The position numbers and the translations under genes are program-made. The notes under the pieces were generated by a model. The model worked only from the letters and a program-made list of their open reading frames with translations. It did not search any database and had not been told where the DNA came from. Below are positions 1 through 64,000 of a stretch of 64,000 nucleotides of DNA, one piece after another. Numbering within the stretch: position 1 is the first letter of the stretch; each line of letters opens with the position of its first letter. The DNA is from a phage, in the sequence record PZ534515.1, one strand, 5' to 3'.

Positions 1-2
1 GA

Positions 3-5449
<5,447 letters not shown>

Positions 5450-5451
5450 TA

Positions 5452-6600
5452 ATGGCAGTAGGTGAAATTCAAATTAGTGCCTTGCCTCAAGCAGCCTTAC
5501 CAATTGACCTTAGTGATATCTTCCATCTTAAGCAGGGTATTGAGGATAAGAGATGTACTCTTGAGCAATTACTTGCTCCACACTCAAGCCTAAGAAATAA
5601 CCCTCATGGTGTTACTAAAACACAAATTGGTTTAGATAATGTTATTAATGCTCTTCAGTTAGTTGCTGCAAATAACTTATCAGATATTGTTAATGTAGCT
5701 GAGGCAAGAAAAAATCTACAGATTATGTCTTCAGAAGAGGTTAATAGTCTTATTCAACAGCATATTAATGACAAGAGCAACCCACACAATACAACTAAGG
5801 CGCAGGTTGGTTTAAGTAATGTCCAGAACTGGACAACATCTAACCTTTATAATGAAGATGCAGATAAGTATGCTACAGCAAGAGCAGTAAATAACTTGTA
5901 CAAGGCTGTTCAGGCTTCTTATCCAGTAGGTACTATCCATCTCTCTATGAATCCTGCAAACCCCTCTACATATTTAATTTGTGGAGGTACTTGGGAGTTA
6001 GTCTCAAAAGGGAGAGCACTTGTAGGTTATGATAGTGATTCTAGGCCAGTTGGTTCAACGTTTGGTTCACAGACTACTGCACTGACGGTTAATAACATCC
6101 CTGCACATACCCACTCAGTGTACGTCACTGGTGGTGGTCACACTCATGGTGCAACGGCCTCTATCAGTGCTTTTGATTATGGCACTAAAGGTACTACAAC
6201 GTTTGACTACGGAACCAAGACCGTATCTACTTATGACTATGGCAACAGAACAACAAGTGCTGCTGGCTTAACACAAACAACATTCATTAACCGTGGCTAT
6301 GCTGATGGTGGCTGGAGAGGTTTATCGGTTGAGGGGGCAAGCTATGACCCAAGAGCTACGTTGACAACAGCTAACAACCACACTCACTCTGTAGCAATTG
6401 GTGCGCATAATCATACGGTTGGTATTGGTGCTCACAGTCATACTGTTGCAATTGGTTCCCACAACCACTCAGCAACAGTAACAGTAACCGGAGCAGGTGA
6501 ACATTCTCACTCTGGCACAACTGGTCCAACTGGTTCTGGTCAAGCATTTAGTGTTGAACAGCCATCCTTCGTATTGTATGTATGGCAGAGAACAGCTTAA
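5452..6600 (+). CDS. tail fibre protein with His-x-His repeat tip
   Basis: Repeated TKxQxGLxNV fibre-repeat motifs and C-terminal HTHS/HNHT/HSHT repeats; C-terminus similar to that of the next gene. Confidence 0.65.
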   Translation: MAVGEIQISALPQAALPIDLSDIFHLKQGIEDKRCTLEQLLAPHSSLRNNPHGVTKTQIGLDNVINALQLVAANNLSDIVNVAEARKNLQIMSSEEVNSLIQQHINDKSNPHNTTKAQVGLSNVQNWTTSNLYNEDADKYATARAVNNLYKAVQASYPVGTIHLSMNPANPSTYLICGGTWELVSKGRALVGYDSDSRPVGSTFGSQTTALTVNNIPAHTHSVYVTGGGHTHGATASISAFDYGTKGTTTFDYGTKTVSTYDYGNRTTSAAGLTQTTFINRGYADGGWRGLSVEGASYDPRATLTTANNHTHSVAIGAHNHTVGIGAHSHTVAIGSHNHSATVTVTGAGEHSHSGTTGPTGSGQAFSVEQPSFVLYVWQRTA

Positions 6601-6608
6601 TTTCTTTA

Positions 6609-6630
6609 CAGGGGCTTTATAGCCCCTTTT
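6609..6630 (+). terminator. intrinsic terminator-like hairpin
   Basis: ggggct-ttata-agcccc followed by tttt. Confidence 0.5.
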
Positions 6631-6646
6631 AAGAGGAAAATTTATA

Positions 6647-8995
6647 ATGGCAGATTACAAGTTGAGTGAATTAAACTCAATCGACACAATCCGTTCAGAC
6701 GACCTTCTTCATGTCAGGGTTAAAAAGAGACCTGAAATGTTAGGTGATGAAGACCGTCGAATGACCTATCAAGACTTCTTAGCATCTTTTAAACTTGAGA
6801 GATTTGTTCAGATTGCTGGCAGTACTATGACTGGTGACTTAGGTATTGTTAAGTTACTTTATGGTGGTAAGGCAGTATTTGACCCTACAGACTCTTCTGA
6901 GATTACTATGGGGGATGTTTTAAAGACTTTTAAAATCAATGCAAACGGTCTTAAACTAACTATTGCAGATGCTTCAAGGTCTGCAACTGTTTATCATACT
7001 CTGAATAAGCCAAGCCCTAATGAACTTGGGATGAGAACTAATGAAGAGAATGATGCAAGATATGCAAGACTTGCTGTTACAAACTCATTCCAAGCTAAAC
7101 AGAGTGTCGTAGCAAATGGTGAGCAGTTGACACTGAAGACCCCTGCGGGTGCAAGTGAGGCATACTCCGCTATTGTAGGTCGAAATGCCAATAATGATAA
7201 AACTTGGGCTGTTGGGAATCTAACTCAAGGAAGTCTTGATGTTCATCTCGAAAACAGTAGAGGTTCAAGAATCACTCTAGGTGCAATTGTGTCTGTTAAT
7301 AAGGCTCTCGCTATTACTGGACAGGTTCAACCTTCTGACTTCTCTAACTTAGATGCTAGATACTTCACTCAGACAGCAGCTAATCAGAGATTTGCACAGT
7401 TAACTGCTAATAATACTTTTAGTGGTTTAAATACATTCAGCAACGCTGTTAACATTAACTCTAATGCTGCTGCTATCATGCTGCAAAATAAATCTGCAAA
7501 TGAATCTTTATTCATCCTAGCAAAAGACAGTGAAAATAATAACTTGTGGTATATTGGTCAGGGTAGTGCAAGCTATGGTATCACATTACACGATTACAAG
7601 AACGACACCACGATGGTCTTAGACTCGTCTGGTGCTACATTCAACAAGCCTGTAAAAATCACTGGTCAAGTTCAACCTTCAGATTGGGCTAACATTGATT
7701 CAAGGTATGTTCCGAGTTCTCTGACAAGAGTTCTTGCAAGGACTGATTCAGCTAATACTTTCACTAAAGCACAGATTATCTATGCTGGCAGCGACAACCC
7801 TTTTAGACTACAGACAACGGTACAAGACTCTGGAATCTACATGTCTGCACATAATGCTGATGGGAACAGGAGATGGTGGTTGGGTATTGGTGGTGCTGGT
7901 CAAAACACAGTGGCACTTACCAATGATGTAACAAGAAAGTCAATCAATCTTAGTACTAATTTAGATGTGAATACACATGTGAATATTGTTGGGCAAGTAA
8001 GACCAAGTGATTTCTCTAACTTAGATGCTAGATACTTCACTCAGACAGCAGCTAACTCTAGATTTATGCTTGCTGGTGCAACTGGTGCATACACCTCAAC
8101 AGATTGGAATGCTGTTCCTTGGAACGCTAAATCTGGTCTGTATGACGTTCTTGTTGGTGGTGGTTCACAGATGATTCTGCACCTATATCAAGCACAAGGC
8201 TCATGCCCTTCTGCACAGTTGCGTTTCAACTATAAGAATGGTGGTATGTACTACAGGTCTTCAAGAGACGCATTTGGCTTCGAAGTAGATTGGTCTAAGA
8301 TTTACACAGAGGCTCAGAAACCAACCCCTTCAGAGATTGGTGCATACACTAAAACTGAAACTGACCAGAAGATTGCACAGGCAGTAAGTGACTCTACAGA
8401 CCTTAATAAAATCTATCCAGTGGGTATTGTGACATGGTTTAACAGTAATGTTGACCCTAATACAGCACTGCCTGGTCTAACTTGGACGTATCTGAACAAC
8501 GGTGTTGGTAGAACTATCAGAATTGCAGCAGCAAACGGTTCAGATGTTGCTACAACAGGTGGTTCAGATTCTGTGACGTTAGCTGTTGGTAACTTACCTT
8601 CACACACGCACAGTTTTTCTGCGACTACCTCATCGTTTGACTACGGAACAAAAAACACTAACACGACTGGTGCTCACACACACTCTGTAAGTGGCTCTAC
8701 TTCATCTGCTGGTCACCACAACCACGCTATCTCGTGGATTGGTCAGAACTCTACACACTATTCTGGTGGTGGTGGTGGTAGAATCGGTACAGGTCCGGGT
8801 TACACTGATGGGGGTGGTGACCACACCCACTCTGTAAGTGGTACTGCTGCTTCTGCTGGTAACCATGCTCACAGTGTTGGTATTGGTGCTCACAGCCACA
8901 CAGTAAGTGGTAACACTGGTGGTACAGGTTCTGGTTCAGCATTTAGTGTTACTAACCAATTCTACAAGTTAATGGCTTGGGTGAGAACTGCTTAA
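6647..8995 (+). CDS. large tail fibre protein with internal repeats and His-x-His tip
   Basis: 782 aa; three copies of the QVxPSDxxNxDxRY module; Gly-rich HxH C-terminal region like T4 distal fibre tips. Confidence 0.7.
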   Translation: MADYKLSELNSIDTIRSDDLLHVRVKKRPEMLGDEDRRMTYQDFLASFKLERFVQIAGSTMTGDLGIVKLLYGGKAVFDPTDSSEITMGDVLKTFKINANGLKLTIADASRSATVYHTLNKPSPNELGMRTNEENDARYARLAVTNSFQAKQSVVANGEQLTLKTPAGASEAYSAIVGRNANNDKTWAVGNLTQGSLDVHLENSRGSRITLGAIVSVNKALAITGQVQPSDFSNLDARYFTQTAANQRFAQLTANNTFSGLNTFSNAVNINSNAAAIMLQNKSANESLFILAKDSENNNLWYIGQGSASYGITLHDYKNDTTMVLDSSGATFNKPVKITGQVQPSDWANIDSRYVPSSLTRVLARTDSANTFTKAQIIYAGSDNPFRLQTTVQDSGIYMSAHNADGNRRWWLGIGGAGQNTVALTNDVTRKSINLSTNLDVNTHVNIVGQVRPSDFSNLDARYFTQTAANSRFMLAGATGAYTSTDWNAVPWNAKSGLYDVLVGGGSQMILHLYQAQGSCPSAQLRFNYKNGGMYYRSSRDAFGFEVDWSKIYTEAQKPTPSEIGAYTKTETDQKIAQAVSDSTDLNKIYPVGIVTWFNSNVDPNTALPGLTWTYLNNGVGRTIRIAAANGSDVATTGGSDSVTLAVGNLPSHTHSFSATTSSFDYGTKNTNTTGAHTHSVSGSTSSAGHHNHAISWIGQNSTHYSGGGGGRIGTGPGYTDGGGDHTHSVSGTAASAGNHAHSVGIGAHSHTVSGNTGGTGSGSAFSVTNQFYKLMAWVRTA

Positions 8996-9074
8996 TCCCT
9001 TGTTGACTGATTGTTAAGATGGTGTTAATATTCTTTATGGGTATTCTCACCATCTTGGCTGATGAGGTGATTAA

Positions 9075-9272
9075 ATGCCTACAATCCTAGCAATTCTTCT
9101 AAAAAATCTAGGTAGTTTCTTCTGGAAACTCATTTTATCCCTTCTAAGTGAATACATGATTGAGAAAGTGTTCTTTAGGCTTGCAAGATACCTTGCGAGT
9201 AAAACAGACACACCTATTGATGATGAGTTCGTAGATAACTTAGAAAAAGCTTTTAAGGGGGAGAATAAATGA
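9075..9272 (+). CDS. small hydrophobic protein (possible holin-like or membrane protein)
   Basis: 65 aa, hydrophobic N-terminus. Confidence 0.35.
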   Translation: MPTILAILLKNLGSFFWKLILSLLSEYMIEKVFFRLARYLASKTDTPIDDEFVDNLEKAFKGENK

Positions 9273-9640
9273 AGTGGCTAGAGGAAGCTTTTAAAAATAA
9301 TATTGGTGCAATTGTAGTTGGTATTTTTAGTGTTATTGGGATGTATACCACCATGCAAGTCTCGGATGGTAAGCAAGAAGTGTCTATCACAACAAAGTTA
9401 CAGCAGTTAGATAATTATTCCAAAAGTAATTATTCAGCTATTCGTGATTTACAGTCTGATATGAGGCTGCTTCAGCTAGGGATGGAGAACCAGAAAGTCC
9501 AGTTAGAGAATGTTAAGGGAGAGAACGCAAAACTTACTAAGACTCTTGATAAATTCTCTGATAGTGTGAACAATCTGGCTCAGTCAGTATCAGCCCTCCA
9601 AGCTATTACTGAAAAGAACACAAAGAATACTGAAAAGTAA
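9269..9640 (+). CDS. membrane-anchored coiled-coil protein
   Basis: N-terminal TM-like segment IGAIVVGIFSVIGMY then heptad-rich region; ATGA overlap with upstream ORF. Confidence 0.45.
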   Translation: MKWLEEAFKNNIGAIVVGIFSVIGMYTTMQVSDGKQEVSITTKLQQLDNYSKSNYSAIRDLQSDMRLLQLGMENQKVQLENVKGENAKLTKTLDKFSDSVNNLAQSVSALQAITEKNTKNTEK

Positions 9641-9645
9641 AGTTT

Positions 9646-9676
9646 AAGGCTCCTTCTTACGGGAGCCTTTTTTGTT
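9646..9676. terminator. bidirectional terminator between convergent operons
   Basis: aaggctcc-ttcttacg-ggagcctt followed by tttttg; sits between the + gene ending 9640 and the - gene ending 9677. Confidence 0.6.
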
Positions 9677-10576
9677 TTATTTACCTACTGACAAAGGTGC
9701 TTCAATCTTCCCTGCATGTTGGTAGTTGCTAATACCACCAATAAAGTCACTTGCAGTAAGATGTTTCAGGTCACTTAAAGTATTAAGTTGTAAACCAATC
9801 TCAAAAGTAGGTGCATGGAACTCTTCATTGCTCATCAGTTCATAAACCTGCTTCATATGGTTCTGATAAATCTGAGTATCTCCAAAGACACCTATCAAAT
9901 ATCGTGGAGTGTATCCAGTCATCTTACAAAGAACTTCCAGAATAAAACCATAAGACGCAATGTTAAAGGGAAGTCCTAGAAAGGTGTCTACAGAACGCTG
10001 ATACCATTGCAAATCTACTTCACCCTCGTTAGTGATATAAATCTGAAACAGGACATGACAAGGTGCTAAAGCCATTGAGTTTGCTGCAATATCTGCTGCA
10101 TTCCAAGCATTAACAAGCATGTAACGGTCTGTGATATCACCCTTCATCTTCGTTACTAAAGTCTCTAGCTGGTCTACAACACAACCATTATGACCTTCAA
10201 AGTTTCTCCACTGAACTCCGTAGATTCTTCCACCTGCATCCTCTAACCAATCCTGTTCAGAAGAATAATTAGAGCTTAACCAGCGTTTGAAATCATCTGA
10301 CCAGATAGTCCAGCGTTCTCCGTCATTTTCACCCCAAGTACGGTAACGAAGTTCACCCAGTTTATTCTCACCGTTCAGGAACCATAAAGCTTCTCCAATA
10401 ACTTGCCGTGTAAACACCTGTTTAGATGTTAAGAGTGGGAAACCAGTTCGCATATCAAAACGAAACTGAGGTGGAGCAAATGCAGAAATAACATCCCCAG
10501 TTCGTGTAGTGCGCAGTTCACCAACTGATAAAACATGGTTCAGGATATTTTTGTAACTTGTATCTGCTTGTGACAT
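9677..10576 (-). CDS. thyA: thymidylate synthase
   Basis: Catalytic LAPCH motif, RTGxxxxS and FPLLTSK motifs; sits immediately after DHFR as in T4 frd-td. Confidence 0.85.
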   Translation of the reverse strand: MSQADTSYKNILNHVLSVGELRTTRTGDVISAFAPPQFRFDMRTGFPLLTSKQVFTRQVIGEALWFLNGENKLGELRYRTWGENDGERWTIWSDDFKRWLSSNYSSEQDWLEDAGGRIYGVQWRNFEGHNGCVVDQLETLVTKMKGDITDRYMLVNAWNAADIAANSMALAPCHVLFQIYITNEGEVDLQWYQRSVDTFLGLPFNIASYGFILEVLCKMTGYTPRYLIGVFGDTQIYQNHMKQVYELMSNEEFHAPTFEIGLQLNTLSDLKHLTASDFIGGISNYQHAGKIEAPLSVGK

Positions 10577-10577
10577 A

Positions 10578-11123
10578 TCAAAAGTGTCCTTTTACTTGTG
10601 GAACATAAATTTCAAAAGTTGCTTTACCATCCTCTGATGGTTTTGACTGTACCTTTGTAAATACACGGTTATCATACAACTTCTCAAAGAAGTTTTCAAA
10701 AGGTAAATGCACAGTGACCTCTTCAGTAACTTTATGGAAAACTGTATGGAACACTACACCAGCATACGGTAAAGCATTGACAAGGACACCTGCACCACCA
10801 ATTACAAAGACATCTTCATCAATAGAGCTATCAAGATACTTCAAAAATGCTCCAAATGACTCTTTACTGGCTTTAGCATACATTACATCATCTTTGCCAA
10901 AGTCTATGCCTAAGTATGGTACAGAATTTGTTAAGATGAGGTTTGCACGTTCTGGTAAAGGTTTACTCCCCAGAGTCTTGAAAGTTTCGTTACCCATCAC
11001 TACTAAGTTGTTTTTAGTGAGTCTCTTAAACTCTTGCATGTCCTGTTTATGTCGAGGCCACGGCATACCAGTTGGAGTACCAAACTCACCATTTTCACCA
11101 CTTGCAAAGATTAGTTTAATCAT
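10578..11123 (-). CDS. frd: dihydrofolate reductase
   Basis: DHFR N-terminal pattern (MIKLIFA...GMPW...VVMGNETF...RPLPER.NLILT); stop lies 1 nt before thyA start. Confidence 0.85.
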   Translation of the reverse strand: MIKLIFASGENGEFGTPTGMPWPRHKQDMQEFKRLTKNNLVVMGNETFKTLGSKPLPERANLILTNSVPYLGIDFGKDDVMYAKASKESFGAFLKYLDSSIDEDVFVIGGAGVLVNALPYAGVVFHTVFHKVTEEVTVHLPFENFFEKLYDNRVFTKVQSKPSEDGKATFEIYVPQVKGHF

Positions 11124-11380
11124 TTTGTAAATCCTTTCTTAATGAACCAGTTGATAACATTCCTCACAGCTTTATTGCTATGGTAGATTAAGTGTGGTGT
11201 AGGTTGGTATGAACCATAAGCCCAGAATGATAGATGTTCACCACAACCAACACATGTAGTGCTCTCTTCAGCTATATGACCATTAACAATCATATGAACT
11301 TCACCTTGCAAGTCTGTACACCCACAATGTGGACAACGTATAGGCGTTCCATCAGACTCATAGCAGTGTTCAATTTTCAT
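11120..11380 (-). CDS. small zinc-ribbon protein
   Basis: CPHCGC ... CVGCGEH cysteine pairs; ATGA overlap with frd. Confidence 0.5.
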   Translation of the reverse strand: MKIEHCYESDGTPIRCPHCGCTDLQGEVHMIVNGHIAEESTTCVGCGEHLSFWAYGSYQPTPHLIYHSNKAVRNVINWFIKKGFTK

Positions 11381-11896
11381 CTATTTAACCTCAAAAACTG
11401 GTTCAAGAACCAATATAAAGTCTACACAGTCATCTTCTTCATCCAGAATACCATCAAAGTTCTTAGGAACGAAGTCGAAGAGGCTCATAACAAAACAGTC
11501 AGAAGTAACCCTTATAGTGCCTCCCATATTCTCTACAGTTAATACTGTACGACTCTCTTTTACCTCCCTCAGAAGATTACTCACAAAGTCATCTAAGAAG
11601 TACTTCATCAGTGACTTAAAACCTTTAGGGTAATCTGTACCAGAGTATGTTTCAATCTGAGGAACAAGCTTAACATTTATACTAGTCTTTGTTAAGAATG
11701 TATTAGAGAACATACTATCAGGTAACTTGCAAACAGTCTTTCCAGTACCTTCATGTTCAATCTCAACAAAACCAGCTTCGTCGCCACATGTAACTATTTT
11801 AAAAGATGCTTCATTCTCATACTGTGAAGCCATAAACTTTTTAAGCATCACTTTAAGGAAGTCTGCATGAGCATCTTGTAAGAAGATATCAATCAT
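11381..11896 (-). CDS. hypothetical protein
   Basis: 171 aa ORF in minus-strand operon. Confidence 0.5.
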   Translation of the reverse strand: MIDIFLQDAHADFLKVMLKKFMASQYENEASFKIVTCGDEAGFVEIEHEGTGKTVCKLPDSMFSNTFLTKTSINVKLVPQIETYSGTDYPKGFKSLMKYFLDDFVSNLLREVKESRTVLTVENMGGTIRVTSDCFVMSLFDFVPKNFDGILDEEDDCVDFILVLEPVFEVK

Positions 11897-11909
11897 AGTT
11901 AATCACCTA

Positions 11910-12269
11910 TTATGGGAACAGACACTTAATGTCGTCGTTTTTGAAAACGAAACTTGTGTAATTGTGACCATCAACATCCAGCCAAACAGCCTGAACATCT
12001 ACACCATCAAGGTTGTGGTAAAGCTCTTTGATAAAGTGGTCTTTCACAATCTGACTGCTAGTTGTTTCTAGCTTAATGTTTGAGATTGCTGAACCTACAG
12101 CCATATAACCCATGACACGTTTCTTCTCAGTATGCTTAATCTTGCCATCTTTGTAAGCCATAATGAGATTGGAAAGAATCTTTACACCGTAATACTTTTC
12201 AAGGTGAGTAGGTACACCATAAAAGCCTAGTGCGAAGTTTTCGGAGTGGATAATGTTTTCACGTTTCAT
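11910..12269 (-). CDS. hypothetical protein
   Basis: 119 aa ORF in operon. Confidence 0.5.
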   Translation of the reverse strand: MKRENIIHSENFALGFYGVPTHLEKYYGVKILSNLIMAYKDGKIKHTEKKRVMGYMAVGSAISNIKLETTSSQIVKDHFIKELYHNLDGVDVQAVWLDVDGHNYTSFVFKNDDIKCLFP

Positions 12270-12270
12270 A

Positions 12271-12600
12271 TTAATCTGCCAACCTTAAATTGAAATTAAC
12301 ACCAAATTTTTCGCATACTTCCAACATAAACTCAAGAGAGACATTACCAGTGAGATTGATTATGTTGGATACACGAGCCTGAGAGATACCACAAATTTTA
12401 GCAACTTGCTCTTGAGAAAGACCTCTGGATTTAATCTCTCTCTTAAAACGATGTGCAACGAAGTCTCTCATTTCGTCTACATCCATTGGACAAATATAAC
12501 TCTCCATTTCAGCCTCTCTGTCAGCCTCCCAATCATCTTGTGGAGCATAAGGGTCAAAAACCTCATTCATCTTTCTTCTTCCGTTTGCGTGAAGTGTCAA
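12271..12600 (-). CDS. HTH (XRE-like) DNA-binding protein
   Basis: LSQEQVAKICGISQARVSNI helix-turn-helix signature. Confidence 0.5.
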   Translation of the reverse strand: MTLHANGRRKMNEVFDPYAPQDDWEADREAEMESYICPMDVDEMRDFVAHRFKREIKSRGLSQEQVAKICGISQARVSNIINLTGNVSLEFMLEVCEKFGVNFNLRLAD

Positions 12601-12775
12601 TCAATGAATCTATGTTTGTAGCCCTAACCTTTTCACGTTCATCATTAAGATAATCATCAAGAGCCTTTTCAATCTGTGAATCATCTTGACAGATAACTGT
12701 AAAGACTGTAAAGCCATCTGTATCATCAATTATCTTACCATAACCGCTTCTGGGATGTAACTTTTTAAGAGCCAT
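12563..12775 (-). CDS. hypothetical small protein (start uncertain)
   Basis: 70 aa ORF overlapping the downstream gene. Confidence 0.3.
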   Translation of the reverse strand: MALKKLHPRSGYGKIIDDTDGFTVFTVICQDDSQIEKALDDYLNDEREKVRATNIDSLIDTSRKRKKKDE

Positions 12776-12776
12776 A

Positions 12777-13160
12777 TCAAATACCTGTGCAGCTTCTGTT
12801 TTCTAAGAAATACTCAACACCATACATAGCTTTTTGCATCAAATCTTCTTTAAACTGGATACGATGATTGAGCATAGCCTGTACATCAATATCATCAGGG
12901 TGCTTCTCTTTAATATTTGCAGATTGCAGGAAATACTCTGCAAGAACACGATATTGATAGTCAGTTACCTTATCAGTCATCTCTGTTAAAGACTCTTCAG
13001 AGATTGGTTTAAGTAGCTCACCATTAGCCAGAGCAACACCTTTTACAATCTGGCAAGTGTCTTCTGGAACACCTGATAAGTCTACATTTGGAAGTTCTGT
13101 TGCATTGACTGGTAAATTCATTGCCATAACCATTGCAGCAGCTAATAAAATCTTTTTCAT
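12777..13160 (-). CDS. secreted/periplasmic protein with signal peptide
   Basis: MKKILLAAAMVMAMNLPVNA signal-peptide-like N-terminus. Confidence 0.55.
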   Translation of the reverse strand: MKKILLAAAMVMAMNLPVNATELPNVDLSGVPEDTCQIVKGVALANGELLKPISEESLTEMTDKVTDYQYRVLAEYFLQSANIKEKHPDDIDVQAMLNHRIQFKEDLMQKAMYGVEYFLENRSCTGI

Positions 13161-13261
13161 AATGACCTCAAAGTTATATTAAATTTTGTATTACATTGAG
13201 TATAAAAATAAGCTATAACACCTGACTTGTCAACAGATTTTATAGCTTATTTGGCAGATTT

Positions 13262-13536
13262 TTTATAAGGCTACTGCCATCCTTCCATACCATACCACAC
13301 CAAACCACACCATACCGAACCACACCCTACCAAACCCGACCAAACCCGACCGAGCATCACTTAAAAACCCTCTTAGAAGACTCTTAAGTGATGTAATCGA
13401 ATTTTAATGTAGCTCCGATTAACTACCCATACCTCACCTCACCCAACCATACCATGCCTTACCAGACCGCACCTTACCTCATTAAAAGACCCTCTTAAAA
13501 GACCTTTTAAAAAGGAGCCTCCGAAGAGGCTACCTA
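13262..13536 (-). ncRNA. structured non-coding element 1: A/C-rich tracts, 10-bp inverted repeat hairpin, conserved-loop hairpin, terminator
   Basis: ORF-free; modules catcacttaa...ttaagtgatg (13355..13393), aatcg-aattttaatgtagctc-cgatt (13396..13420), attaaaagaccctcttaaaagaccttttaaaaagg, terminator hairpin 13516..13531; all recur rearranged at 14671..14923. Confidence 0.45.
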
Positions 13537-13542
13537 GTCAAC

Positions 13543-13983
13543 TTAGAAAGGTTTTCTGCGTTGCTTGTTAATGTTAGCTTTCATAGCAGCTAAATGGTTT
13601 TGCTGTTCAATCAGTCGTGAACGTTCTTGATGACTAAGTGCCATAGTATTCACATTCTCAATTGCTTGAGTGGCTTGCTTTAAAGCTCGACCAATCTTAC
13701 CAGACATTTTACGTTTTGCAATAGTTGCTTGATGCTTAGGTTCAACCACACGATAACCAACACCCATTGAAGCAACCAGATAAATCTTCTCTTCTTTAAG
13801 AAGCTTCTCAATAAACTTCTCAAGTCGGTTTAGACGTGTAAGCGCATAAGCCTTCATTTCATCTTCGTACTTAACAATGTCACCTTGATAAGTTGGCTTC
13901 ACAATACCTAAGAAGGTATCCATCTCAGAGTGTGATACAGTGTCACCGTAACTAAACTTTGCTGCTAATGCTTTTGTATTCAT
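13543..13983 (-). CDS. hypothetical protein (in repeat-flanked cassette)
   Basis: 146 aa ORF, basic C-terminus. Confidence 0.5.
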   Translation of the reverse strand: MNTKALAAKFSYGDTVSHSEMDTFLGIVKPTYQGDIVKYEDEMKAYALTRLNRLEKFIEKLLKEEKIYLVASMGVGYRVVEPKHQATIAKRKMSGKIGRALKQATQAIENVNTMALSHQERSRLIEQQNHLAAMKANINKQRRKPF

Positions 13984-13985
13984 AA

Positions 13986-14591
<606 letters not shown>

Positions 14592-14670
14592 TTAGTTGAT
14601 TGTTAAGTTGTTTGTAAAGAACCCTCAACAGAAGACTCTTTAGAAACTTGGTAGATTTTTAACGTGGCTA

Positions 14671-14923
14671 CTACCATCCACCCATACCATACTAAACCCG
14701 ACCTTACCTCACCTTACCTAACCTTACCCCAACCTACCCTACCAGACCAAACCTTATTAAAAGACCCTGTTTAAAGACCTTTTAAAAAGGTAAGTCTCAT
14801 TTTAATGTAGCTGAGACTAACTACCCGCACAGAACCTAACCGGACCCGACCTGACATAACCGGACCTAGCCTTGCATTGCCGTACATCACTTAAAAACCC
14901 TCTTAGAAGACCCTTAAGTGATG
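14671..14923 (-). ncRNA. structured non-coding element 2 (paralogue of element 1)
   Basis: Same modules as 13262..13536 in different order; hairpin agtctc-attttaatgtagct-gagact has compensatory stem changes relative to element 1. Confidence 0.45.
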
Positions 14924-14977
14924 CTGGTGAGTACCCGTTGGTTTATGCTGCTCAGTATACTCACCAAATTTTCTATG

Positions 14978-15166
14978 TCAACAACTTTCTAATAAAGTTT
15001 TATGAAGATTTTGCTTAACAACCCGCCTCACATGCCTGTGCTCTTTCTTAATAAAGAGTGACCTCTTCTTGATAGAGCGCCTATTCTTGTAAGTGTTGCT
15101 AGGGTACTTATCATGAACCGGACAACAACTACCCGTATTTGTAAACTTGATAATCTCTCTTTTCAC
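14978..15166 (-). CDS. small basic protein (uncertain)
   Basis: 62 aa Lys/Arg-rich ORF directly downstream of ligase. Confidence 0.3.
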   Translation of the reverse strand: MKREIIKFTNTGSCCPVHDKYPSNTYKNRRSIKKRSLFIKKEHRHVRRVVKQNLHKTLLESC

Positions 15167-16272
15167 TATTCATAATCCCTAATAACTAGCCCGACAGGGA
15201 ACTGTAAAGAACCCTTACGAGTCATCTTCTGGAACTGTACCGTTAAAGGTTTCCCGATAAACTCTTCAGGATGCTCAGCAAGATATTGTTTCTTCTCATG
15301 AGTAGTCTTCCATGAGACATCTACAAAGACGTTAGGAAGAGTCTCTACAACGAACTTGCCATGACCACGTTTATCGGTCTTTACACCAGTCACTTTAAAC
15401 TCTTCAGTGTGCATCTTCTTGTGCTTAATCAAGAAGTATGAACGGTGACAACACTCATAGAAGGAGTCTTCAGAGATTGAACGGTACATTGCACCTTCAA
15501 ACTTAGCTTCAACCCACTTATCATGAGCTTCATCAAACTCTTCCCAAGAATTTACACGACGAGACTTAACAGGGACAACTTTACAGCCATCTCTAAAGTC
15601 ATTCAATGGTGAAGTCTCAATAATATCTCTACGCTCAGGCCACGTCTTAGTACTGTCACAGATATCATACCAGTAAAATTTGAGCAAGTGTCTGTCAGGA
15701 TTGTCTTCATTTTTAATCATGGAGACGATATCTTCTAAGTCCCACCCATGAGCATAAATCTCTCCATCAAATTCATCAACATCTTTGTGGAGCCTTAACA
15801 TTGCCATAATGTCAGGTATTAGCTCAGTAGGTATTTTATAAACAGTATTCTCACGAGAGTATGCTGTAAATACACTACCAATGCTTAAGTGCCTTGAAAT
15901 CCTACAACGGACACCATCCAGTTTTGGTTGAGCATCAGCAGGGAACTTCAGATACTTTGCGTGACTAACCTTTGCAGCATCATGAGCAAGCTGTACACCT
16001 ACCTTCTCAGTATTCTGTGCAGACTCTTTTGTGTAAGCGTAACCCTTGCGGTCAACTTGCTTTTTATACTTAGCAGCAACTTCAAAGAGAGCTTGCTGTT
16101 CAGCGTTACGCTCATTCTTTTTACCGATGTTTTTAGGTTCTGCTGTATACTCTTCAAACATCATCTTGCCATTTTCTTTACCGTAGGTTGTAATAACTTT
16201 GTCACCTACAGCAACACATGACCAGACATTGAAAGAGCCATCTTTATTTTGTTTGTACAGAATTGTCATTTT
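15166..16272 (-). CDS. ATP-dependent DNA ligase
   Basis: Adenylation motif I KLDGVR; likely start is the ATG at 16272 (agagg RBS) rather than the track start 16305. Confidence 0.8.
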   Translation of the reverse strand, partial: KMTILYKQNKDGSFNVWSCVAVGDKVITTYGKENGKMMFEEYTAEPKNIGKKNERNAEQQALFEVAAKYKKQVDRKGYAYTKESAQNTEKVGVQLAHDAAKVSHAKYLKFPADAQPKLDGVRCRISRHLSIGSVFTAYSRENTVYKIPTELIPDIMAMLRLHKDVDEFDGEIYAHGWDLEDIVSMIKNEDNPDRHLLKFYWYDICDSTKTWPERRDIIETSPLNDFRDGCKVVPVKSRRVNSWEEFDEAHDKWVEAKFEGAMYRSISEDSFYECCHRSYFLIKHKKMHTEEFKVTGVKTDKRGHGKFVVETLPNVFVDVSWKTTHEKKQYLAEHPEEFIGKPLTVQFQKMTRKGSLQFPVGLVIRDYE

Positions 16273-16462
16273 TAACCTCTGAGTGATACCAAGTGTAACA
16301 AGCATTACATGCGTAAAGCTCTAAGTCATTTTTATCTGGTTTATGGAAACAGTTTGACCCACAACGACACCGAAATAACTTACCATCAACACGAAGAATG
16401 AATGTTTCAAGCTCACCATCTTCTGTAAGAACTGCGTTCTTAAATTTATCTTCTACGGTCAT
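16244..16462 (-). CDS. small zinc-ribbon protein
   Basis: CRCGS...CNAC cysteine pairs. Confidence 0.45.
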   Translation of the reverse strand: MTVEDKFKNAVLTEDGELETFILRVDGKLFRCRCGSNCFHKPDKNDLELYACNACYTWYHSEVKNDNSVQTK

Positions 16463-16665
16463 TTTCTCTTACCACCAATCTCTACGTCGATAACCTGAAC
16501 ATCACCAGCAACATCAAACTTATGAATGATACTTTCCACAGTGTAAGTCCAACCCTCGATTCGAACCAACTCACCTTCTCGTGGGACAATTGGATTACGT
16601 TGAGCTACGGTTGTAGTGGAGTGAACAACATCATAACAGTAGATATAGTTTACTAGTACTTCCAT
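16459..16665 (-). CDS. hypothetical protein
   Basis: Internal ATG at 16665 has a gagg RBS and avoids the overlap with the upstream gene. Confidence 0.4.
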   Translation of the reverse strand: MEVLVNYIYCYDVVHSTTTVAQRNPIVPREGELVRIEGWTYTVESIIHKFDVAGDVQVIDVEIGGKRK

Positions 16666-16675
16666 CTTGAAAACC

Positions 16676-16912
16676 TCACTCAATAACAGTAGTGTGTGAT
16701 TGACCATTTTTGCCATAGCTATAAGATGTTGTTGTTTGAGAGTTTGGACATCTGACAACAACAATATCTCTGCTTATGGCATCACCATGTAACTTATAGA
16801 CTTTGCAATCTTGCATCTCTGGTGGGAGGCTATAAGAAGCATTTTTATCCTCATAAGAAGGGTTGCAGCCAGCTAGAAAAATAACACCAAGTGCAATTAC
16901 TGCTTTCCACAT
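16676..16912 (-). CDS. putative lipoprotein
   Basis: Signal peptide with lipobox LAGC (MWKAVIALGVIFLAGC). Confidence 0.5.
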   Translation of the reverse strand: MWKAVIALGVIFLAGCNPSYEDKNASYSLPPEMQDCKVYKLHGDAISRDIVVVRCPNSQTTTSYSYGKNGQSHTTVIE

Positions 16913-17100
16913 AACACATCTCCTGTTTTATTGTTCACGATGTTCTACTTCTCTGTATGTACGCCGGTAGTTTATGATGAGTTGTGCTAATTCTTTGCTT
17001 TTAACATCTGAGCGTAGCAGTTGCCAATCAAAACCTTTGCCGACTCTCCCATATAAGCTAAATAGTTTTACTTTGCGTTTCATTTTGGTATCCCCAATAC

Positions 17101-17328
17101 TCAAAGGTCAATACTGATACGTTCGCCTTTAAGGACTCCTGTACGGTCTCTTGCAATCTTACCGTCAATGATAATGATATGCGCAGACATTAAAGAATCA
17201 CGATTAAAACCTTTTACGAACTTGCTAGGCATCACTACAATAAGCATCTCCTGAATCAACTCTGGAGTATAGCAATTGTCGTGAAGTTGCTGGATAACGT
17301 CTGCAAGTGTCATTTTTGGTGTCTCCAA
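17101..17328 (-). CDS. hypothetical protein
   Basis: 75 aa ORF in operon. Confidence 0.4.
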   Translation of the reverse strand: METPKMTLADVIQQLHDNCYTPELIQEMLIVVMPSKFVKGFNRDSLMSAHIIIIDGKIARDRTGVLKGERISIDL

Positions 17329-17519
17329 TATTCAATATCAATAAGCTCTTGTGCAATGCTTTTCAGGTTACCTTTCAAGAAAACCTTCTCAGAACCTGAA
17401 AGAGATGAATTGTCAATTAGTCTGTTCATCCTCTCAAACAACTTCTGCTTACGGTTCTTGATAGTTTCCTTTGAAGCACCTTTCATCATCGCTGCATGGG
17501 TTCTTCCACGGTGGCTCAT
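17310..17519 (-). CDS. hypothetical protein
   Basis: 69 aa ORF downstream of polymerase. Confidence 0.4.
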   Translation of the reverse strand: MSHRGRTHAAMMKGASKETIKNRKQKLFERMNRLIDNSSLSGSEKVFLKGNLKSIAQELIDIEYWRHQK

Positions 17520-17580
17520 AAGCCCTCCTATATAAGATATTGTATAAGGTACTCTTCCATGAGCACCTTGTCAATACTAA

Positions 17581-20280
17581 TTAGTGCACCTCAAGCCAGC
17601 TTTTACCAACCTTACCAGTACCTGTAACAAGTGTTTCTTTCTTAAGACCTAAGTTTTTAGAAGCTTGTCCATAATACCAGTCAGTAACTGCTTTCACATC
17701 TGCCGTCATACTTTCTGGACATTCCCAACTCGTCTCATCGTGATATGCGCAGAGCAAACGAGCACCAATAGCTGGTTGACGACCATTCAACTTCATCAAA
17801 CCTTCGTCAATCATACGACGACAAGCAAGGTTAATTGCCTCATTTTGAATCTGCGCCTCTGAACCCATCAAAAGATAGTTCAACAGTTTGTGTGGAGATT
17901 TACACCACAACCAAGCTCCAGCAACCTTTACAAAACCCCCTTTAGAGATTGCAGCAGTCTTACCAAACACCTCTTCAAGTGCCTTTTTAGTCGCTTTGTA
18001 GTCAGCTTCCAAGTCATCTAGCAGTTTCTTAATTTTAGGCAAACGAATAAAGTAAGTCTGTTTAGTCAGTGCGCCTTCCTGAGTAGTTGCAGCTTTAATC
18101 GTCTTAGCAAACTTCTCATCACCTGCACCGAACAGCAGTGCATAGATACCATTCTTAGCTTTCTTACGACCCTTGCTAATCTCATGGAGAAGGTTCTCAT
18201 CCTGAGTAGCTCGGCAAGTCAAGATATCCTGCTCATCATTCAAGCTAAAGTAAATACTGTTCAGTGTGTGTGCATCAGTCCCTGAATAGACAACGTAAAG
18301 GTCATTCTCAGAGTCATAGCGAAGGTACTTATCAATCTCTGGGTTGAGGTACTCATCAAAGTGTTTGCAGTAATAGCGTCCATCTTCTTGACGAATAAAC
18401 TCAATCTCTTCTTTACCTTGCGTTACCGCTTTGGTGAAGTCTTTGTCACCCATAAAGTTACAAAGAAGAACTAGCTGGGCTGAGTTCATATCTACAGAGA
18501 CAACATTAGTGCCTTCTTCACAAATCCACACTGCCCTCATTGGTTCCCCATAGACAGCAGCACCAGACGGTACGTTTACAATACCATATTGTGTCATACG
18601 TCCAGTTGAAGTACCAAACACCATTGCACCAGCACTAAGGCGACCATCAGGACGAATCTGGTTCAACCAACCTTTTTCATCATCCTTTGAGTTCTCAATA
18701 GTTCTGCGTCTGTGCATCAAAGTATAGTACTTAGCAATCTTCTGTCCAAGCTCACCTTCAATCGTATCATAAGATGATTCAGTAAGTTTTGGTGAAGTAC
18801 GGATTAAGCAAGGTTCAAGCAAATCTGTGTACTTCTTCACAGACCAATTATGCTCAATGTACTGGACACCTTCATGTTCAACATAACTCAAACCACACCG
18901 TTCAACCATCTCCTGCCACTTAGGATGTTTTGTAATCATCTTTTTGTTGTCTTTGAAGCGACAAACCTTAACAGGACGACCATCTGAATCTTTCTTGTAG
19001 TTCCAGTCATCTGGAATCCAACCAACTGATTTCAAGTAGTCTTTAACAACTGCTACCTGAGTCATACGAGAAACTTCGAACTCAATTGGTGTATATGGTG
19101 CATCAATCAAACCTGTGTAGCGACTTGACTCAAGTTCAAAATGGTTAACAACATGACTGTTATAGTACTTCACAGTTTTAACTGTTTTTACTGGCTTCCA
19201 GTCTTTGCATTTCTTACCAATCTTTGCGTTCAACTCATTGCAAATTGCACGAGCATCCTTCATTGCTACAAAACCTTCCTTGTACTCTTCACCAGTTACA
19301 GAGTTGGTTGGTGTATAGCAATTTCTCTTTTCAATGTTAAAAATCTTTGTAGTTGGTTTACCAAATGGCTTGATTTCATATGTCTGCATCTCACCGTTAC
19401 GTACCTGCTGACGATACTTTGTCTTAGGGTACTTGGTAATTCTCTTCAGTCCATCTGCATGACCGAATGCTTCAACATACTCATTCCAAGCTTTTGCAAA
19501 CTCTTCTCCAGTGACTTTACCTTTGGTCTTAATAGTTGGAGGAAGATGTGGTTCAACTTCTGAAGCAAGCTCATTAGTCAATTTGTCAAGTTCCTTTACA
19601 TGGAACTCCATAAGCTCTTTATCAGCTTTCCAACCATTGATAGCTTGTTGACTCATCCAGAAAGATGTTTCTTTAGCTCGCATGTAGGTTTCATAAGTAT
19701 CTACGCCACACTTCTTTAACTTCAGATATTCATTATCCAATGCACGTTTAGCTTTGGCGTTAATACGGATATCCTCTACAACACGAGTGAAGATTTCTGC
19801 ATTCCACACACCCCAATGTTCAATCTCTGGTTTACGGACACCAACACGAGCACCCCATGCAGCCAAACCATGAGCGCCTTTATAGCCCTTTGGAGTTGGT
19901 CTATCCATCCACTGAACACGAGACTGAATAAGAGAATCCTGAAAGAAATTACTCCACGGCTTACACTTTGGATTATCAAAGTTCCACAAATCAGGTGCAA
20001 TGTGATTGAAAACCCACCAGTCATACCCCAGACCATTATGGATGCAAAGTCGTTTTGCCTTTAACGCAAACTCAACACCTTCACGCAAGCCACCCTTAAT
20101 GTACTTGGTATACTTGTGACCGAGGATAGGCTCATCTGTAAAGACCCATACAGGTGGCTCTTCATCGTCAGATTTATAGTCTGCGAAAGCCATTACGTGC
20201 ACTTTAGTGAACTCAAGGAGTAAACCATCAGTTTCTGTATCACCAACTAAATGTAAGTTTTTAAAATCTACGTTTTCCAT
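17581..20280 (-). CDS. family A DNA polymerase with 3'-5' exonuclease domain
   Basis: Exo I motif DTETDGL, motif B KNGIYALLFGAG, motif C YHDE; start set at the ATG preceded by agagggag RBS (track start 20310). Confidence 0.9.
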   Translation of the reverse strand: MENVDFKNLHLVGDTETDGLLLEFTKVHVMAFADYKSDDEEPPVWVFTDEPILGHKYTKYIKGGLREGVEFALKAKRLCIHNGLGYDWWVFNHIAPDLWNFDNPKCKPWSNFFQDSLIQSRVQWMDRPTPKGYKGAHGLAAWGARVGVRKPEIEHWGVWNAEIFTRVVEDIRINAKAKRALDNEYLKLKKCGVDTYETYMRAKETSFWMSQQAINGWKADKELMEFHVKELDKLTNELASEVEPHLPPTIKTKGKVTGEEFAKAWNEYVEAFGHADGLKRITKYPKTKYRQQVRNGEMQTYEIKPFGKPTTKIFNIEKRNCYTPTNSVTGEEYKEGFVAMKDARAICNELNAKIGKKCKDWKPVKTVKTVKYYNSHVVNHFELESSRYTGLIDAPYTPIEFEVSRMTQVAVVKDYLKSVGWIPDDWNYKKDSDGRPVKVCRFKDNKKMITKHPKWQEMVERCGLSYVEHEGVQYIEHNWSVKKYTDLLEPCLIRTSPKLTESSYDTIEGELGQKIAKYYTLMHRRRTIENSKDDEKGWLNQIRPDGRLSAGAMVFGTSTGRMTQYGIVNVPSGAAVYGEPMRAVWICEEGTNVVSVDMNSAQLVLLCNFMGDKDFTKAVTQGKEEIEFIRQEDGRYYCKHFDEYLNPEIDKYLRYDSENDLYVVYSGTDAHTLNSIYFSLNDEQDILTCRATQDENLLHEISKGRKKAKNGIYALLFGAGDEKFAKTIKAATTQEGALTKQTYFIRLPKIKKLLDDLEADYKATKKALEEVFGKTAAISKGGFVKVAGAWLWCKSPHKLLNYLLMGSEAQIQNEAINLACRRMIDEGLMKLNGRQPAIGARLLCAYHDETSWECPESMTADVKAVTDWYYGQASKNLGLKKETLVTGTGKVGKSWLEVH

Positions 20281-20340
20281 TTTTACTCCCTCTAAAATCA
20301 TTAACCTCATACATTACTGCAAAAAATTATAAAAAGCAAG

Positions 20341-20493
20341 TTGACAATGTGCTTGACAAGGTGTTAATCTTTGCGAAGTGGGTTTTTACTTAAAAGGTTA
20401 CTTAACAGTTTAACTATACAGATACTTTAAAACTCTTAAAAGATTATTTAATAGCTTTTAAAAAGCTTTAAAGTATAACGTATAGAATACGTT
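20341..20493. promoter_or_regulatory. divergent control region: tandem TTGACA boxes and two perfect palindromes
   Basis: ttgacaatgtgcttgaca at 20341; palindromes agcttttaaaaagct (20453..20467) and aacgtatagaatacgtt (20477..20493). Confidence 0.4.
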
Positions 20494-20537
20494 AAGATAA
20501 AAGATTAAAACTTAATAGTTACTTAAAAGAGGCTTAC

Positions 20538-20960
20538 ATGCAGAAAATGTTTGTTCACCCAGACATAGCTGACTTTGTTAGAGCTTTGCAGAAGTTGGAA
20601 GAACTTGACATTGCTGCTCAACGGGAATATGCTCACCATCACAGGAGAATGGTTGATATACAACATGAGATAGAGTTGTCTGAAAACTATGAAGATGACT
20701 TAAAATGCTCTGTATTTGAGCATATGAAAGATGTTGCTACAGCGAGGCGTAAAGCTAAAGACACAGTTGCTTTACTAGATTCTCTTAAAAAGAGGTTGCA
20801 AAGTGGTACAGACCTGTGTAATCTAGCGTCACTGATTAACGATGTTGAAACTTCTTGGGATAGACATTACTATCCACGTTCTGAAAAGACACTTGACTTT
20901 TCTTCATCAGAAAACTTAAAATGTTCTAGAAAGAAACTTAACCAACTGAGAGAGAAATAA
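20538..20960 (+). CDS. hypothetical protein
   Basis: 140 aa ORF, first gene of the + operon. Confidence 0.5.
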   Translation: MQKMFVHPDIADFVRALQKLEELDIAAQREYAHHHRRMVDIQHEIELSENYEDDLKCSVFEHMKDVATARRKAKDTVALLDSLKKRLQSGTDLCNLASLINDVETSWDRHYYPRSEKTLDFSSSENLKCSRKKLNQLREK

Positions 20961-20961
20961 T

Positions 20962-21774
20962 ATGAACACTACTGTAGACCAAATGCTTAAAGAAAAAGGT
21001 ATTGACGAAGCATTCTTAATCAATGCCGTAGAAAGCATGGCTATGATTCTTCGTGGAAACAACTACACAGAACGGTTTATGCCTGCAAGCTATAACTTGC
21101 CTAAAGACAAGTCTGATAACGGTGCTTTTGCAGAACAGGTTAACATGATGTTGACAGACACTTCACTAGCTCTGGCATCTATCGCTGTTGGTGTTGACGC
21201 ACTTGCTGAGTTCATTTTTTATGAAATGCAAAAGAATGACTATATCAGGATGTCAGACGAAAATAAAGAACTGTTGCTGACTCAGGATAATGATTCCCTT
21301 ATTGATACAATCATTGCATCAACAAGTGCTGTTATGGCTGCTCTTGAGAAGCGCATGGAAGAGAAGCTTTCACGATATGAAAAGTTTGATTGGGGTGTAG
21401 AAGAGTTAACCCCACGAATCAGAGAGATTATCCAGCAAACTCAAGAGTCTTTAGCAGAAGCTGTGAAAGATGATTATGTAGCTGATGTAGAACCACTACA
21501 GGTGAAGGTCGCTCTGATGATTCCAGCTATTTCTACAATGATGAATATCGTTGCACTAATCCAACTTGCTCAGATGTTGGGTGTAACCATTGAGTTCGTT
21601 GAGGAGATGACTGGTGGTGTCAGTATGCAAGCAATCAATGATGTTTTGGTAAACATTGGTGCTTCAATCATTGAAGAGAAGCTTCGCATTCACTTTGGTG
21701 ATGATTTTGTGAAGCAAGTCTCAGCTATGGCTGAAAAAGAGCACTCACAAATTACTAGTGAACAACTTCACTAA
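20962..21774 (+). CDS. hypothetical acidic protein
   Basis: 270 aa ORF. Confidence 0.5.
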   Translation: MNTTVDQMLKEKGIDEAFLINAVESMAMILRGNNYTERFMPASYNLPKDKSDNGAFAEQVNMMLTDTSLALASIAVGVDALAEFIFYEMQKNDYIRMSDENKELLLTQDNDSLIDTIIASTSAVMAALEKRMEEKLSRYEKFDWGVEELTPRIREIIQQTQESLAEAVKDDYVADVEPLQVKVALMIPAISTMMNIVALIQLAQMLGVTIEFVEEMTGGVSMQAINDVLVNIGASIIEEKLRIHFGDDFVKQVSAMAEKEHSQITSEQLH

Positions 21775-21791
21775 GCATTTATAAATCTTAC

Positions 21792-21816
21792 AAGCCTCCT
21801 TAATTGGGGGCTTTTT
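21792..21816 (+). terminator. intrinsic terminator
   Basis: aagcctcc-ttaatt-gggggctt then tttt; identical sequence recurs on the minus strand at 58362..58388. Confidence 0.55.
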
Positions 21817-21835
21817 AGTAGTTAATGGAGATAAA

Positions 21836-22579
21836 ATGAGTAATATTATCGCATTTACTGGAAAAGCACGCTCTGGAAAGGATACCTCATGTTCTATTGT
21901 CAAGAATATCTTAGAAGATGAGTATGGCTACAATGTTGCAGTAATGGCCTATGCAGACAATCTTAAGCTATCTGCATCAAAGATATTTGACTTGACATGG
22001 AATGACCTTTACGGCGAAACTAAAGAGACTCCACAGGTTTTTGATTTAGCATACTCTGAACTTATGCCTAAAGTTACGGAAGCTATTGAGTTCACCTTCA
22101 GAGATGAACGTTACCATATGGACTTTAAGCTTATGTCAGAGCTAACAGGACGATTAATCATGGAGCTTAAGAAGGTCGCTAAACCGACCATATTGACACG
22201 TCTGGGGTTTAGTAAAAAGTATAAATTCTCATCAAGGCAAATTCAACAGATTTGGGGCACTGAAGTTATCCGTAAAGTTATGGGTGACAAGTTCTGGTCT
22301 AAAGACCTCGAAAAACGGATGGTTCGATTCTTTGAATCTTGTTCACTTAGAAATCAAGAAGGTGTTGTTTTAATCAGTGACTTAAGGTTTGACTCTGAAG
22401 CTGAGTGGTTGAGCAGATTTGCACACCAAACTATTGAAGTAAAAAGAGACAATGTGGATAAAGTTTCATCACATGTTTCAGAAAATGGAATTTCTACCAA
22501 ATATGCGCGTGACATTATCCATAATAATGGTACTCTTGAAGACCTTGAAAGCAAGCTAAGAGCTATCCTGAAAATTTAA
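21836..22579 (+). CDS. deoxynucleoside monophosphate kinase (T4 gp1-like)
   Basis: N-terminal P-loop GKARSGKDT as in T4 dNMP kinase. Confidence 0.65.
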   Translation: MSNIIAFTGKARSGKDTSCSIVKNILEDEYGYNVAVMAYADNLKLSASKIFDLTWNDLYGETKETPQVFDLAYSELMPKVTEAIEFTFRDERYHMDFKLMSELTGRLIMELKKVAKPTILTRLGFSKKYKFSSRQIQQIWGTEVIRKVMGDKFWSKDLEKRMVRFFESCSLRNQEGVVLISDLRFDSEAEWLSRFAHQTIEVKRDNVDKVSSHVSENGISTKYARDIIHNNGTLEDLESKLRAILKI

Positions 22580-22587
22580 AAGAGAGA

Positions 22588-22788
22588 ATGAAGATGAGAG
22601 TAAAAGATAATTTTAAAGTTATTGACCATCGTTTAGTGGAACTCTCATCTCTTTCCGATGAGGTAATGGTTGAACGTCTTAAGAGAGTTGAATCACGAAG
22701 GAAAGAGATTGCAGACGAAATTCATGAACTGGACAAGATTGAAAATGGATTGAAGGCAGAACTACAACGAAGAGGTGCTAATGTCTAA
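22588..22788 (+). CDS. hypothetical coiled-coil protein
   Basis: 66 aa ORF. Confidence 0.4.
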   Translation: MKMRVKDNFKVIDHRLVELSSLSDEVMVERLKRVESRRKEIADEIHELDKIENGLKAELQRRGANV

Positions 22789-24766
22789 AGGTCGTAAATT
22801 GAAAGAGGCTGGTCAGTTTATTGGTCATTGTGCATGTCCACGTTGTGGTTCATCAGATGCTGGTTCAATCTACCACCATGACGATGGTTCTTATTCGATG
22901 ACTTGCTTTAGTTGTAATAAAGGTTTCCCAGAGTGGGATTTTGATAAAGGACAAATCGTGAGCACTTATTCTACTGGTTCAGATAATAAAAACCGTACTT
23001 TCCGTGGAATGGATTTAGACGATGTAAAAGAAAACCTAGAAGCAATGGACTTGAAAGATAGGAAGATTCCTGCAAAAGTCCTTGAACGTTTAGGTATCAA
23101 GGTTGACATTGATAGTGATGGTGAAATTGATGCACATTTCTATCCAACTTACAAACGTAATGAAGATGGCAAGCTAGAGCATGTTGGCTACCGTGTTCGT
23201 CACCGTTACCCAGAAGACCATCCAAAAGAACATCTACGTGGAAAGTTAAAAGACTTTTCAGGTGGTGTTGGAGACATTAAAGGTGAACTGGCAATGTTCG
23301 GTTCATGGATTGCTCCAGAAGGTGGTAACCGTCTATTCATCTGGGAAGGTGAGATGGAGTGTGCCACGGCAATCTACATGACTTCTCTGGCAATTAAAGA
23401 TAAGTCTCGTCGTAAGAATTACTGTCACGTATCTGTTCCATCAGGTGCAAACATTAAGTCTATCAAAGACAACTATCAGTACATCACATCATTTGATGAG
23501 ATTTACTTGTGCTTTGATAACGATGAAGCAGGTGCTAAAGCTACCAAAGAGGCTGCTGGTATCCTACCTATTGAGAAGGTTCGTTTATTCCAGTATCCAG
23601 AAGGTGTAAAAGACCTTAATGAATGGTGGACGAAGTTCTATAAAGAGAAAGATACAGTTCTGGAAGGATTTAAGCAGCGTATCTACAATGCACCCCGTTA
23701 CTGCCCTGCTGGTATCAAGAACTTTGCAGATGGTTTTGAGGCAATGAAGAATCGTGGTCAGATTCCATTGATTCCTTTCCCAGAGTCTTTCGGAGATTTG
23801 AACAGGCTGACTTATGGTGGTTATGGTTTAGGTGAGATTACAACTATTGCAGCACCATCTTCAGTAGGTAAGTCAGCTTACACTCGTGAGATGATTTATT
23901 CCGCTTGGAAAGAAACTGATTATAATATCGGTGTAATCCCTGTAGAAGATACCTATGAAGAGTTGATGGAGATGCTATGTGCAATCCACCTGAGCAAACA
24001 GATTTCTGAGATTCCTTATGATGAACGGGATTGGGATGAATTAAAAGGAGCACACGCAGAACTGTCTAAAGGTCGTCGTATCCATATCGTTGACCATCAA
24101 GGGGCAATTGACCAAGATAACCTGCTAGAGTTTGTTGACTACCTTGTTAACAGCTTAGACTGTAAGATTATTATTCTTGACCCTATTACATTGGCTCTGT
24201 CACGTTCTGATACGGATGAAGAGGAAGTCTTGTCTGAGCTATTGCGTCGTTGCAAACGCTACCAGTATGCACAGGTAAACGTATGTCACGTTCGTAAGAG
24301 TGCAGGTGGTCAGAAAGCCAACTCTGAAGGTGGAGACATCTCTGAAGAGGATATCAAAGGTTCTGGTGCGTATTTCCAGATTTCTATGAATAACATCCTG
24401 TTAATGCGTAACAAGGTTGACCCAGACCCTGTTAAGAAAAACTTGACAAAAATCAAGTTAACTAAGTGTCGTCGTCATGGTAAGTCAACAGGTATTGCTG
24501 GTCATACTTGGTACAATCCAGATACAGGACGTCTTATCAAAGCTTCTGGATGTGGTGTTGATATTGATGGTGCAGCAGAAAATATTCGCCAGCAGTTTGG
24601 TATTGGTGAAGCTGAAGACCATTATGATGACTCTTTACCTCATTATGAGGATGAAGTGTTTGACCGTGAGACTGGTGAAGTCTATACTGAAGAACAGCGT
24701 CAAAGTTCAACGATTCCACCTGTATTAAGTGAGGATGCAGATGACTGCCCGTTCGAAACTGAGTGA
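22781..24766 (+). CDS. T7 gp4-like primase-helicase
   Basis: N-terminal zinc finger CPRCGS...CFSCNK, Walker A SSVGKS in the C-terminal half; likely start ATG 22781 with agagg RBS. Confidence 0.85.
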   Translation: MSKGRKLKEAGQFIGHCACPRCGSSDAGSIYHHDDGSYSMTCFSCNKGFPEWDFDKGQIVSTYSTGSDNKNRTFRGMDLDDVKENLEAMDLKDRKIPAKVLERLGIKVDIDSDGEIDAHFYPTYKRNEDGKLEHVGYRVRHRYPEDHPKEHLRGKLKDFSGGVGDIKGELAMFGSWIAPEGGNRLFIWEGEMECATAIYMTSLAIKDKSRRKNYCHVSVPSGANIKSIKDNYQYITSFDEIYLCFDNDEAGAKATKEAAGILPIEKVRLFQYPEGVKDLNEWWTKFYKEKDTVLEGFKQRIYNAPRYCPAGIKNFADGFEAMKNRGQIPLIPFPESFGDLNRLTYGGYGLGEITTIAAPSSVGKSAYTREMIYSAWKETDYNIGVIPVEDTYEELMEMLCAIHLSKQISEIPYDERDWDELKGAHAELSKGRRIHIVDHQGAIDQDNLLEFVDYLVNSLDCKIIILDPITLALSRSDTDEEEVLSELLRRCKRYQYAQVNVCHVRKSAGGQKANSEGGDISEEDIKGSGAYFQISMNNILLMRNKVDPDPVKKNLTKIKLTKCRRHGKSTGIAGHTWYNPDTGRLIKASGCGVDIDGAAENIRQQFGIGEAEDHYDDSLPHYEDEVFDRETGEVYTEEQRQSSTIPPVLSEDADDCPFETE

Positions 24767-25022
24767 TAGTTATAAAAGAGAGGGGTTCATACCCTTCTTT
24801 GAAGAAAAAAGTTTAAATAAATTTCAGGAAGAGTGTTTGACAAAGGTTGATAGGTTCTATAGAATGCTCTACATGAAATGTGATGGAGGTGTTGAGGTAG
24901 AAGAAAAGTTCCATCACAGCATTATCACAGTCACTATTACTATACCTCAACATAATATTGGTTGGCTGTTTGTAATAAAAGAAAATGTGTTTGAATATCA
25001 AGTATATCGGAGAATATCATGA
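24729..25022 (+). CDS. hypothetical protein
   Basis: 97 aa ORF. Confidence 0.35.
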   Translation: MRMQMTARSKLSDSYKREGFIPFFEEKSLNKFQEECLTKVDRFYRMLYMKCDGGVEVEEKFHHSIITVTITIPQHNIGWLFVIKENVFEYQVYRRIS

Positions 25023-25175
25023 AACACTCTAAAGCATTTGAAAAAGTTTTTGGGGATTCCTTAAAAGCCACTGCTGGCAAACCAGCAAAATACTATGAAG
25101 AGAAACGTGTAAGAACTGGAAAAACTGCACGTAAAGCAGCTTCTAAAGATAAGCACAACTTCCAGTAATTAATAT

Positions 25176-25204
25176 TTGACAATAGAGTATCAACAAACTA
25201 GAAT
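25176..25204 (+). promoter_or_regulatory. sigma70-like promoter
   Basis: TTGACA, 17-nt spacer, TAGAAT, about 35 nt upstream of 25241. Confidence 0.55.
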
Positions 25205-25240
25205 TGGTACTCTTCATAAATTGAGATAGAGGTTTAAATA

Positions 25241-26098
25241 ATGTCTAAAGTTGTTAAAATGAAAGCTCCGGTAGAGAAGTACAACGGTACTGAACGTCAA
25301 ACTCTGCGTTACCTGCTGAAAGATGTTTGGTTTTATTACCTGAACACTTCACCACGTCCGGGAAAAGGTAAATCCATTGATAAGAAATTCCCAGGCAAAG
25401 ACTGCAACTACAGTGTTTCAATTCTGGCAGAAGATGGTAACAAACTGTTTAAAGAGTTCACTAAGTCTAAGAAAAACCCAGAAGGTTGGGATAAAGTTAC
25501 TACTGAAGCAGTTGATGCAGATGACTTCGAAGAGAAGTTTGGTTGCAAACCACCATTTGAAGCAGACACTTACTACATCCTGAAAGTAAGTCGTGCAGCA
25601 GCTTATAAGGATGGTGCTGTGTGGACAGCTAAACAGTCATTCCCTGTAATGCTGATTGAAGAAGTAAACGGTAAGCGTGTAGCTGTTAAACAGCCGATGA
25701 AGAAAATCAAAGCTCAAGCATCTGATAAACATGAAGATGACAAGAACTATGATGTAATTCATCCAGATATTGCAGTCGGTAACGGTTCTTTCGGTAGTGT
25801 GATTCTTTCTACTCACTTCTACACTTTTGAGAACAATGTTCTGACAAAACCTATTCAGGAACAGTTTATCATTGATACCCTTGTACCTTACACTGGTGGT
25901 AACGGTGCTAACGGTGAACCTGAACTGGATGAAGACGAACTGGCTATGCTTGGTCTTGATGGTGTTGAAGATAACGGTGAAATCACTGAAGAAGACGCAA
26001 CAGACCACAAACCTTCTAATGCTTCTGATGATGGCGACGATGAAGACTTGCCAGACCCAGATGATGAAGAAGATGAAGACTTCGATACAGAAGACTAA
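25241..26098 (+). CDS. ssDNA-binding protein-like (gp2.5-type acidic C-terminal tail)
   Basis: C-terminus DDGDDEDLPDPDDEEDEDFDTED (acidic tail with a Phe near the end). Confidence 0.55.
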   Translation: MSKVVKMKAPVEKYNGTERQTLRYLLKDVWFYYLNTSPRPGKGKSIDKKFPGKDCNYSVSILAEDGNKLFKEFTKSKKNPEGWDKVTTEAVDADDFEEKFGCKPPFEADTYYILKVSRAAAYKDGAVWTAKQSFPVMLIEEVNGKRVAVKQPMKKIKAQASDKHEDDKNYDVIHPDIAVGNGSFGSVILSTHFYTFENNVLTKPIQEQFIIDTLVPYTGGNGANGEPELDEDELAMLGLDGVEDNGEITEEDATDHKPSNASDDGDDEDLPDPDDEEDEDFDTED

Positions 26099-26115
26099 TC
26101 TCTAAAAGTTACTTT

Positions 26116-26145
26116 AAAGCCCTGTACTTAGTATGGGGCTTTTTC
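26116..26145 (+). terminator. intrinsic terminator
   Basis: aaagccc-loop-gggcttttt. Confidence 0.5.
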
Positions 26146-26160
26146 ATATGGAGAGTCACA

Positions 26161-27201
26161 ATGGAGAAGTATACACTAACAAAACTTCCCGATTCAGTTA
26201 CACATGTCTTTATTGACTCTGACAGTATTGCCTATAAAGGTGCTTGTGTAGTTGAGAAAGCAAAATATAAATATGTCAATAAACTCACAGCAGAAGAGTC
26301 TGAACCATTTGATAATGCAAAAGATGCTGCAAGATGGTTAGCAGACCAGAGAATCCTTGTAGAAGAGCTTGGCCTAACATTTGATGAAGATGAATGGGAA
26401 AGACAGACTTGGAAAGAAGCTAAGAGTGAAAAAGAAGCTATCATGGCTACTCAGCAGGTTCTTCAGGAATGGCTTAAGGTTGTTGGTAAAGAAAGAACTT
26501 GGGTAGGTTATTTAACAGAGAAGGGTGTACATAAACATAAAGATATTAAAGGTCTTGAGCACCAATATCAAGGTAACCGTAAAGATGCTGTCACACCAAC
26601 ACACTTAGTCGCTTGTCGTGAATATCTTTTATCCAGACCAGAGTTCAAACTCTTAAAGGGTGGATTCGAAGCTGATTCAATCGTAATTGCTAAAGCTGAG
26701 AAGATGGGTAAAAAGGCTGCTCTTATGAGTATTGACAAAGACCTTCGACAAGCTGAAGGGACTTATTGTATTGATATGACTTATGAAAAGTCACCACTAA
26801 TTTTTATTGCTGACAATAATGTTGGTGATATCTGGGATTGCCCTATCAAATCAAAACCAAAAGCTGCAAAAACAGTTGGTGTAGGTTTTAAATTCTTGTG
26901 TTATCAGGCTGTTGCTGGAGATAATGCAGACAACTACTTCGGCCTTAAAGGTGCTGGCAAAGTAGCTGTGATGAATGCTTTGGATGGTAAAGATACCTAC
27001 AAAGAGTGTCTTGATGCTATCTATGAACTCTATGCTAAAAAAGAGTCTTACACCTATGTATCATGGGATGGACAGACTGTTACCAAAACGCCATTAGAGT
27101 TAATGGAACAGCATTTCTTCCTAGCTTATCAAGAGAGAAATCCAAAAGATAATTTCTCTTTTAAGAAATATAATTGGGAGCCATGTATGAATGAAGATTA
27201 A
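26161..27201 (+). CDS. RNase H / 5'-3' exonuclease (FEN family, T4 rnh-like)
   Basis: FIDSDSIAYK, EADSIVIA and SIDKDL segments match the T4 RNase H acidic-cluster pattern. Confidence 0.65.
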   Translation: MEKYTLTKLPDSVTHVFIDSDSIAYKGACVVEKAKYKYVNKLTAEESEPFDNAKDAARWLADQRILVEELGLTFDEDEWERQTWKEAKSEKEAIMATQQVLQEWLKVVGKERTWVGYLTEKGVHKHKDIKGLEHQYQGNRKDAVTPTHLVACREYLLSRPEFKLLKGGFEADSIVIAKAEKMGKKAALMSIDKDLRQAEGTYCIDMTYEKSPLIFIADNNVGDIWDCPIKSKPKAAKTVGVGFKFLCYQAVAGDNADNYFGLKGAGKVAVMNALDGKDTYKECLDAIYELYAKKESYTYVSWDGQTVTKTPLELMEQHFFLAYQERNPKDNFSFKKYNWEPCMNED

Positions 27202-27688
27202 AGGATTTGGCAATTGTCCCACCTATGGACATTGGGTATCTTTATGTGGGGAAGTTGACCCCACTAAACATTTTGGTTTTGTCTATTTAGTACACTGTAA
27301 GAAAACCGGACAATATTATATCGGAAAGAAACAGCTTAATAGCGTGACCAAAAGAAAAGTTGCTGGCAAGACTCGGAAGAAGGTAGTCACTAAGGAGAGT
27401 GATTGGATGACTTATGAGACTTCTTCTGAGTATATTAAAAAAGATATCGAGAGCTTTGGAAAGGAATTTTTTGACTTTTACATTATCCAAACCTACTACA
27501 CGAAAGGTGGCCTAGTTTATGGTGAAGCAAACCTCCAACATAAATTCGATGTAATGACAAAAAGGATTGACTCTAAGCTCAGACTCTTCTACAATGCCAA
27601 TATTGCAGCAATTAAGTTTATTACTAAAGAAACTTATGAAGATGCTGAAAAAAGAATCCATAAGGTAATGAAAGCAAACTGTGCTTGA
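27191..27688 (+). CDS. GIY-YIG homing endonuclease (free-standing)
   Basis: GFVYLVHCKKTGQYYIGKK matches the GIY...YIG motif. Confidence 0.6.
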   Translation: MKIKGFGNCPTYGHWVSLCGEVDPTKHFGFVYLVHCKKTGQYYIGKKQLNSVTKRKVAGKTRKKVVTKESDWMTYETSSEYIKKDIESFGKEFFDFYIIQTYYTKGGLVYGEANLQHKFDVMTKRIDSKLRLFYNANIAAIKFITKETYEDAEKRIHKVMKANCA

Positions 27689-27694
27689 TAACTG

Positions 27695-27958
27695 TTGAGA
27701 GAGAATAAAATGTTTAACAAAAGTAAAGCTGTGAGTCATGTAGCAAAAGTTGACAGCAAGATTGAAGAACTTGAGCGCATTCTTGCAAATGCCAGAGAGT
27801 CAATAATTAAAGAAGTTGAAGCTGTTGAATCTCAAATGCAGCACCTAATGCTTAAACGTCAAGAGCTACGTGAGCATCTAGAATATATTGAAACGCGAGA
27901 GCTAAAGGTTAACAAATATTTTAAGGAGTCCGAATGTTTAACTCAAGAGAATCAGTAA
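27695..27958 (+). CDS. hypothetical coiled-coil protein
   Basis: 87 aa ORF. Confidence 0.4.
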   Translation: MRENKMFNKSKAVSHVAKVDSKIEELERILANARESIIKEVEAVESQMQHLMLKRQELREHLEYIETRELKVNKYFKESECLTQENQ

Positions 27959-28689
27959 AAAACTGGAACCTTCGTTGTGGGAACACTCAAAAGCAACCTT
28001 ACAGTGACGAGTATTGGGAATCTTTAAAGTCTCAATCTCTATGTATGCTTGAAGAAGCAAAAGAGCTTGTGAAAGCAATTGAAGAGAAAGACCCCATTGA
28101 GACACTCGATGCTCAGGCAGATTTGCAATATGTTCTTGACGGTTTGATTTACCTGTCACAACATGACCATAACGGTGCTATGAAAGCTGTTTGCCATAAT
28201 AATGACCTGAAGTACACAGATGACTATGAAGAAGCTTTAAAACGTCTTGCAGATATTGAGAAGCGTACTGGTCAAGAGTGTATTATTCGAATGTCAGTGG
28301 TTGATGGTAAAGAGTGGTATGCGATTGTCCGTGCAGCCGATGGGAAGATTATGAAGCAATCAAATCTCCCTAAAGTACAGCTTGGTGAATACATTGTAGA
28401 GCTTGAAAGCCAAGAACTTTTTGTGGTAGTATCTGAGACATGCGTTATCTGCAAAGGTATTGTAGGTAGCTTAAAGGATTTGGGTGTAGATGGTTTTGTA
28501 GAAGTTAATCCAATTACCTCTAAAGCAGATAAAGATTTCTGTAAAGAGAATGGACTATGGATTGCAGATATTGTCTACTATGATGGTGAGCAGTTCCATG
28601 TAACCTCATACCCGAAACTGAATTATGATGCTAATAACCTGAAGTGCTGGTTAAAAGGGGTTGGTTATAATGGATTCACAGAACATTAA
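27934..28689 (+). CDS. MazG-like nucleotide pyrophosphohydrolase domain protein
   Basis: EEAKELVKAIEEKDPIETLDAQADLQYVL fits the MazG EExxEL...D...E..D pattern. Confidence 0.4.
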   Translation: MFNSRESVKNWNLRCGNTQKQPYSDEYWESLKSQSLCMLEEAKELVKAIEEKDPIETLDAQADLQYVLDGLIYLSQHDHNGAMKAVCHNNDLKYTDDYEEALKRLADIEKRTGQECIIRMSVVDGKEWYAIVRAADGKIMKQSNLPKVQLGEYIVELESQELFVVVSETCVICKGIVGSLKDLGVDGFVEVNPITSKADKDFCKENGLWIADIVYYDGEQFHVTSYPKLNYDANNLKCWLKGVGYNGFTEH

Positions 28690-28993
28690 TAAAGAGGTTG
28701 TGGCTCAGAAGAGCCACTTCTCAAACTACAATATTTCTATGACGGTGTTTATGAATGACCCGTTACTTGAGAAGTATGGTGAGACTCCAGATACACTTCT
28801 GGATAATGAACAAGTTTTAAAAGCAGTCCTGTACAAATATGGGATTGATATTGAGAAAGAATATTCCTTTGAAATCTGCCTACACAGAAATACTTTTGGT
28901 AAAGTTGTAATGGCTCCACTCTTCATGGGTGTAGAAAGAACTGACTATGGTTGGTTATATCTAAAAAGAAACTTGGAGAAATACCGTGTCTAA
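28661..28993 (+). CDS. hypothetical protein
   Basis: 110 aa ORF. Confidence 0.4.
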   Translation: MVIMDSQNINKEVVAQKSHFSNYNISMTVFMNDPLLEKYGETPDTLLDNEQVLKAVLYKYGIDIEKEYSFEICLHRNTFGKVVMAPLFMGVERTDYGWLYLKRNLEKYRV

Positions 28994-29324
28994 AGCAAAA
29001 AAGTTATCTTATGATGACATTATCTCAGGTGCTAAGTTAGGTGTTGACAGTATCGGACAAGATGTTAAGCACGGAGACACAGTTATGTACTGTGATGACC
29101 GAAGAGGTAGAAGTGCAATCTTGTTTGGAAGAGTTGTTTGCAAAATGCGAGGCAATTACGTTGTTGCAGACATGGATGTGAATGTCACACAAAAACTTGA
29201 AACAATTATGGATAATAATACATCATCATGGTTCTCCCTGAATTGTATGCACACATCTTCAGTCACAAAGGTAAGTGATAAGTTTTACGATATGTGGCAG
29301 AATGAGCAAATTTTCAAGATTTAA
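28986..29324 (+). CDS. hypothetical protein
   Basis: 112 aa ORF. Confidence 0.45.
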   Translation: MSKAKKLSYDDIISGAKLGVDSIGQDVKHGDTVMYCDDRRGRSAILFGRVVCKMRGNYVVADMDVNVTQKLETIMDNNTSSWFSLNCMHTSSVTKVSDKFYDMWQNEQIFKI

Positions 29325-29328
29325 ACTA

Positions 29329-29353
29329 GGGAGCCTCTTCGGAGGCTCTTTTC
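29329..29353 (+). terminator. intrinsic terminator
   Basis: ggagcctc-ttcg-gaggctc then tttt. Confidence 0.6.
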
Positions 29354-29370
29354 ATCTGTAGGATTTAAAA

Positions 29371-31605
29371 ATGATTAAGACAATTAAAAAATCAAACGGT
29401 ACAGTAGTAAACTTTGACCCAGAAAGACTGAATAAGTGGGCATCATGGGCAGATAAGCGTGGAATTATCTGGTCAGAAGTCACTATGGAAGCCATGAAAC
29501 GTGTCTACGAGGGTTGCACTACAAAAGAGATGCACCAAGCCATGATTGATGTTTGTGTTGATAAACAAACTCAAGAGTACTCAGACATGGCTGGACGGCT
29601 ACTTCTGGGGATTATCTACAAAGAAGCCTTTGGAGGCTTTACTAAGGTTCCTACGCTGGTTACCTTCGTTAAAAATATGGAGAGAGCAGGACTTTGGGAG
29701 AAGATGGACTATTCTCAGGAAGAGCTTGAATATCTGCAAGGGTACATTGTGCACTCAAAAGATATCTCTTACGGTTATGCAGTTTTGAAACAGTTCAGAG
29801 ACAAGTATGGTATCCGTGATATTAAAACGGGAAGACTTTTTGAGTCACCACAATTTATGTTTATGGGTATGGCTATGAAAGCCTTTGAGAAGCAACCAAA
29901 GCACCGTAGACTGCAAGATGTTATCAAGCTGTACACTTACCTATCTGACCTGAAGATTAATGCTCCTACGCCTTATCTGAATGGTTTAAGAGCTACTAAA
30001 TCAGGTTATGCGTCATGCTGTTTGATTAAGGCAAATGATACCGCTGAGTCTCTAGGTATTGCTGCAAAGGTTGCCTATGACATGACCACAAAGCAAGCTG
30101 GTATTGGTATGCTGATGGAGACTCGCACTATTGGTGATGGTATCCGTCAAAACACTATTGAGCACATGGGTAAACTGCCTTATTACAAGCTTGTACGCTC
30201 ATCTGTAGAGGCAAACAAACAGAAGAGTCGTGGTGGTTCAGCTAACAACTTCTACACTGCTCTAGACCCGCAGATTGAAGATTTACTGCGTTTGAAGCAT
30301 CCTACAACGGTTCCTTCTAAACGTATTAACGAGATGGACTACTCATTTGGTACAAATGATTACTTCTGGCAGTGTGTTCAATATGATACAGACTGGTTGC
30401 TATTCTCTTACAAGGATGCACCAAAGCTCTATGACATGTTCTACACAGCATCTGCTGATGAGTTTGCTATGGCAGTTGGTCATGCAGTGCATTCAGGTGT
30501 CAAACACAGACGTGTGAAGGCTCGTGAAATTGCTAAACTGTTTATCCAGCAGCGTTATGCAACAGGCCGTGTGTATCCATTCTTCACAAATAATGCAAAC
30601 ACACATACACCATTTAAAGAGCCTTTGAAGATGTCAAATCTTTGTATGGAAATTGTGTTGCCAGTGTACGGCTTTGAGAAAGAGACAGACCTTTACAGAG
30701 ATGACGCTGTGAAAGAGGATGGTGAGGTAGCTCTTTGCTTCCTAGCTAGTTTGGTTGCAGGGAGAATTTCAGAAGATGAATACGCTGACGTTGCTTATTA
30801 TGCTCTTGCAATGGTTGACTCCGTTATTGACCTTATGGATTATCCGTATCCGTCGATGCGTAACCATGTTCAGAAGCGTCGTTCTGTTGGGATTGGCCTT
30901 ACAAATGTGGCTCATTACCTTGCGAAAAACTACGTGAACTATTCTTCAAGAGCAGGTAAGACAAAGCTCCATGAGCTTGCTGAAATGCACTCTTACTACT
31001 TACATGAAGCCTCTTTAAGACTTGCTAAAGAACGTGGTGTGCCTGAGTATATGCAGTTCACTAAGTATCCTGAAGGTTGGGTTCCTCCGAAGACAGCTAA
31101 CAGGAAGATTGATGAGAAGCATGATGCAAAACTTCGTTATGATTGGGATGACTTAGCACAACGTATTAAAGAAAATGGTGGAATCCGTAACTCTGTATTA
31201 GAAGCTTACATGCCTAATGAGAGTTCTTCACTGGCAACTAATACGACAAATGGCTTGTACCCAATTCGTGACTTTATTTTAACTAAAAAGTCTGCAACTG
31301 GTAACGTGCTGTTTATTGTTCCAGATTACGAAGAGTTGAAGTATGTCTATGAAATTGCTTGGGATATTGACACCTTTGACCTGATTGATTGTTATGCAAT
31401 TGTTCAAAAGTTCACTGGTCAAGCTATCTCTTCAGATTTCTATGTTGACTATGCAAAGTCTAAGAAGGTATCATTGGCTCAAGCTTTGAAGTACATGATT
31501 TATGCCAACTCAGTAGGTATGAAAACCATGTACTACCTTAACAGTCGCATTGGTGTAGGTAAATCTGCACTGCAAGATGCTTATTGCGAGGGTTGTGGTG
31601 TTTAG
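29371..31605 (+). CDS. nrdA: ribonucleotide reductase large subunit (class I)
   Basis: 744 aa, C-terminal Cys pair (CEGCGV), followed by nrdB and a glutaredoxin-like gene. Confidence 0.8.
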   Translation: MIKTIKKSNGTVVNFDPERLNKWASWADKRGIIWSEVTMEAMKRVYEGCTTKEMHQAMIDVCVDKQTQEYSDMAGRLLLGIIYKEAFGGFTKVPTLVTFVKNMERAGLWEKMDYSQEELEYLQGYIVHSKDISYGYAVLKQFRDKYGIRDIKTGRLFESPQFMFMGMAMKAFEKQPKHRRLQDVIKLYTYLSDLKINAPTPYLNGLRATKSGYASCCLIKANDTAESLGIAAKVAYDMTTKQAGIGMLMETRTIGDGIRQNTIEHMGKLPYYKLVRSSVEANKQKSRGGSANNFYTALDPQIEDLLRLKHPTTVPSKRINEMDYSFGTNDYFWQCVQYDTDWLLFSYKDAPKLYDMFYTASADEFAMAVGHAVHSGVKHRRVKAREIAKLFIQQRYATGRVYPFFTNNANTHTPFKEPLKMSNLCMEIVLPVYGFEKETDLYRDDAVKEDGEVALCFLASLVAGRISEDEYADVAYYALAMVDSVIDLMDYPYPSMRNHVQKRRSVGIGLTNVAHYLAKNYVNYSSRAGKTKLHELAEMHSYYLHEASLRLAKERGVPEYMQFTKYPEGWVPPKTANRKIDEKHDAKLRYDWDDLAQRIKENGGIRNSVLEAYMPNESSSLATNTTNGLYPIRDFILTKKSATGNVLFIVPDYEELKYVYEIAWDIDTFDLIDCYAIVQKFTGQAISSDFYVDYAKSKKVSLAQALKYMIYANSVGMKTMYYLNSRIGVGKSALQDAYCEGCGV

Positions 31606-31659
31606 TTTTAATAACTACGAGGGTCGTAAAAGACCCTCTAAAATTAACTTTGGAGAAAC

Positions 31660-31918
31660 TATGAAAGATTTAATAGCAAATCATGAGTGGCCCATATATT
31701 TGCTCCATAAACCTCGGAAAACGCTGTACTATGTGAGTAGCACAGATATGATGATAAAACAAAATGATGACTCATGGGTCGCTGGTGTCTCTTACATCTC
31801 TACAGCAGATGGTAAAATCTATGCAAGACCTTATGACATGTTTAACAAAGAAAATTGGGAAGTTTTAGACAGAAAACAAGCCTTAGAGATGATAAAGAAA
31901 GGAGAAATCACACTATGA
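31660..31918 (+). CDS. hypothetical protein between nrdA and nrdB
   Basis: Track ORF 31577..31918; start placed at internal ATG after a hairpin. Confidence 0.35.
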
Positions 31919-32988
31919 TTAACCAACACCCAATCTTTTTAGGTGGTGAGAGAAAAACATTTGACTCACTTAATAAGCACTACCCAAAAATCTTTGAGCT
32001 ATATAAACAACAAAAAGCACAAGACTGGTCAGAAGATGAGTTCCCTTTTGAACAATCACGTCTTGATTTTGAGAGTGTACCAGCATCAATGTCAGGTGTA
32101 ATGCTTGAGATTCTTAAGTGGCAATGGGAAGCAGATACCCAAGTTGCTAAGAGTTTAGCATTCGCCTTTGCACCATTTATCTCTGATGACATTTATGCAA
32201 CTGCAATTATGAAGCAGTCTGAGATTGAAAACCTACATGCTCTTACTTACTCAGAGATTGTAAGGCAATGTATTAAAAATCCTGAAACAATCTTAGATGA
32301 GATTAACCAGAACATTGCTGTACAAGACCGATTAAAAACTGTGAATCGTGTTCTTGAAGAATTACTAGATGAAGGCATAAACTATCGTCTGAGTTATGTC
32401 CGTGACTCGCTTCTGGACAAAGACCCTTTACACTTCCATAAAGTGATTCTAAAAGGTCTATTTGCAGTGACTGCACTTGAAGGTATTTCTTTTATGGCAT
32501 CCTTTGCATGTACTTTTGCACTTGATGCTCAAGATAAATTTCAAGGTATTGCTCAAGCTGTCCAGAAAATTATGCTTGACGAAATCCTTCACACTAAAAT
32601 TGATATTGAAGTTTTAAAAGAAACTTTAAGAGATGATGAGTGGCAAAAAGCTTTCCAACAAATTCTTCCAGAGATTAAAGTAATCTTAGATGAAGTAGTT
32701 GAAAGCGAAGAGAAATGGTCGTATTATATCTTCTCCGAAGGACGCGCTGTAGTTGGATTAAATACAAAGCTTCTTCATGAGTGGGTTTACTATAATGCTG
32801 CCCCACTGTATGATATGTTTGGCATTCCCAGAGATTTTGTAGCTCCTAAAGAACCACCTTTGAAGTATATGATTAAGAAGATGGAAATTGATAAAGAGCA
32901 GAATGCTAATCAGGAGCAACAGAACGGTGCGTACTTATTGAATACTGTTGTAGATGATTTGAATAGTGGATTTTTAGAGGTTCCTTAA
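31915..32988 (+). CDS. nrdB: ribonucleotide reductase small subunit (class I)
   Basis: Start ATG 31915 with aaggag RBS; size and position after nrdA. Confidence 0.7.
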   Translation: MINQHPIFLGGERKTFDSLNKHYPKIFELYKQQKAQDWSEDEFPFEQSRLDFESVPASMSGVMLEILKWQWEADTQVAKSLAFAFAPFISDDIYATAIMKQSEIENLHALTYSEIVRQCIKNPETILDEINQNIAVQDRLKTVNRVLEELLDEGINYRLSYVRDSLLDKDPLHFHKVILKGLFAVTALEGISFMASFACTFALDAQDKFQGIAQAVQKIMLDEILHTKIDIEVLKETLRDDEWQKAFQQILPEIKVILDEVVESEEKWSYYIFSEGRAVVGLNTKLLHEWVYYNAAPLYDMFGIPRDFVAPKEPPLKYMIKKMEIDKEQNANQEQQNGAYLLNTVVDDLNSGFLEVP

Positions 32989-33230
32989 TGACTTATGTAA
33001 TTTACTCCAAAACTGGATGCCCTCAGTGTGAGACTGCAAAGAATTTTGCGAAAGCTCGTGGTATTGACCATGTTGTGAGAATGTTAGGGCAGGATTATGA
33101 ACTGTCAGACCTGATGGATATTGCACAGATGCCAGTTCGTCAGATGCCATTCATCATGAAGACTGACGGTCAAAACCTAAAACCTGTTGGAACGCTACAG
33201 AATTTTATGGCAGAGGTGAATAATGCTTAA
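32988..33230 (+). CDS. nrdH: glutaredoxin/NrdH-like redoxin
   Basis: CPQC active-site motif near N-terminus, 80 aa, ATGA overlap with nrdB. Confidence 0.6.
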   Translation: MTYVIYSKTGCPQCETAKNFAKARGIDHVVRMLGQDYELSDLMDIAQMPVRQMPFIMKTDGQNLKPVGTLQNFMAEVNNA

Positions 33231-33435
33231 ACGCCTTTGGGAAGGTTTGGTTGTTGATTCACCAGCTATTGTGATTGGTATGCTTGTTGTTAACCTATTT
33301 ACTGATTTTGAACAAGGTTCGTTGTTCGGAGCCATGTTACTATGGGTTATCTTTGAAATATTAGAGATACAGTTAGGCATCACTGAAAAACTAAGAGAAC
33401 TCTTTTCGAAGTTTTCTAAAAAGATTTAAAATGAA

Positions 33436-33458
33436 AGGGTCTCTTCGGAGACCTTTTT
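33436..33458 (+). terminator. intrinsic terminator
   Basis: ggtctc-ttcg-gagacc then ttttt. Confidence 0.6.
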
Positions 33459-33477
33459 AGCATGTAAAGGGGCAATA

Positions 33478-35622
33478 ATGAACAAAGTACAAATTATTAA
33501 AAAGAATGGCTCACTTGAAGAACCGGATATCAAAAAAGTTTTAGCAGCAGTCACAAAGTCGGCTAACAGGGTTGGGTATAAAGAACTTCCACCAGATGTT
33601 ACCCAAGCTCTTGAGTCAGCATTTATGAGGATTCTGGTAAAGTCCACTAAGCAGAATAATTTGCTCATCTCAGTAAACGATATTCACAGTATTGTTGAGG
33701 GTGCTTTGGCAGAAGTAAATCACGAGATTTATGAGTCTTACTCAACATATAGAAATTACCGTAAAGAGGTTGCTCAAAATTGGGATGAGCTTTACCAGAA
33801 GACTAAAGACACGCTCTTCTTAGGTGACCGTGAAAATGCTAACTTTGACAGCAGTTTAATTTCTACAAAAGGTTCAATTATTCGTGGTTACCTGACTAAA
33901 GAAATCTTTAAACAGTACCATCTAACACCAGAGGAACTTGAAGCCATTGAAAAAGGGTTTATCTATATCCATGATTTAAGAGACCTGATTTTTGGTGGTA
34001 TCAACTGTTGCCTGTTCGACATTGGTAAAGTACTGAAAGGTGGCTTTGAAATGTCTGGCATCGAATACTGTGAACCAAAGTCTGTGCTGTCAGCCTTACA
34101 GGTTATCGGTGATGTAGTTCTTTCAGCAACTGCACAGCAATTTGGTGGTTTTACTTTAGCAGAGATTGATAAGGTGCTTGTACCATATGCTAAGAAGTCT
34201 CTACGCTATCATGCTGAGAAAGCAGCATCTTACGGTATTCCTAAAGAACATTACCATAACTATGTCATGGAGCAGCTACAGATTGAATTAACTCAAGGCT
34301 TCCAGTCACTAGAGATGAAGCTAAATACTGTACCTTGTAGCCGTGGTGATTTCGCATTCACAACTTTAACATTTGGTTTACTTGACTCAGATATGTCTAA
34401 TGAAGACAACCGACTACAATACATGATTGCAAACACTATTCTTGATGTTCGCATGAATGGACAAGGTAAGAGCAAGAAGCCTGTTGTATTCCCTAAACTG
34501 GTTTATATTCATGACCAGAAGAGACACGATGAGAATATCTGTCAAGGTCAACTGTACAGTAAAGCTATTGAGTGTTGCTCTAAAGCAATGTATCCAGATT
34601 TCTTAAGCGTCTCTGGTCATGGTGCTGTAGCAGAAGCTTTTGAGCGTTCTGGCAAGGTAATTTCACCGATGGGTTGCAGAGCCTTCTTATCTCCATATCT
34701 TAATGAGGATGGGGAAGAGTTCTATGTTGGTCGTGCTAACATTGGTGCTGTATCTTTGAACTTACCAATGATTTACCAGTATTCTAAAGAGAATGGTTTA
34801 GATTTCTGGAAAGAGCTTGATAAGTACCTAGAGATGATTCGCAGCTTCCACAAGAAACGCTACGAAATGATTGCTAACATGCCAGCAAGTTCTAACCCTC
34901 TGGCATTCACACAAGGTGGTCTGTACAAAGGGACTAAGAAACCTACTGACAAGGTTGGTTGGGATATCGTGAAGTCCTTCACAGCTTCTTTTGGGGTTAC
35001 TGCTCTGGATGAGTTGTCTGTTCTTGCTGAGGGTAAACGACTTCATGAAGTTGGAAGCTATAGCTTTGCATACGATGTTCTGGCATACATTAACATGAAA
35101 ACTGAAGAGTTTAAGAATGAAGATGGTTTCTTGTATGCGGTATATGGCACTCCAGCAGAATCACTTTGTGGAACTCAGCTAAAACAGTTCAGAGATATGT
35201 TTGGCGTTATCAAAGGTGTTTCTGACAAGGAATACTTTACAAACAGTTTCCATATGAATGTTGCAGCAGACATCTCACCATTTGAGAAGCAGGACTTAGA
35301 AGAGCCATTCTTCCATATCTGTAGAGGTGGTAGAATCCAGTATGTAAGGGTGGCTAACCCAGAAAACTTACCAGCACTTAAAAGTTGTATTACAAGAGGT
35401 ATGTTGAAAGGTTTTTATCAAGGACTTAACTTTGACTTAGCAATCTGTGAGCATTGTGGTAACAGACCAAAGGCTGATGTTGAAGAATGTGAGGTTTGCC
35501 ATTCACATGATATCTCTGTGATTAACAGGGTGTGTGGGTATCTTGGATGGACTAAGATTAAAGGCGAATCCCGAATGAACGATGCAAAAATCGCTGAGAT
35601 TCGTGATAGAATTTCTATGTAA
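33478..35622 (+). CDS. nrdD: anaerobic ribonucleoside-triphosphate reductase
   Basis: C-terminal zinc ribbon CEHCG...CEVCH and glycyl-radical motif RVCGYLG. Confidence 0.85.
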   Translation: MNKVQIIKKNGSLEEPDIKKVLAAVTKSANRVGYKELPPDVTQALESAFMRILVKSTKQNNLLISVNDIHSIVEGALAEVNHEIYESYSTYRNYRKEVAQNWDELYQKTKDTLFLGDRENANFDSSLISTKGSIIRGYLTKEIFKQYHLTPEELEAIEKGFIYIHDLRDLIFGGINCCLFDIGKVLKGGFEMSGIEYCEPKSVLSALQVIGDVVLSATAQQFGGFTLAEIDKVLVPYAKKSLRYHAEKAASYGIPKEHYHNYVMEQLQIELTQGFQSLEMKLNTVPCSRGDFAFTTLTFGLLDSDMSNEDNRLQYMIANTILDVRMNGQGKSKKPVVFPKLVYIHDQKRHDENICQGQLYSKAIECCSKAMYPDFLSVSGHGAVAEAFERSGKVISPMGCRAFLSPYLNEDGEEFYVGRANIGAVSLNLPMIYQYSKENGLDFWKELDKYLEMIRSFHKKRYEMIANMPASSNPLAFTQGGLYKGTKKPTDKVGWDIVKSFTASFGVTALDELSVLAEGKRLHEVGSYSFAYDVLAYINMKTEEFKNEDGFLYAVYGTPAESLCGTQLKQFRDMFGVIKGVSDKEYFTNSFHMNVAADISPFEKQDLEEPFFHICRGGRIQYVRVANPENLPALKSCITRGMLKGFYQGLNFDLAICEHCGNRPKADVEECEVCHSHDISVINRVCGYLGWTKIKGESRMNDAKIAEIRDRISM

Positions 35623-35632
35623 AACTTGACAA

Positions 35633-35671
35633 GGTGATGTGGGTCTTGATAGGCTTACATCACCTTTTTTA
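35633..35671 (+). terminator. intrinsic terminator
   Basis: ggtgatgt...acatcacc stem then tttttt. Confidence 0.55.
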
Positions 35672-35776
35672 TTGGATGTTAGACATGGCAGAGAGTATTA
35701 TTGGGTTGTTCATAGGTTCTGTCTTACTAGGGTTCTTTTTAGGACTTTCTTATTGTGAATTAAGAGGCAAGTTAAA

Positions 35777-35977
35777 ATGCTTAAAATATCAAAAGCACTG
35801 ACACCCATATTCCACATACTAGTCTTCTTCTTTGGGGTTAGTGTCATGGTATGGGGTTTTTCAGACCCACAATGGAGTTTCTCATATCACGGTCAGATGG
35901 ATTTATGGTCATGCTTCAAACCGTTTTTGGGGTTAGCTATAGCATTCAGTGCATTACCAACTAAGGTGAAATTATGA
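35777..35977 (+). CDS. small membrane protein
   Basis: Hydrophobic 66 aa ORF. Confidence 0.35.
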   Translation: MLKISKALTPIFHILVFFFGVSVMVWGFSDPQWSFSYHGQMDLWSCFKPFLGLAIAFSALPTKVKL

Positions 35978-36369
35978 TTAAGTTGAATCAAAAACAGTTA
36001 GAGTGGATTAAAGATTACGCCTCAGAGTGTGGCTCTTGCGAAAAGAATCACGTAAGATACTCAACATTCCACACGGTCTTCACATTGTACATAGGCGACA
36101 ACGTTCTAAGTGATTCCGTAGAAGATGGTGTAGCATTGCCTAATGAGTTACTTGATAAACTAGCTGTAGTCACTGGAACTTGGTCTGAAGAAGATGGTCA
36201 TGAATTATCTGACAATGTTGTCTTCTACACCATTGAAAACATTATGAACCCAGAGTATATTGCACTCATGACTTGTGCACAAGACTGCGTGCTCTTACAA
36301 GACTTCATTAAAGAGCACTGTGAAGAGTTTATTACTAAACAGGTTCCTTGTCAGGTAGTGTTTGAATGA
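35974..36369 (+). CDS. hypothetical protein
   Basis: 131 aa ORF. Confidence 0.45.
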   Translation: MIKLNQKQLEWIKDYASECGSCEKNHVRYSTFHTVFTLYIGDNVLSDSVEDGVALPNELLDKLAVVTGTWSEEDGHELSDNVVFYTIENIMNPEYIALMTCAQDCVLLQDFIKEHCEEFITKQVPCQVVFE

Positions 36370-36418
36370 GTAAAACAATTCGAAGAAAAGGTTTGAATAA
36401 TATTGGTGAGGTAACTAG

Positions 36419-36904
36419 ATGAATTACATGGAGATTCGACCATTTGACACAGCTAATGGTGAAGGGGTTCGTGTAAGCCTCTTCGTAGCTGGTTGTAAGC
36501 ATCACTGTGAAGGCTGCTTTAACAGGGAGTCTTGGAAGTTTAATGCTGGTAAAGAGTTTACTTATGCAAACCTCTACGGCATCATTAAGTTAATGGATGA
36601 TAAGGCCATCAGTGGGTTGTCAATACTTGGTGGAGAGCCTCTTGATGATAGGAACATTCAAGAGGTCACCAACATATGTAAACGTATTAAAACTGTTTAT
36701 CCAGAAAAGTCTATATGGCTTTGGACAGGTTTTCAGTTACACGAAAAAATTCATCTAGATGTGATGAAATATGTTGACGTGGTGATTGATGGTAAGTATG
36801 ATTCTTCTAAACCAACAGTTAAACCATATCGTGGTTCTGATAACCAAAACCTCTGGAGAAAAGAGTATGGGTGGCAAGGCGATTGTCAATGGCGAGCAGA
36901 GTAA
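36419..36904 (+). CDS. nrdG: anaerobic RNR activating protein (radical SAM)
   Basis: Radical-SAM cysteine cluster CKHHCEGC near N-terminus; follows nrdD. Confidence 0.75.
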   Translation: MNYMEIRPFDTANGEGVRVSLFVAGCKHHCEGCFNRESWKFNAGKEFTYANLYGIIKLMDDKAISGLSILGGEPLDDRNIQEVTNICKRIKTVYPEKSIWLWTGFQLHEKIHLDVMKYVDVVIDGKYDSSKPTVKPYRGSDNQNLWRKEYGWQGDCQWRAE

Positions 36905-36941
36905 ATCTCGTCGTAAAATTGGCTACGGGAAAGGTGAGATA

Positions 36942-37232
36942 ATGATTATCTCTTTTAATAGTGCTTTATTAGGCACTTATAAGGTCAAGACCGAACTCCT
37001 TGATGAGTGGAAAAAGTATACAAACTCACTGTTTGGTAATGTTGGAATGGAAGCCTTAGCAGAGATTGAGAAGGTGGGAACATTCGAAGTTATTGGTAAA
37101 GGCCACTTTACAATGTTCTACAAAACAAATTTAACGTTGGTGACAGTATTGTTGGTGTCACTGAAGAAGAACTTAAAACATTTTGTGAAAAGATTGAGAG
37201 AGATACGAAATGGGAATCTGGAACAGTTTTAA
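36942..37232 (+). CDS. hypothetical protein
   Basis: In-frame ATG with aaggtgag RBS inside track ORF 36786..37232. Confidence 0.35.
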   Translation: MIISFNSALLGTYKVKTELLDEWKKYTNSLFGNVGMEALAEIEKVGTFEVIGKGHFTMFYKTNLTLVTVLLVSLKKNLKHFVKRLREIRNGNLEQF

Positions 37233-37467
37233 ATCAAAAGTAAAAGCAGCACTGGCATCACTAGGTATGCTCACTGGTGTTGACGTTACTCATCTCATGC
37301 AGAACTTCAAGATGGATGAGAAACTAGCTAATGAGATTATGAAAAGTATCTATGTAGGTCGTGGTAAAGGTGGTAAAAAACAAGCACATCGACCAACTGG
37401 TGCAGCAGCTATTAAACGTGCAGCTAAGAAAGCTCGTAACCGTAAACGTAACAAGAAGGCTAAATAA
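37210..37467 (+). CDS. small basic protein
   Basis: Lys/Arg-rich C-terminus. Confidence 0.4.
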   Translation: MGIWNSFKSKVKAALASLGMLTGVDVTHLMQNFKMDEKLANEIMKSIYVGRGKGGKKQAHRPTGAAAIKRAAKKARNRKRNKKAK

Positions 37468-37469
37468 TC

Positions 37470-37790
37470 ATGAGCAAAGTTTATAACACTCGTAAATTAC
37501 AGATTTTCGTACTGTGCCAATTTATGGCTAAAGAGTATAACTACTACTACTGCGGTACAGGGTTCATTAGCGATGATGACGGCTCATATCTACCATTCAA
37601 AGAGGCTGTAAAACTCTTCAATGAAGAGGAAAGCTCTAAGAAAGATATTGAAAAGGTTAAGCTAACCTACAGCAAGAAAGATAAGAAGATTATCTGCCTA
37701 GATAACTTTGTAAAAGTTACTGGAGAAGCAAAAGAGTTTATGGATGAGAGTGAAATCTCGTTCACAAGTATCTTGAAAGTAGCTCAGTAA
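37470..37790 (+). CDS. hypothetical protein
   Basis: 106 aa ORF. Confidence 0.45.
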   Translation: MSKVYNTRKLQIFVLCQFMAKEYNYYYCGTGFISDDDGSYLPFKEAVKLFNEEESSKKDIEKVKLTYSKKDKKIICLDNFVKVTGEAKEFMDESEISFTSILKVAQ

Positions 37791-37801
37791 ACAGATACTA
37801 T

Positions 37802-37832
37802 AAGGGGACTGTAAAGGTTCCCTTTTTATTTT
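37802..37832 (+). terminator. terminator-like hairpin
   Basis: aaggg-loop-ccctt then ttttatttt. Confidence 0.4.
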
Positions 37833-37841
37833 GGAGATAAA

Positions 37842-38357
37842 ATGTATCTGTCAAATCTAAAACGTTCGGCTGCAATGTCAGTTCTAAGACTAAGCTTTGA
37901 AGAACGTCAAGAGTTCATTGACTCCCACCAATACGACCCTTCTAACTCAAATCACATGGTTCTCTGGAATCGTGATAGTACTCGTGAAAGAGCACTATTC
38001 CGCTATTATCCACATTACACCATAGACAACCTGTATGAATGTTTTGTTGTTAAGAACACCATTGCAGTGCTCAATAAGCTTTGTAGATACACAGGCAACC
38101 AGTCCTTCACATTAGGTCACCACAAACCTGTTACAAAAGGTGGCGAGCATCATTGTGCAAACTGGTTTATCCAAACTAAATCTGATAATCAGAAGCAGGG
38201 AGATAGCCTTCTAAGCATCCCTAAGATGACCTATGAAGAGCAAGAGAAATATATCAAAAATAATATGCCAGATGTGCTTGACAACAACTATACAGATTTG
38301 GCAATATCTCTCCTGTTGAAGTTTGAGACAGTTTATAGGGCAACTTACAATGGCTAA
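37842..38357 (+). CDS. HNH homing endonuclease
   Basis: GHHKPVTKGGEHHCANWFIQTKSDNQKQGD matches the HNH core. Confidence 0.6.
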   Translation: MYLSNLKRSAAMSVLRLSFEERQEFIDSHQYDPSNSNHMVLWNRDSTRERALFRYYPHYTIDNLYECFVVKNTIAVLNKLCRYTGNQSFTLGHHKPVTKGGEHHCANWFIQTKSDNQKQGDSLLSIPKMTYEEQEKYIKNNMPDVLDNNYTDLAISLLLKFETVYRATYNG

Positions 38358-38628
38358 AGAGAAGTGGGAGATTTTACCACTAGTCAGTGAGGGTGGCAAT
38401 GGTTGTGAAATGTACATGATACGAGGTCATGTTCCAGAACCAATTGCACTTGAGATGGTAAACAATTTTACAGATGGCTCTTACAAAGACTTAGGAGAAC
38501 CAACTGTCAAGCAACAATGGGTTAAACCTGTACCAGACAGCACAGGCAACTGTAGTGTACTTTATCACGTTGTAGACCCTGCAAAATGCAAATCTGCAAT
38601 GGCAGTAACAAACGTAACTTTTGATTAA
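38350..38628 (+). CDS. hypothetical protein
   Basis: Start at internal ATG (MAKEKW...) of track ORF 38323..38628. Confidence 0.35.
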   Translation: MAKEKWEILPLVSEGGNGCEMYMIRGHVPEPIALEMVNNFTDGSYKDLGEPTVKQQWVKPVPDSTGNCSVLYHVVDPAKCKSAMAVTNVTFD

Positions 38629-38641
38629 GAGAGAGAGAGCT

Positions 38642-39523
38642 ATGAAAACTATTATTGAAGCCGTTGTCACCGCACAAGAGAAATTCTTCCACACAGAAAA
38701 ATTTAATATCATCCAATTCCCATCTGGAGAAATTGGTGGAAACTTCTCTGAAGACTTTGTTAAGTTTACTGAGCGTAATGCTGGTAAGATTGACAATGTT
38801 ATATTGACTGTACAGGGATATGATAAAGATACACTGTTTGCATTAGCTTTGGCTAAGGATGCCGTTGACAGTCTTGTTCCATACAAATCAGCGATGAAAA
38901 CCGTTGTTTTCGGGTTCTTACCGAATGCTCGATATGACCGCCATATATTCAAAGGTGATTCAGCAGCACTGAAAGCCTTTGCCAACCTCGTTAATGCAAT
39001 GGGTTTTGATGCAGTATGTGCTCTTGACCCTCACAGTAATGTTGCAGAAAACTTATTTAAGTGTTTTCAGAGCATGAAGCAAAAAGATGTAGCAGCACAC
39101 TTTGCAAGTGACCCACGCATTGATTTCTTGGTAGCCCCAGATGCAGGTGCAGCTAAGAAGACTGAAGAGACTGCTAAAGAGGTGGATAAACCATATATCA
39201 CAATGTCTAAAGTACGCAACCTTAAGACTGGTGAAATTACTGGTATGCGAATCCTTGATGCTGTTGATTTGACCGATAAAACTGTCATGATTCTTGATGA
39301 TATTTGTGATGGAGGCCGAACCTTCATAGAAGCAGCTAAACATCTTCGTGAAGCAGGTGCAAAACGTGTGGAACTCTATGTAACTCATGGTATTTTCTCT
39401 AAAGGTGTTGAAAACTTACTTGACAATGGTATTGACCATATCTACACTACAAACTCTTTAGGGGAAGCTAAAGACCGTGGATTAACACATTATGCCCAAG
39501 TTACTGTAGTAACCATTGATTGA
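38642..39523 (+). CDS. prs: ribose-phosphate pyrophosphokinase-like protein (candidate ADP-ribose pyrophosphokinase, NARP1 Adps)
   Basis: PRPP-binding loop VMILDDICDGGRT; ATG at 38642 after agagagagag (track uses TTG at 38621); directly upstream of the NAMPT-like gene. Confidence 0.7.
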   Translation: MKTIIEAVVTAQEKFFHTEKFNIIQFPSGEIGGNFSEDFVKFTERNAGKIDNVILTVQGYDKDTLFALALAKDAVDSLVPYKSAMKTVVFGFLPNARYDRHIFKGDSAALKAFANLVNAMGFDAVCALDPHSNVAENLFKCFQSMKQKDVAAHFASDPRIDFLVAPDAGAAKKTEETAKEVDKPYITMSKVRNLKTGEITGMRILDAVDLTDKTVMILDDICDGGRTFIEAAKHLREAGAKRVELYVTHGIFSKGVENLLDNGIDHIYTTNSLGEAKDRGLTHYAQVTVVTID

Positions 39524-39532
39524 AACTTTATA

Positions 39533-39554
39533 GGGGCTTCAAAGCCCCATTTTG
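39533..39554 (+). terminator. hairpin/attenuator between the prs-like and nadV-like genes
   Basis: ggggctt-ca-aagcccc then attttg; same hairpin recurs at 44655. Confidence 0.45.
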
Positions 39555-39568
39555 AGAGAGATTAAAAG

Positions 39569-41350
39569 ATGACTAAATCACTTTATGCAGTACCAGCAGG
39601 TTTAAATGCAGATGCTTACAAATCTGGTCATGTTTACCAGTACCCTAGTGCAACAGATTACTTGATGTTTAACCTGACACCACGTAGTGATAAATGGTTT
39701 AACAGCCCTTTAGCAATTGATGGTGTAGTAGCTTTTGGTATTCAACGTTTTGTTAAAGATTACTTGATAGACCACTGGAATACCACCTTCTTTGAACGTG
39801 ACAAAAAAGAAGCAATTGATGAAATCTTAGAAGTCATGAACGGTGTTCTGGGTAAAGATGCTATTGGTCGAGAACATTGGGAAGCACTTCACGACTTAGG
39901 TTATCTACCAGTTGAAGTATACGCTGTAGAAGAAGGCACAGTTGTCCCTATGCGTGTTCCAATGATTGTATTCCAGAACACTGTTTCAGGTTTCCATTGG
40001 GTAGCAGGATATCTGGAAGATGCTTTCTCTGCTGAGATTTGGAAGGCTTGTACCATTGCGACTATTGCATTGCACTACAAACGTATCTGTAAGAAGTGGT
40101 CTGACCTTACTTGTGACAATGACTTGCATTTACCTTATCAGTGCCATGACTTTGCTATGCGTGGTATGTCCGGCTTTACCGATGACGCATTTAACGCTGT
40201 AGGTCACTTAACCAGCTTTAAAGGGACTGATAGCTTCCCTGCTGTATATACAGCTAAACGCATCTATGGACAGTCCTACCCAATCTCTGAGATTGGTGGT
40301 TCTGTACCAGCCACTGAACACTCTGTCATGTGTGCAAACATTGCTTGGGAAGGTGGTAATGAATTGATTGAAGAGGAAAGACGCTTTAGAGGTGAGTTGC
40401 AAACCTTCCGTCGTTTCTTAACAGAAACTTACCCAACTGGTATTGTAAGTATTGTTTCAGATACTTATAATTTCTGGAGAACTGTATCAGTGATACTACC
40501 AGAACTCCGTAAAGAGATTATGGAACGTGATGGCAAACTGGTAATTCGTCCTGACTCTGGCGACCCTGTACATATTGTCACAGGTTATAAAGCAATCCAC
40601 TTAGAGTGTGCTAAAAAGGCTTATTACGAACACCTAAGCAAGCTGGAAGCCAGCGACACAATGTTGAATGCTGTTCTGAACATGAAGCTTGAAAACATCA
40701 ACTACGGCATTGCTGGGTGGCTACTGTCAGAAGGTTACGAAATGGTTGTTGACAGAGAAGACTTTGAAGTTGCCGATACAGTGATGTTGAAAAATGCTTA
40801 TATGGTTGGTTCTGCAAACGTTGTAACACGTCCTGTAGCAGAGATTGATGGAGCTATCAAGACACTGTATAACATCTTTGGGGGAACTATCAACTCTAAA
40901 GGTTTTAAAGTACTGGATGAGCACATCGGACTTATTTATGGTGACTCTATCACGTTGGAACGTGCAAACGAAATCTTGAAGCGTTTGTATGAAATGGGTT
41001 TTGCAAGCTCTAACGTGGTGTTTGGTGTAGGTTCTTACACTTACCAGTACATGACTCGTGACACTTTTGCATTTGCTGTCAAAGCAACTCTTGCAAGCAT
41101 TGGTGGTAAAGAGATTATGCTTGCAAAAGACCCTAAAACAGATAGTGGTGTTAAGAAGTCTGCTTTTGGTGGTGTAGCACCTATGTGGGATGGTGATAAG
41201 CTGAAAGCTGTAGATGGCTATGGATTCCAGAGCTTTGCAGATGTGCTTGAACATCCAGCTTGTGCTTTACGTTTAGTCTTTAGTGACTCTGAGCAGTTCG
41301 GTTACACATCTCTTGGTGATATTCGAAATAATATTGACAAGCAACTTTAA
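39569..41350 (+). CDS. nadV: nicotinamide phosphoribosyltransferase-like protein (candidate NARP1 Namat)
   Basis: 593 aa; NAMPT-like N-terminus (DAYKSGH); paired with the prs-like gene. Confidence 0.75.
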   Translation: MTKSLYAVPAGLNADAYKSGHVYQYPSATDYLMFNLTPRSDKWFNSPLAIDGVVAFGIQRFVKDYLIDHWNTTFFERDKKEAIDEILEVMNGVLGKDAIGREHWEALHDLGYLPVEVYAVEEGTVVPMRVPMIVFQNTVSGFHWVAGYLEDAFSAEIWKACTIATIALHYKRICKKWSDLTCDNDLHLPYQCHDFAMRGMSGFTDDAFNAVGHLTSFKGTDSFPAVYTAKRIYGQSYPISEIGGSVPATEHSVMCANIAWEGGNELIEEERRFRGELQTFRRFLTETYPTGIVSIVSDTYNFWRTVSVILPELRKEIMERDGKLVIRPDSGDPVHIVTGYKAIHLECAKKAYYEHLSKLEASDTMLNAVLNMKLENINYGIAGWLLSEGYEMVVDREDFEVADTVMLKNAYMVGSANVVTRPVAEIDGAIKTLYNIFGGTINSKGFKVLDEHIGLIYGDSITLERANEILKRLYEMGFASSNVVFGVGSYTYQYMTRDTFAFAVKATLASIGGKEIMLAKDPKTDSGVKKSAFGGVAPMWDGDKLKAVDGYGFQSFADVLEHPACALRLVFSDSEQFGYTSLGDIRNNIDKQL

Positions 41351-41363
41351 AAGTATATGATAA

Positions 41364-41387
41364 GAGGCTCCTATGGGAGCCTTTTTA
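41364..41387 (+). terminator. intrinsic terminator
   Basis: aggctcc-tat-gggagcct then ttttt. Confidence 0.6.
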
Positions 41388-41403
41388 ATTTCTGGAGAAT
41401 GCT

Positions 41404-41748
41404 ATGGACAACCTTTCCATATGGTTTAACAAGAAACCTGTACAACCGAAATACTTACAAGTTGCCTATACAGACATCCTTGAAGTTCTCGGTAAAGAAA
41501 AGTTTGAAAAGTTTTGTGAAGGCATCTACAATCATCACTGCCAATTTGCTACAAAAGAAGGTATGTTTGTCATAGAACAGTTCTTTGGCAGAGACCCAGA
41601 TGACTACGAAGAGATTAGCTTTGTAATGAAATACATGATAGAGTATATTGAAAATCGTGGATTCGAAGTTAATCCTGAATTTTATGAGCACGAGGGTGTA
41701 CCTTTAGCAAAAGGTTTTGATGGAATACTTGTTAGCTGGACTTGGTGA
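41404..41748 (+). CDS. hypothetical protein
   Basis: 114 aa ORF. Confidence 0.45.
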   Translation: MDNLSIWFNKKPVQPKYLQVAYTDILEVLGKEKFEKFCEGIYNHHCQFATKEGMFVIEQFFGRDPDDYEEISFVMKYMIEYIENRGFEVNPEFYEHEGVPLAKGFDGILVSWTW

Positions 41749-42089
41749 AAATTATGAAAATCAAAGAAATGAACATCAATATTGTCTTAGAAGAACGCTG
41801 GGAGAACATCAAGAAGCCTGAAAAGGGTCATAAGTTCCTCAACAAAATCTTAGTAGCAGCTAAAGAAGAACTGACTGGCAAGGTTGCAGCAGCAATTACA
41901 ATAAAGGTCTGTGTAAAAGGTCTTCCAGACAATCACCAATTTGCACTTGACGAGTTTAAAGAAAGCTTCTACAATCCAAACAAACAGATGCTTGAAAGTA
42001 ACTTTGCAGTATCTACAAGTATCGTCCATGATAGAAGCTTCATCCTTTACAAGAATATGAGAGGTGAGTCATGCAAGCATATTGGATAG
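41742..42089 (+). CDS. hypothetical protein
   Basis: 115 aa ORF. Confidence 0.45.
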   Translation: MVKIMKIKEMNINIVLEERWENIKKPEKGHKFLNKILVAAKEELTGKVAAAITIKVCVKGLPDNHQFALDEFKESFYNPNKQMLESNFAVSTSIVHDRSFILYKNMRGESCKHIG

Positions 42090-42247
42090 AAATTTTACTG
42101 TCACTTGGTAGTGTAGCAGTGTTCGTTTACCTTCTTTGCAAGTACTATGCAGAGCACAAAAAATGTGACTTCTGTAATGGGGAAGGTTATACAAGAACAG
42201 GCTGTTGCCCTATATGTGGTGGTTCTGGTAAAATGTTTAATAAGTAA
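42071..42247 (+). CDS. small membrane protein with C-terminal zinc ribbon (58 aa, below track cutoff)
   Basis: My own translation: hydrophobic N-terminus then CDFCNGEG...CPICGGSG. Confidence 0.3.
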   Translation: MQAYWIEILLSLGSVAVFVYLLCKYYAEHKKCDFCNGEGYTRTGCCPICGGSGKMFNK

Positions 42248-42275
42248 TTTAACAGCAAACTAAGAGGAAAGTATT

Positions 42276-44642
42276 ATGCGCATGGTAAATGACCACGCAG
42301 AAGTGATTAAGAGTTCAACTTCTTTAGAGACGTCTCAAGCACAGATTACAATGACACCCGAAATGTTCAGCCTTTTAAGTTCTGGTGTATACACCTTTAA
42401 AGAAAGGGCAGTTATTCGTGAACTGTCATGTAACGCAGTAGATGCTCAGAAAGAGGCTGGAAAAGAGAACATTCCGTTCCATGTGCATTTACCTACTCGT
42501 TTTGAGCCTTACTTTGAAGTTCGTGATTTTGGAACTGGATTGACTCATGATAAAGTTATGAGTTTGTATCTAAACTATGGGGCTTCTACGAAGAATGACT
42601 CTAATGACTACATTGGTGCAATGGGTATCGGCTCAAAATCCCCATTTGCAATTGCTCAGTCATTCACAGTGTCCAGTTATGTTGATGGTGTTGTTAATAA
42701 GTACTCTGTTTATCTTGAGAATGGTATTCCTCAAGTAACTAAGCTGACCACCAACCCAACAAAAGAACCTAATGGTTTAGCTGTACGTGTAGCAGTTGCT
42801 GACCATCGTATCTCAAAGTTCTTTGAAGAGGCTGGTCACGTATACTCATACTTTGCTGTAAAACCGGAAAGTAATATCGAGTATGACGATGTATTATCAG
42901 ATATGAATGTCATTGCCCGTGAAGAAGGTGTTTATGATGCCATGATTCATAAGCAAAGCTGGCGTTCTAGTGGTAACAGGACAGAGTTTAATGTGGTGAT
43001 GGGTAACATTGCCTACCCTGTTAACATGGAAGCATTACTTGGTGATGATTTCTTTAAAGTCTTGCCAGAATTTTTCCGTAGGAGCGTAGACCTTGTAAAC
43101 ATCTACATGCCTATTGGCTCAGTTGCTATTGCAGCTTCTCGTGAAGCATTGCAGATGAATGACACGACAAAAAATGTTATCATTGAGGCTACTAAAAAGA
43201 TAACTGAAGCAATTACAAAGGATGTTATCAAGAAAGTTAACAGCCAACCTACACTCATGGATGCTGCACAGGCTTATGCTGAGTTACGTTTGAACTCACG
43301 AGAGATGTTTAATGCTGTGTGTCCAAAGCTAGAGTGGGGAGGTGTTAAGCTTGATTCTCTGGAAGAAGAATTACTAAATATTCGTCGTGGAATTATCTAT
43401 GCAGAAGACGGCTCAGTCATCTATGAACGTGACGGTAAAGGTAATATTAAGGTTGATAGGAACGGAAACAACATCCCTAAAGTAGATTATCTTTATGACC
43501 CAGTTGCTTATGTTAAGTTCAACTCTTTAGAGAGTAAGATTCGTGCGACATCACTTTCCTACACTCAAGAGGCAAGTATGTTCAATATTTTTGGCGCAAT
43601 GCGTAAAAGCCAAATTGAACAGTTTTTGTTTGTTATAAATGACCGTCGCAATAAAAACGGTACTGAGAAGACTGTAGGACGCAATCAAATCTTGCGTGGT
43701 GCATGTCGAGACTATGCCAGTGAGTCAAGTCTGTTTCACAGATACAATGGTATCGTCTTTGTATTCTCTACTGAGAAAGAGTTAGACGACCTAATCAATC
43801 TACACAAACTTGATAAAAGCTTGTTAAAGATTGTAAAGATGTCTGATAAGGAACATCATTATCAGCGTAAAGAAGCTGTAAGAGGTGTTGTAAAACTCTG
43901 GAAAGCTGTTCCAGCAGAAGGTGTAGCTTCCTATAAAGAGGTGTCAGAAGACTTAGACACAATTGAAGAGCCTCAACTTTATATCAAGGCAGTAGGTGAT
44001 ACTGTTGATGGTGAATGTTTTTGCTCGTCTCCAGAAGATGTAGCTAAGTCAGTTGCCAATGTCATTGAAAAGACAGTCTATGTTTTCCGAAAAGCAAATT
44101 GGAAAAAGATACCAGAAGACTGGATTGAAGTAGATGAGAAGCTCTTGAACGACAGCTTAACTGATGTTCACTGGATTAATCATAACAGGTATATGACACG
44201 TATCTATATGAATGGTGTCCTAGACCTTACAAGCAGTTGGATTATTGCCAGAAACTTTACGTTCAATAACAGGAAGATTTCTCGCGGTTATTGCTATTCA
44301 CGAGATACAAACAAAACTATCTTCTTAGAAGGTAATGAAGATGCTGTTGAGGCAATGTTTGGTAAAATCCAATACGTTGCTGCACCGTTTGCATACACTT
44401 ACACTATTAGTCGGTTGCAAACTTTGAAAGAGTGCCTTGACAATGATACAAAGCTGTACAAGAAAATTAAGAAAGCTGGTGACCGTATGGTCATTAAGGT
44501 GACAAACTATCTTTCAAAAAGAAAACAAGAAAACTTCTTGCTTTCTCATTTAGATTGGAATAAAGTGTCACCCATCGAAGTGAGTAAGTTCTTAGGCTTT
44601 GATGTGAAGTGTGTTCCAGAAGGGACTACAATTTACGATTAA
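42276..44642 (+). CDS. rIIA: rIIA-like protein (GHKL/Hsp90-type ATPase domain)
   Basis: N-terminal GHKL motifs RELSCNAVDA, RDFGTGLTHD, IGAMGIGSKSPF; 788 aa; followed by an rIIB-sized gene. Confidence 0.65.
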   Translation: MRMVNDHAEVIKSSTSLETSQAQITMTPEMFSLLSSGVYTFKERAVIRELSCNAVDAQKEAGKENIPFHVHLPTRFEPYFEVRDFGTGLTHDKVMSLYLNYGASTKNDSNDYIGAMGIGSKSPFAIAQSFTVSSYVDGVVNKYSVYLENGIPQVTKLTTNPTKEPNGLAVRVAVADHRISKFFEEAGHVYSYFAVKPESNIEYDDVLSDMNVIAREEGVYDAMIHKQSWRSSGNRTEFNVVMGNIAYPVNMEALLGDDFFKVLPEFFRRSVDLVNIYMPIGSVAIAASREALQMNDTTKNVIIEATKKITEAITKDVIKKVNSQPTLMDAAQAYAELRLNSREMFNAVCPKLEWGGVKLDSLEEELLNIRRGIIYAEDGSVIYERDGKGNIKVDRNGNNIPKVDYLYDPVAYVKFNSLESKIRATSLSYTQEASMFNIFGAMRKSQIEQFLFVINDRRNKNGTEKTVGRNQILRGACRDYASESSLFHRYNGIVFVFSTEKELDDLINLHKLDKSLLKIVKMSDKEHHYQRKEAVRGVVKLWKAVPAEGVASYKEVSEDLDTIEEPQLYIKAVGDTVDGECFCSSPEDVAKSVANVIEKTVYVFRKANWKKIPEDWIEVDEKLLNDSLTDVHWINHNRYMTRIYMNGVLDLTSSWIIARNFTFNNRKISRGYCYSRDTNKTIFLEGNEDAVEAMFGKIQYVAAPFAYTYTISRLQTLKECLDNDTKLYKKIKKAGDRMVIKVTNYLSKRKQENFLLSHLDWNKVSPIEVSKFLGFDVKCVPEGTTIYD

Positions 44643-44647
44643 AGTGT

Positions 44648-44677
44648 TTGACAAGGGGCTTCAAAGCCCCTTAGAAT
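44648..44677 (+). promoter_or_regulatory. promoter with hairpin occupying the spacer
   Basis: TTGACA, spacer aggggcttcaaagcccc (perfect hairpin), then TAGAAT. Confidence 0.5.
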
Positions 44678-44721
44678 AGCCTCACAAAATGATTTATTAA
44701 CTAACAAGAGAGAGTAATAAG

Positions 44722-45831
44722 ATGACTACTAAAACTAAAGCACAGATTGACGCAGAAATTTACAAACTGGTTAAAGAAGGTAAGCTGACTAAAACAGCTA
44801 TTGCACAGAAGTTCAATACTTCAACCCGTTCAGTTGGTCGTGCTGTAGAGCGTCATGAAGCAACCTTAAAAGGCAAGAAAAAGGTAGCTTCGACACCAGC
44901 TAAGAAGACTTTGAAGCAAGTTGCTAAGACCTTTAAAAAGAAAGCTGACAAACCAGTTGAAAAGGTCGTTAAAGAGTCTGTACAGAAAGCTCCAGTAAAT
45001 AAACTGCATGAAGCTATGCAGAAAGATGACAAGATTGAATACATGATTACTGGTGACTCTGTAATTATGACTTATGGTTCAGAATCTGAAATTGTTGAGT
45101 CTACTCATCCGAACTATCAAGAGATTGTAGTTCATGTTGTGAAAGGTGAGTTCAAGAAAGCCTTTGAACTGATGAATATTCGTAAGTCTATCGAAAACTT
45201 CACTCAGGGTGCTATCACAATCAAAGGTGACAAGTTATTCTACGGTGCTGTTGAGATGCGTTCTACTCTGGTTGACCGTATTCTTCACATGATGAAGACT
45301 GGGGATAAAGGTTTTGAACGACTTGTAATGTTCTTCGAAAAACTGATGGAAAATCCATCTAAAGATTCTGTAGAACAACTTTGGGGATTTGTATCTCACC
45401 TTGATGTTGAAATTGATGAAGAGGGTTACATCATTGGTTGGAAGAAAGTCTCTACTCGTGAAGGCAAGCTGGTTGACTCACACACCTACAAAGTGCCTAA
45501 TGATTTGGGTAACATTGTAGAAATGCCACGTTGGATGGTTGATAATAACCGTAACGTAACTTGCTCTCAAGGTCTTCATGTTGGTGCTTGGGATTATGTT
45601 CGTTGCTTCTCAGGAGATACAATCCTGAAGGTTCGTGTCCATCCACGAGATGTTGTATCTGTTCCGACTGATTACAACGATATGAAGATGCGTTCATCCC
45701 GTTATGAAGTTGCAGCAATCGTTGATAATCAACGTAAAGTTCTGAAAGCATGGGATGGTAAGACTGAAGCTTTGCATGTCATCGTTGGTACTGCTGGGGA
45801 ACTCATCTCTCAACGTAAACGTGAAATCTAA
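44722..45831 (+). CDS. rIIB: rIIB-like protein
   Basis: 369 aa, immediately downstream of the rIIA-like gene; call by synteny and size only. Confidence 0.45.
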   Translation: MTTKTKAQIDAEIYKLVKEGKLTKTAIAQKFNTSTRSVGRAVERHEATLKGKKKVASTPAKKTLKQVAKTFKKKADKPVEKVVKESVQKAPVNKLHEAMQKDDKIEYMITGDSVIMTYGSESEIVESTHPNYQEIVVHVVKGEFKKAFELMNIRKSIENFTQGAITIKGDKLFYGAVEMRSTLVDRILHMMKTGDKGFERLVMFFEKLMENPSKDSVEQLWGFVSHLDVEIDEEGYIIGWKKVSTREGKLVDSHTYKVPNDLGNIVEMPRWMVDNNRNVTCSQGLHVGAWDYVRCFSGDTILKVRVHPRDVVSVPTDYNDMKMRSSRYEVAAIVDNQRKVLKAWDGKTEALHVIVGTAGELISQRKREI

Positions 45832-45848
45832 TAAGTAATTTCTTAAAA

Positions 45849-45870
45849 GGCTGCTTCGGCGGCCTTTTTT
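45849..45870 (+). terminator. intrinsic terminator
   Basis: ggctgc-ttcg-gcggcc then tttttt. Confidence 0.55.
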
Positions 45871-45931
45871 ATTTGTATTTTGTGCAGAGTGCTGTATAAT
45901 TGTGGTCACGATAAACTAAACAGGAGAACCA

Positions 45932-46480
45932 ATGAAGAAGTTGATTCTAGGTTTGTGCTTAATGTTTACAGCACACTTATCTTATGCAGTTGACTGCCCA
46001 GAGCTATCAATTAGCCAAAAAGTAAACATGTTAAAAGCTTACCAGTATGGTGAGAATAATATGGGTAAAGGTTGGGGTATCACTCTAGCTGCTATAGCCT
46101 TACAAGAGTCAGAGTTAGGTCTGAATGTAGAGAATAAAAAGACACATGATTATGGTATCTTCCAGAATCACTTGAAGACTGTTGTAAAGCGTAACAAAAT
46201 CAGTCCTAATGTGGCTAAAAAGAAACTCTTAAAAGATTTTGACTATGCTGCAAAGGAAACACACAAAGAGCTTGAGTTTTGGACGAAGGTACATGGTCAA
46301 CCAAAGTCAAAGAAGACTTTACAAAAAGTTTTAGCATCATATAATGCTGGGTATTCGTACAAAATTCCTAAAGCTAAGAAATACTCTCAAGATGTCTATA
46401 ACAATATGAAAGTCATCGCTCAATGTGAATTTGCAACAAACATTTCTAAGGTAAATCATGAAAAAATTAAGAAAGTCTGA
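45932..46480 (+). CDS. secreted lytic transglycosylase-like protein
   Basis: Signal peptide MKKLILGLCLMFTAHLSYA; ES...YGIFQ motif reminiscent of the SLT catalytic region. Confidence 0.4.
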   Translation: MKKLILGLCLMFTAHLSYAVDCPELSISQKVNMLKAYQYGENNMGKGWGITLAAIALQESELGLNVENKKTHDYGIFQNHLKTVVKRNKISPNVAKKKLLKDFDYAAKETHKELEFWTKVHGQPKSKKTLQKVLASYNAGYSYKIPKAKKYSQDVYNNMKVIAQCEFATNISKVNHEKIKKV

Positions 46481-47153
46481 TGAAGTACTGTGTCATGCTT
46501 ACGACTTGCATCCTCATGAGTTAGGTCTTGATTCCTGTATATGGACTCCAGAACAGTGCAGGGATTTTGAAGACACTGCAAGAGAAGTTGTATGTTCACT
46601 TGAAGAGTTCCACACGTCAGAACCAGTTGTGAACGTTGTGGACAAAGAGACTGGACAATCTCTAGGTGTAAGACGTGACAGTTTAGTCATAGTCAATAAA
46701 GACCTTGTAGAAAAAGGTAACCTCATCTTAGCAGATATTGATGGTGTTCTTACAAATTTTAATCACGAAGATTGCTCAACGGAATTGACTGATGGGTCAT
46801 TCTCACAGTACACTAATCTTCTTGACTCTGTAAGAGCAAAACCAACGTATGTTTTTAGTATTATTGATGCAATTGCTAATCATGCTGCCATTGGACTCTT
46901 GACAGCGAGAGGTGAATCTCAGAGAATACCTACTGAGATGTTTTTAAGGCATAACATAGAGCACGATTACATGCTTTTTATGCGTGGTTTTGGAACTAAC
47001 TCTATAAATGCAGAAAGTTTGAAAGTTAGGATGATTCAGTCTTGCATTCTTCCTTACTTTGATATAGTATGTTTTATAGAAGATACAGAGAATAATGTTC
47101 AGAAGGTAAACAGAATCCTTCCGCACATTAAAACTATGTTAGTAAAACATTGA
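46458..47153 (+). CDS. HAD-like hydrolase (putative phosphatase/nucleotidase)
   Basis: DIDGVLT resembles HAD motif I; start uncertain. Confidence 0.35.
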   Translation: MKKLRKSDEVLCHAYDLHPHELGLDSCIWTPEQCRDFEDTAREVVCSLEEFHTSEPVVNVVDKETGQSLGVRRDSLVIVNKDLVEKGNLILADIDGVLTNFNHEDCSTELTDGSFSQYTNLLDSVRAKPTYVFSIIDAIANHAAIGLLTARGESQRIPTEMFLRHNIEHDYMLFMRGFGTNSINAESLKVRMIQSCILPYFDIVCFIEDTENNVQKVNRILPHIKTMLVKH

Positions 47154-47163
47154 GAGAAAACTT

Positions 47164-47628
47164 ATGAACAATATCATTACGGTAGCACTGGACGTTACGG
47201 CAAACAAATCTGAAGTAGTTCGTAACATTATCAAAAGCAACTTTGAGGGTAAAATCTTCCGTGCTGTCAATGTAAAAGCAGATGGTAACATCCGAGAATA
47301 CCGTGCTCTTCTGAATGTTAAGAAACACGTCAAAGGTGCTGGTTCAACGACTGCACACAAAGAAAACCTGATAACTATCTATGATATGGGTATGGCTTCA
47401 GAGTTAGGTGCTGAAGGTATCGTTAAAGAAGGTGCTCCGTATCGCTCTTTCAATCTGGAAACTGCTCTTATGCTTTCCTTTACAAGTGGTTCTAAAACAA
47501 CTACTTATCTCTTTACTGATGCTGCAACGGTATCTGCTATCAAGGATAGCACCGTCAAAGCTGGGGTAGCTGCTGCTGCAAAAGCTTCTTCGATGGCTGC
47601 AAATGTCCTTGCTAAAGTCCTCGGTTAA
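47164..47628 (+). CDS. hypothetical protein
   Basis: 154 aa ORF, Ala-rich C-terminus. Confidence 0.5.
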   Translation: MNNIITVALDVTANKSEVVRNIIKSNFEGKIFRAVNVKADGNIREYRALLNVKKHVKGAGSTTAHKENLITIYDMGMASELGAEGIVKEGAPYRSFNLETALMLSFTSGSKTTTYLFTDAATVSAIKDSTVKAGVAAAAKASSMAANVLAKVLG

Positions 47629-47640
47629 GGTTAAGATACA

Positions 47641-47661
47641 GGCTCCTTCGGGAGCCTTTTT
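47641..47661 (+). terminator. intrinsic terminator
   Basis: ggctcc-ttcg-ggagcc then ttttt. Confidence 0.6.
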
Positions 47662-47680
47662 CATTTCAGGAGATTGTTAA

Positions 47681-48028
47681 ATGACATTTAAAGAGTTCTG
47701 TCAAGCTACTTTTATAATTGTTTTCTTAGTTGGGGCAGGTGTCTGGGGAGGATACTCTTACAGAGACTATCAAGTTGCTGAAGCTGAGCTAAACAATGAG
47801 AAACTAATAAGTGTTGCTAAAGATGCTTATCAGGAAGGTTTAGCCACACTCAGCACCAATTACAAAAATGATTTGAAAGATGTGCTTGCTAAGAATAAGC
47901 ATACAAAAGAGGTACTAACATATGAAAAAACTAAGCCAGAGTTTTATAATGTTTGTGTTACTGATAATTATGTCAGGGTGTTCAACGAACAAAGTGAACA
48001 GTACATTCAAAAACTCCCAAGTAAGTGA
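47681..48028 (+). CDS. i-spanin (Rz-like)
   Basis: N-terminal TM segment FIIVFLVGAGVWGG then periplasmic domain; overlaps the lipoprotein ORF in another frame. Confidence 0.5.
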   Translation: MTFKEFCQATFIIVFLVGAGVWGGYSYRDYQVAEAELNNEKLISVAKDAYQEGLATLSTNYKNDLKDVLAKNKHTKEVLTYEKTKPEFYNVCVTDNYVRVFNEQSEQYIQKLPSK

Positions 48029-48191
48029 GAGTGACAAGTACACTCAAGAAGAGTCAAGATTCACTGTCAAAGGTAATACTGGTAGTGATGTGGCAGCAGC
48101 CCTTGAGTTTTATCGTGATGGTTTTTACCAGTGCACAATCAAAGCTAATAACCTTATTGATATGATTTTATTAGGAAACAAACAGCAATGA
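47922..48191 (+). CDS. o-spanin (Rz1-like lipoprotein)
   Basis: Signal peptide with lipobox MSGC; start lies inside the i-spanin gene in a different frame. Confidence 0.55.
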   Translation: MKKLSQSFIMFVLLIIMSGCSTNKVNSTFKNSQVSESDKYTQEESRFTVKGNTGSDVAAALEFYRDGFYQCTIKANNLIDMILLGNKQQ

Positions 48192-48457
48192 CAGAGAATG
48201 AAGATACGTTCTATGTAGAAGGGTACTTACTGCTACCACGACCAAAAGAAACTTATATGCGGGTTGATTTCTCACCAACCATTATGGATAATGTGATGTG
48301 TCATATCTTTATGCAAGGTGTCACAGCACAACTTAAGCATGTTGGTAAAGAGTGCAAAATAAAGGTTGACACTCATCCAGAAATCAAAGAGAATCACTAC
48401 ACATGGTTCTTACCAGACTCTAAAGAAATCTTAGCAGTTCTTAAAACGAGGAAGTAA
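48188..48457 (+). CDS. hypothetical protein
   Basis: 89 aa ORF, ATGA overlap. Confidence 0.45.
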   Translation: MTENEDTFYVEGYLLLPRPKETYMRVDFSPTIMDNVMCHIFMQGVTAQLKHVGKECKIKVDTHPEIKENHYTWFLPDSKEILAVLKTRK

Positions 48458-48459
48458 CT

Positions 48460-48786
48460 ATGCAGATTAATGGAAGAGACTTTGTAGCCGTTTACTACGA
48501 GAAAGATAAAGAAGTTGGAGTAGCACAAGTATCTTATGGTAATGGTAAGTGGCTATATGGAACAATCGCAGTAGTCGGAACAAGAAGTGATACAAAAACT
48601 TTTAAAGATTGTGTTGACCTTCTTGAAGAATCCATCCACAATCATTGGTGTCTGATATGGATGACTGACAACGAAGTGATAGAACGCTTCAAAAAGATTG
48701 GTATCAACATTGATAGCATTGAGCATGTTGATTTATACGAGCTAACTGAGAAGGTAAACTATGAGAGTAATACTAGCCAGAGATAA
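48460..48786 (+). CDS. hypothetical protein
   Basis: 108 aa ORF. Confidence 0.45.
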   Translation: MQINGRDFVAVYYEKDKEVGVAQVSYGNGKWLYGTIAVVGTRSDTKTFKDCVDLLEESIHNHWCLIWMTDNEVIERFKKIGINIDSIEHVDLYELTEKVNYESNTSQR

Positions 48787-48988
48787 AAAGACACGGAAAC
48801 TTATCAGGTCAGCAGTGTTCATTGGACGAAATGAGGTCATACCATTTACAGCAAATGATGTGATAGCTTACCGGAAGAACTTAGTATTCACTGACTGTTT
48901 ACGTGGCTTCATCTCTGAACCATTGGAAGACTTTAAAAGTCGCTGTGGTAAAGGTATCATCATTCAAGAGGCAATTATTCATGGCTGA
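48761..48988 (+). CDS. hypothetical protein
   Basis: 75 aa ORF. Confidence 0.35.
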   Translation: MRVILARDKKTRKLIRSAVFIGRNEVIPFTANDVIAYRKNLVFTDCLRGFISEPLEDFKSRCGKGIIIQEAIIHG

Positions 48989-49181
48989 CTTCTGCAAAGA
49001 CTGTGCTATCGAAATGTTCGGACGTGATACAGGTGACTTAAAAGGTCTTATCACTGAAGATGACTTTAAAGCTGGCTATGCAATGCCAGTAATCTGTGAA
49101 GGTTGTGGATGTATCTGGGTAGACCACGAAGGACAACGTGTAAAACCTTCAGAAGATAAAGAATCTTGGGAGAGATGCTAA
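48981..49181 (+). CDS. small zinc-ribbon protein co-transcribed with macro-domain gene
   Basis: CKDC ... CEGCGC; ATG 48981 with caagagg RBS; stop overlaps macro gene start. Confidence 0.4.
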   Translation: MADFCKDCAIEMFGRDTGDLKGLITEDDFKAGYAMPVICEGCGCIWVDHEGQRVKPSEDKESWERC

Positions 49182-49967
49182 ATGGGTATTGTAAAAATCA
49201 TCAATGGGGATATCTTCTCCGCATTTGATAAAGGTAAGTTTGATATCATTGGTCACGGTTGCAACTGTATGAACTTAATGGGTGCGGGTATCGCTGACAA
49301 GATTTCTAAACTTTACCCAAAAGCATATGAGACCGATACAGAAGTTTATCTGTATACAGGTGGTATAGGCCACAAACCCTGTGAAAATTTACTAGGCAAC
49401 TTCTCTGTAGCACGTTTAAAACAAGGCCGTATAGCTAACCTTTACACTCAGCTTCACACTGGTAAAGATGCCAGATACAGTGCTTTAGAGTCATCTCTGA
49501 AACAGCTTAACAGATACTGTGAAGTTAATCAGTTGAAGAAAGTTGGTTTACCTATGATTGGTGCAGGTATCGGTGGACTTGACCCTCAAGCCGTCACCGT
49601 TATCATTAATCAGGTGATGAAGAGTGTAGATGTCTATCTATATGTCTACGAAGGAGAGATGTACCACAAGTTACGCTCAGGTTGGAAGAACTACTGTGAA
49701 CCAGAATACTTTGCAGGTGTAGTAGTGTTCACAGATAACACAGTTACCCTCTTCAGACGAAGAAAAGGTAAGGTACATCAAAGTAACCCTCCGGTTGAAA
49801 AGATGTCTCTAAGTAACGCTCTAGTTACCCACCTGTCGAAGAGCAATCACAGAATTGCAGTAACATTTGGCAGTGATGCAGATACATATATCTATGCAAG
49901 AAATGATGAGGATGTTGAGGAAATTTTCTCTTCACCGGAAGTTACCTTCTTAGACGCAAAGAACTAA
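49182..49967 (+). CDS. macro-domain protein (ADP-ribose binding/hydrolase)
   Basis: N-terminal IINGDIF...GHGCNCMNLMGAGIA matches the macro-domain Gly-rich ADP-ribose-binding region. Confidence 0.65.
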   Translation: MGIVKIINGDIFSAFDKGKFDIIGHGCNCMNLMGAGIADKISKLYPKAYETDTEVYLYTGGIGHKPCENLLGNFSVARLKQGRIANLYTQLHTGKDARYSALESSLKQLNRYCEVNQLKKVGLPMIGAGIGGLDPQAVTVIINQVMKSVDVYLYVYEGEMYHKLRSGWKNYCEPEYFAGVVVFTDNTVTLFRRRKGKVHQSNPPVEKMSLSNALVTHLSKSNHRIAVTFGSDADTYIYARNDEDVEEIFSSPEVTFLDAKN

Positions 49968-50040
49968 GAAACTCTGTAGAATATTCACAATAGACTAAGC
50001 CTTTCTTATCTGGTAAATTTTCAGGTAAGGAGGGCTTTTT

Positions 50041-50231
50041 CATTTTAGAATTGTGCAGGTAGAGTTCTGTAGAGAAATCTGTAGAGAGAATTTTGAACTC
50101 CAAAGAGAAAATTTATTTTCAAACTGTGCAGGTAATCTCCAAAGAGCTTTTTCATTTTCAAAACGTGCAGAACCCACTCAGGTCGGGCAAGAAAAATCAT
50201 TTTAGAATTGTGCAGGTAGGTGGGTGCAGGT
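50041..50231 (+). repeat. four direct copies of an approximately 21-bp motif (cattttagaattgtgcaggta)
   Basis: Copies at 50041..50061, 50114..50134, 50152..50171 (degenerate) and 50198..50218, plus nested ctgtagaga x2. Confidence 0.6.
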
Positions 50232-50394
50232 GGGAATGTCGCCATTTCTCACAAGGCTACCACATCTGGAAATAAAAGTCAACAGAAAAATTTGTAGCGG
50301 ATTGAAAAATAATTATTGATTGTAGTTCTGTTTTGTGGTAGTCGCGCGCACCCGTTTCATTACAATTCTTGCAAAAATATTTTTAAAATTCCTA

Positions 50395-50423
50395 TTGACT
50401 CTTTGAGTATGGTTATCTAATAT
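50395..50423 (+). promoter_or_regulatory. strong sigma70-like promoter heading the small-gene array
   Basis: TTGACT, 17-nt spacer, TAATAT; followed by hairpin gggcaagcaagccc and leader ctaaactggagaatccaaaATG. Confidence 0.55.
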
Positions 50424-50472
50424 TTGCATCAGACGGGCAAGCAAGCCCACTTCCTAAACTGGAGAATCCAAA

Positions 50473-50679
50473 ATGATGTACAGTCGCGAATTGATGGTTA
50501 CAACCAACGTTAACACAAAGGCAAAACGTTTTTATATGCAAGTGTGCGGCGCATGGCGTAGAATATCAGAAGCTGATTATTGCAACTATGTAGAAACGGC
50601 AATTAACTCTAATTGCTACCTAACAAAGAATACAAAGCGACATATAAAACAGACAGCGGTTTACTATTACGATATATAA
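50473..50679 (+). CDS. small early-type protein 1
   Basis: 68 aa ORF behind promoter and leader. Confidence 0.45.
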   Translation: MMYSRELMVTTNVNTKAKRFYMQVCGAWRRISEADYCNYVETAINSNCYLTKNTKRHIKQTAVYYYDI

Positions 50680-50767
50680 AAAGTACTTTACAAGGGGCTT
50701 AAAAGTTGATATCTTAAGCCCCAGATAAAGAGCTTTACTAACTTACCTTAAACTAGGAGATTCTAAA

Positions 50768-51148
50768 ATGGCTTATCGTGCACCGAAATTCATCAATAAA
50801 GACAACTTCCGCAACGCACTGGAGAAGTCACTTGATGAAAAATTTAACGGTAAATTGATTATTGTTCACGCATTCAATTTTAAGTATGATATTAATGGGA
50901 ATAAAATCAACCATTACACGGCAACCATGATAGATGGTACACTATCAAGTGAAAAAGCCGTACTGAATGCACTTGCTGGACGCGGTAAAAACCTGATAAA
51001 ATGTGATAAGCGACGTTATCAGGGTGGCGCATATGGTTATGATGATGCTGTTTACCATCTTGAAAACATGGGCTATTCAGTGGAAAAAGCTGGAGTGTCT
51101 CAAATAATCGGCAGTGACGGCTATGTGACAATTTTCAAAATTAACTAA
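50768..51148 (+). CDS. small early-type protein 2
   Basis: 126 aa ORF behind type A cassette. Confidence 0.5.
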   Translation: MAYRAPKFINKDNFRNALEKSLDEKFNGKLIIVHAFNFKYDINGNKINHYTATMIDGTLSSEKAVLNALAGRGKNLIKCDKRRYQGGAYGYDDAVYHLENMGYSVEKAGVSQIIGSDGYVTIFKIN

Positions 51149-51236
51149 TAAAGTACTTTACAGGGGGCTTATAGTTCGATAAAGTAAGCCCCAGATAAAG
51201 AGCTTTACCACTAAATCCTAAATTGGAGATTCAAAA

Positions 51237-51527
51237 ATGGCTATTATTAAAAACGTTGTAATTCCTGCAAAAACTCGTGATGACGCTCGCATCATGGCGA
51301 AAAAGTTAGGCGGGAAAGTGGTTGACAACGGAAAACAAACTGCTGTAAGGTGGAACGTGAAGGCGGATAAACAAATGAATTTAAAAAATTCACCAATAAA
51401 CTTTTTTACATGTGTAAACACTATCGGGAAAACGAATGTATACACTAAAAAGGCATATATCAGACGCATCGCCATGACGTCACCTATTCGCACAATGAGA
51501 AGTCATGCAAAGCTGAAAATTAAGTAA
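51237..51527 (+). CDS. small early-type protein 3
   Basis: 96 aa ORF behind type A cassette. Confidence 0.5.
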   Translation: MAIIKNVVIPAKTRDDARIMAKKLGGKVVDNGKQTAVRWNVKADKQMNLKNSPINFFTCVNTIGKTNVYTKKAYIRRIAMTSPIRTMRSHAKLKIK

Positions 51528-51617
51528 TAGAGTACTTTACAGGGGGCTTAAAAGCTGATATCTTAAGCCCCAGATAAAGAGCTTTACCACTCAATCCTTA
51601 AACTAGGAGATTCAAAA

Positions 51618-52130
51618 ATGAAAACTGTAGACGCTACCTTTGAAGTTGTAAAAGAAAAATTTTCCATCATTTACGAAGCTGTCAATTGCTACGAAGCAAG
51701 CCATAATCTTGATAATTGGAAGTTTACAGATGACCATCAAGGCGGTGTGACTATTAAAAACCCCAACTGTCAGCGTAATGGATTTAAATATGCAATTCCT
51801 TTACATTACAGCCTTAAACAGCTTTCAATTGACTATGCAAAACAAGGCCGGGAAAATCCATCGAAAGAGGCTTACATCAGCTTACAGAAAGAACTAGAAA
51901 GAGATTTAGAGGCTTCAGAATATAACATCGCCGCGAAAGTTGTAGATGCAAACGGTAGCACGGTTTTAGAGAGTTTTTATATTGGTTATGCTTTCGATTG
52001 GTGCTACAGTGACGGCGATGATTTAGATGACAGACTAAAAGAGGAAGTGAACAACGCAGACGCAGAATCTGAAGTATTAGAACGCTTGGAAGCATTAAAA
52101 GATTCAGTGATGAATATCTTTAAGAACTAA
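51618..52130 (+). CDS. small early-type protein 4
   Basis: 170 aa ORF behind type A cassette. Confidence 0.5.
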   Translation: MKTVDATFEVVKEKFSIIYEAVNCYEASHNLDNWKFTDDHQGGVTIKNPNCQRNGFKYAIPLHYSLKQLSIDYAKQGRENPSKEAYISLQKELERDLEASEYNIAAKVVDANGSTVLESFYIGYAFDWCYSDGDDLDDRLKEEVNNADAESEVLERLEALKDSVMNIFKN

Positions 52131-52222
52131 ATAGATTTCTTTACACGGGGCTAACAAGCTGGTAGGATAGCCCCAGATAAAGAGATTTATCAAATAAAGC
52201 CCTTAAACTAGGAGATTCAAAA

Positions 52223-52519
52223 ATGAAATTATCAAATCAAGTGCGTGAAAATCTAAGCAAATTACTCAATAAAATTGATTTTATCGAGACATCAAGAAAT
52301 AGTCATGATGTTATGGAATGGTTACACGGCAAAATAAAAGGCCGTCGCGTAGTAATTTGCTTATGGAATAGTTGCAGGGAGTATAAAAAGCCTGTATTGC
52401 AAATTAATGTTTATGATGATACTTTTAAAAGTCCTGTTAAATCTGAAAGTGATTTATTAGAAGCTTATGAGATAACTGTAAATGGTAAAGTATCACGCAG
52501 AGAGGTAACACCATGCTAA
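52223..52519 (+). CDS. small early-type protein 5
   Basis: 98 aa ORF behind type A cassette. Confidence 0.5.
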   Translation: MKLSNQVRENLSKLLNKIDFIETSRNSHDVMEWLHGKIKGRRVVICLWNSCREYKKPVLQINVYDDTFKSPVKSESDLLEAYEITVNGKVSRREVTPC

Positions 52520-52845
52520 TGATGGGCATCACTGCAATCATCGCCATTATAGCACTTTATAAGGCTTACAGCGCCTACAATCTGGCAAGTAAGGCAATCA
52601 CGCAACAGGTCAATAATAGCCTTGTAATGAGCTTTCTGGAGCGTTTAAGTGATGAGCAAATAAAGCGGCTAGAAATGAGCTTCAGATTCAAAGCGAAAAC
52701 CTATCAGATAAGTGATATCTTCAAAGATGATTTTCAGTTAGTCGATGATTATAATTCACTGATAAATGCTTTAAATATCAGTGACTTAAAAGACTACTAC
52801 GCTGTAATTGTTCAAGAATTGAGCAAACGAAAAAATTTCTCTTGA
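52513..52845 (+). CDS. small membrane protein 6
   Basis: 110 aa, N-terminal TM-like segment GITAIIAIIALY; translationally coupled. Confidence 0.45.
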   Translation: MLMMGITAIIAIIALYKAYSAYNLASKAITQQVNNSLVMSFLERLSDEQIKRLEMSFRFKAKTYQISDIFKDDFQLVDDYNSLINALNISDLKDYYAVIVQELSKRKNFS

Positions 52846-52932
52846 TTTTGGTTTTTAAAACAAGTAAATTACTAATCAACGGGAGGGATGACCTCCCCAC
52901 TAAGTAAAGTCCTTAAACTAGGAGATTAGAAA

Positions 52933-53205
52933 ATGTATACTACTAACAACGGTCGTACTCTAAATGTAACTTTGCGCCACTATGTGAACGGTGTAATGCA
53001 CTTCGAGGATTTACAAGCCGAACAACATATCTTAGATTGGCAACTTGCAGGACTCCAAAAAACTGCTACAGGATACGGGAAAAAGATTCCAACCAGTTGG
53101 AAAGTATACTACGAAGGCCGTTTGCGCAGAATTTATCAAGATGTGCATAGCAATAGCGCAACAAGTTACATCATGGTAAAAGGCAAAAAGCTGCATTTAG
53201 TATAA
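52933..53205 (+). CDS. small early-type protein 7
   Basis: 90 aa ORF behind type B cassette. Confidence 0.5.
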   Translation: MYTTNNGRTLNVTLRHYVNGVMHFEDLQAEQHILDWQLAGLQKTATGYGKKIPTSWKVYYEGRLRRIYQDVHSNSATSYIMVKGKKLHLV

Positions 53206-53291
53206 AGTACTTTACAAGGGGCTTATAGTTCGATAAAGTAAGCCCCAGATAAAGAGCTTTACCACTAAATCCTAAATTGGAGAACTTAAAA

Positions 53292-53696
53292 ATGGCTATT
53301 AATAATCGCGAGTTATCAATCTTAAAAGCACGTTTGACCGTTAACCGGATTAATGTTATTACGTCATCAGCACCGGACGAAACATTGCACAACATTATTG
53401 GGAAGATTCAAAGCGTTATCTTAGACGTTGAAAACGTAAAAAACTCATTGGCTGACGTTGCAGCAGGTATCACGCTAGACGGTGCACAATATGAAATGAC
53501 CGACATGTTAGGCAAATCTAAGGTAATGAATAAAGAGCTTGATTTGAAAATGTTTCGATTTGCTGTTAAAGTGTGGCTATCTGTCGAGTATGACGCTAAT
53601 TTTGCAATCGCTGACTTTTTCGCAACATGGTTGCAACGTAACTTAACAAATCACGATTTTCGTAATATCTGTGATGCAATTTACGCAGAACTATAA
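53292..53696 (+). CDS. small early-type protein 8
   Basis: Start at the ATG that follows the conserved leader (track start 53277 lies within the leader). Confidence 0.5.
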   Translation: MAINNRELSILKARLTVNRINVITSSAPDETLHNIIGKIQSVILDVENVKNSLADVAAGITLDGAQYEMTDMLGKSKVMNKELDLKMFRFAVKVWLSVEYDANFAIADFFATWLQRNLTNHDFRNICDAIYAEL

Positions 53697-53797
53697 AAAT
53701 TTTTGTTGACACTGGTTTTCAGATAGATTAAATTACACATCAACGGGGCTGGAATGACCTTCCCCACTAAATAAAGTCCTAAACTGGAGATTCAAAA

Positions 53798-54001
53798 ATG
53801 GCTATTATTAACGGTTTAACCATTGAAACTACACACATCAAAGATATTAAAGTTGGTGATGTAGTCCTTTCCCACGGCGTAGAGAAAACTGTTACTGCAA
53901 AGGATATCAAAGAGGATTCTTTCATGGGTAGGACTCTCTTCGGTGATTCTTATTGCTTAGGTTATCTTGCAGTTTTAAAAGTTGTCAAAAATAACCGATA
54001 A
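53798..54001 (+). CDS. small early-type protein 9
   Basis: 67 aa ORF behind type B cassette with TTGACA-17-TAAATT promoter at 53705. Confidence 0.5.
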   Translation: MAIINGLTIETTHIKDIKVGDVVLSHGVEKTVTAKDIKEDSFMGRTLFGDSYCLGYLAVLKVVKNNR

Positions 54002-54093
54002 AGTACTTTACAAGGGGCTTAAAAGTTGATATCTTAAGCCCCAGATAAAGAGCTTTACCACTAAATCAAGTCCTTAAACTAGGAGATTCAAAA

Positions 54094-54636
54094 ATGAAAT
54101 GCTTTCACGGTACTACTCAAGAAAATTTTATCAACCTGATTAATAACGGTGATAAGCCATCAGGTGCATGGAATTGTTCGGATATGGATGGGAATTTTTA
54201 CGTTTATCCAGAAAATAAAATCTATGGCGACGATGAGGAAGAGATAATCTCTGAAGGTATCCAGCAAGCTCTGGGCAATGCCGCTATCACCGCAGCTTTC
54301 CAGATGAAAACCCAAAATATTGTTATCTTAGAACTTGATATTCCAGAAGATGAGTTAAACGATGATTATTCTTGTGATAATATGTCTGGCGTGGCAAGTT
54401 TTACAGAATATTTCGATTTAAACTGGATTAAAAAGGTTTACACCACTGAATTTAATGCTATGTTTTCACCATTTTGTCTGCCTTCACTGGATAACCCGAA
54501 TTTAAGCTATATTGACGAGTCTCTGGAACTTCTCGCTAAAAGCGTTCAACAGTCCGACAGTATTCAAGTTTTTTGTGACATCATGGACACACTGACGGGA
54601 AACATCATAGAAAGAGATTTAAAGAGCTTTTTCTGA
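54094..54636 (+). CDS. small early-type protein 10 (acidic)
   Basis: 180 aa ORF behind type A cassette. Confidence 0.5.
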   Translation: MKCFHGTTQENFINLINNGDKPSGAWNCSDMDGNFYVYPENKIYGDDEEEIISEGIQQALGNAAITAAFQMKTQNIVILELDIPEDELNDDYSCDNMSGVASFTEYFDLNWIKKVYTTEFNAMFSPFCLPSLDNPNLSYIDESLELLAKSVQQSDSIQVFCDIMDTLTGNIIERDLKSFF

Positions 54637-54702
54637 AAACCTATACAATCACCTTATAAACACTATTCAGCCCCTGTAAGGGGCTTTTAAGAGGCTTAAA
54701 TC

Positions 54703-54936
54703 ATGCTTACAACTGTTTATCTCATCCTTTCTATTTGTAACGGTCATTCATGTGATTTTAAAGGGCTTGAGGAGTTTACAGGAAGTAAAGAAAATGCCGT
54801 TCAGGTCTGTCAGATAGCAAGACAAGACTACCCCGCCAGTGATGACATTCAGTGTTATTTTAAGACAGAAGACAGCGACGGCGTTTATTTTGACAGCGTT
54901 GATGGTCAATATGAAATTATCATTGAAAAAGACTAG
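54703..54936 (+). CDS. small early-type protein 11
   Basis: 77 aa ORF; preceded by hairpin agcccctgtaaggggctttt rather than a cassette. Confidence 0.45.
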   Translation: MLTTVYLILSICNGHSCDFKGLEEFTGSKENAVQVCQIARQDYPASDDIQCYFKTEDSDGVYFDSVDGQYEIIIEKD

Positions 54937-55025
54937 ACAAGCCTGATAAAAGTCTGTAAATTGTCAATCAACGGGAGGGATGACCTCCCAACTAAACAAA
55001 GTCCTTAAACTAGGAGATTCAAAAA

Positions 55026-55366
55026 TGGCTTATGTAACCGTAATTACCAATAAAGAAGATTCATCTTGGTCAACTCAAGTAAGTGACAAGATGTCACCTA
55101 TGCAGTGCCTAAAATACTTTGAGCAATGGAACAAAGGTGAGGAAACAAGCCCCTTTCAAGTAATGCAGGTTATTCATACAGACAACGAAGGGAATAAAAC
55201 TGTTTTGAATAGTGAGTACTATGCAACCAGATTCGAAACGAGAAGTAAAGCAATGAGGCTCTTACGTGAATCCGGTTACTCTCATATTGCCGCGCTAATC
55301 TGGGATGACCTCCTAAAAAGTCAGCGTATCAGCTATGTAAAACCTGAAAAAATATTTATCAGCTAA
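55026..55366 (+). CDS. small early-type protein 12
   Basis: Start at the leader ATG 55026 (track start 54980 is an in-frame read-through of the leader). Confidence 0.5.
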
Positions 55367-55585
55367 TCAATAACTTACAAAAAACTTTTAAAAAAGTGTT
55401 GACAATGCCCCTTGACATTGGTAACTTTGTTCGAGGGGGTTTATCTAAAAGGATTCACTTAAAAGATTCTTTATAGATAAACTTAAAAAATTGCTTGCAA
55501 TCAGCTATCAAAACAAGTAAATTACTAATCAACGGGAGGGATAACCTCCCCACTAAGTAAAGTCCTTAAACTAGGAGATTCAAAA

Positions 55586-56116
55586 ATGAACAAATTTCAA
55601 GCTATCAACTACATTCGCTCAATCCATGTAATGTCAAAGCCTGTTAAAGACACCTATGAATTTCGTTGCAATGGTGTACACTTTGCAACCATCACTAAAT
55701 CAGAAAACGGGACTTATTACATTCATCGTCGTAATGTTGCAACCGTTGTAGTCTCTCACTTTATGCAAGCCGTTGCGGAACTCCTCCCGATGTTTTTAGG
55801 GCTTTACTTGGATGAGTGTAAGAATATCCGTAACCACGTTAAAAGCCTTTTAAACGGTTATAAAATGGCTTATGAACGTTCTATTCATAATTTGAACAAG
55901 TTCTATAAAGCCCCTGAAAACACCGTATCAATGGCATACGCTGTAAAGGGTGAGGCGGTGAGTCTCTTCGAAGTGGAAGAAATCGAGCTTTATGACCATC
56001 GCCCCAATGGTTACGCTAAAACTCTCGGTGAAGGTTTAACGTTTAACATCAAGAACTTAGAAAAAACTTTAAGAGATATTGAAAAAGATATTGACGAGAC
56101 AATCAAAAATCTGTAA
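55586..56116 (+). CDS. small early-type protein 13
   Basis: 176 aa ORF behind type B cassette. Confidence 0.5.
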   Translation: MNKFQAINYIRSIHVMSKPVKDTYEFRCNGVHFATITKSENGTYYIHRRNVATVVVSHFMQAVAELLPMFLGLYLDECKNIRNHVKSLLNGYKMAYERSIHNLNKFYKAPENTVSMAYAVKGEAVSLFEVEEIELYDHRPNGYAKTLGEGLTFNIKNLEKTLRDIEKDIDETIKNL

Positions 56117-56181
56117 ATTATCAATCAACGGGAGGGATAACCTCCCCACTAAGTAAAGTCCTTAAACTAGGAGTTATCAAG

Positions 56182-56445
56182 ATGGAAAACGTAGAATTAA
56201 CCACACTTTTACAAATTGCAACCGATAAAGAAAACGTAGCATTAATTCACCGCATCGAAAGTGATTTGTTCAATGGTGAAATCATCAAAGAGTCTTACGA
56301 AGTTGTCGGATTCAAAGATGGTAAAACGTTTGGATTCTTTGACCTCGACAAAGGCAACGCTGTTACAAATTACGATGTTTTATCTTGTGAGATTCTTACA
56401 AAATACAACGAAAAAAGGCTTGCAACATACACCAACATGCAGTAA
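56182..56445 (+). CDS. small early-type protein 14
   Basis: 87 aa ORF behind type B cassette. Confidence 0.5.
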   Translation: MENVELTTLLQIATDKENVALIHRIESDLFNGEIIKESYEVVGFKDGKTFGFFDLDKGNAVTNYDVLSCEILTKYNEKRLATYTNMQ

Positions 56446-56511
56446 ATTACTAATCAACGGGAGGTAATGACCTCCCCACTAAACAAAGTCCTTAAACTAG
56501 GAGATTCAAAA

Positions 56512-56760
56512 ATGGCAACTATCCGCGCAACTGTTAACGAATTTGGCTTCTACTCTCTGGATGTTAAATTTGACCTTGTAGGCACTGACAACGCCTTTGA
56601 AATGGTGAAAGGTCTTATCAGTCAGACCATCAAAGACTATAATCCTTCTGATGAGTTCTGGAAAGAAACAAAACAGGAAGTTCTTAAAGATGGTTACACT
56701 TTTCACTATTGGGGAGAAAAAATCGTCTCCCTGTACTACAACAAACAAGATTATAACTAA
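56512..56760 (+). CDS. small early-type protein 15
   Basis: Start at the leader ATG 56512 (track start 56467 is leader read-through). Confidence 0.5.
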   Translation: MATIRATVNEFGFYSLDVKFDLVGTDNAFEMVKGLISQTIKDYNPSDEFWKETKQEVLKDGYTFHYWGEKIVSLYYNKQDYN

Positions 56761-56798
56761 TCGACGCAGCGGGGCTAAATAGCCCCAGATACCTTTAC

Positions 56799-56824
56799 AG
56801 CCCCTTTCCAATAGGGGCTTTTTT
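56799..56824 (+). terminator. strong intrinsic terminator ending the small-gene array
   Basis: agcccct-ttccaat-aggggct followed by tttttt; preceded by a second hairpin ggggctaaatagcccc. Confidence 0.7.
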
Positions 56825-56825
56825 A

Positions 56826-58353
56826 CGTCTTATGAAATGCCTATACAATCCTTTCCCTTTCCTTTCCAGAATCTTACTAGACCTTAAAAAGCAATAACTC
56901 TATAGCTTACTCTATAGCCTTTTATCAAATCAACTTAAATATAAGCCCATAACCCGAAAGGGAAGGGCAACCATTTAAACGCTCTATAAAGCCCTATAAC
57001 AGCCTTATCAACCCAACTTAAGGGATTGCATTACCTCACCCTTAAAAGCCCTTTATAAAGCTTTCTAGAGCCTTAAAAGAATCTTATAAGGTTGTAAGCT
57101 TTATCATCTCGTTAGTATCTTATGAACTACTAGAAAGGGCTTGTTAGTGTTTTAAAAGTATGTTATAGGGGCTATAAAGTTGCTTAAAAGTAGCTTAAAA
57201 GTTACGTAAATGCTAGCCCCCTTAACATTTTCTTAACAATTTCTTAACAAACCCTACATAGTTATGCTTTTAAGGCACTTGTTAGCAACTTGTTAGCCCC
57301 TTGTTAAATCTCTGTTAAAACCATGTAAAAGCCTTGTAAGAGTCTTTGACATAGCCTTTAAAGCCCCTGTAAAGCCCTATAAAGAGCTTTCTACATAGTT
57401 GGGGTGTAATTACTAGGAAGAGACTTAAAAGAGCTTACAAGGAGCTATAGAGAGCTTTTAAGAGGGCTATTTAGAGAATCACTAAGAAAGAGAGGGAACG
57501 ATAAGAAAAGAGATAGTGACCATGTTAATAGCTTGTTAAAAAGATTAAACACTTGTTAGGAACTTGTTAATTATCTTAACAAAATAACTCTTTAAAATTA
57601 ACTTGTTAGCTCTTGTTAGTCATCTGTTAAGCATCTGTAAAGACTATTCAGCACTTGTTAGAAAACTGTTAAGCCCTTGTTAGTTCTGTTAAGAAACTGT
57701 TAAGACCTCTGAAGAGATGTTAAGAAGATGTAGCAACTGTTAAGAGATTGTTAATGATATTTTAAAATTCTGCAAAGGGGATGTTACAGGGATGTTAAGG
57801 GCTACCAAGCAGATATACATCTTCTACAGATATTTTTGAGTTCCTTCAAAGACCCTAAAAAATGACTTGATAGTCCTATTTTATAAAAATTTTAAAATTC
57901 TGAATAATTACCTAGACAGTCTTTTAAAAATACAGGCATAAACAGGCTTATAAGATACCTTGTTAGTACCGTGTTAGACCTTGTGAGATAAGGTCTGTAA
58001 AGATATTCCTGTTAAGTTTGTTAAAACAGTCTATATAGAGGCTTAGTAATACCTAGTGAACACCTATAGAGGGTAACATAGCTGACATAGAGATTAAGAG
58101 GTGTATAGGGGCTTCTAAGAGTGTGTAGATGTATGGTTAAGGTGATTGTATAGGTTGTTAAGAAGGCTTGTTAGAAGAGTGTTTAGAAGGGCTATACAGA
58201 GGGGCTATTAAGACCACTAGATAGTTACTAAGATACTATATAGTACTATATAACTATATATAGAGAGTAAGCTTAAGGAGGTTGTTAAGAAGGATAGATA
58301 TTTTATTCACATATGATGGTGACCCAGAGGTTGGGACAACCGATAAAATTTTA
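56826..58353. repeat. ORF-free repeat-dense region (phased cttgttag/ctgttaag units, ctataaag units)
   Basis: No ORF of 60 aa or more on either strand over about 1.5 kb; 57600..57760 carries about 12 ttgttag/tgttaag units at roughly 10-11 bp spacing. Confidence 0.6.
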
Positions 58354-58361
58354 TAAAAATT

Positions 58362-58388
58362 AAAAAGCCCCCAATTAAGGAGGCTCTT
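58362..58388 (-). terminator. intrinsic terminator for the minus-strand operon
   Basis: Reverse complement reads agcctcc-ttaatt-gggggct then ttttt, identical to the terminator at 21792. Confidence 0.55.
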
Positions 58389-58396
58389 AAGATATT

Positions 58397-58945
58397 TTAA
58401 ATCAATGTTTCCAGAACTGTCTTCAGTGATGACTTGGTTGTCTGATAAAAATGAGTAAATCCGTTGTTGTTATCAAATATCTGCATCATGATATCATCTC
58501 CCTTGATTGGGTACACTCGGATATCATAATGGAACCCATTAAAGACAGCAGAACCATTACAGAATGCACTAAAGTCATCCACTGAGATGTACTCTTCATG
58601 ACCTGTGATTTTTATACAGATACCTTTACTCGGTCTCTTAGGGTTGATATCTTCCATCACAGACATACTCTGTCCACCAAGAGATACCATAGTGACCACT
58701 TTACGGTTCTTCTGTCTAAAGTACATTTTAACTTTCTGTAAAGTGTCTTCATAGAACGGATAAGACTTCTCTACAAAGATTCCTTCTAATGGCTCTTTAC
58801 CGTTTACAATACCTCTGGTATGACGTACTGAGAAGATAAGTTGCTCTAGTATGTCAAGGCTTTCTTCGGAGAGTGCTTCCCGAATATCATTCCAGTCAAG
58901 GACTAGGTAGTTGCCTTCAACTTCTTTTAAGTTATCTTTTTTCAT
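58397..58945 (-). CDS. hypothetical protein
   Basis: Start placed at ATG 58945 (MKKDNLKEV...) to avoid overlap; track start is TTG at 58990. Confidence 0.45.
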   Translation of the reverse strand: MKKDNLKEVEGNYLVLDWNDIREALSEESLDILEQLIFSVRHTRGIVNGKEPLEGIFVEKSYPFYEDTLQKVKMYFRQKNRKVVTMVSLGGQSMSVMEDINPKRPSKGICIKITGHEEYISVDDFSAFCNGSAVFNGFHYDIRVYPIKGDDIMMQIFDNNNGFTHFYQTTKSSLKTVLETLI

Positions 58946-58958
58946 ATCTATCACACCA

Positions 58959-59423
58959 TTATCGTAAAACTTGGTAATCTGGAACAGCAAACTTGTTGTC
59001 TTTGTTTTTAATGAGGTCTTCTTTTGTTACAAAGAATGTAAGACCACATAAGTGTGTATAGTGGCTACCATACTCAAATACTTTAAGTAAGTATTCGCCA
59101 TCATCATAAACATGCTCTACTACACCTTTTGCAACAATCTTTCCTGTCTTGAAGTCTTTAAGAGGGTATACGTTACCAACTTTAGGAACTGTTTTCATCT
59201 CAGGTTCTTTTAGTTTCTCACCAACTTCTACATCACCTAGTAAGTGAGAACTCTCAAAAGCTACATATTGCATATAAGCTTCTGAGCATTCCCAGATAAA
59301 GCAATGTACAAGAGCCTTAGCAGCATGTCTTGAACAATTCAACTTATCACAAATCTCTTTGTACATTTCATCTTTAGTTGAGTTGTCAAGCATTGCTTTT
59401 TGAACAACTTCTTTAATTTTCAT
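58959..59423 (-). CDS. hypothetical protein
   Basis: 154 aa ORF. Confidence 0.5.
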   Translation of the reverse strand: MKIKEVVQKAMLDNSTKDEMYKEICDKLNCSRHAAKALVHCFIWECSEAYMQYVAFESSHLLGDVEVGEKLKEPEMKTVPKVGNVYPLKDFKTGKIVAKGVVEHVYDDGEYLLKVFEYGSHYTHLCGLTFFVTKEDLIKNKDNKFAVPDYQVLR

Positions 59424-59476
59424 TTCGCTACCTTCTAAGTTTCTACAAAGGGGCTATCAAGTAACCCCTCAAGTTA

Positions 59477-59701
59477 TTACTCAGACTTTTCAGTCTTCTT
59501 ATCAGATTTCTTACTAGTCTTCTTCTCAGCTTTCTGTTCAGGTTCCTTCTCAGAAGTTGCCTTGATAACCATATCAAGAAGCTCTGATAGGTCACTCTTC
59601 AGCAAAGTAACAGGCTGCTCATTGTAGAAGTTTTTGTCAAGATAAACTTTGAACTCTTCAATAGAAGGAAATCCAAAAATTGGTACAGGTGTCTTAATCA
59701 T
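59477..59701 (-). CDS. hypothetical protein with Lys-rich C-terminus
   Basis: 74 aa ORF. Confidence 0.4.
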   Translation of the reverse strand: MIKTPVPIFGFPSIEEFKVYLDKNFYNEQPVTLLKSDLSELLDMVIKATSEKEPEQKAEKKTSKKSDKKTEKSE

Positions 59702-59777
59702 TACTTAGTTTCTCCATAGGCATCTTTTAAGATTGCCTTGTTAATCATTTCAGCGATTGCAAAACGAACACATACAG

Positions 59778-60281
59778 CTATAATTGTAGGTTGCATTCTT
59801 TACTTACCTCTTCAAGTTTAACCTCAGAGTCCTTAAGTCGTTTCTTATGAACTCTGAATCTCATTAGTGAGATGATGATACCAACTAAAGGAACAGCATA
59901 CAAGTACCAAACATCATATACCTTTGCAGTAATCTGTGTAATGGTTAAGTCTTGAGCTATGGAACTGATTGCTGATACTGCCAGTAATGTTGCTAAGAAA
60001 AATGCCAGTACCATGACAATACTTAAACAACCTCTGGCATGGTGTTCATGCTTAATGCACTTATTCTTTTCGTCAACAACCCTGTTGTAGTCATTTGTAA
60101 AGTCTCTGTAGAAAGCTTTCAAATATTCTTTATTGTAGCCTTCAAAGCAACCTGTACCATACCAATAATCACCACCAAAATGTGCTATGATACCGGTATC
60201 TCCATTTGGTTTGGTTACTCTCAAAGAAGTATGATGACGAGTATCCTGATAATCTATCTTGTATCTTTCTTCGTAAATCAT
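59778..60281 (-). CDS. membrane protein
   Basis: Two hydrophobic segments; start at the ATG in ATGA overlap with upstream stop, gagagg RBS. Confidence 0.45.
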   Translation of the reverse strand: MIYEERYKIDYQDTRHHTSLRVTKPNGDTGIIAHFGGDYWYGTGCFEGYNKEYLKAFYRDFTNDYNRVVDEKNKCIKHEHHARGCLSIVMVLAFFLATLLAVSAISSIAQDLTITQITAKVYDVWYLYAVPLVGIIISLMRFRVHKKRLKDSEVKLEEVSKECNLQL

Positions 60282-60496
60282 TTTCCAACCTCTCTCAATC
60301 GTTTGTTCCACTCAAGGTCAACAAGTCTTTGCAGGACTTTCCCTCTAGGTGTTACACCTTTTAAATCTGCATCGTAGCAACGGTAAAAGTCACCTTCAGC
60401 ATGTTTACCATAACATTTTCTGATATTCTGACTTCTACGATATTGCTCTAACAGGGACAGTTTGTAGTAATCTTCAACTGTAGTTAGTTTTTTCAT
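60278..60496 (-). CDS. hypothetical protein
   Basis: 72 aa ORF. Confidence 0.4.
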   Translation of the reverse strand: MKKLTTVEDYYKLSLLEQYRRSQNIRKCYGKHAEGDFYRCYDADLKGVTPRGKVLQRLVDLEWNKRLREVGK

Positions 60497-61038
60497 TCTT
60501 TCACCATAGCATTTCTGAACTGACGTTGAGTTTCTCTTGTAATTTCGTCTGGAGTAAACCCTGCTTTCAGCATATCTCTGAAAAGAACTTCTAAGTGATT
60601 CTTTTCAATAATGTAAATTGCATTCTGCACAGATGCCTTAAGTTCCTTCAGGTCACTGCTAATTTCTTCGCACTTGTTGACAATCTCTGTATCAACTTTC
60701 TTAAAGACTGGCATGGTATATCTACGACCACCATTGGCAGCATCCATGAAAAATTTAAAAGATTCCTCAGAGTCCTTTAAAGCAATCCCTATAAAGTTCT
60801 TGTAAGCACCTGTGAAAGCTAAAGACTCAATCTCAGCAGTTGAGTATACAGTTCCTGCACACAGTCTTGCGGAGGTACTAAATGTGTGGTTTGGTGTTAT
60901 GTCAAAGTCTAAGTTCTTCAGTGGTCGAAAATAAACTGTGCCAGTATGCGAGATATGTGTTACAACAGCCTCCACACTCTTTGAAGGGTTCTGTTTAACA
61001 TACAAAATAATTTTATCGTGTTCTTTCACTTTAGGCAT
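60493..61038 (-). CDS. hypothetical protein
   Basis: 181 aa ORF. Confidence 0.5.
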   Translation of the reverse strand: MPKVKEHDKIILYVKQNPSKSVEAVVTHISHTGTVYFRPLKNLDFDITPNHTFSTSARLCAGTVYSTAEIESLAFTGAYKNFIGIALKDSEESFKFFMDAANGGRRYTMPVFKKVDTEIVNKCEEISSDLKELKASVQNAIYIIEKNHLEVLFRDMLKAGFTPDEITRETQRQFRNAMVKE

Positions 61039-61110
61039 ATCTATTCTCCAGAAACTAAAAAGGGAACTACCTCTCGATAGCTCCCATCATAGTTAATATT
61101 GTATACTTGG

Positions 61111-61692
61111 TCAAGAGTATTTTTTAGGCAGTAATGCGCTGCGCTTGTTGCTCTCTTCACTCAATAGTGCGATAAATTCATCACCTTTCCCTTTCCACGG
61201 GCTGAATGAAGGGATATGCTCACGAATGGCTTCAATCACTGTCTTCAGTGCTGTATTTTTCATCCACCAGTCAGAATCTGCTGATGCTACAACATAGTAC
61301 CCGCCATCATCGGTCAGAATTGGCTCTGAGATACACGGTGAAATCAGAGTGGTGATAATTGAACCGTTGTTCATATAGTATGTGCGCTTCATAACCTTTT
61401 CAAGAAGCTTGTGAAGGTCACCAAACAGTGTTACAAGTTCTTTATGGTCAATGTCTTTTTCGAGATTAGCTCGATACTTCAAAAGTGCAGCATCAACTTC
61501 TCTGTCATTAAACTTGAAGTACTGGACTTCATCAACAAGGCAGACACTAATGTTATTAACATTCATAGTCAACTTGCAAACTTTTGCAGGGGAATTGATA
61601 CTTGGTTGAAAAAGTGCAACACACCCTTCAATGTTTCCAAAATGTTGGACTAATGTTACTTGTGGGATAATATCCTGTTGCTCTTCGGACAT
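61111..61692 (-). CDS. hypothetical protein
   Basis: 193 aa ORF. Confidence 0.5.
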   Translation of the reverse strand: MSEEQQDIIPQVTLVQHFGNIEGCVALFQPSINSPAKVCKLTMNVNNISVCLVDEVQYFKFNDREVDAALLKYRANLEKDIDHKELVTLFGDLHKLLEKVMKRTYYMNNGSIITTLISPCISEPILTDDGGYYVVASADSDWWMKNTALKTVIEAIREHIPSFSPWKGKGDEFIALLSEESNKRSALLPKKYS

Positions 61693-62036
61693 TACAGTTT
61701 CCTCATTAAATACTTTTTAAGTTGTGTGTTAGGTTTCTCAAAAACTTCTATAGAAGATATCTTGACAGATTCACCACGCATACCTGTATGCTTGAATATG
61801 TAGTACTCTAACATCCCTATATACTTTGCTGGTAAGTCATGTTTGACATACACCGTTACAGAATCTTCAAATTCAACAACCTTTGTACCATCTTTGTAGT
61901 TGAACTCTTTAGGATGGTTATAGTTGTCAATGTCATACATTAAAAAGAGTCTTTTCCGTTGCATGTCAAGCTTATTGGTTAAAGACTCTTTGATATCTGA
62001 GAAGTTTTTATAGACCGTTACGTGGAGCTTACTCAT
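61692..62036 (-). CDS. hypothetical protein
   Basis: 114 aa ORF. Confidence 0.5.
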   Translation of the reverse strand: MSKLHVTVYKNFSDIKESLTNKLDMQRKRLFLMYDIDNYNHPKEFNYKDGTKVVEFEDSVTVYVKHDLPAKYIGMLEYYIFKHTGMRGESVKISSIEVFEKPNTQLKKYLMRKL

Positions 62037-62322
62037 CGTTAAACTCTCTGACGAAGAAATAGTTGACTTTATTGTTACCTACCATAAGGTCAAAGCAGGT
62101 GTTCTCAAAAGGTTTGTTGTAGGCATCATATGAAGTGTACGTATCAGCTACTTGTTTAGTATTGAGCTTTTTACTTGATGGGTTTAAGAGGCCACCATAC
62201 AGTTTCTTGATAGCCTCTTCTACAACAGACCAGATAATTTCGTCAGTAATTTCTTCGTACAGGTCAAGTTCACGCTCTAGTGAGAAGTCACAAATAGGGA
62301 AAATAACCTGTACTTTACTCAT
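62029..62322 (-). CDS. hypothetical protein
   Basis: 97 aa ORF. Confidence 0.45.
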   Translation of the reverse strand: MSKVQVIFPICDFSLERELDLYEEITDEIIWSVVEEAIKKLYGGLLNPSSKKLNTKQVADTYTSYDAYNKPFENTCFDLMVGNNKVNYFFVREFNDE

Positions 62323-62741
62323 TAACGAATAACCTGTGTGACTTGAATTGCTTCAGTTACTGATAAGTCCCCAACAGTCTCTTCTTTGATGAAGGTGAAG
62401 GTTAGCTCAATAGGTTCTTGCTCTTCTTCTTCTTCTTCTTCTTCTTCTTGCTCAACTGGAACACCGTTAAGCTCATCAAAGATTGATTGAGTCGTCCAGT
62501 CTTCACCACCATCTGGGTAGTGGATTGCGTAAAGAGGGAACTCCCTGTCAAACCAACCAAATACAGGGCAGCCATCTTCATCATCTCGCACTCGATGAAG
62601 GGTGCTTCCAGACCCTGTAAAACAAAGGAATAAATCTCCGTTGCACTTGAATATTACTGCGTCGGCAAAACCAATGTCCTCTCGACCATCATGGCCAAAC
62701 GTGTCCACCTTTACTTGAATACTTCTAACATCTTTATTCAT
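62322..62741 (-). CDS. hypothetical protein with poly-Glu tract
   Basis: EQEEEEEEEEEQE encoded by a (CTT)9 repeat at 62421..62450. Confidence 0.5.
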   Translation of the reverse strand: MNKDVRSIQVKVDTFGHDGREDIGFADAVIFKCNGDLFLCFTGSGSTLHRVRDDEDGCPVFGWFDREFPLYAIHYPDGGEDWTTQSIFDELNGVPVEQEEEEEEEEEQEPIELTFTFIKEETVGDLSVTEAIQVTQVIR

Positions 62742-63132
62742 AAAAACCTCTCTCTGCTTGTTCGATTTTTGCTCTTAAAGTTTCGCAATGCTGCAAATGG
62801 TAGTTAGCTTCTTGTTCATGTGTTGCTAACTGCCTTTCCAGAACAGTTTTATAGTAACCTGCAAGTTGCTCTTTTGTCAATGGGTGCTCTGAAATAATAT
62901 CAAGTCCACTTTCACCAAGAGGATTGAATTGTCCATGTTCATTGACATTGTAAGTCTCAAACTTGAACAGGCCATTGTTCACAGACTCAATAGGTGACAG
63001 TTCAACAAGCTCTACAGTAAACCGTGTATACACCTTGTCGCCTCTTGAAACCACATTGTTTCCGACAATGCGTACAAGCGAACCATTACGTGTGTACTTA
63101 AAAGTTCCAAAGTCACTAGCCCAAAGCTTCAT
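62734..63132 (-). CDS. hypothetical protein
   Basis: 132 aa ORF. Confidence 0.5.
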   Translation of the reverse strand: MKLWASDFGTFKYTRNGSLVRIVGNNVVSRGDKVYTRFTVELVELSPIESVNNGLFKFETYNVNEHGQFNPLGESGLDIISEHPLTKEQLAGYYKTVLERQLATHEQEANYHLQHCETLRAKIEQAERGFYE

Positions 63133-63146
63133 AGTTTTCTCCTTAG

Positions 63147-63172
63147 AAAATAAAAAGGCTCCCGAAGGAGCC
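63147..63172 (-). terminator. intrinsic terminator after lysozyme gene
   Basis: ggctcc-cgaa-ggagcc; on the minus strand followed by tttttatttt. Confidence 0.55.
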
Positions 63173-63182
63173 TATGAAGATA

Positions 63183-63647
63183 TTACTTTGGATATACACT
63201 GTCAAGGTAAATGTCAGCTTCCATTCTACGTCTGTTTTTCAGACCGTTTGAAGTGACCTTCTGACCTTTGACTGTAACCTTGTTCCACCACTGCATAGCT
63301 TCTGCACAACCTACCTTGTTACCAGCATTGTGGCGCTTGATAAATGTAGAATCCTGCATAGCTGTGATACCGATGTTGTATGTTTCACTTACAAGTGCAT
63401 CGAACTCATTCTGAGAAGTTGGAACCTTGATAGCTTTATTCACTGCTGCAACAAACTTCTCAACATCCGCGAGAAGATACTGTTCAGCTTGTTCAGCAGT
63501 GATTTTCATACCCATCTTAACAGGTTTTCCGTCAATACGGATTGTACCATACCCAATTGTTGGGATTCCGGCAGAGTCTTCGTAAGCCTCTAACTTCAGA
63601 CCTTCAAAGAACTTAATGGCTTCTAAACCTTTTCTTGAGAGTTGCAT
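63183..63647 (-). CDS. T4-type lysozyme (endolysin, GH24-like)
   Basis: GLKLEAYEDSAGIPTIGYGT resembles the T4 lysozyme catalytic region (E...D...T). Confidence 0.75.
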   Translation of the reverse strand: MQLSRKGLEAIKFFEGLKLEAYEDSAGIPTIGYGTIRIDGKPVKMGMKITAEQAEQYLLADVEKFVAAVNKAIKVPTSQNEFDALVSETYNIGITAMQDSTFIKRHNAGNKVGCAEAMQWWNKVTVKGQKVTSNGLKNRRRMEADIYLDSVYPK

Positions 63648-64000
63648 TATGCCTCCCCTGCTGGGTTAACTGTAACTGTTGCCGCATTAGACGTTACAGA
63701 GCCACCTGCACCAGTAACTACACAGGTGTAGCTTCCTGCATCAGCAGTGGTTGCACCTTCTTTGGTGTAAGTTGCAGCAGTTGCGTCTAGGATGTTTTCC
63801 TCACCCTTCTTCCACTGATAACCTGTTGCACCTGTTGCCACAACATTCAGTGTTAAGGTCTCACCTTCAGTGATTTCTTGATTGGCTGGCTGTTGAGTGA
63901 TAACTGGCAAAGCATTTACCGTGATTGTTGCAGGACTAGAAGTAACGGAACCACCAGCACCTGTCACAACGCAAGTATATGAACCTGCATCTGCTGGAAG
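63647..64000 (-). CDS. Ig-like repeat domain protein, 5'-truncated (start beyond window)
   Basis: Frame is open to the window end; tandem repeats of ...DAGSYTCVVTGAGGSVTS... Confidence 0.55.
   Translation of the reverse strand, partial: LPADAGSYTCVVTGAGGSVTSSPATITVNALPVITQQPANQEITEGETLTLNVVATGATGYQWKKGEENILDATAATYTKEGATTADAGSYTCVVTGAGGSVTSNAATVTVNPAGEA

Follow-up and report, generated by a model that had tools for sequence, protein, structure and literature searches.

The question raised by positions 5452–8995 of the window, a 64,000-nt stretch of phage DNA (sequence record PZ534515.1), is whether the repeated segments within and between two adjacent tail fibre genes record an exchange of parts by recombination or only a periodicity of the fold. 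An earlier note had favoured the former, proposing modular fibres with a triplicated internal domain, similar tips in both genes, and duplications that act as a substrate for recombination. In this study, recombination was inferred from identity profiles and junction mapping against a set of related phages that supplied 31 long-fibre genes, all intact, and 33 short-fibre genes. The 31 long-fibre relatives comprised 28 with a Felixounavirus backbone and three divergent loci (L006, L007, and L014), and reading frames were intact in 31 of the 33 related loci. Many of these loci were IMG/VR contigs, several of them from metagenome 3300045988. Statements about structure are drawn from sequence homology and from the published model of phage Bas63 (PMC12609058).

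Gene identity and genomic context

Both fibre genes announced by the earlier note were present in the ORF list, one spanning 5452–6600 (382 aa, ending in ...GQAFSVEQPSFVLYVWQRTA) and the other 6647–8995 (782 aa, ending in ...GSAFSVTNQFYKLMAWVRTA); they and the fibre features described below lie on the + strand. Judged by orthology and synteny with bas63_0026 and bas63_0027, respectively, the first gene is the short tail fibre (orthologue of gp26 of Felixounavirus Bas63, Escherichia phage JohannRWettstein) and the second is the long tail fibre (orthologue of Bas63 gp27). The short fibre had 97–100% amino acid identity to Bas63 per segment and matched phrog_2097 (tail fiber, E 7e-129), and the long one matched phrog_4277 over its full length. 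The gene order is common to Bas63 and runs through baseplate J, wedge, a 100-aa platform protein, short fibre, and long fibre, followed by thyA and dhfr on the other strand, so that orthology and conserved position beside baseplate genes together mark the pair as Felixounavirus short and long side fibres. On the same kind of evidence, the window phage is a Felixounavirus, i.e., a Felix-O1-like E. coli myophage, and its backbone was 91–99% identical to those of its relatives. The genes themselves are ordinary. Their genus is well sampled, and the side-fibre architecture appeared in print in 2025; in the Bas63 cryo-EM paper, each fibre has a T4-gp37-like tip (collar, HxH needle, and head), and helical linkers join the repeated domains of a shaft (PMC12609058).

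Fibre tips

The short-fibre shaft carried two NPHxxTKxQ[IV]GLxNVxN helix-turn motifs (5599–5649 and 5779–5829, found by motif search), and was followed by a Gp10_C-like collar at 5911–6231 (PF21939, E 1.6e-17, aa 154–260), which also matched the T4 gp10 chains 2FKK and 5HX2. The needle (6106–6510) held seven HxH motifs and, within a match to the T4 gp37 tip (2XGF, E 8.4e-15, aa 146–352), enclosed a variable head cassette between motifs 2 and 3 (~6148–6378), which fell to 11–24% amino acid identity in 23 of 33 related short fibres. The C-terminus (GSGQAFSVEQPSF...WQRTA, 6502–6597) was conserved at 72–100% identity among relatives and was collinear with that of the long fibre.

In the long fibre, the collar (aa 586–650, 8402–8596) was conserved, with 94–100% amino acid identity in the 28 relatives and 63–69% in L006, L007, and L014. 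The gp10/gp12-type collar signature PF21939 was weak here (E 4e-4, 21.7 bits, under the 27-bit cutoff), in contrast to its strong match in the short fibre. The needle (8597–8881) had six HxH motifs, one of them an HHNH, and matched 2XGF at aa 650–761 (E 1.8e-17). Its variable head lay between motifs 3 and 4 (~8726–8821) and matched L002 at 100% identity and phage dune at 99.5%. A His box (GIGAHSHTVSGNT, 8879–8917) matched the Pfam Phage_fiber repeat (PF03335, E 9.5e-5), and the C-terminus (8882–8992), with 95–100% amino acid identity in the 28 relatives and 84–86% in the three divergent loci, is predicted to return towards the collar, following the chain topology of 2XGF and Bas63 (PMC12609058).

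The HxH counts equal those reported for Bas63, and the motifs are arranged around a central His-free segment as 2 + 5 in the short and 3 + 3 in the long fibre. The similarity of the HxH-rich tips and C-termini that had been noticed in the letters was borne out: the two tips were 33% identical over 230 aa (E 8e-26), with collinear short nucleotide boxes common to both, namely an FDYGTK box, a GIGAHSHTV His box, and a GSGxAFSV box. As the longest exact nucleotide identity between them was 20 nt (short fibre 6418 versus the long-fibre His box), no recent exchange is visible between the window's own two genes. Given the homology of both tips to 2XGF, each fibre ends in a T4-gp37-type receptor-binding tip, in which the chain would run from the collar through a needle to a small head and back to the collar. 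By homology with T4 gp37, the needle is presumably trimeric, with the HxH motifs facing inward and binding iron. Such a hairpin topology accounts for the pattern seen in the sequence, a variable head in the middle of the tip between conserved outgoing and returning needle strands (with the FDYGTK box and the His boxes), and a C-terminus that is conserved as well.

Shaft repeats and linkers

The long fibre begins with a conserved N-terminal region (aa 1–120, 6647–7006), which in Bas63 binds the baseplate (PMC12609058) and showed 93–100% amino acid identity in the 28 relatives with a Felixounavirus backbone, as against 74–84% in L006, L007, and L014. The shaft that follows gave three domain matches to PF20744 (gp37_trimer; E 8.5e-51 for the whole protein, 170.4 bits versus a gathering cutoff of 21.7), overlapping the cassettes R0 (aa 131–222, 7037–7312; match at aa 160–235), R1 (aa 251–337, 7397–7657; match at aa 277–349), and R2 (aa 366–446, 7742–7984; match at aa 384–475). 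Each of these domains ended in the linker motif GQVxPSD[FW]xN[LI]DxRY, with GQVxPSD starting at nt 7319, 7664, and 7991 (aa 225, 340, and 449); the linkers were delimited as linker 1 (GQVQPSDFSNLDARYFTQTAANQRFA, 7319–7396), linker 2 (GQVQPSDWANIDSRY..., 7664–7741), and linker 3 (GQVRPSDFSNLDARYFTQTAANSRFM, 7991–8068). Next comes a Mu S-like domain (8069–8401) assigned to Pfam gp37_C (PF12604, E 3.6e-17, aa 486–584; 62.7 bits versus a cutoff of 22.5) and closed by a fourth linker-like motif, KPTPSEIGAYTKTETDQKIA, from 8318. The array as a whole is flanked by two linker-like motifs, KPSPNELG at 7007 and the one at 8318 (KPTPSEIG). The shaft would be made of beta-rich domains (three PF20744 and one Mu-S-like gp37_C), each closed by a conserved, probably helical linker of ~26 aa.

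A self-BLASTP of the whole long fibre returned the identity match only, and the repeats emerged from piecewise comparison of excised segments. In a self repeat search, 7270–7393 and 7942–8065 were 73% identical over 124 nt; over 26 codons, linker copies 1 and 3 were 79% identical in nucleotides and 88% in amino acids, and contained an exact 44-nt direct repeat (7340–7383 = 8012–8055). The repeat that the earlier note placed at 7321–7400 and 7990–8060 is therefore real, but its description as near-identical was somewhat generous. A third, diverged copy, noted near 7670, was found as linker 2 (47% nucleotide and 42% amino acid identity), and the domain described as triplicated does correspond to the three PF20744 matches, a count that nevertheless falls short of the five shaft domains of the Bas63 orthologue (PMC12609058).

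The number of repeats was constant in 31/31 relatives, and no detected linker was shifted or duplicated; by regular expression, the linker motif was found at ~aa 225, 340, and 449 in 22 of 31 relatives, and at one or two of these places in the other nine. Published data agree, with an unvarying repeat number among the 18 species examined (PMC12609058). Recombination between the 44-nt repeats is expected to delete or duplicate 672 nt in frame, and no such variant occurred in the 31 relatives. The lack of repeat-number variants implies that out-of-register events altering copy number are rare or not viable. Long fibres of ~845 aa were considered as extra-repeat variants and rejected, their length being accounted for by a different, larger domain at shaft position 5.

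Mosaicism and recombination junctions

An invariant repeat number is what would be seen if the repeats were structural periodicity only, kept by selection on folding, with variation arising by point mutation under diversifying selection. The same reading can draw on the linkers being structural elements in Bas63, and on the HxH motifs binding metal and having a structural role in T4 gp37 (2XGF). It is at odds with how the variation is distributed. Compared with relatives, domain bodies were bimodal in identity, either near-identical (98–100% nt) or at 25–60% nt, against a backbone of 91–99%, and the fibre segments assorted independently among relatives, which upholds the proposed modularity.

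The window long fibre is chimeric; its three junctions were mapped at nucleotide resolution, one within each linker (~7334–7395, ~7654–7697, and ~8012–8026). Its R0 is of heid/REP12/L001 type (98–100% nucleotide identity to L030, L029, and L001; 27–58% to Bas63), R1 of Bas63 type (85–97% to L027; 40–65% to heid), and R2 of REP12 type (87–98% to L029; ~40–60% to all others); the Mu-S-like domain is its own, and the head is of dune/L002 type. Among GenBank phages, R2 was confined to REP8-12 (95%) and to Shigella phages ESh19/21/22 and Citrobacter phage KMM2 (86%), and the nearest GenBank DNA to 8050–8300 was that of CHB7 (88.8%). In linker 3, the window is identical to REP12 up to ~8025 and then follows L006/heid. 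The conserved repeated segments, which had been proposed as sites of recombination, are thus where the junctions of this chimera lie. At shaft position 5, three unrelated domains alternate among relatives between conserved joints, and two of the alternatives had no Pfam match and no significant PDB match. The linkers would stay similar in DNA and be the places where relatives infecting the same cell cross over by homologous recombination; crossovers at conserved joints make each domain body an exchangeable cassette.

The 44-nt exact repeat admits a further reading, that of a functional element at the nucleotide level (an RNA or regulatory signal, or a nuclease target) instead of a trace of recombination. 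In its favour, the 14 codons are perfectly kept while flanking identical amino acids differ in codons. Identity at synonymous sites is also counted for the recombination model: with the peptide fixed, 14 identical codons would arise by chance with a probability of ~7e-6, and the identical-codon fraction between the linker copies was 0.68 versus 0.45 expected. Against a functional element, the place and the length (11–49 nt) of the exact match between linkers 1 and 3 vary among relatives, and the window's 44-mer was absent from all 31 of them. There was no promoter- or terminator-like site at the 44-mer, and counts of such signals inside the genes were not above shuffled expectation. Furthermore, the right-hand copy spans the junction mapped in linker 3, which fits an origin by recombination, so we give the functional-element reading the least credence of all those considered here.

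The mosaic might also have been created by mis-assembly across the repeated linkers, from short reads of mixed lysates or metagenomes. This has to be weighed for a set with many IMG/VR loci, several from a single metagenome, and repeats of 35–49 nt could mislead assemblers of mixed populations. The same cassette combinations, however, recur in genomes of phages that various laboratories isolated independently (REP8-12, heid, fjerdesal, Bas63, pinkbiff, and CL1), the junction-bearing linkers are shorter than a typical read, and the frames are almost always intact, making an assembly artefact very improbable.

Out-of-register transfers

Joints that are repeated both within a gene and between the two genes allow occasional out-of-register recombination, by which a cassette would be shifted to another shaft position or a head copied from one fibre to the other. 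Both outcomes were found among relatives. One shaft cassette sits at R0 in pinkbiff/L004 and at R2 in L016 (94% identity over 290 nt); two cassette families occupy differing shaft positions, and cassette clusters otherwise differ by position. In L023, the short and long fibre genes have a head segment in common (91% over 200 nt, 41 identical residues), which begins at the FDYGTK box and reaches into the returning needle strand, stopping a little short of the His boxes (short fibre aa 250–316, long fibre aa 664–730); exchange of heads between short and long fibre was also seen in L005 and L018. For the window's cassettes, the best amino acid identity to a cassette at another position was 39%.

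The idea of duplication as a substrate for recombination therefore holds for the cross-position and cross-gene transfers in relatives, but most exchanges were in register between different phages, for which conserved joints are required and intragenic duplication is not. Concerning structural periodicity as the sole cause of the repeats, one cassette at two positions with 94% nucleotide identity, unrelated domains alternating at one position, switches within a few tens of bases inside linkers, and an exact 44-nt match covering all synonymous sites add to the bimodal identities and independent assortment against it. That reading is already largely refuted and keeps a small residual probability, if a somewhat larger one than mis-assembly. 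The earlier note had named repeats without variation among relatives as the outcome that would count against it, and the relatives do vary. Taken together, the profiles and junctions make it probable (roughly 0.85) that these fibres are built of cassettes exchanged at conserved joints between phages, between shaft positions, and between both genes.

Comparison with known fibre systems

The closest counterparts are Bas63 gp26/gp27 (same genus, gene order, and shaft-plus-tip architecture, with seven and six HxH motifs including an HHxH) and gp52/gp53 of Shigella phage Sf14. The Bas63 long fibre differs in its cassettes, with amino acid identities of 46% in R0, 31% in R2, and 58% in the Mu-S-like domain, as compared with 84% in R1 and 91–94% in the head. 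Published work on Bas63 reports variability, and junctions, cross-position moves, or head sharing between short and long fibres were not mapped there (PMC12609058). This is a known kind of system, and the new detail is modest.

Both window tips are homologous to the T4 gp37 tip (2XGF), with HxH motifs on either side of a variable head. In contrast to the gp34–37 assembly of T4, each window fibre is one short polypeptide with a shorter needle, and paralogous tips are encoded in neighbouring genes; unlike in the T4-type system, there is no adjacent gp38-like adhesin/chaperone gene. Reportedly, a 'His box' recombination model was put forward for T-even phages by Tetart et al. in 1996 and 1998; the reference list of PMC9603124 includes the earlier of the two papers. 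In the window and its relatives, conserved boxes likewise bound the exchanged segments: junctions lie in three linkers, the L023 head exchange is bounded by boxes, and the long-fibre His box matches Phage_fiber.

With respect to the Mu tail fibre S/S' (8JU3), long-fibre aa 475–577 align to Mu S residues 326–427 (E 8.7e-29). The Mu-like domain of the window is internal and followed by a T4-type tip, and relatives may hold unrelated domains at the same position; in further contrast to Mu, an invertible segment and a Mu-type chaperone gene are both absent (Sf14 literature). The shaft domains and triple-helix linkers have been described as structurally similar to the T4 gp34 rod (5NXH) (PMC12609058), and the window long fibre had no sequence match to 5NXH at E ≤ 0.01. 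A weak match (E 2e-5) linked long-fibre aa 274–346 to the C-terminal chains of the T7 gp17 pyramid domain (4A0T/4A0U).

Significance and host range

The analysis provides a base-resolution map of natural crossovers in the three linkers and at the FDYGTK and His boxes, and indicates that cassettes tolerate moves between shaft positions, both fibre genes, and genera. The mapped joints suggest themselves as natural places to splice when Felix-O1-like phages are engineered for a change in host recognition. They also raise the question of why the shaft domains vary so much, beyond the receptor-binding head.

Bas63 requires an intact LPS core, and the window phage probably uses the LPS core as its receptor, unlike the T4 system with OmpC. 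Head swaps presumably alter LPS-core specificity and host range, in which the shaft cassettes may play a role as well; a Bas63 knockout-screen preprint stated nothing relevant on the conditional essentiality of the fibre genes. A bolder proposal, which we consider unlikely, although less so than any of the alternatives discussed above, is that shaft cassettes are independent surface-glycan-binding modules, so that several features of the host are sensed along the long fibre. If so, a combinatorial host range would result when cassettes are shuffled over three to five positions and between Ounavirinae genera, and the conservation of linker DNA would be maintained because it enables the shuffling.

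The support for host-range switching, as proposed by the earlier note, is a correlation: both window tip heads were almost exclusive to phages isolated on E. coli K-12 derivatives, in a sample with isolation bias, so that the association of tip and host is confounded by sampling and shared ancestry. Short- and long-fibre head types co-occurred (10/10 loci versus 0/21).

Architecture of the two fibres

The fibre locus (5452–8995) belongs to a Felixounavirus, i.e., a Felix-O1-like E. coli myophage; nearly all of its 239 matches in phage records come from Escherichia or Salmonella felixounaviruses, and the best of them, Bas63 (JohannRWettstein), covers only 79% of the query, in three pieces, at 95.7% identity. 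Both genes lie on the plus strand, in the order of bas63_0026 and bas63_0027, and encode a short fibre of 382 aa (5452–6600) and a long fibre of 782 aa (6647–8995). In Bas63, cryo-EM showed these products to form fibres of 430 Å and 630 Å, each ending in a T4-gp37-like tip (collar, HxH needle and head) whose chain doubles back, with 7 and 6 HxH motifs, respectively (PMC12609058); much the same description was given for Sf14, a Mooglevirus (PMC11821841).

The earlier note had described near-identical segments within the long fibre, a diverged third copy near 7670 and HxH repeats in both fibres, and all the features it described were recovered here from motif positions, Pfam, PDB and HxH counts (7 HxH motifs in the short fibre, 6 in the long one). 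The GQVxPSD motif of the linkers that close the three variable shaft cassettes (R0, R1, and R2) starts at nt 7319, 7664, and 7991, with linker 2 (nt 7664) being the diverged copy. Over 26 codons, linkers 1 and 3 agree in 79% of nucleotides and 88% of amino acids, and they share an exact 44-nt match (7340–7383 = 8012–8055), just 5′ of which seven identical residues use mostly different codons in the two copies; the probability of 14 identical codons given the common peptide is about 7e−6. Exact matches of 11–49 nt between linkers 1 and 3, with shifting positions, also occur in many relatives, and the identical-codon fraction across the sample was 0.68 vs. 0.45 expected from codon usage. The 44-nt repeat might also be taken for a DNA-level functional element, which fits the data poorly.

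Pfam placed PF20744 (gp37_trimer) three times in the long fibre (aa 160–235, 277–349, and 384–475), followed by PF12604 (gp37_C, aa 486–584) and the PF03335 His-box repeat (aa 745–757), and found a Gp10_C collar in both proteins, although in the long fibre it was weak and below the cutoff. The tip of T4 gp37 (2XGF) was matched by both tips (E 1.8e−17 for the long fibre, 8.4e−15 for the short one), and an internal domain of the long fibre matched the Mu tail fibre S (8JU3, E 8.7e−29). The two tips are 33% identical, and their common DNA is limited to short collinear boxes, in which exact matches reach 20 nt at most. Two records labelled as Campylobacter phages (e.g., A132, 70.7 kb) share a needle-region stretch of about 45 nt (8656–8701) at 89%; these records may be mislabelled or mixed, or the similarity may simply reflect a conserved His-box stretch.

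Mosaicism among relatives

Thirty-four related loci (26 from IMG/VR and 8 GenBank isolates) provided 31 intact long-fibre and 33 short-fibre genes; in L015 and L022, a frameshift or stop divides the long-fibre gene into two ORFs, which fits the apparently truncated long fibre of the Salmonella phage Si3 (PMC12609058). Where detected, the linker motif lies near aa 225, 340, and 449; 22 of the 31 long fibres showed the full set, no shifted or duplicated motif was seen in any of the 31, and this constant repeat number agrees with the Bas63 paper (PMC12609058). The N-terminus, linkers, collar and last 37 residues are mostly 92–100% conserved in amino acids, with more variation in linkers 2 and 3, while identity falls to 21–60% in the domain bodies, the Mu-S-like domain and the head.

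Pure structural periodicity with divergence in place fits the data poorly, as does an assembly artefact behind the mosaic pattern. The earlier note had called for a comparison with related fibre genes, in which segments proved bimodal in DNA identity to any given relative (near-identical or 25–60%, next to flanking genes at 91–99%), assorted independently and switched within linkers. For instance, R0 (7037–7312) is 98–100% identical to the phages heid and REP12 and the locus L001 vs. 27–58% to Bas63, R1 (7397–7657) is 85–97% identical to Bas63, R2 (7742–7984) matches only REP12 among the relatives (87–98%), and the long-fibre head is identical to that of L002 and 99.5% identical to that of phage dune. 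Base-by-base comparison placed three identity switches, all inside linkers (about 7334–7395, 7654–7697, and 8012–8026), the third of them within the 44-nt repeat. In GenBank, the R2 cassette (7690–7990 region) was found elsewhere only in REP8–12 (95%) and in the Shigella phages ESh19/21/22 and the Citrobacter phage BSwM KMM2 (86%), which suggests that cassettes have been traded with phages infecting other hosts, perhaps members of other Ounavirinae genera. The stretch 8050–8300 has its best match in CHB7 (88.8%).

The position that separates linker 3 from the KPTPS..ETDQKIA joint is occupied in relatives by one of at least three unrelated domains: the Mu-S-like domain, as in the window, a ~170-aa domain (RSTGFNNGN...VQLFEAPQTFDDAPQG; aa ~470–640 in finno, L016, L017, L018, L020, L021, and L025), which accounts for the long fibres of ~845 aa, and a ~100-aa domain (MTRTTNRLDDPSSF...; aa ~470–560 in L002 and L014). 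Neither of the latter two had a Pfam match or a significant PDB match.

Transfer between positions and genes

An all-against-all comparison of 96 cassettes revealed two families that sit at different shaft positions. R0 of pinkbiff and L004 equals R2 of L016 (94.7% in amino acids; 94.1% over 290 nt, gene nt 432–721 vs. 1101–1390), and R0 of Bas63 is 67–75% identical in amino acids to R2 of at least nine relatives (79–81% in nucleotides for the two pairs checked). Between genes, nt 748–947 of the short-fibre gene of locus L023 are 91% identical to nt 1990–2189 of its long-fibre gene (200 nt), including 41 consecutive head residues without a difference, and two other loci (L005 and L018) show the same sharing at 80–81%. 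The common segment extends from the FDYGTK box into the returning needle strand, just 5′ of the His boxes; both kinds of boxes are also common to the two fibre genes of the window.

Cassette exchange via conserved fibre-gene motifs is a long-established principle in T-even phages, as Tétart et al. (1996, 1998) reportedly described; PMC9603124 cites the 1996 paper. The fibres are best read as a cassette-built system of this known kind, in which the joints would be structural elements whose conservation in DNA would also make them crossover sites; since the joints recur, exchange out of register could occasionally have moved cassettes between positions and between both genes. Recombination through fibre-gene repeats, as proposed in the earlier note, is supported by comparative evidence, i.e., linker junctions in the window and cross-position and cross-gene transfers in relatives. 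The window holds a new cassette combination in an already published architecture. Modest additions are the map of junctions and the transfers across positions and genes, of which we found no account in the literature covered, PMC12609058 included.

Head types and host

Owing to the gp37-type hairpin topology, the variable heads (about 6148–6378 and 8726–8821) lie mid-tip, between conserved boxes and the conserved C-terminus. Full-length copies of the short-fibre head are present in 44 GenBank records and of the long-fibre head in 45, and nearly all phages carrying them were isolated on K-12 derivatives. Both head types co-occur perfectly (the same 10 of 31 loci, none of the other 21), although the shaft cassettes in between differ among these 10. 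This pattern, which bears on the heads only and not on the shaft cassettes, suggests joint host selection of both tips or a structured sample, with K-12 isolation and shared ancestry confounding the former. A role in host range is plausible for the heads.

Gene neighbourhood

Synteny with Bas63 holds 5′ of the fibre genes, where the baseplate J gene and a wedge gene come before a gene of 100 aa (5147–5449) directly preceding the short fibre. The 100-aa product (phrog_4141, unknown function; no match in a Pfam search) corresponds to bas63_0025, assigned as the long-fibre platform and counterpart of T4 gp9 (PMC12609058). On the 3′ side, ORFs of 65 and 123 aa (9075–9640) and a terminator-like hairpin (9646–9669) are followed on the opposite strand by thymidylate synthase and dihydrofolate reductase (9677–11123), two genes that are also part of the order common with Bas63; the 123-aa product is annotated as a holin in relatives, but its PHROG family is of unknown function (putative holin). 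The 46-nt gap between the fibre genes contains a 6-bp GC-rich hairpin (6609–6627, AGGGGC-TTTATA-GCCCCT, then TTTTAA), which was not called by a consensus scan for signals; it lies immediately before the long-fibre ribosome-binding site and may act as a weak terminator, an attenuator or an RNA-stability element.

Follow-up and report, generated by a model that had tools for sequence, protein, structure and literature searches.

The window, that is, the whole 64,000-nt stretch of DNA analysed here, comes from a Felix O1-like myovirus (Felixounavirus); its segment 19800-21000 matches 258 phage records, mostly at 95-99% identity. The gap under study corresponds to that between genes 96 and 97 of Felix O1, where transcription diverges. 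To its left, on the minus strand, lies the family A DNA polymerase gene, annotated in relatives as a CDS of 2700 nt, with a Shine-Dalgarno sequence (GAGGGAG) upstream of an ATG at 20280. Position 20280, rather than 20310, is most likely the start of this gene; coding in 20281-20310 is ruled out by a 1-nt indel found there when other genera are aligned. With the start at 20280, the gap comprises 20281-20537. To its right, the homolog of Felix O1 gene 97 opens a plus-strand gene block of ~36 kb (20538 to ~56.7 kb). A Pfam search with its 140-aa product gave no family; the gene is also present in Erwinia and Pectobacterium phages, and the protein is 62-75% identical to its Suspvirus and Mooglevirus counterparts. 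A preliminary description of this DNA had proposed a control region at the point of divergence, and this is borne out: the region is strongly conserved, in 259 phage records and across three genera (Felixounavirus, Suspvirus, and Mooglevirus).

For Felix O1 itself, early transcription has been assumed to start from divergent promoters in the 96/97 gap, but no host-promoter-like sequence was found there, and the temporal control of the phage was described as not understood (Whichard et al., 2010; PMC3185647). A published list of 42 predicted promoters for the relative UAB_Phi87 has none between 43.6 and 55.7 kb; the gap under study lies at 52.28-52.63 kb in that record. Literature searches found no Felixounavirus transcriptome or mapped transcription start. 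Genome ends were placed from records beginning at window position ~57216, those taken from the coordinates of the UAB_Phi87 record being misleading, since that record does not begin at the physical end of the genome. The stretch at 56.8-58.4 kb, considered as a possible tRNA cluster, was rejected as such: it contains no tRNA gene.

The features discussed below are as follows, with those of the gap region and its flanking genes given first:

17581-20280, minus strand: family A DNA polymerase gene, homolog of Felix O1 gene 96 (Pfam DNA_pol_A; start ATG 20280)
20311-20339, minus strand: candidate leftward promoter PL1, with -35 TTGCTT (20339-20334), a 17-nt spacer and -10 TAATGT (20316-20311); predicted start near 20304
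20321-20340, plus strand: A-tracts AAAAAATTATAAAAAGCAAG, UP-element-like, directly upstream of box 1
20341-20346, plus strand: box 1, TTGACA, predicted -35 of the rightward promoter PR; invariant, and 17-18 nt before TAnnnT in 14 of 14 modules
20347-20352, plus strand: inter-box bases ATGTGC, of which 20349-20351 are variable
20353-20358, plus strand: box 2, TTGACA, separated by 6 nt from the -10 and lying within the PR spacer; invariant in 14 of 14 modules
20362-20370, plus strand: predicted extended -10 of PR, TGt plus TAATCT (hexamer at 20365-20370; spacer from box 1, 18 nt)
20376-20537, plus strand: conserved AT-rich leader, with ~13 CTTAAnAG-type words phased at 11 bp
20398-20500: imperfect dyad of ~100 bp (core 20422-20476, centre 20449, 27-nt arms, 78% complementarity)
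20453-20467: palindrome 1, AGCTTTTAAAAAGCT, with perfect arms (7+1+7)
20476-20494: palindrome 2, AACGTATAGAATACGTT at 20477-20493 (7+3+7), extending to 8+3+8 as TAACGTAT-AGA-ATACGTTA
20527-20960, plus strand: AAGAGG ribosome binding site (20527-20532), then the gene that opens the rightward operon, homolog of Felix O1 gene 97, 140 aa
12271-12570, minus strand: gene for a Cro/C1-type helix-turn-helix (HTH) protein, 99 aa as annotated in relatives (Pfam HTH_3, E 5e-11)
14777-14791: paralog of palindrome 1, ACCTTTTAAAAAGGT; a further copy is at 13502-13516
55390-55427, plus strand: second twin-box module (A6 at 55390-55395, box 1 at 55399-55404, box 2 at 55412-55417, TG at 55419-55420, TAACTT at 55422-55427)

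Every element that the preliminary description named, the twin TTGACA boxes and both palindromes, is present where it was placed. The boxes read TTGACAATGTGCTTGACA at 20341-20358 and TTGACAATGCCCCTTGACA at 55399-55417; the spacing of 13 bp given for them is correct, start to start, for the copy at 55399, but is 12 bp at 20341. The recurrence of the arrangement, also noted earlier, extends further than the window: in addition to the copy at 55399, a third lies in the other divergent gap of the genome (Felix O1 genes 40/41), pointing rightwards into the morphogenesis block. It was located by scanning the close relative JN01 over a stretch covering the part of the genome absent from the window. 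Within the window, TTGACA-N5-8-TTGACA is observed twice against 0.20 expected, a count matched by 2 of 100 shuffles. There are three copies of the module per genome, and these share short motifs without any BLAST-level similarity to each other. All three point rightwards, and that at 55399, conserved in Suspvirus and Mooglevirus and with a predicted start near 55433-55435, lies inside a one-directional gene array, which does not fit a reading of the twin boxes as a divergent device. Downstream of this module is a second promoter candidate, TTGCAA (55495)-N17-TAAATT.

Fourteen module sequences, orthologs of the three copies from Felixounavirus, Suspvirus, and Mooglevirus, were compared; with three genera, the lineages sampled are few, which limits the independence of the conservation evidence. 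In all 14, an A5-6 tract ends 3-5 nt before box 1, both boxes are TTGACA, and a TG is followed by TAnnnT, 17 or 18 nt after box 1 (18 nt for TAATCT, 17 nt for TAACTT and TAGGCT). The last hexamer is TAATCT or TAGTCT in the 20341 module, TAACTT or TAGATT in the 55399 module, and TAGGCT or TAGCCT in the third: T1, A2, and T6 never vary while positions 3-5 differ between genera, and for this reason we read it as a working -10. A TGn motif stands at 20362-20364 and 55419-55421 and is shared by most orthologs, but the third module and Mordin have the TG directly against the hexamer, without the one intervening base. The 4-5 bases between the boxes are far freer, with TGTG, TTCA, ATCA, AGCA, and ACTA among the variants that distinguish genera, and the site is polymorphic (TGTG, TGCA, TGTA, TGCG) even among genomes that are 98-99% identical. 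The hexamers are kept while these bases change, yet box 2, inside the spacer, is invariant as well; in the ortholog alignment of the gap, AAAAAGCAAG is also without variation. The TG and TAnnnT stand at 17-18 nt from box 1 only, so the idea that the boxes form an alternative pair of -35 elements does not hold.

On a rough sigma70 matrix (our own approximation of published frequencies), PR scores 12.3, the 55399 module 13.6, and the third module 13.1. Each is the top plus-strand candidate in its own gap, and scores of at least 12 are reached at just 37 of the ~128,000 positions in the window. The -10 of PR matches TATAAT at 3 of 6 positions, and a consensus promoter scanner run on the gap did not call PR and found no canonical promoter at the boxes; the weakness of the -10 is probably why simple scanners and published surveys missed it. 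The core promoter is 83-93% identical to that of other genera, as against 39-64% for third codon positions. More distant relatives (Pectobacterium phage Arno162 and the Erwinia Kolesnikviruses) have a single TTGACA-N17-TAnnnT at the same place. Two looser matches in the window (TTGAC[AT]-N4-9-TTGAC[AT]), at 38790(+) and 48070(-), were rejected as members of the module: both lack an A-tract and a matching -10, and they fall within coding sequence or antisense to it. A scan of IMG/VR for TTGACAA-N4-5-CTTGACA returned at least 120 unrelated contigs with one match each; as the pattern specifies only 14 bases, these are taken as chance matches, and the scan is uninformative.

The twin boxes are, in our judgement, somewhat more probably than otherwise the core of one rightward sigma70 promoter, PR, with box 1 as its -35. 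Its UP-like A-tract, -35, 18-nt spacer, TG, and weak -10 would be read by the host sigma70 RNA polymerase. The predicted start lies near 20376-20378; initiation near 20377 would drive the 36-kb rightward operon from gene 97 on, with a transcript that would include a 160-nt conserved leader. The same promoter class, in its other two copies, would also head the morphogenesis operon (from the 40/41 gap) and the early-gene block (from 55399).

Box 2 is harder to account for. Across copies it sits 4-6 nt upstream of the -10, flanked by freely varying bases, and it was rejected as a -35, there being no TAnnnT 16-18 nt downstream of it in any copy. An extended form of the motif, TTGACAAGGTG, is found at 35626(+) and 17574(-) with a -10 at the proper distance, as for any normal -35, so that elsewhere in the genome the motif is a standard -35. 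A T4 MotA box was considered and rejected: TGCTT is confined to the window's own inter-box variant, and its distance to the -10 is 8 nt, not 12 +/- 1. None of the CRP, FNR, IHF, PhoB, sigma32, sigma24, or sigma28 consensus sequences, compared informally, fits the boxes. We are aware of no function that a consensus -35 hexamer would have within a promoter spacer. Judged by its invariance and position, box 2 is under strong selection and unable to act as a normal -35. The simplest inference is that it would be the binding site of a factor modulating this promoter class, and we treat it as a candidate factor-binding site. Should it prove functional, it would be either a promoter element of a new sort or evidence of a novel way for phages to control the sigma70 polymerase.

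In the leftward direction, PL1 is probably a weak promoter, back to back with PR, that would serve the polymerase gene and leave a leader of ~24 nt to the polymerase start. Its -35, TTGCTT, is invariant, and its -10 (TAATGT, TAGGGT, or TAGTGT) keeps T1, A2, and T6, while up to 9 of 17 spacer positions differ between genera. Its score on the rough matrix is low (6.1). An alternative polymerase promoter is offered by a conserved TATAGT at 20418-20413, a better -10 than that of PL1, with TTTTAA 17 nt upstream of it; this candidate would face PR and is predicted to start near 20406.

Downstream of PR, the leader is compositionally the most extreme part of the window. The 150 bp at 20383-20532 have a GC content of 0.207, the lowest of any 150 bp (the next-lowest is 0.26) and 4.8 SD below the window mean of 0.387 (SD 0.038). 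The leader is nevertheless 83-84% identical to those of Suspvirus and Mooglevirus, while third codon positions in the flanking genes are only 39-64% identical; it is therefore under purifying selection along its whole length. It contains ~13 words of the types CTTAAAAG, CTTAACAG, CTATACAG, and CTTTAAAG, and its AG and CT steps are spaced periodically, at 11.0 bp, to a degree that none of 500 shuffles attains. With at most one mismatch, CTTAAAAG is found 142 times on the plus and 101 times on the minus strand, against ~48 expected per strand, and is densest in the leader; for CTTWAMAG, 87 copies are observed against 12.7 +/- 4.2 expected. Related word arrays occur in the same gap of Arno162 and the Kolesnikviruses. 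The leaders of the other two twin-box copies are far less extreme (GC 0.30-0.32). Classical A-tract bending is not supported for the leader, the AAA periodicity peaking at 7.75 bp rather than 10-11 bp, and a scan of the gap found no intrinsic terminators. The dyad within the leader has folding z-scores of -4.3 on the plus and -5.6 on the minus strand in the window, and of -1.3 to -7.4 in orthologs.

The two palindromes had been called perfect: their arms do pair fully, but both have an unpaired centre. Taken on their own they are not significant, as dinucleotide shuffles of the gap give at least one such palindrome (perfect arms of at least 7 bp, loops of at most 4 nt) in 29% of cases and at least two in 10%. 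The genome-wide count suggested earlier gives a divided answer, in that neither full palindrome recurs anywhere, but CTTTTAAAAAG, the core of palindrome 1, is found 3 times where 0.22 would be expected. Its other copies, at 14779 and 13504, each occupy a long gap of the leftward replication cluster, and Moogle and the SUSP phages have kept these paralogs. Read on the minus (transcribed) strand, they form a terminator-like T-run following a hairpin, so they may be parts of terminators rather than operators. Orthologs of palindrome 1 itself have one pair broken or wobbled in Suspvirus and the Sf13-like phages, and no covariation. Palindrome 2, on the other hand, is fully paired in 7 of 7 representative sequences, with both partners replaced in two of its pairs (A-T became T-A, and C-G became T-A); 2 of 500 shuffles matched this compensatory pattern, and slid controls scored far lower. 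The right arm (20487-20496) pairs in 7 of 7 sequences with both 20477-20483 and a CTTAAC at 20401-20406, and the same columns covary. The three co-changing segments could reflect mutually exclusive RNA helices, or concerted change in copies of one DNA word. Both palindromes are sub-features of the larger dyad and word array. The positions of these elements, their paralogy, the pattern of their conservation, the compensatory changes, and the base composition are direct observations.

Operator function of the gap elements is possible. That the palindromes, box 2, or both are operators by which a phage regulator times the polymerase and nucleotide-metabolism operons is nonetheless a proposal that we consider unlikely. 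The regulator suggested in the preliminary description, the product of 12271-12600, has proved to be an HTH protein (12271-12570 as annotated in relatives; Pfam HTH_3, E 5e-11), and its homologs are found only in Felixounavirus, Suspvirus, and Mooglevirus, the same genera that have the twin box and leader. This co-occurrence carries little weight, however, since it amounts to a single phylogenetic event, and the word arrays of Arno162 and the Kolesnikviruses exist in phages in which no HTH homolog is detectable. Palindrome 2, at 17-19 bp, has the size of a dimer operator, keeps its symmetry by two compensatory changes, and fills the spacer of a weak leftward candidate, TTATCT-17-TATACT; but it is single in the genome, and while its half-sites differ, the recognition helix of the HTH protein, SQ(A/S)RVSNI, is nearly invariant and shows no covariation with them. 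For palindrome 1, the excess of its core, always in replication-cluster gaps and conserved in other genera, has to be set against the pair lost in Suspvirus and Sf13-like phages and the likeness of its paralogs to terminator T-runs. The invariance of box 2 does call for a binding partner, but palindromes such as these arise by chance in 10-29% of shuffles. The claim of operators for phage regulators thus keeps the symmetry of palindrome 2 and the core recurrence of palindrome 1 in its favor, but no site can be linked to the HTH protein; neither palindrome overlaps PR. A broader scheme, which we regard as an improbable one, would make box 2 and the 11-bp-phased CTTWAMAG arrays a docking platform for an Ounavirinae factor (either a protein that binds DNA or sigma70 region 4 in remodelled form near the -10) that switches the three rightward units on and off in sequence; the array at 20376-20537 would then also be an R-loop origin, and the same words would organise DNA around the terminal repeat.

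A serious rival that deserves weight, even if we think it on the unlikely side, is a replication origin of the T4 oriF/oriG type, in which PR would fire into the easiest-melting 150 bp, the transcript, as a persistent R-loop, would prime the leading strand, and the words and dyad would act as an unwinding element, an iteron-like platform, or both. It is compatible with PR as a promoter. In T4, active origins coincide with sites where transcription diverges and base composition shifts (PMC3016281), and this leader, with its GC content of 0.207, lies directly downstream of a strong promoter-like site, at transcriptional divergence and the minimum of cumulative GC skew, beside the polymerase and the replication gene cluster; its 11-bp-phased repeats and significant ~100-bp dyad are also in keeping with this. 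The skew minimum is not origin-specific, though, as GC skew tracks gene orientation throughout, and the other twin-box leaders are much less extreme. T4 unwinding elements are moreover sequence-independent, while this leader is 83% conserved base by base, which suggests that its sequence is read. A further rival is an element acting at the RNA level: the leader transcript could form a long imperfect hairpin or two exclusive helices, serving as a processing or stability site (for RNase III, for example) or as a switch for gene 97 translation. The plus-strand fold of the 103-nt dyad core (z = -4.3) is reached by 0 of 300 shuffles, with z = -2.3 for the whole leader; the right arm of palindrome 2 pairs completely with each of its two partners, with covariation in the same columns; and G-U pairs on the plus strand would be A-C mismatches on the minus strand. 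The minus strand folds equally well or better in 5 of 7 genomes, however, as expected for a DNA dyad, and the covariation comprises two events only. The consensus fold has 6 of 39 pairs broken in some genera, the long hairpin is lost in Moogle and Sf14, and an Rfam search of the gap on both strands at a permissive threshold gave no match at the gathering score (best 19 bits vs. a threshold of 109). On these grounds an RNA-level element seems distinctly unlikely. It is extremely improbable that the features are chance products of an AT-rich spacer whose function is limited to separating two operons. The palindromes alone are not significant and the simple scanner saw no canonical promoter at the boxes, but chance is already contradicted by the conservation data (83-93% cross-genus identity against 39-64% at third codon positions), as well as by three paralogous modules that are each conserved, and by a periodicity and dyad beyond all shuffles.

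Taking these together, we think it reasonably probable that the gap at 20281-20537 is a compound control region: the host-sigma70 promoter PR, a candidate factor site at box 2, a probable weak leftward promoter, and a presumably cis-regulatory leader. The cis-regulatory role of the leader would be either that of a leader or operator array, or that of an unwinding element. Its live readings, as regulatory leader/operator array, T4 oriF-like unwinding element, or structured RNA, are mutually compatible. Promoter use, start sites, and any protein binding are what we infer from the sequence comparisons. Felix O1-like phages, classic typing phages now used in therapy and biocontrol, have an unmapped transcription programme, and the promoters predicted here are in a gap for which published analyses reported none, filling a gap stated in the Felix O1 literature. 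The predictions are of one promoter class heading, in three copies, the main rightward units; of an extra -35 hexamer outside existing promoter models; and of a candidate origin or regulatory leader.

Several known systems offer comparisons. Any two of the three sigma70 elements suffice for a promoter; the early promoters of T4 are built from an UP element, a -35, a TGn, and a -10 (Hinton, 2010; PMC2988021). Like the T4 early, T7 PA1, and lambda PL promoters, PR would use host sigma70, through an A/T tract, a consensus -35, a TG, and TAnnnT, and like them it belongs to a set of several copies heading early transcription units (PMC2988021). It differs from them in its weak -10 (3 of 6), in the second TTGACA in its spacer, and in the AT-rich leader of more than 100 nt that follows each copy. 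A second consensus TTGACA in the spacer is, to our knowledge, not a feature of the T4 early, T7 PA1, or lambda PL promoters. The PeSL cassettes of T4-like phages likewise repeat promoter modules across arrays of small early genes, and the 55399 copy is in such an array (PMC2839356, PMC4122927). There, box 2 and the -10 are inside a CCCCTTGA...TCGAGGGG stem followed by TTTAT, and promoter-in-hairpin cassettes are clear in the neighbouring gaps at 50.7-54.1 kb (50687, 51536, 52140, and 54007). The 20341 copy, in contrast, has no such stem or terminator-like site.

Repeated TTG-containing motifs around the -35 are also known from the direct-repeat activator sites of lambda CII and P22 C1 (TTGN6TTGC, at the -35 region; PMC4837284). 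The twin boxes differ in having a period of 12-13 bp instead of 10 and in matching the -35 consensus in full at each repeat. In the Q-loaded PR' complex of lambda, sigma region 4 engages a -35-like TTGACT; as in the twin-box modules, the spacing between the -35-like hexamer and a -10-like element is non-canonical. The analysis identified no protein resembling CII, C1, or Q, and these two comparisons are offered as leads only. The Cro/CI-type operators of temperate phages are pseudo-palindromes of ~17 bp, in several copies overlapping promoters. Palindrome 2, with its 17-19 bp dyad and a Cro/C1-type HTH gene nearby, resembles them, but this candidate site is a single copy lying off the strong promoter, in a virulent phage.

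The likeness to T4 origins lies in a promoter followed by the most AT-rich DNA, at a divergence point and compositional shift with replication genes adjoining. In T4, however, the promoters are MotA-dependent middle promoters, where that of the present candidate origin is of host type; and T4 unwinding elements have no sequence requirement, whereas the element downstream of PR is conserved base by base, phased, and dyad-symmetric. As a whole, the locus appears to be of a known kind in being a strong phage early promoter of host type, and new in its conserved second -35 hexamer within the spacer and in the long, phased, dyad-symmetric AT-rich leader that follows.

Repetition of the CTTWAMAG octamer family, which also makes up the AT-rich leader at 20376-20537, is not confined to gaps between genes: 87 copies were observed in the whole window, against 12.7 ± 4.2 expected, an approximately 7-fold excess that is found on both strands and extends to coding sequence (48 of the 87 copies). 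In the late-gene part of JN01, a close relative covering the part of the genome outside the window, the excess is about 3.4-fold. Several further features were found in this phage and in JN01:

13161-13542 and 14589-14977 (window), minus-strand reading: GGTNN tracts within two long gaps of the replication gene cluster
16051-16068 (window), minus strand: exact 18-nt copy of TATAAAAAGCAAGTTGAC (BLAST E 2e-4)
50680-56505 (window): repeated cassettes in the small early-gene array
56800-58350 (window): 1.5-kb stretch free of ORFs and tRNA genes
4635-4654 (JN01 sequence L010, gene 40/41 gap): perfect palindrome AGATATC-TTTCTG-GATATCT, in the third leader with twin TTGACA boxes

The palindrome of the third twin-box leader is identical in all four orthologs examined. 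TATAAAAAGCAAGTTGAC itself occupies 20328-20345, where it forms the upstream half of the predicted promoter; its duplicate lies within the DNA ligase coding sequence, with no -10 element downstream of it. At the polymerase gene, the longest ORF begins at 20310, but translation probably starts at 20280, which would make the automatic ORF prediction 10 codons too long (20281-20310).

Each of the two replication-cluster gaps holds a tract of approximately 15-20 GGTNN pentamers, bordered by a hairpin (CATCACTTAAG...CTTAAGTGATG) and by modules consisting of a hairpin and CCTTTTTAAAAGG; one of the gaps is read into from 14981 by a strong promoter-like site, TTGACA-16-TATACT. Moogle and the SUSP phages have kept the modules, which may specify a non-coding RNA, adopt G-rich structures, or be bound by a protein.

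The stretch at 56800-58350 is densely filled with TGTTA[AG] units (CTTGTTAG, CTGTTAAG), about 28 in number and spaced by about 11 bp, and also contains CTTAAAAG words. Relatives whose records begin at window position ~57216 have 57216-57806 once more at the far end, which places a direct terminal repeat, about 590 bp long, in this stretch; this fits UAB_Phi87, whose reported repeat measures 608 bp.

At two promoter-like sites of the window, the spacer is a terminator hairpin: TTGACA-AGGGGCTTCAAAGCCCCT-TAGAAT at 44648, and TTGACAAGGTGATGT...ACATCACCTTTTTT with TAGGCT at 35626. Re-initiation of transcription immediately at a terminator seems to be a frequent arrangement in this Felix O1-like phage.

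The early-gene cassettes are of two types. One has TTTACA-N17-TAnnnT, with the spacer and -10 element within a hairpin (GGGGCTTA...TAAGCCCC); in the other, TTGACA or TTGCAA-N17-TAAATT precedes a GGGAGGG...CCTCCC hairpin and a fixed ribosome binding site. Both cassette types resemble the PeSL cassettes, composite promoter-terminator elements of T4-like phages.

Follow-up and report, generated by a model that had tools for sequence, protein, structure and literature searches.

A Prs-like and a NAMPT-like gene lie side by side in a Felixounavirus genome

The window analyzed here is a 64,000-nucleotide stretch of phage DNA (record PZ534515.1). It holds two adjacent open reading frames on the plus strand, at 38642..39523 and 39569..41350, which encode a 293-aa Prs-like protein and a 593-aa NAMPT-like protein. 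As the first-pass annotation had described, the genes are co-oriented and parted by a hairpin (39533..39553), which sits in a 45-nt spacer. The phage is a Felixounavirus, with 96-97% DNA identity to many records and gene order kept with its relatives across 24 kb, and the adps-namat pair is present in 254 phage records.

The study of NARP1 by Osterman et al. was reportedly published in Nature in 2024. NARP1 was discovered in the operon of Bas63 (Escherichia phage JohannRWettstein, MZ501086), where its genes are numbers 79 and 80, bas63_0079 and bas63_0080 (Osterman et al., bioRxiv 10.1101/2024.02.11.579819). The first-pass annotation had proposed a NARP1-type module in the window, and comparison with this validated operon bears the proposal out. 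Both alignments are gapless, with 279 of 293 residues identical (95%) between the window adps product and bas63_0079, and 578 of 593 (97%) between the namat product and bas63_0080; DNA identity over the pair region is 97%. Gene order, the lengths of 293 and 593 aa, and the 45-nt spacer with its hairpin are as in Bas63, apart from one changed base in the hairpin loop, and the flanks are shared, with nrdG upstream and rIIA downstream. The differences amount to 14 substitutions in Adps and 15 in Namat, all conservative and none at a known functional residue, so that the catalytic and clamp residues are identical. Against Bas63, dN/dS was 0.105 for Adps and 0.042 for Namat, and both proteins are under strong purifying selection.

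The first protein is closer to Adps than to Prs

The first gene, annotated as adps (38642..39523, plus strand) for an ADP-ribose pyrophosphokinase (ADPR-PP synthetase) of the Prs superfamily, is an ATG open reading frame orthologous to bas63_0079 and is nested inside a 300-aa frame that opens with TTG. The PRPP-type phosphoribosyltransferase loop picked out at first pass, VMILDDICDGGRT, can be read directly from the sequence at residues 215-227 (39284..39322, plus strand), where it aligns with DDMIDTGGT of Escherichia coli Prs and DDLSSFGGT of the Adps from Bacillus phage SPbetaL1. The protein matches PHROG 619 (E 2e-97) and the Pfam families Pribosyltran and Pribosyl_synth.

Telling Adps from true Prs had been left to alignment, and alignment decides for Adps. 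Bit scores were 125 to Gary-like Adps (Gary is a Vibrio phage), 92 to SPbetaL1 Adps, and 63 to E. coli Prs; by these pairwise scores, validated Adps enzymes are the nearer relatives of the first protein, ahead of E. coli Prs. The catalytic lysine is kept, as K190 in the window protein, K162 in SPbetaL1, and K192 in Gary. Among NCBIfam models, the protein exceeded the cut-off for the broad TIGR01251 subfamily only (133 bits versus 113) and fell below it in all ten equivalog or PRK-specific Prs models (for example, 109 versus 296 and 95 versus 297 bits). Like all other Adps compared, it stops ~20-25 residues short of the E. coli Prs C-terminus and so lacks the C-terminal segment of class I Prs. 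That segment contributes to the allosteric/regulatory site of class I Prs, and its absence may mean that the regulatory part of Prs has been lost. Adps also differs from cellular Prs in carrying a flexible loop of the form K-x-R-N/D-x-x-T-G-x-I. The PDB holds no Adps structure. Of the genes in the Adps clade, 97% adjoin a Namat gene (bioRxiv 10.1101/2024.02.11.579819), and this is also the arrangement in the window.

The second protein carries the adenine clamp of Namat

The second gene, namat (39569..41350, plus strand), likewise an ATG open reading frame and orthologous to bas63_0080, is annotated as a nicotinamide ADP-ribose transferase of NAMPT fold. Its product matches PHROG 448 (E 3e-201) and Pfam NAPRTase (E 3e-34), and its NAMPT_N score of 24 bits is slightly below the cut-off of 25. 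By sequence, the best PDB match was SPbetaL1 Namat (9w5x/9w5w, E 1.4e-127), with Haemophilus ducreyi NadV (9ke8, solved as an NMN complex) right behind it and human NAMPT at 1e-41. An AlphaFold2 model (pLDDT 93.5) gave 9w5x as its top fold match, with a target-normalised TM of 0.95. The predicted structure thus confirms the NAMPT-like fold reported at first pass, its best PDB matches being Namat and NAMPT structures.

These scores do not by themselves separate Namat from Nampt. The NCBIfam equivalog NF006629 ("nicotinate phosphoribosyltransferase") was exceeded at 467 bits versus 405, evidently because it captures Namat too, and the ranking of PDB E-values is also insufficient to split the two, so the clamp motif is needed. 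This Namat-specific selectivity-clamp motif was defined structurally in 2026 (PMC12774641). In the window protein, the selectivity-clamp helix (SCH) aligns as GSYTYQYMTRD at residues 488-498 (41030..41062, plus strand) and includes Y490 and Y494. The corresponding segment is GSFTYQYNTRD in SPbetaL1 Namat, GGGLLQQLDRD in KVP40-type Nampt, GGALLQKVDRD in Xanthomonas Nampt, and GAQTYQRNTRD in H. ducreyi NadV; cellular Nampts have G, Q, or L at the positions of the clamp aromatics. The comparison of Namat with Nampt that the first-pass annotation had called for therefore comes out for Namat, as the window protein has the aromatic clamp helix and not a Nampt-type segment devoid of adenine-stacking aromatics (e.g., GGxLLQxxxRD), such as the KVP40-type and Xanthomonas enzymes carry. 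The selectivity-clamp loop (SCL) contains K42-W43 (39692..39697, plus strand), which aligns with R40 of SPbetaL1 and is the same as in Bas63. When the third SCL position is Lys, the next residue stacks on the adenine, as in Bas63 (PMC12774641), and by this alignment K42-W43 would supply the adenine-stacking residue.

The NAMPT-type catalytic core is intact, with all NAD+-contact residues conserved (D15, Y17, F195, R198, D221, H251, R327, D329, G458, and D459). H251 corresponds to Gary H243, which was mutated in the aRES preprint, a correspondence made by motif and not by direct alignment. The window Namat also contains a lineage-variable insertion of ~88 aa (residues 340-427; 40586..40849, plus strand) directly after the RPDSGDP active-site strand. 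Neither SPbetaL1 Namat nor KVP40-type Nampt has it, and other phage Namat lineages have insertions of 32-91 aa at this site. In the AlphaFold2 model, it forms a confidently folded small alpha/beta unit; a Pfam scan of it returned nothing above noise, and it goes unmentioned in PMC12774641. A second insertion of ~15 aa is likewise missing from the crystallised SPbetaL1 enzyme.

Taken as a system, SPbetaL1 NARP1 (9w5x, 9w5w; PMC12774641) shares with the window the two-gene order, the Adps catalytic lysine, the Namat catalytic core, and a clamp helix of the form GS-aromatic-x-Y-x-aromatic-x-TRD. It differs in identity (31-33% for Adps, 48% for Namat), in having R40 in the SCL in place of K42-W43, in lacking both Namat insertions, and in that its genes overlap, leaving no spacer hairpin.

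The spacer and the end of the unit carry conserved elements

The intergenic hairpin, GGGGCTT-CAA-AGCCCC (39533..39548) followed by ATTTT, occupies 39533..39553 on the plus strand between adps and namat. It folds with an energy between -11.5 and -12.6 kcal/mol, giving z = -2.15 relative to shuffled sequences. Four Ounavirinae phages, among them Bas63, AYO145A, and a remoter relative, the Suspvirus SUSP2, share an unchanged stem and differ in the loop. The AYO145A record labels it a rho-independent terminator, and it failed a simple terminator scan because of its short T-run. Candidate roles are weak termination or attenuation, or RNA stability, and the element could tune the Adps:Namat ratio or stabilise the transcript. 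At the end of the unit (41334..41390, plus strand), a promoter/terminator scan found a promoter-like site, TTGACA-N16-TATGAT, that overlaps the last namat codons and abuts an intrinsic terminator, GAGGCTCC-TAT-GGGAGCC plus TTTTT. This arrangement is conserved in Bas63, AYO145A, and SUSP2, and the promoter is annotated in AYO145A.

The pair is very probably the NARP1 operon of its lineage

In the mechanism that we propose for the window pair, the trigger would be a host NAD+-depleting defense such as SIR2-HerA/Nezha, DSR1/2, type I Thoeris, or SEFIR, systems that split NAD+ into ADP-ribose (ADPR) and nicotinamide. Adps, using ATP, would pyrophosphorylate ADPR at the 1'' position to give ADPR-PP, and Namat would swap the pyrophosphate for nicotinamide, forming NAD+ directly. 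Namat would act as a NAMPT-fold dimer with the adenine clamp at its active-site entrance, where the loop bearing K42-W43 and the two tyrosines of the GSYTYQYMTRD helix, Y490 and Y494, would form it. Such a pathway would need no host NMN adenylyltransferase and would become active only once ADPR accumulates. Cellular Prs and NadV/Nampt enzymes (E. coli; H. ducreyi, 9ke8; Xanthomonas; human) belong to the same two superfamilies and share the chemistry, a pyrophosphoryl transfer to ribose C1 followed by nicotinamide displacement, but in NARP1 the ribose substrate bears an ADP moiety.

The published evidence comes from two directions. In infection, deletion of the Bas63 operon left ~20-fold fewer plaques on SIR2-HerA, restoration of NAD+ and ADPR-PP were seen only with wild-type Bas63 plus the defense, and the effect was independent of host pncC and nadR (bioRxiv 10.1101/2024.02.11.579819). 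In vitro, SPbetaL1 Adps used ADPR and not ribose-5-phosphate, and SPbetaL1 Namat preferred ADPR-PP over PRPP (bioRxiv 10.1101/2024.02.11.579819). This Namat keeps a PRPP-to-NMN activity (PMC12774641; bioRxiv 10.1101/2024.02.11.579819), so some ordinary salvage flux may also occur. The homologs with activities shown in vitro are those of SPbetaL1, DyoEdafos, and P. foliorum alone, and the evidence for Bas63 is in vivo only, as its proteins "did not purify well" (bioRxiv 10.1101/2024.02.11.579819); substrate specificity of the Felixounavirus type hence rests on in-vivo metabolomics and homology.

With a Prs-superfamily gene adjoining a co-oriented NAMPT-superfamily gene in a phage genome, and with orthology in syntenic context to the validated Bas63 operon, we put the probability at roughly 93% that the pair is the NARP1 operon of this Felixounavirus, orthologous to Bas63 genes 79 and 80. 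The phage's own enzymes are likely to behave as the characterized ones do, and by analogy with Bas63 on SIR2-HerA, the pair would relieve NAD+-depleting defense during infection. This NARP1 reading is correct yet already known, since the type example in the literature is this very lineage.

Three alternatives were weighed against it. Ordinary salvage, in which a true PRPP synthetase and a true nicotinamide phosphoribosyltransferase make NMN and host NadR/PncC-dependent routes finish NAD+, is what the database names and the Pfam/NCBIfam matches to Prs and NAPRTase/NAMPT would suggest; the TIGR01251 and NF006629 cut-offs are exceeded, and NMN formation from PRPP is possible for SPbetaL1 Namat in vitro. 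However, Bas63 makes ADPR-PP and still beats SIR2-HerA when the host is a pncC nadR double mutant, and SPbetaL1 Adps gave no product from ribose-5-phosphate. The window Adps itself lies 200-470 bits under all Prs equivalog cut-offs and has no Prs C-terminal segment, and the window Namat has the adenine-clamp aromatics missing from true Nampts. We agree with the first-pass annotation in preferring a NARP1 module over ordinary PRPP/NAD salvage, given the failed Prs equivalog models and the clamp motif, and consider salvage very unlikely. Less probable again, to the point of being negligible, is a pathway of the NARP2 type, known from Vibrio phage KVP40, in which a PRPP-using Nampt is paired with a phage-encoded Nmnat. 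The second protein falls in the same NAMPT superfamily, and KVP40 likewise uses a NAMPT-fold enzyme to restore NAD+ for a phage, but KVP40 NARP2 takes PRPP as substrate, requires Nmnat, and has neither an Adps partner nor an adenine clamp. The window Namat is 31% identical to KVP40-type Nampt versus 48% to SPbetaL1 Namat, its SCH motif differs, and its partner gene encodes a Prs homolog instead of an Nmnat; in the discovery paper, the two pathways never occurred together in one phage (bioRxiv 10.1101/2024.02.11.579819). Pfam matches to Nmnat, nucleotidyltransferase, or Nudix families were absent from ~33 of the 43 window ORFs of at least 150 aa and from the pair's neighbors, a search that covered the window (~64 kb of a ~87-kb genome) and shorter ORFs in part, and the lack of an Nmnat gene there speaks against NARP2.

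The remaining alternative, a housekeeping role in which ADP-ribose from any source is recycled for NAD+ upkeep during infection whether or not a defense is present, is a little less improbable than salvage, though still improbable. Close homologs occur in Klebsiella, Cronobacter, and Kosakonia chromosomes; those of Klebsiella are not in a prophage setting and have as neighbor a divergent regulator of the NrtR type (Nudix + WHD_NrtR), and the discovery paper itself raised a bacterial housekeeping role (bioRxiv 10.1101/2024.02.11.579819). Among the papers searched, none mentions both NrtR and any of NARP1, Namat, and Adps, and the discovery paper touches on ADPR-responsive transcription in passing (bioRxiv 10.1101/2024.02.11.579819). 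Against a housekeeping role in the phage, the ADPR-PP and NAD+ benefit of Bas63 appeared only with the defense, without which there was no excess NAD+, and the plating phenotype of the deletion was defense-specific; on defense-free hosts, the deletion phage reportedly had neither a fitness nor an NAD+ defect.

As a NARP1 operon, the pair would let a virulent enterobacterial phage survive SIR2-, TIR-, and SEFIR-based NADase abortive-infection defenses. NARP1 mends the damage instead of blocking the defense protein, and it is relevant to host range in phage therapy. For the window, the value of the NARP1 reading lies in correct annotation: public records name the pair "ribose-phosphate pyrophosphokinase" and "nicotinate/nicotinamide phosphoribosyltransferase," and the NCBIfam equivalog model would spread the phosphoribosyltransferase name for Namat.

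A distal Macro-domain gene resembles Adpp

Extended forms of NARP1 were also considered. For the RyDEP-extended form, whose operon includes a cADPR glycosidase with a RyR domain, no PF02026 RyR-domain match was found among the pair's neighboring ORFs (E up to 1). For NARP1-AP, known from Vibrio phage Gary as Adps-Adpp-Namat (bioRxiv 10.64898/2026.01.28.702374), the window has homologous Adps (37.5% identical) and Namat and, at 49182..49967 on the plus strand, a candidate accessory Macro-domain protein of 261 aa, the ortholog of bas63_0095 ("putative phosphatase"), identified by Pfam and PHROG matches. It matches Pfam Macro PF01661 (E 8e-8, 32.6 bits versus a cut-off of 22) and PHROG 335, "phosphatase" (E 3e-113), and the Macro family profile also matches the TARG1, DarG, and Poa1p structures. 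Against five NARP1-AP Macro proteins from Table S1 of the aRES preprint, including the validated Gary Adpp, it shows 27-36% identity with E from 4e-13 (the value for Gary Adpp) to 2e-20; a sixth, from Vibrio phage RYC, is a weaker match (E 2e-6). The two catalytic residues mutated in Gary Adpp, H24 and N27, are conserved as H25 and N28. By homology, this product is a putative phosphatase related to the ADPR-1''-phosphate phosphatase Adpp. It differs from Gary Adpp in an extra C-terminal region of ~100 aa; a Pfam scan of the C-terminal 105 aa returned nothing above noise.

The phage thus encodes an Adpp-family Macro protein with the catalytic His and Asn. Unlike that of Gary, its gene lies outside the operon, ~7.8 kb and ~14 genes downstream, and none of the seven ORFs scanned around the pair (four upstream, three downstream) gave a Macro match, so that the published "within two genes" criterion would pass it over. 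This distal Adpp-like gene is the sole lead beyond the literature. Felixounaviruses may run a dispersed NARP1-AP, in which the Macro protein would dephosphorylate ADPR-1''-phosphate from RES-type NAD+ phosphorylases (aRES) and pass ADPR to Adps-Namat, a possibility that we raise tentatively and consider rather unlikely. If it held, Felixounaviruses would resist aRES while going uncounted. Table S1 of the preprint contains no Escherichia or Salmonella phage, and the aRES phage panel consisted of lambda-vir, SECphi4/17/18/27, T2, T4, T5, and T7, with no Felixounavirus (bioRxiv 10.64898/2026.01.28.702374). NARP1 and a distal Macro gene occur together in phi92-like phages and in the Kuttervirus lineage too, which might run a dispersed NARP1-AP likewise, and if the distal Macro gene does work with NARP1, the published figure of 15% for NARP1-AP would be an underestimate. 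In Erwinia phage Coenus, the product of a 170-aa gene lying two genes ahead of Adps was considered as a Macro protein, which would have tied Macro to the operon in a relative, and rejected, as it shows no similarity to the Macro protein; it is instead a homolog (53% identity) of a 171-aa ORF in the window at 37842..38357.

Genomic setting of the gene pair and orthology to Bas63

The two co-oriented ATG ORFs in which the first-pass annotation had seen a candidate NARP1 module lie on the + strand exactly where they had been placed, adps at 38642..39523 (293 aa) and namat at 39569..41350 (593 aa), with a spacer of 45 nt and a GAGAGAG Shine-Dalgarno-like run ahead of each. The phosphoribosyltransferase-type loop reported for the first protein, VMILDDICDGGRT, was likewise recovered, at aa 215-227. 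This protein matched PHROG 619 (“ribose-phosphate pyrophosphokinase,” E 2e-97) as well as Pfam Pribosyltran and Pribosyl_synth. The second matched PHROG 448 (E 3e-201) and Pfam NAPRTase (E 3e-34), and scored slightly below the cut-off for NAMPT_N. For both proteins, the family matches are far beyond chance. By megablast, the pair was matched in 254 phage records, with at least 80% of the query covered in 209 and Salmonella phage NJ12 as the top match (96.7%). Felixounaviruses (phages of Escherichia, Salmonella, Shigella, and Citrobacter) make up almost all of the 254. The surrounding 24 kb show 95-96% identity and synteny with many Felixounaviruses, in the order nrdA/B, nrdD/G, the adps-namat pair, then rIIA/rIIB. 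The pair is therefore near-universal in the genus.

NARP1, in which Adps converts ADP-ribose (ADPR) to ADPR-pyrophosphate and Namat combines this with nicotinamide to form NAD+, was itself discovered in a Felixounavirus, when Osterman et al. deleted “operon 79-80” of BASEL phage Bas63 (JohannRWettstein). The deletion caused a ~20-fold drop in plaques on SIR2-HerA cells, NAD+ was restored by wild-type Bas63, ADPR-pyrophosphate was seen only with wild-type phage and the defence system together, and the effect was kept in a pncC nadR double-mutant host (bioRxiv 10.1101/2024.02.11.579819). In Bas63 (MZ501086), bas63_0079 and bas63_0080 encode 293 and 593 aa and are also 45 nt apart; the Bas63 proteins proved difficult to purify. 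Window Adps is identical to bas63_0079 at 279 of 293 positions (95%) and window Namat to bas63_0080 at 578 of 593 (97%), both without gaps, and the DNA is 97% identical over 2.86 kb, flanks included. Substitution counts gave a dS of 0.23, dN of 0.024, and dN/dS of 0.105 for Adps, and 0.26, 0.011, and 0.042, respectively, for Namat, so that strong purifying selection acts on both genes. Orthology to the operon in which NARP1 was discovered supports the NARP1 reading, to which we assign a probability of about 0.93. The module is already known, as an orthologue of the discovery operon itself, and what the window still offers is a correction of annotation and a lead concerning a Macro-domain protein related to Adpp, the Macro phosphatase of the extended system NARP1-AP.

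Assignment of the two proteins as Namat and Adps

The first-pass annotation had left it to comparison whether the second protein is Namat or a true NAMPT. The features that distinguish Namat from Nampt, which share a conserved catalytic core, were defined in a 2026 structural study of Namat from Bacillus phage SPbetaL1 (PMC12774641). The selectivity-clamp helix of the window protein reads GSYTYQYMTRD (aa 488-498, including Y490 and Y494), compared with GSFTYQYNTRD in SPbetaL1 Namat, GGGLLQQLDRD in KVP40-type Nampt of the NARP2 pathway, GGALLQKVDRD in Xanthomonas Nampt, and GAQTYQRNTRD in Haemophilus ducreyi NadV. Its selectivity-clamp loop carries K42-W43, an arrangement described for Bas63 (PMC12774641), and the NAD+-contact residues of the crystal structure are all conserved or conservatively replaced, and all identical to those of Bas63. 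Window Namat is 48% identical to SPbetaL1 Namat versus 31% to KVP40-type Nampt. Its top PDB sequence matches are the Namat structures 9w5x/9w5w (E 1.4e-127), with human NAMPT at 1e-41; as H. ducreyi NadV ranks second, E-values are insufficient to separate Namat from Nampt, and it is the clamp-helix motif that discriminates. An AlphaFold2 model built from 38 homologues (pLDDT 93.5, pTM 0.91) had 9w5x as its closest structural match (target-normalised TM 0.95). Window Namat passes the NCBIfam equivalog NF006629 (“nicotinate phosphoribosyltransferase”) with 467 bits versus 405, and public Felixounavirus records label the pair as Prs and NAPRTase/NAMPT, a mislabelling of NARP1 that will persist in automated annotation.

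Felixounavirus Namat is ~100 aa longer than the crystallised SPbetaL1 protein, and carries two insertions that SPbetaL1 Namat and Nampts lack. The larger (aa 340-427, ~88 aa, 40586..40849) directly follows the RPDSGDP active-site strand, and the smaller (~aa 257-271, ~15 aa, about 40337..40381) follows the catalytic His251. The larger is modelled by AlphaFold2 as a confident small alpha/beta unit, has no match in Pfam, and is absent from the discussion in PMC12774641. Its site also carries insertions of 32-91 aa in Namat proteins from several lineages unrelated to one another, namely those of Coenus, phi92-like phages, Kuttervirus, and Listeria P100-like phages.

Alignment likewise settled the first protein as Adps rather than true Prs. 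It passes only the broad subfamily model TIGR01251 and falls hundreds of bits short of the cut-offs of all Prs equivalog or PRK-specific models. In pairwise comparison, Adps of Vibrio phage Chazly21 gives 125 bits (37.5% identity) and SPbetaL1 Adps 92 bits, but Escherichia coli Prs only 63 bits. The Chazly21 Adps-Macro-Namat operon is of the type of Vibrio phage Gary, which was the type validated in the aRES preprint (bioRxiv 10.64898/2026.01.28.702374). K190 of the window protein is the counterpart of lysines whose mutation kills Adps, K162 in SPbetaL1 (bioRxiv 10.1101/2024.02.11.579819) and K192 in Gary (bioRxiv 10.64898/2026.01.28.702374). A flexible loop, K-x-R-N/D-x-x-T/S-G-x-I, is common to all aligned Adps sequences, which all stop ~20-25 residues short of the Prs C-terminus; this shortening may reflect loss of the Prs allosteric region. 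The PDB contains no Adps structure.

Operon form and a distal Macro-domain gene

NARP2 pairs Nampt with Nmnat. A Pfam scan of the pair's neighbours and ~33 of the 43 window ORFs of at least 150 aa matched thymidylate synthase, DHFR, ATP-dependent ligase, dNMP kinase, RNR subunits, GIY-YIG endonuclease, and lysozyme, and yielded no nucleotidyltransferase or Nudix candidate for Nmnat; NARP2 is therefore not supported. NARP1-AP and RyDEP-extended NARP1, described in 2026 preprints, differ in having an extra operon gene with a Macro or RyR domain, neither of which was found by Pfam within three or four genes of adps-namat; the window operon is a minimal two-gene NARP1.

Farther downstream, ~7.8 kb beyond namat and likewise on the + strand, a Macro-domain gene does occur (49182..49967). 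Its 261-aa product is an orthologue of the bas63_0095 “putative phosphatase” (96.6% identity), with an N-terminal Macro domain (PF01661, over cut-off) and a C-terminal region of ~100 aa without an assigned domain. Five of the NARP1-AP Macro proteins in the aRES preprint share 27-36% identity with it (E 4e-13 to 2e-20), among them Gary Adpp, a demonstrated ADPR-1''-phosphate phosphatase (bioRxiv 10.64898/2026.01.28.702374); a sixth, from Vibrio phage RYC, matched more weakly (E 2e-6). The residues mutated in Gary Adpp (H24A, N27A) are kept as H25 and N28. A family profile matches structures of TARG1, DarG, and Poa1p. In that preprint, the Macro search was restricted to two genes around NARP1, the table holds no Escherichia or Salmonella phages, and the phage panel includes no Felixounavirus (bioRxiv 10.64898/2026.01.28.702374). 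Given this homology, the two kept residues, and the search range and phage sets of the preprint, the distal protein could conceivably act with Adps and Namat as a dispersed NARP1-AP, though we consider this unlikely. A DarG/TARG1-like de-ADP-ribosylase is an equally good guess. Counting against a dispersed NARP1-AP, the family occurs in ~2,850 phage records, and in a local comparison Tk.4 of T4-like phages, a lineage not known to carry NARP1, was equally similar (34% identity, E 2e-22).

Chromosomal homologues

Homologues of 496 aa with the Namat motif GSFTYQYNTRD were found in Klebsiella michiganensis, Cronobacter, Kosakonia, and relatives. In K. michiganensis (DAHJTQ010000013.1, L013, 4211..7491), one follows a 289-aa Adps-like protein that is 46% identical to window Adps. 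This pair lies in an ordinary chromosomal, non-prophage context between crp/prkB and kefB/slyD, divergent from an NrtR-type regulator (Nudix and WHD_NrtR). NrtR is an ADP-ribose-responsive repressor of NAD genes, and such a divergent neighbor fits, and suggests, an ADPR-inducible housekeeping NARP1. This idea is merely hinted at in the discovery paper (bioRxiv 10.1101/2024.02.11.579819), and no link between NrtR and NARP1 was found in the literature searched; nor were the Namat insertions, the distal Macro gene, or these chromosomal homologues found described there.

Transcription signals and flanking genes

The hairpin noticed between the two genes in the first pass was found again as GGGGCTT-CAA-AGCCCC followed by ATTTT (39533..39553, +; ~-12 kcal/mol, z = -2.15). 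Its stem is invariant in four Ounavirinae phages, with variation in the loop and adjacent wobble positions, and it is annotated in AYO145A as a terminator. A possible role is to attenuate transcription that continues into namat; another is to make the RNA more stable.

Intrinsic terminators lie 3' of namat (41362..41385, then T5) and upstream of the two small genes preceding adps (37802..37824), each with a sigma-70-like promoter immediately before it and GGAGA plus ATG after it. In the resulting promoter-hairpin modules (37773..37841 and 41334..41403), TTGAAA-N17-TACTAT and TTGACA-N16-TATGAT, respectively, abut a GC-rich hairpin with a T-run, and the downstream layout is kept as far as Suspvirus SUSP2. 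As a transcript initiated past the -10 box would start inside the hairpin, such a module could stop upstream transcription yet restart it.

Two genes upstream of adps, and in the same terminator-bounded block, 37842..38357 (+) encodes a 171-aa protein of PHROG 3500 (unknown function), in which GHHKP...GGEHH...NWF forms a weak HNH-like core (PHROG 2214, E 9e-5). Erwinia phage Coenus has a 53%-identical homologue at the same position; the Namat of Coenus shares only 46% identity with window Namat. Directly after namat, 41404..41748 (+) encodes a 114-aa orthologue of bas63_0081 (PHROG 20372, unknown function). Such a gene is missing there in AYO145A and SUSP2, where a bas63_0082 homologue comes next, and the position after the NARP1 terminator is a variable slot. 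Finally, nrdD is one 714-aa ORF in the window (33478..35622, +). Bas63 nrdD (9530..12416 of sequence L003) is annotated as two joined pieces split by a homing-endonuclease gene (bas63_0067/0068), an intron and endonuclease that the window phage appears to lack.

Follow-up and report, generated by a model that had tools for sequence, protein, structure and literature searches.

A conserved PeSL-type promoter and stem-loop signal predicted at the rIIA-rIIB junction of a Felix O1-like phage

Introduction

A promoter whose entire spacer can fold into a hairpin raises the question of whether it acts as a promoter on DNA, as a signal on RNA, or as both. Such a site lies between two genes at positions 42,276 to 45,831 of a 64,000-nucleotide stretch of phage DNA (record PZ534515.1), the whole of which is called the window here. 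A preliminary description of this DNA had read the genes as an rIIA/rIIB-like pair.

Results

Identity of the two genes

The genes and the ATP-binding core of the first product are located as follows.
42276..44642, + strand: rIIA gene, 788 aa
42357..42800, + strand: approximate GHKL (Bergerat) ATP-binding core of rIIA, aa ~28-175, placed from a 39-sequence alignment, a profile match, and model secondary structure
44722..45831, + strand: rIIB gene, 369 aa

Both ORFs had been described with these lengths and positions, and both are present. They lie on the same strand with a gap of 79 nt, an arrangement common to related loci. The three rIIA motifs singled out in the preliminary description (RELSCNAVDA, RDFGTGLTHD, and IGAMGIGSKSPF) were found and correspond to core motifs I (E49/N53), II (D84-x-G86-x-G88), and III (G114-xx-G117-x-G119). 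In an alignment of 39 homologues, E49 and N53 in the first motif, D84 and G86 in the second, and G114, G117, G119, and K121 in the third were invariant, and G88 was kept in at least 90%. The N-domain matched the TRAP1/Hsp90 N-domain in a profile search (E 2e-4), and aa 1-770 matched phrog_612, "RIIA lysis inhibitor" (E 1e-188). Sequence and structural modelling indicate that the N-terminal ~320 aa of rIIA are a module made up of a GHKL ATPase and a transducer-like part. The C-terminal half of the protein is specific to its lineage.

The second protein, which had been proposed to be rIIB from its size, is clearly rIIB by sequence. It matched phrog_609 (E 4e-89) and the 312-aa rIIB of a Tequatrovirus (37% identity, aa 11-339 of 369, E 2e-62), its homologues carry PF26926, and the ORF is annotated as rIIB among the GenBank records listed. 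An HTH of the sigma-r4/LuxR/DeoR type, which is well supported, occupies its N-terminus (aa ~6-51). Residues ~54-89 form a disordered linker rich in Lys, and the conserved rIIB domain follows at aa ~94-369. The two outcomes named beforehand as fatal to the rII reading, a second protein without rIIB similarity and a first without the GHKL fold, were both contradicted by these data. Pfam searches with the single proteins gave sub-threshold matches only, to HATPase_c for rIIA (E 0.12) and to an HTH for rIIB (E 0.0013), so the assignment needed profiles, PHROGs, and structure.

The locus is an ordinary rIIA/rIIB counter-defence pair of a Felix O1-like phage (Felixounavirus), and the assignment itself holds nothing new. 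The function has been shown by others in close relatives. Knockdown of rIIA or rIIB made phage phiSUSP1 sensitive to lambda RexAB (PMC11879866), and deletion of either gene reduced plating of the Felixounavirus Bas63 on a qatABCD host by 1e4-1e5-fold (PMC11482910). The plating test suggested for the present phage has in effect already been done in these relatives, and by analogy the pair may counter RexAB and QatABCD here too. The rIIB of phiSUSP1 (locus L026) is 80% identical to the present one, and phiSUSP1 carries the same junction element.

The junction element

The following features make up the junction and the proposed limits of the rII unit.
41334..41390, + strand: likely upstream boundary of the rII unit, TTGACA-N16-TATGAT followed directly by a terminator hairpin (41365..41382) and TTTT; function inferred
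44648..44653, + strand: -35 hexamer TTGACA of the putative rIIB promoter, kept in relatives
44653..44672, + strand: stem-loop AAGGGGCT-TCAA-AGCCCCTT, filling the 18-nt spacer, with a 7-bp core at 44654-44671 and one pair into each hexamer
44672..44677, + strand: -10 hexamer TAGAAT, kept in relatives
44684..44684, + strand: predicted transcription start, an A 7 nt past the -10, placed by standard sigma-70 geometry
45845..45878, + strand: intrinsic terminator GGCTGCTTCGGCGGCC plus T-run at the end of the rII unit; canonical, score +20, equal to Felix O1 t2 (PMC3185647)

The promoter-like site stood where the preliminary description had put it, but its spacer is AGGGGCTTCAAAGCCCCT, of 18 nt rather than the 17 written there, one T having been dropped; the coordinates given there already imply 18. 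The site agrees with consensus at 11 of 12 positions and lies 44 nt 5' of the rIIB ATG. The spacer hairpin folds as claimed, as 7 bp with a 4-nt loop; it is GC-rich (-11.6 kcal/mol), and one more A-T pair reaches into the hexamers on each side (7-8 bp). A leader starting at 44684 would be 38 nt long, and the hairpin would not be included in it. A spacer of 18 nt is one nucleotide above the optimum. Extended pairing between the hexamers was considered and rejected, as mismatches follow the single A-T pair when the sequence is read outward.

Chance does not readily produce such a site. Among the six sites in the window with at least 11/12 promoter consensus, ~5e-4 spacers with a perfect 7-bp hairpin were expected, and five copies of the 18-mer with at most two mismatches were observed against none in 100 shuffles. 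No other composite of the spacer type was found in the window or in bases 1-45000 of phage Shy, a combined span that covers most of the genome. An Rfam search of positions 39000-46500 (E<=1) gave no match at the hairpin or junction.

Related hairpins are found at two other gene junctions.
39533..39548, + strand: second hairpin copy GGGGCTTCAAAGCCCC at the junction of the prs-like and nadV-like genes, with ATTTTG after it and no promoter hexamers
6610..6627, + strand: third, related hairpin AGGGGCTTTATAGCCCCT (arms AGGGGCT and AGCCCCT, loop TTAT) at another gene junction, followed by TTTAAGAGG

The copy at 39533 is identical, as had been reported. Both hairpins stand alone at their junctions with short T-runs after them. 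Phage BPS15Q2 lacks the prs/nadV hairpin and has a gene for an HNH endonuclease at that junction. A separate five-copy family of promoter/stem-loop cassettes, with the hairpin 3' of the -10, flanks small early ORFs at 52.8-56.5 kb. At the upstream boundary of the rII unit, transcripts from the promoter would escape its terminator because a start ~7 nt past the -10 falls within the 5' arm.

Conservation in related phages

Every one of the 29 related loci whose rIIB identity is at least 76%, phiSUSP1 included, had TTGACA or TTGACT as the -35, and TTGACA was also present in a locus at 58%. Raw sequences were used for this count; a MAFFT alignment scored five of the six -35 columns as variable, an artefact of the shift between 17- and 18-nt spacers. 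Among 26 distinct junction sequences, the -10 was only TAGAAT or TAAAAT (one of six columns variable, TAnnnT core kept), the two stem arms varied in 0/6 and 1/6 columns, and the loop varied in three of four. The neighbouring intergenic stretches varied in 4/5, 18/23, and 16/21 columns. The spacing of the hexamers was 17-18 nt throughout; the Mooglevirus lineage has the optimal 17 nt and keeps both hexamers.

The loops of relatives are of the GNRA type (GAAA or GCAA), and both orientations of the loop, TCAA and TTGA, were found between identical flanks. In BPS15Q2, a C of the 5' arm is replaced by T, which leaves a G-U pair but disrupts the DNA palindrome. A G-to-A change in loci L002 and L030 breaks one stem pair; therefore, the stem is not absolutely required. 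The Erwinia Kolesnikvirus carries a homologous hairpin after rIIA (arms GGGGCTG and CAGCCC, loop GAAA, then TTCTTAAAC) without promoter hexamers. Most distant rII loci have only a few bases between rIIA and rIIB, too few to accommodate a promoter. Independent rIIB promoters without a hairpin exist in other lineages, as in L097 (TTGACA-N17-TATAGT). Judged by this pattern, the hairpin-containing promoter is a real signal under selection, and its use is favoured because the -35 box is conserved yet has no role in termination.

Termination at the junction

The junction hairpin scored -38 on a d'Aubenton-Carafa-type scale (nT 0.92, tail TAGAATAGCC), against +2 to +20 (nT 3.3-4.4) for the canonical terminators of this genome, and a terminator scan did not report it. 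A strict intrinsic terminator, a GC-rich hairpin and then a U-tract, was rejected on the U-tract score, and strict termination here is unlikely. With so poor a U-tract (CCCCUUAGAAU), the hairpin probably serves to attenuate transcription or as a 3'-end element of an RNA, rather than as a strong terminator. A bidirectional terminator was likewise rejected; on the reverse strand, no T-run follows the stem. The minus-strand ORFs closest to it are short and are contained in the rII genes.

Discussion

We believe, with a probability of about 0.6, that this Felixounavirus rII counter-defence module carries a PeSL-type junction (promoter-early stem-loop, described below) that serves as the rIIB gene's own promoter on DNA and as a stem-loop on RNA arriving from upstream. 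Host sigma-70 RNA polymerase would use TTGACA-N18-TAGAAT and start near 44684, and the rIIB-only mRNA would end at the strong terminator at 45845. In RNA arriving through rIIA, the GC-rich spacer would fold into a stem-loop of 7-8 bp just past the rIIA stop codon. This stem-loop would probably attenuate or pause transcription, or protect the 3' end of the rIIA message, without terminating efficiently. Expression of rIIB would then have two sources, read-through and its own promoter, and the dosages of rIIA and rIIB would thereby be uncoupled. The products, an Hsp90/MORC-like GHKL ATPase and an HTH-plus-rIIB-domain protein, would guard the phage against abortive-infection systems such as RexAB. 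The use of the promoter, its start site, and the effect on the rIIA transcript are deduced from sequence; a literature search for transcript maps (5'/3' ends) of Felix O1-like phages gave nothing usable.

It is also conceivable that the hairpin alone is functional, acting in RNA where the rIIA message ends, with the hexamers unused and rIIB expressed solely by read-through from upstream, as in most rII loci. Such a hairpin could terminate weakly, stabilise the 3' end, or be processed by an RNase. This explanation suits the distant loci that lack promoter space, the Kolesnikvirus hairpin without hexamers, and the stand-alone hairpins at 39533 and 6610, and TTAGAAT can be read as a degenerate U-rich tail. 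We consider it unlikely, since TTGACA lies 5' of the stem, where termination gives it no role, yet it is kept in the 29 loci and in the 58% locus while nearby bases vary. The restricted -10, the spacing of 17-18 nt in all cases, and the hairpin-free rIIB promoters of other lineages also argue for a working promoter.

Far less probable is a role of the palindrome as DNA within an active promoter, either as the operator of a dimeric protein, for which the rIIB HTH and autoregulation are candidates, or as a supercoil-dependent cruciform. A perfect inverted repeat of 16-18 bp fills the spacer exactly, the rIIB HTH is well supported, and the loop inversion on identical flanks suggests pairing between the arms at the DNA level, during replication if not otherwise. 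However, the palindrome also stands at two junctions without promoters, Kolesnikvirus retains the hairpin without a promoter, and T4-like phages retain the rIIB HTH without such a palindrome. The GNRA loops and the variant that keeps a G-U pair at the cost of symmetry both point to RNA, and an arm of 7-8 bp is short for cruciform extrusion. The specific proposal that the palindrome is an operator for the conserved rIIB HTH, through which rIIB would set its own dosage, merits very little credence. If it were true, rIIB would gain its first defined molecular activity, sequence-specific DNA binding. Control of rIIB dosage could then matter, given that T6 RIIB is reportedly toxic when expressed in E. 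coli and is said to trigger a bacterial gasdermin defence.

It is scarcely probable that the cassette serves chiefly for recombination and the shuffling of gene modules, a role proposed for PeSLs, rather than for the regulation of rII: the identical 16-nt hairpin at two loci 5 kb apart, the HNH gene in place of the BPS15Q2 hairpin, the five-copy family among small early ORFs, and the PeSL-PeSL recombination shown in RB49/phi1 (PMC2839356) fit such a role, but a substrate of only 16 nt is very short, the conservation of both hexamers is left unexplained, and no shuffling is seen at this junction because rIIA-rIIB adjacency is invariant in all related loci examined.

If the dual promoter and stem-loop reading holds, its practical value is modest. 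It matters to anyone engineering Felix O1-like phages, or deleting rIIA or rIIB in the way done for Bas63 and phiSUSP1, that a separate promoter for rIIB is probable. Deleting rIIA with the junction left intact would not necessarily be polar, and removal of 44648-44677 may lower rIIB expression. For Felix O1 itself, hairpins of the GGGGC..GCCCC type are on the terminator list of Whichard et al. 2010 (PMC3185647), and t2 is the terminator after rIIB. The promoters named in that text (P11, P41, P45, P102, P117) include none between rIIA and rIIB, and the portion of the terminator table examined has no entry from t2 to the genome start. How transcription gets beyond the many terminators is stated there as unknown; promoters built around or directly against stem-loops are our proposed answer.

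Comparison with known systems

From aa ~28 to 320, rIIA has the fold and ATP-binding motifs of GHKL ATPases with a transducer (Hsp90/TRAP1, MORC, topoisomerase VI-B, GyrB/ParE, MutL). Identity is only 11-16%, there is no relationship between the domains that follow the transducer, and ATP hydrolysis is not documented for any rIIA in the literature examined.

T4 rIIA/rIIB (Tequatrovirus), which counters lambda RexAB, has the same gene order and strand as the present pair, and a RexAB-related phenotype is common to T4 and relatives of this phage (PMC11879866). In BLASTP, rIIA is 31% identical to Tequatrovirus rIIA over aa 24-317 (E 6e-36), the N-terminal GHKL module, whereas its C-terminal ~470 aa show no detectable similarity to T4 rIIA. 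The 37% identity of rIIB covers almost the entire length including the HTH, but the present protein has an additional Lys-rich disordered linker of ~55 aa. In a T4-like genome, the rIIA-rIIB gap is 11 nt, without an intergenic promoter or hairpin.

The closest match to the junction is the PeSL cassette of the T4-type phages phi1, RB49, PST, and nt-1 (Arbiol et al. 2010, PMC2839356; Comeau et al. 2014, PMC4122927). Among the PeSL layouts already described is one with a polyG/polyC stem-loop placed between the two boxes, -35 and -10 (PMC2839356). For selected phi1/RB49 elements, terminator activity was shown for the PeSL211/210 stem-loop and promoter activity for PeSL206/205 (PMC2839356; PMC4122927). 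The PeSL stem-loop acts on RNA from upstream and not as a modulator of its own promoter (PMC2839356). Modulation of promoter activity, raised in the preliminary description, is the less likely reading of the present hairpin. A literature search for terminator-in-spacer promoters generally gave nothing usable.

Both PeSLs and the rIIB junction have sigma-70-like boxes with a G-run/C-run stem-loop between them, one of the two commonest PeSL positions, and both are placed after a stop codon and ahead of the following Shine-Dalgarno. At the junction, a -35 and -10 at 16-18 nt spacing, an intergenic place 5' of the SD and start, and a stable spacer stem-loop were all found; a multi-copy family flanking variable ORFans in hyperplastic regions was not. 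PeSLs precede ORFans in such regions at ~50 per genome, whereas the junction is a conserved core-like site and the sole spacer-type copy in the window and Shy bases 1-45000. It also belongs to a different phage family (Andersonviridae, Ounavirinae). By its layout, the rIIA-rIIB junction is a PeSL-type composite signal; the architecture is not new, and it is extended here from the T4-type phages (Straboviridae) to Ounavirinae.

The rII genes and their products

Many Felixounavirus genomes (Ounavirinae), among them those of Salmonella phages SapYZU01 and BPS15Q2, match the region 42276-45900 at 96-97% identity. Annotated records name the two ORFs rIIA and rIIB, and the pair as such is not new. 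E. coli phage vB_EcoM_Shy, whose genome record opens directly upstream of rIIA, has an rIIB protein of 100% identity. The Felix O1 genome is likewise opened just upstream of rIIA (PMC3185647).

42276..44642, + strand: rIIA, ORF of 788 aa
44722..45831, + strand: rIIB, ORF of 369 aa

Both ORFs lie where the preliminary description placed them. rIIA matched PHROG 612 ('RIIA lysis inhibitor') over its whole length (E 1e-188) and Tequatrovirus rIIA at aa 24-317 (31% identity, E 6e-36); in this alignment the C-terminal ~470 aa showed no similarity to Tequatrovirus rIIA. The proposed GHKL/Hsp90-type ATPase was borne out by Bergerat residues invariant in a 39-sequence alignment (E49, N53, D84, G86, G114, G117, G119 and K121), and the profile built from this alignment matched the TRAP1/Hsp90 N-domain in PDB (E 2e-4). 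The suggested rIIB was confirmed by profile search against PHROG 609 (E 4e-89) and by its match to the 312-aa Tequatrovirus rIIB (37% identity over aa 11-339, E 2e-62). Relatives of rIIB were found in 2,911 phage records (tblastn). The phrog_609 profile (1055 positions, labelled 'RIIB') matched the rIIA N-terminus at 31-299 and rIIB at 755-1048; it apparently includes fused rIIA-rIIB-like proteins or mixes the two families.

In the structure model of rIIB (pLDDT 85.4), an N-terminal three-helix HTH (aa 6-51, 44737-44874) is joined to a mixed alpha/beta C-terminal part by a Lys-rich linker that is disordered (aa 54-89, pLDDT below 50). The helix-turn-helix is of sigma-r4/LuxR/DeoR type and confidently modelled. 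Its conservation reaches T4-like rIIB, and Pfam HTH models recognise it in 11 of 39 relatives; no mention of a DNA-binding role of rIIB was found in the rII literature searched.

When either rII gene is deleted, Felixounavirus Bas63 plates 1e4-1e5-fold less well on a qatABCD host, a defect that complementation largely reverses (PMC11482910). T6 RIIB alone triggers a Lysobacter gasdermin system, and its expression in E. coli is toxic (PMC10312443). This toxicity gives a rationale for controlling rIIB dosage separately.

The probable promoter between rIIA and rIIB

44648-53, + strand: -35 TTGACA
Between the hexamers, + strand: 18-nt spacer AGGGGCTTCAAAGCCCCT
44672-77, + strand: -10 TAGAAT
39533-39548: second copy of the same 16-mer, between the prs-like and nadV-like genes
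6610-6627: related hairpin copy

The promoter-like site with a hairpin spacer stands at the coordinates first reported, but its spacer is 18 nt, the earlier transcription being one T short. The spacer folds into 7 bp with a 4-nt loop (-11.6 kcal/mol), and one further A-T pair reaches into each hexamer. The identical hairpin reported at the prs-like/nadV-like junction was found there. The promoter-hairpin and its repeat copies are beyond chance expectation: the hairpin sequence had 5 matches (18-mers, <=2 mismatches) versus 0 in 100 shuffles, and about 5e-4 hairpin spacers are expected by chance among the six best promoter-like sites (>=11/12 to consensus).

Two more TTGACA-N17-TAGAAT sites lie 340 nt apart (24837-24865 and 25176-25204). 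They share the unusual -10 TAGAAT with the rIIB promoter, and neither spacer folds. At the BPS15Q2 prs/nadV junction (window 39524-39568; L001, the fetched locus, 5130-5645), the GGGGCTTCAAAGCCCC hairpin is absent and a 492-bp HNH endonuclease gene takes its place, which marks this junction, on sequence comparison, as an insertion/deletion point between close relatives.

Conservation and origin

Thirty IMG/VR loci coding for close rIIB relatives were compared. All 29 loci with rIIB identity >=76%, with L026 being phiSUSP1 itself, carry TTGACA (TTGACT once), the stem GGGGCT..AGCCCC and TAGAAT or TAAAAT. The Mooglevirus-like lineage has a 17-nt spacer and a GAAA or GCAA loop. Judged by its sequence variation, the junction element is under selection.

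Variable columns among 26 distinct junction sequences (-35 variability in the count is a one-base alignment shift, and raw sequences were consulted for the -35)
Stop codon to -35: 4/5
5' arm: 0/6
Loop: 3/4
3' arm: 1/6
-10: 1/6
Downstream of -10: 18/23
SD region: 16/21

The L031/L044 locus (58% rIIB identity) has TTGACA and a different hairpin that overlaps the -10 position. In Erwinia Kolesnikvirus (59%) the homologous hairpin GGGGCTG-GAAA-CAGCCC plus TTCTTAAAC is present but the hexamers are not, and rIIA and rIIB abut in T4-like phages and in most of the distant rII loci. From these loci, the hairpin after rIIA looks older than the promoter, which in Felixounavirus and Mooglevirus looks to have been built around a pre-existing hairpin.

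Among loci L002-L030, the loop (44661-44664) is TCAA in 9 distinct sequences and its reverse complement TTGA in 12, and single-step intermediates are absent. In two haplotypes either loop is found on the same 120-nt flanks, which looks like recurrent stem-mediated loop inversion.

Possible action of the stem-loop

Transcripts from the rIIB promoter would start near 44684, downstream of the hairpin, so the stem-loop probably acts only on RNA arriving from rIIA. Efficient termination is unlikely: the hairpin tail (UAGAAUAGCC) has a terminator score of -38, versus +2 to +20 for canonical terminators of the same genome (+20 for t2, the Felix O1 terminator sequence, after rIIB). Because of this low score, attenuation, pausing or 3'-end protection would be expected instead. 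The HTH in rIIB would suit a palindrome serving as a DNA operator or cruciform, yet we consider this very improbable, since relatives have GNRA loops, a C-to-T change in BPS15Q2 retains G-U pairing and breaks the DNA symmetry, and the hairpin also occurs at two junctions without a promoter. The same observations favour an RNA role over an operator.

Comparison with PeSLs and other composites

A census of the window plus phage Shy bases 1-45000 revealed two composites whose terminator hairpin begins 3 nt after the -10.

41334-41390, + strand: near-consensus promoter TTGACA-N16-TATGAT, then canonical terminator hairpin and T-run
63205-63150, - strand: near-consensus promoter TTGACA-N17-TATCTT, then canonical terminator hairpin and T-run

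With a start ~7 nt past the -10, inside the 5' arm of the hairpin, RNA from these promoters would not carry the terminator that halts transcripts from upstream.

A separate five-copy intergenic cassette family (52800-56540) lies ahead of small ORFs, with hairpins in the 5' leader at 52881, 54973, 55534, 56130 and 56459. Its sequence, cTTGAnn-N17-TAAATT-actaatcaac-GGGAGG-gatga-CCTCCC-cACTAAGTAAAGTCCTTAAACTAGGAGATTcaaaaATG, can be read as a sigma-70-like promoter followed by a leader stem-loop and a strong SD; on this reading the family is PeSL-like, its hairpin lying downstream of the -10. Three successive hairpins stand behind the final small ORF of this block (56712-56825): GGGAGA..TCTCCC, GGGGCTaaatAGCCCC, and AGCCCCT..AGGGGCT plus TTTTT. 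Of these, the latter two have GGGGCT/AGCCCC arms as in the rII hairpin, in both orientations.

PeSLs (promoter-early stem-loops) were described by Arbiol et al. in the T4-type phages phi1 and RB49 as a strong sigma-70-like promoter plus a stem-loop, frequently polyG then polyC, in five subclasses named by position (PMC2839356). The PeSL211/210 stem-loop cut downstream lacZ expression to about the rrnB-terminator level, and the wild-type PeSL206/205 clone gave about 13,000 Miller units (PMC2839356). The rIIB junction shares this promoter/stem-loop architecture. It differs in being the sole spacer-type copy, with no other such composite in the census of the window plus phage Shy bases 1-45000. 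The rIIB hairpin-in-spacer promoter belongs to a described class, here in a new phage family.
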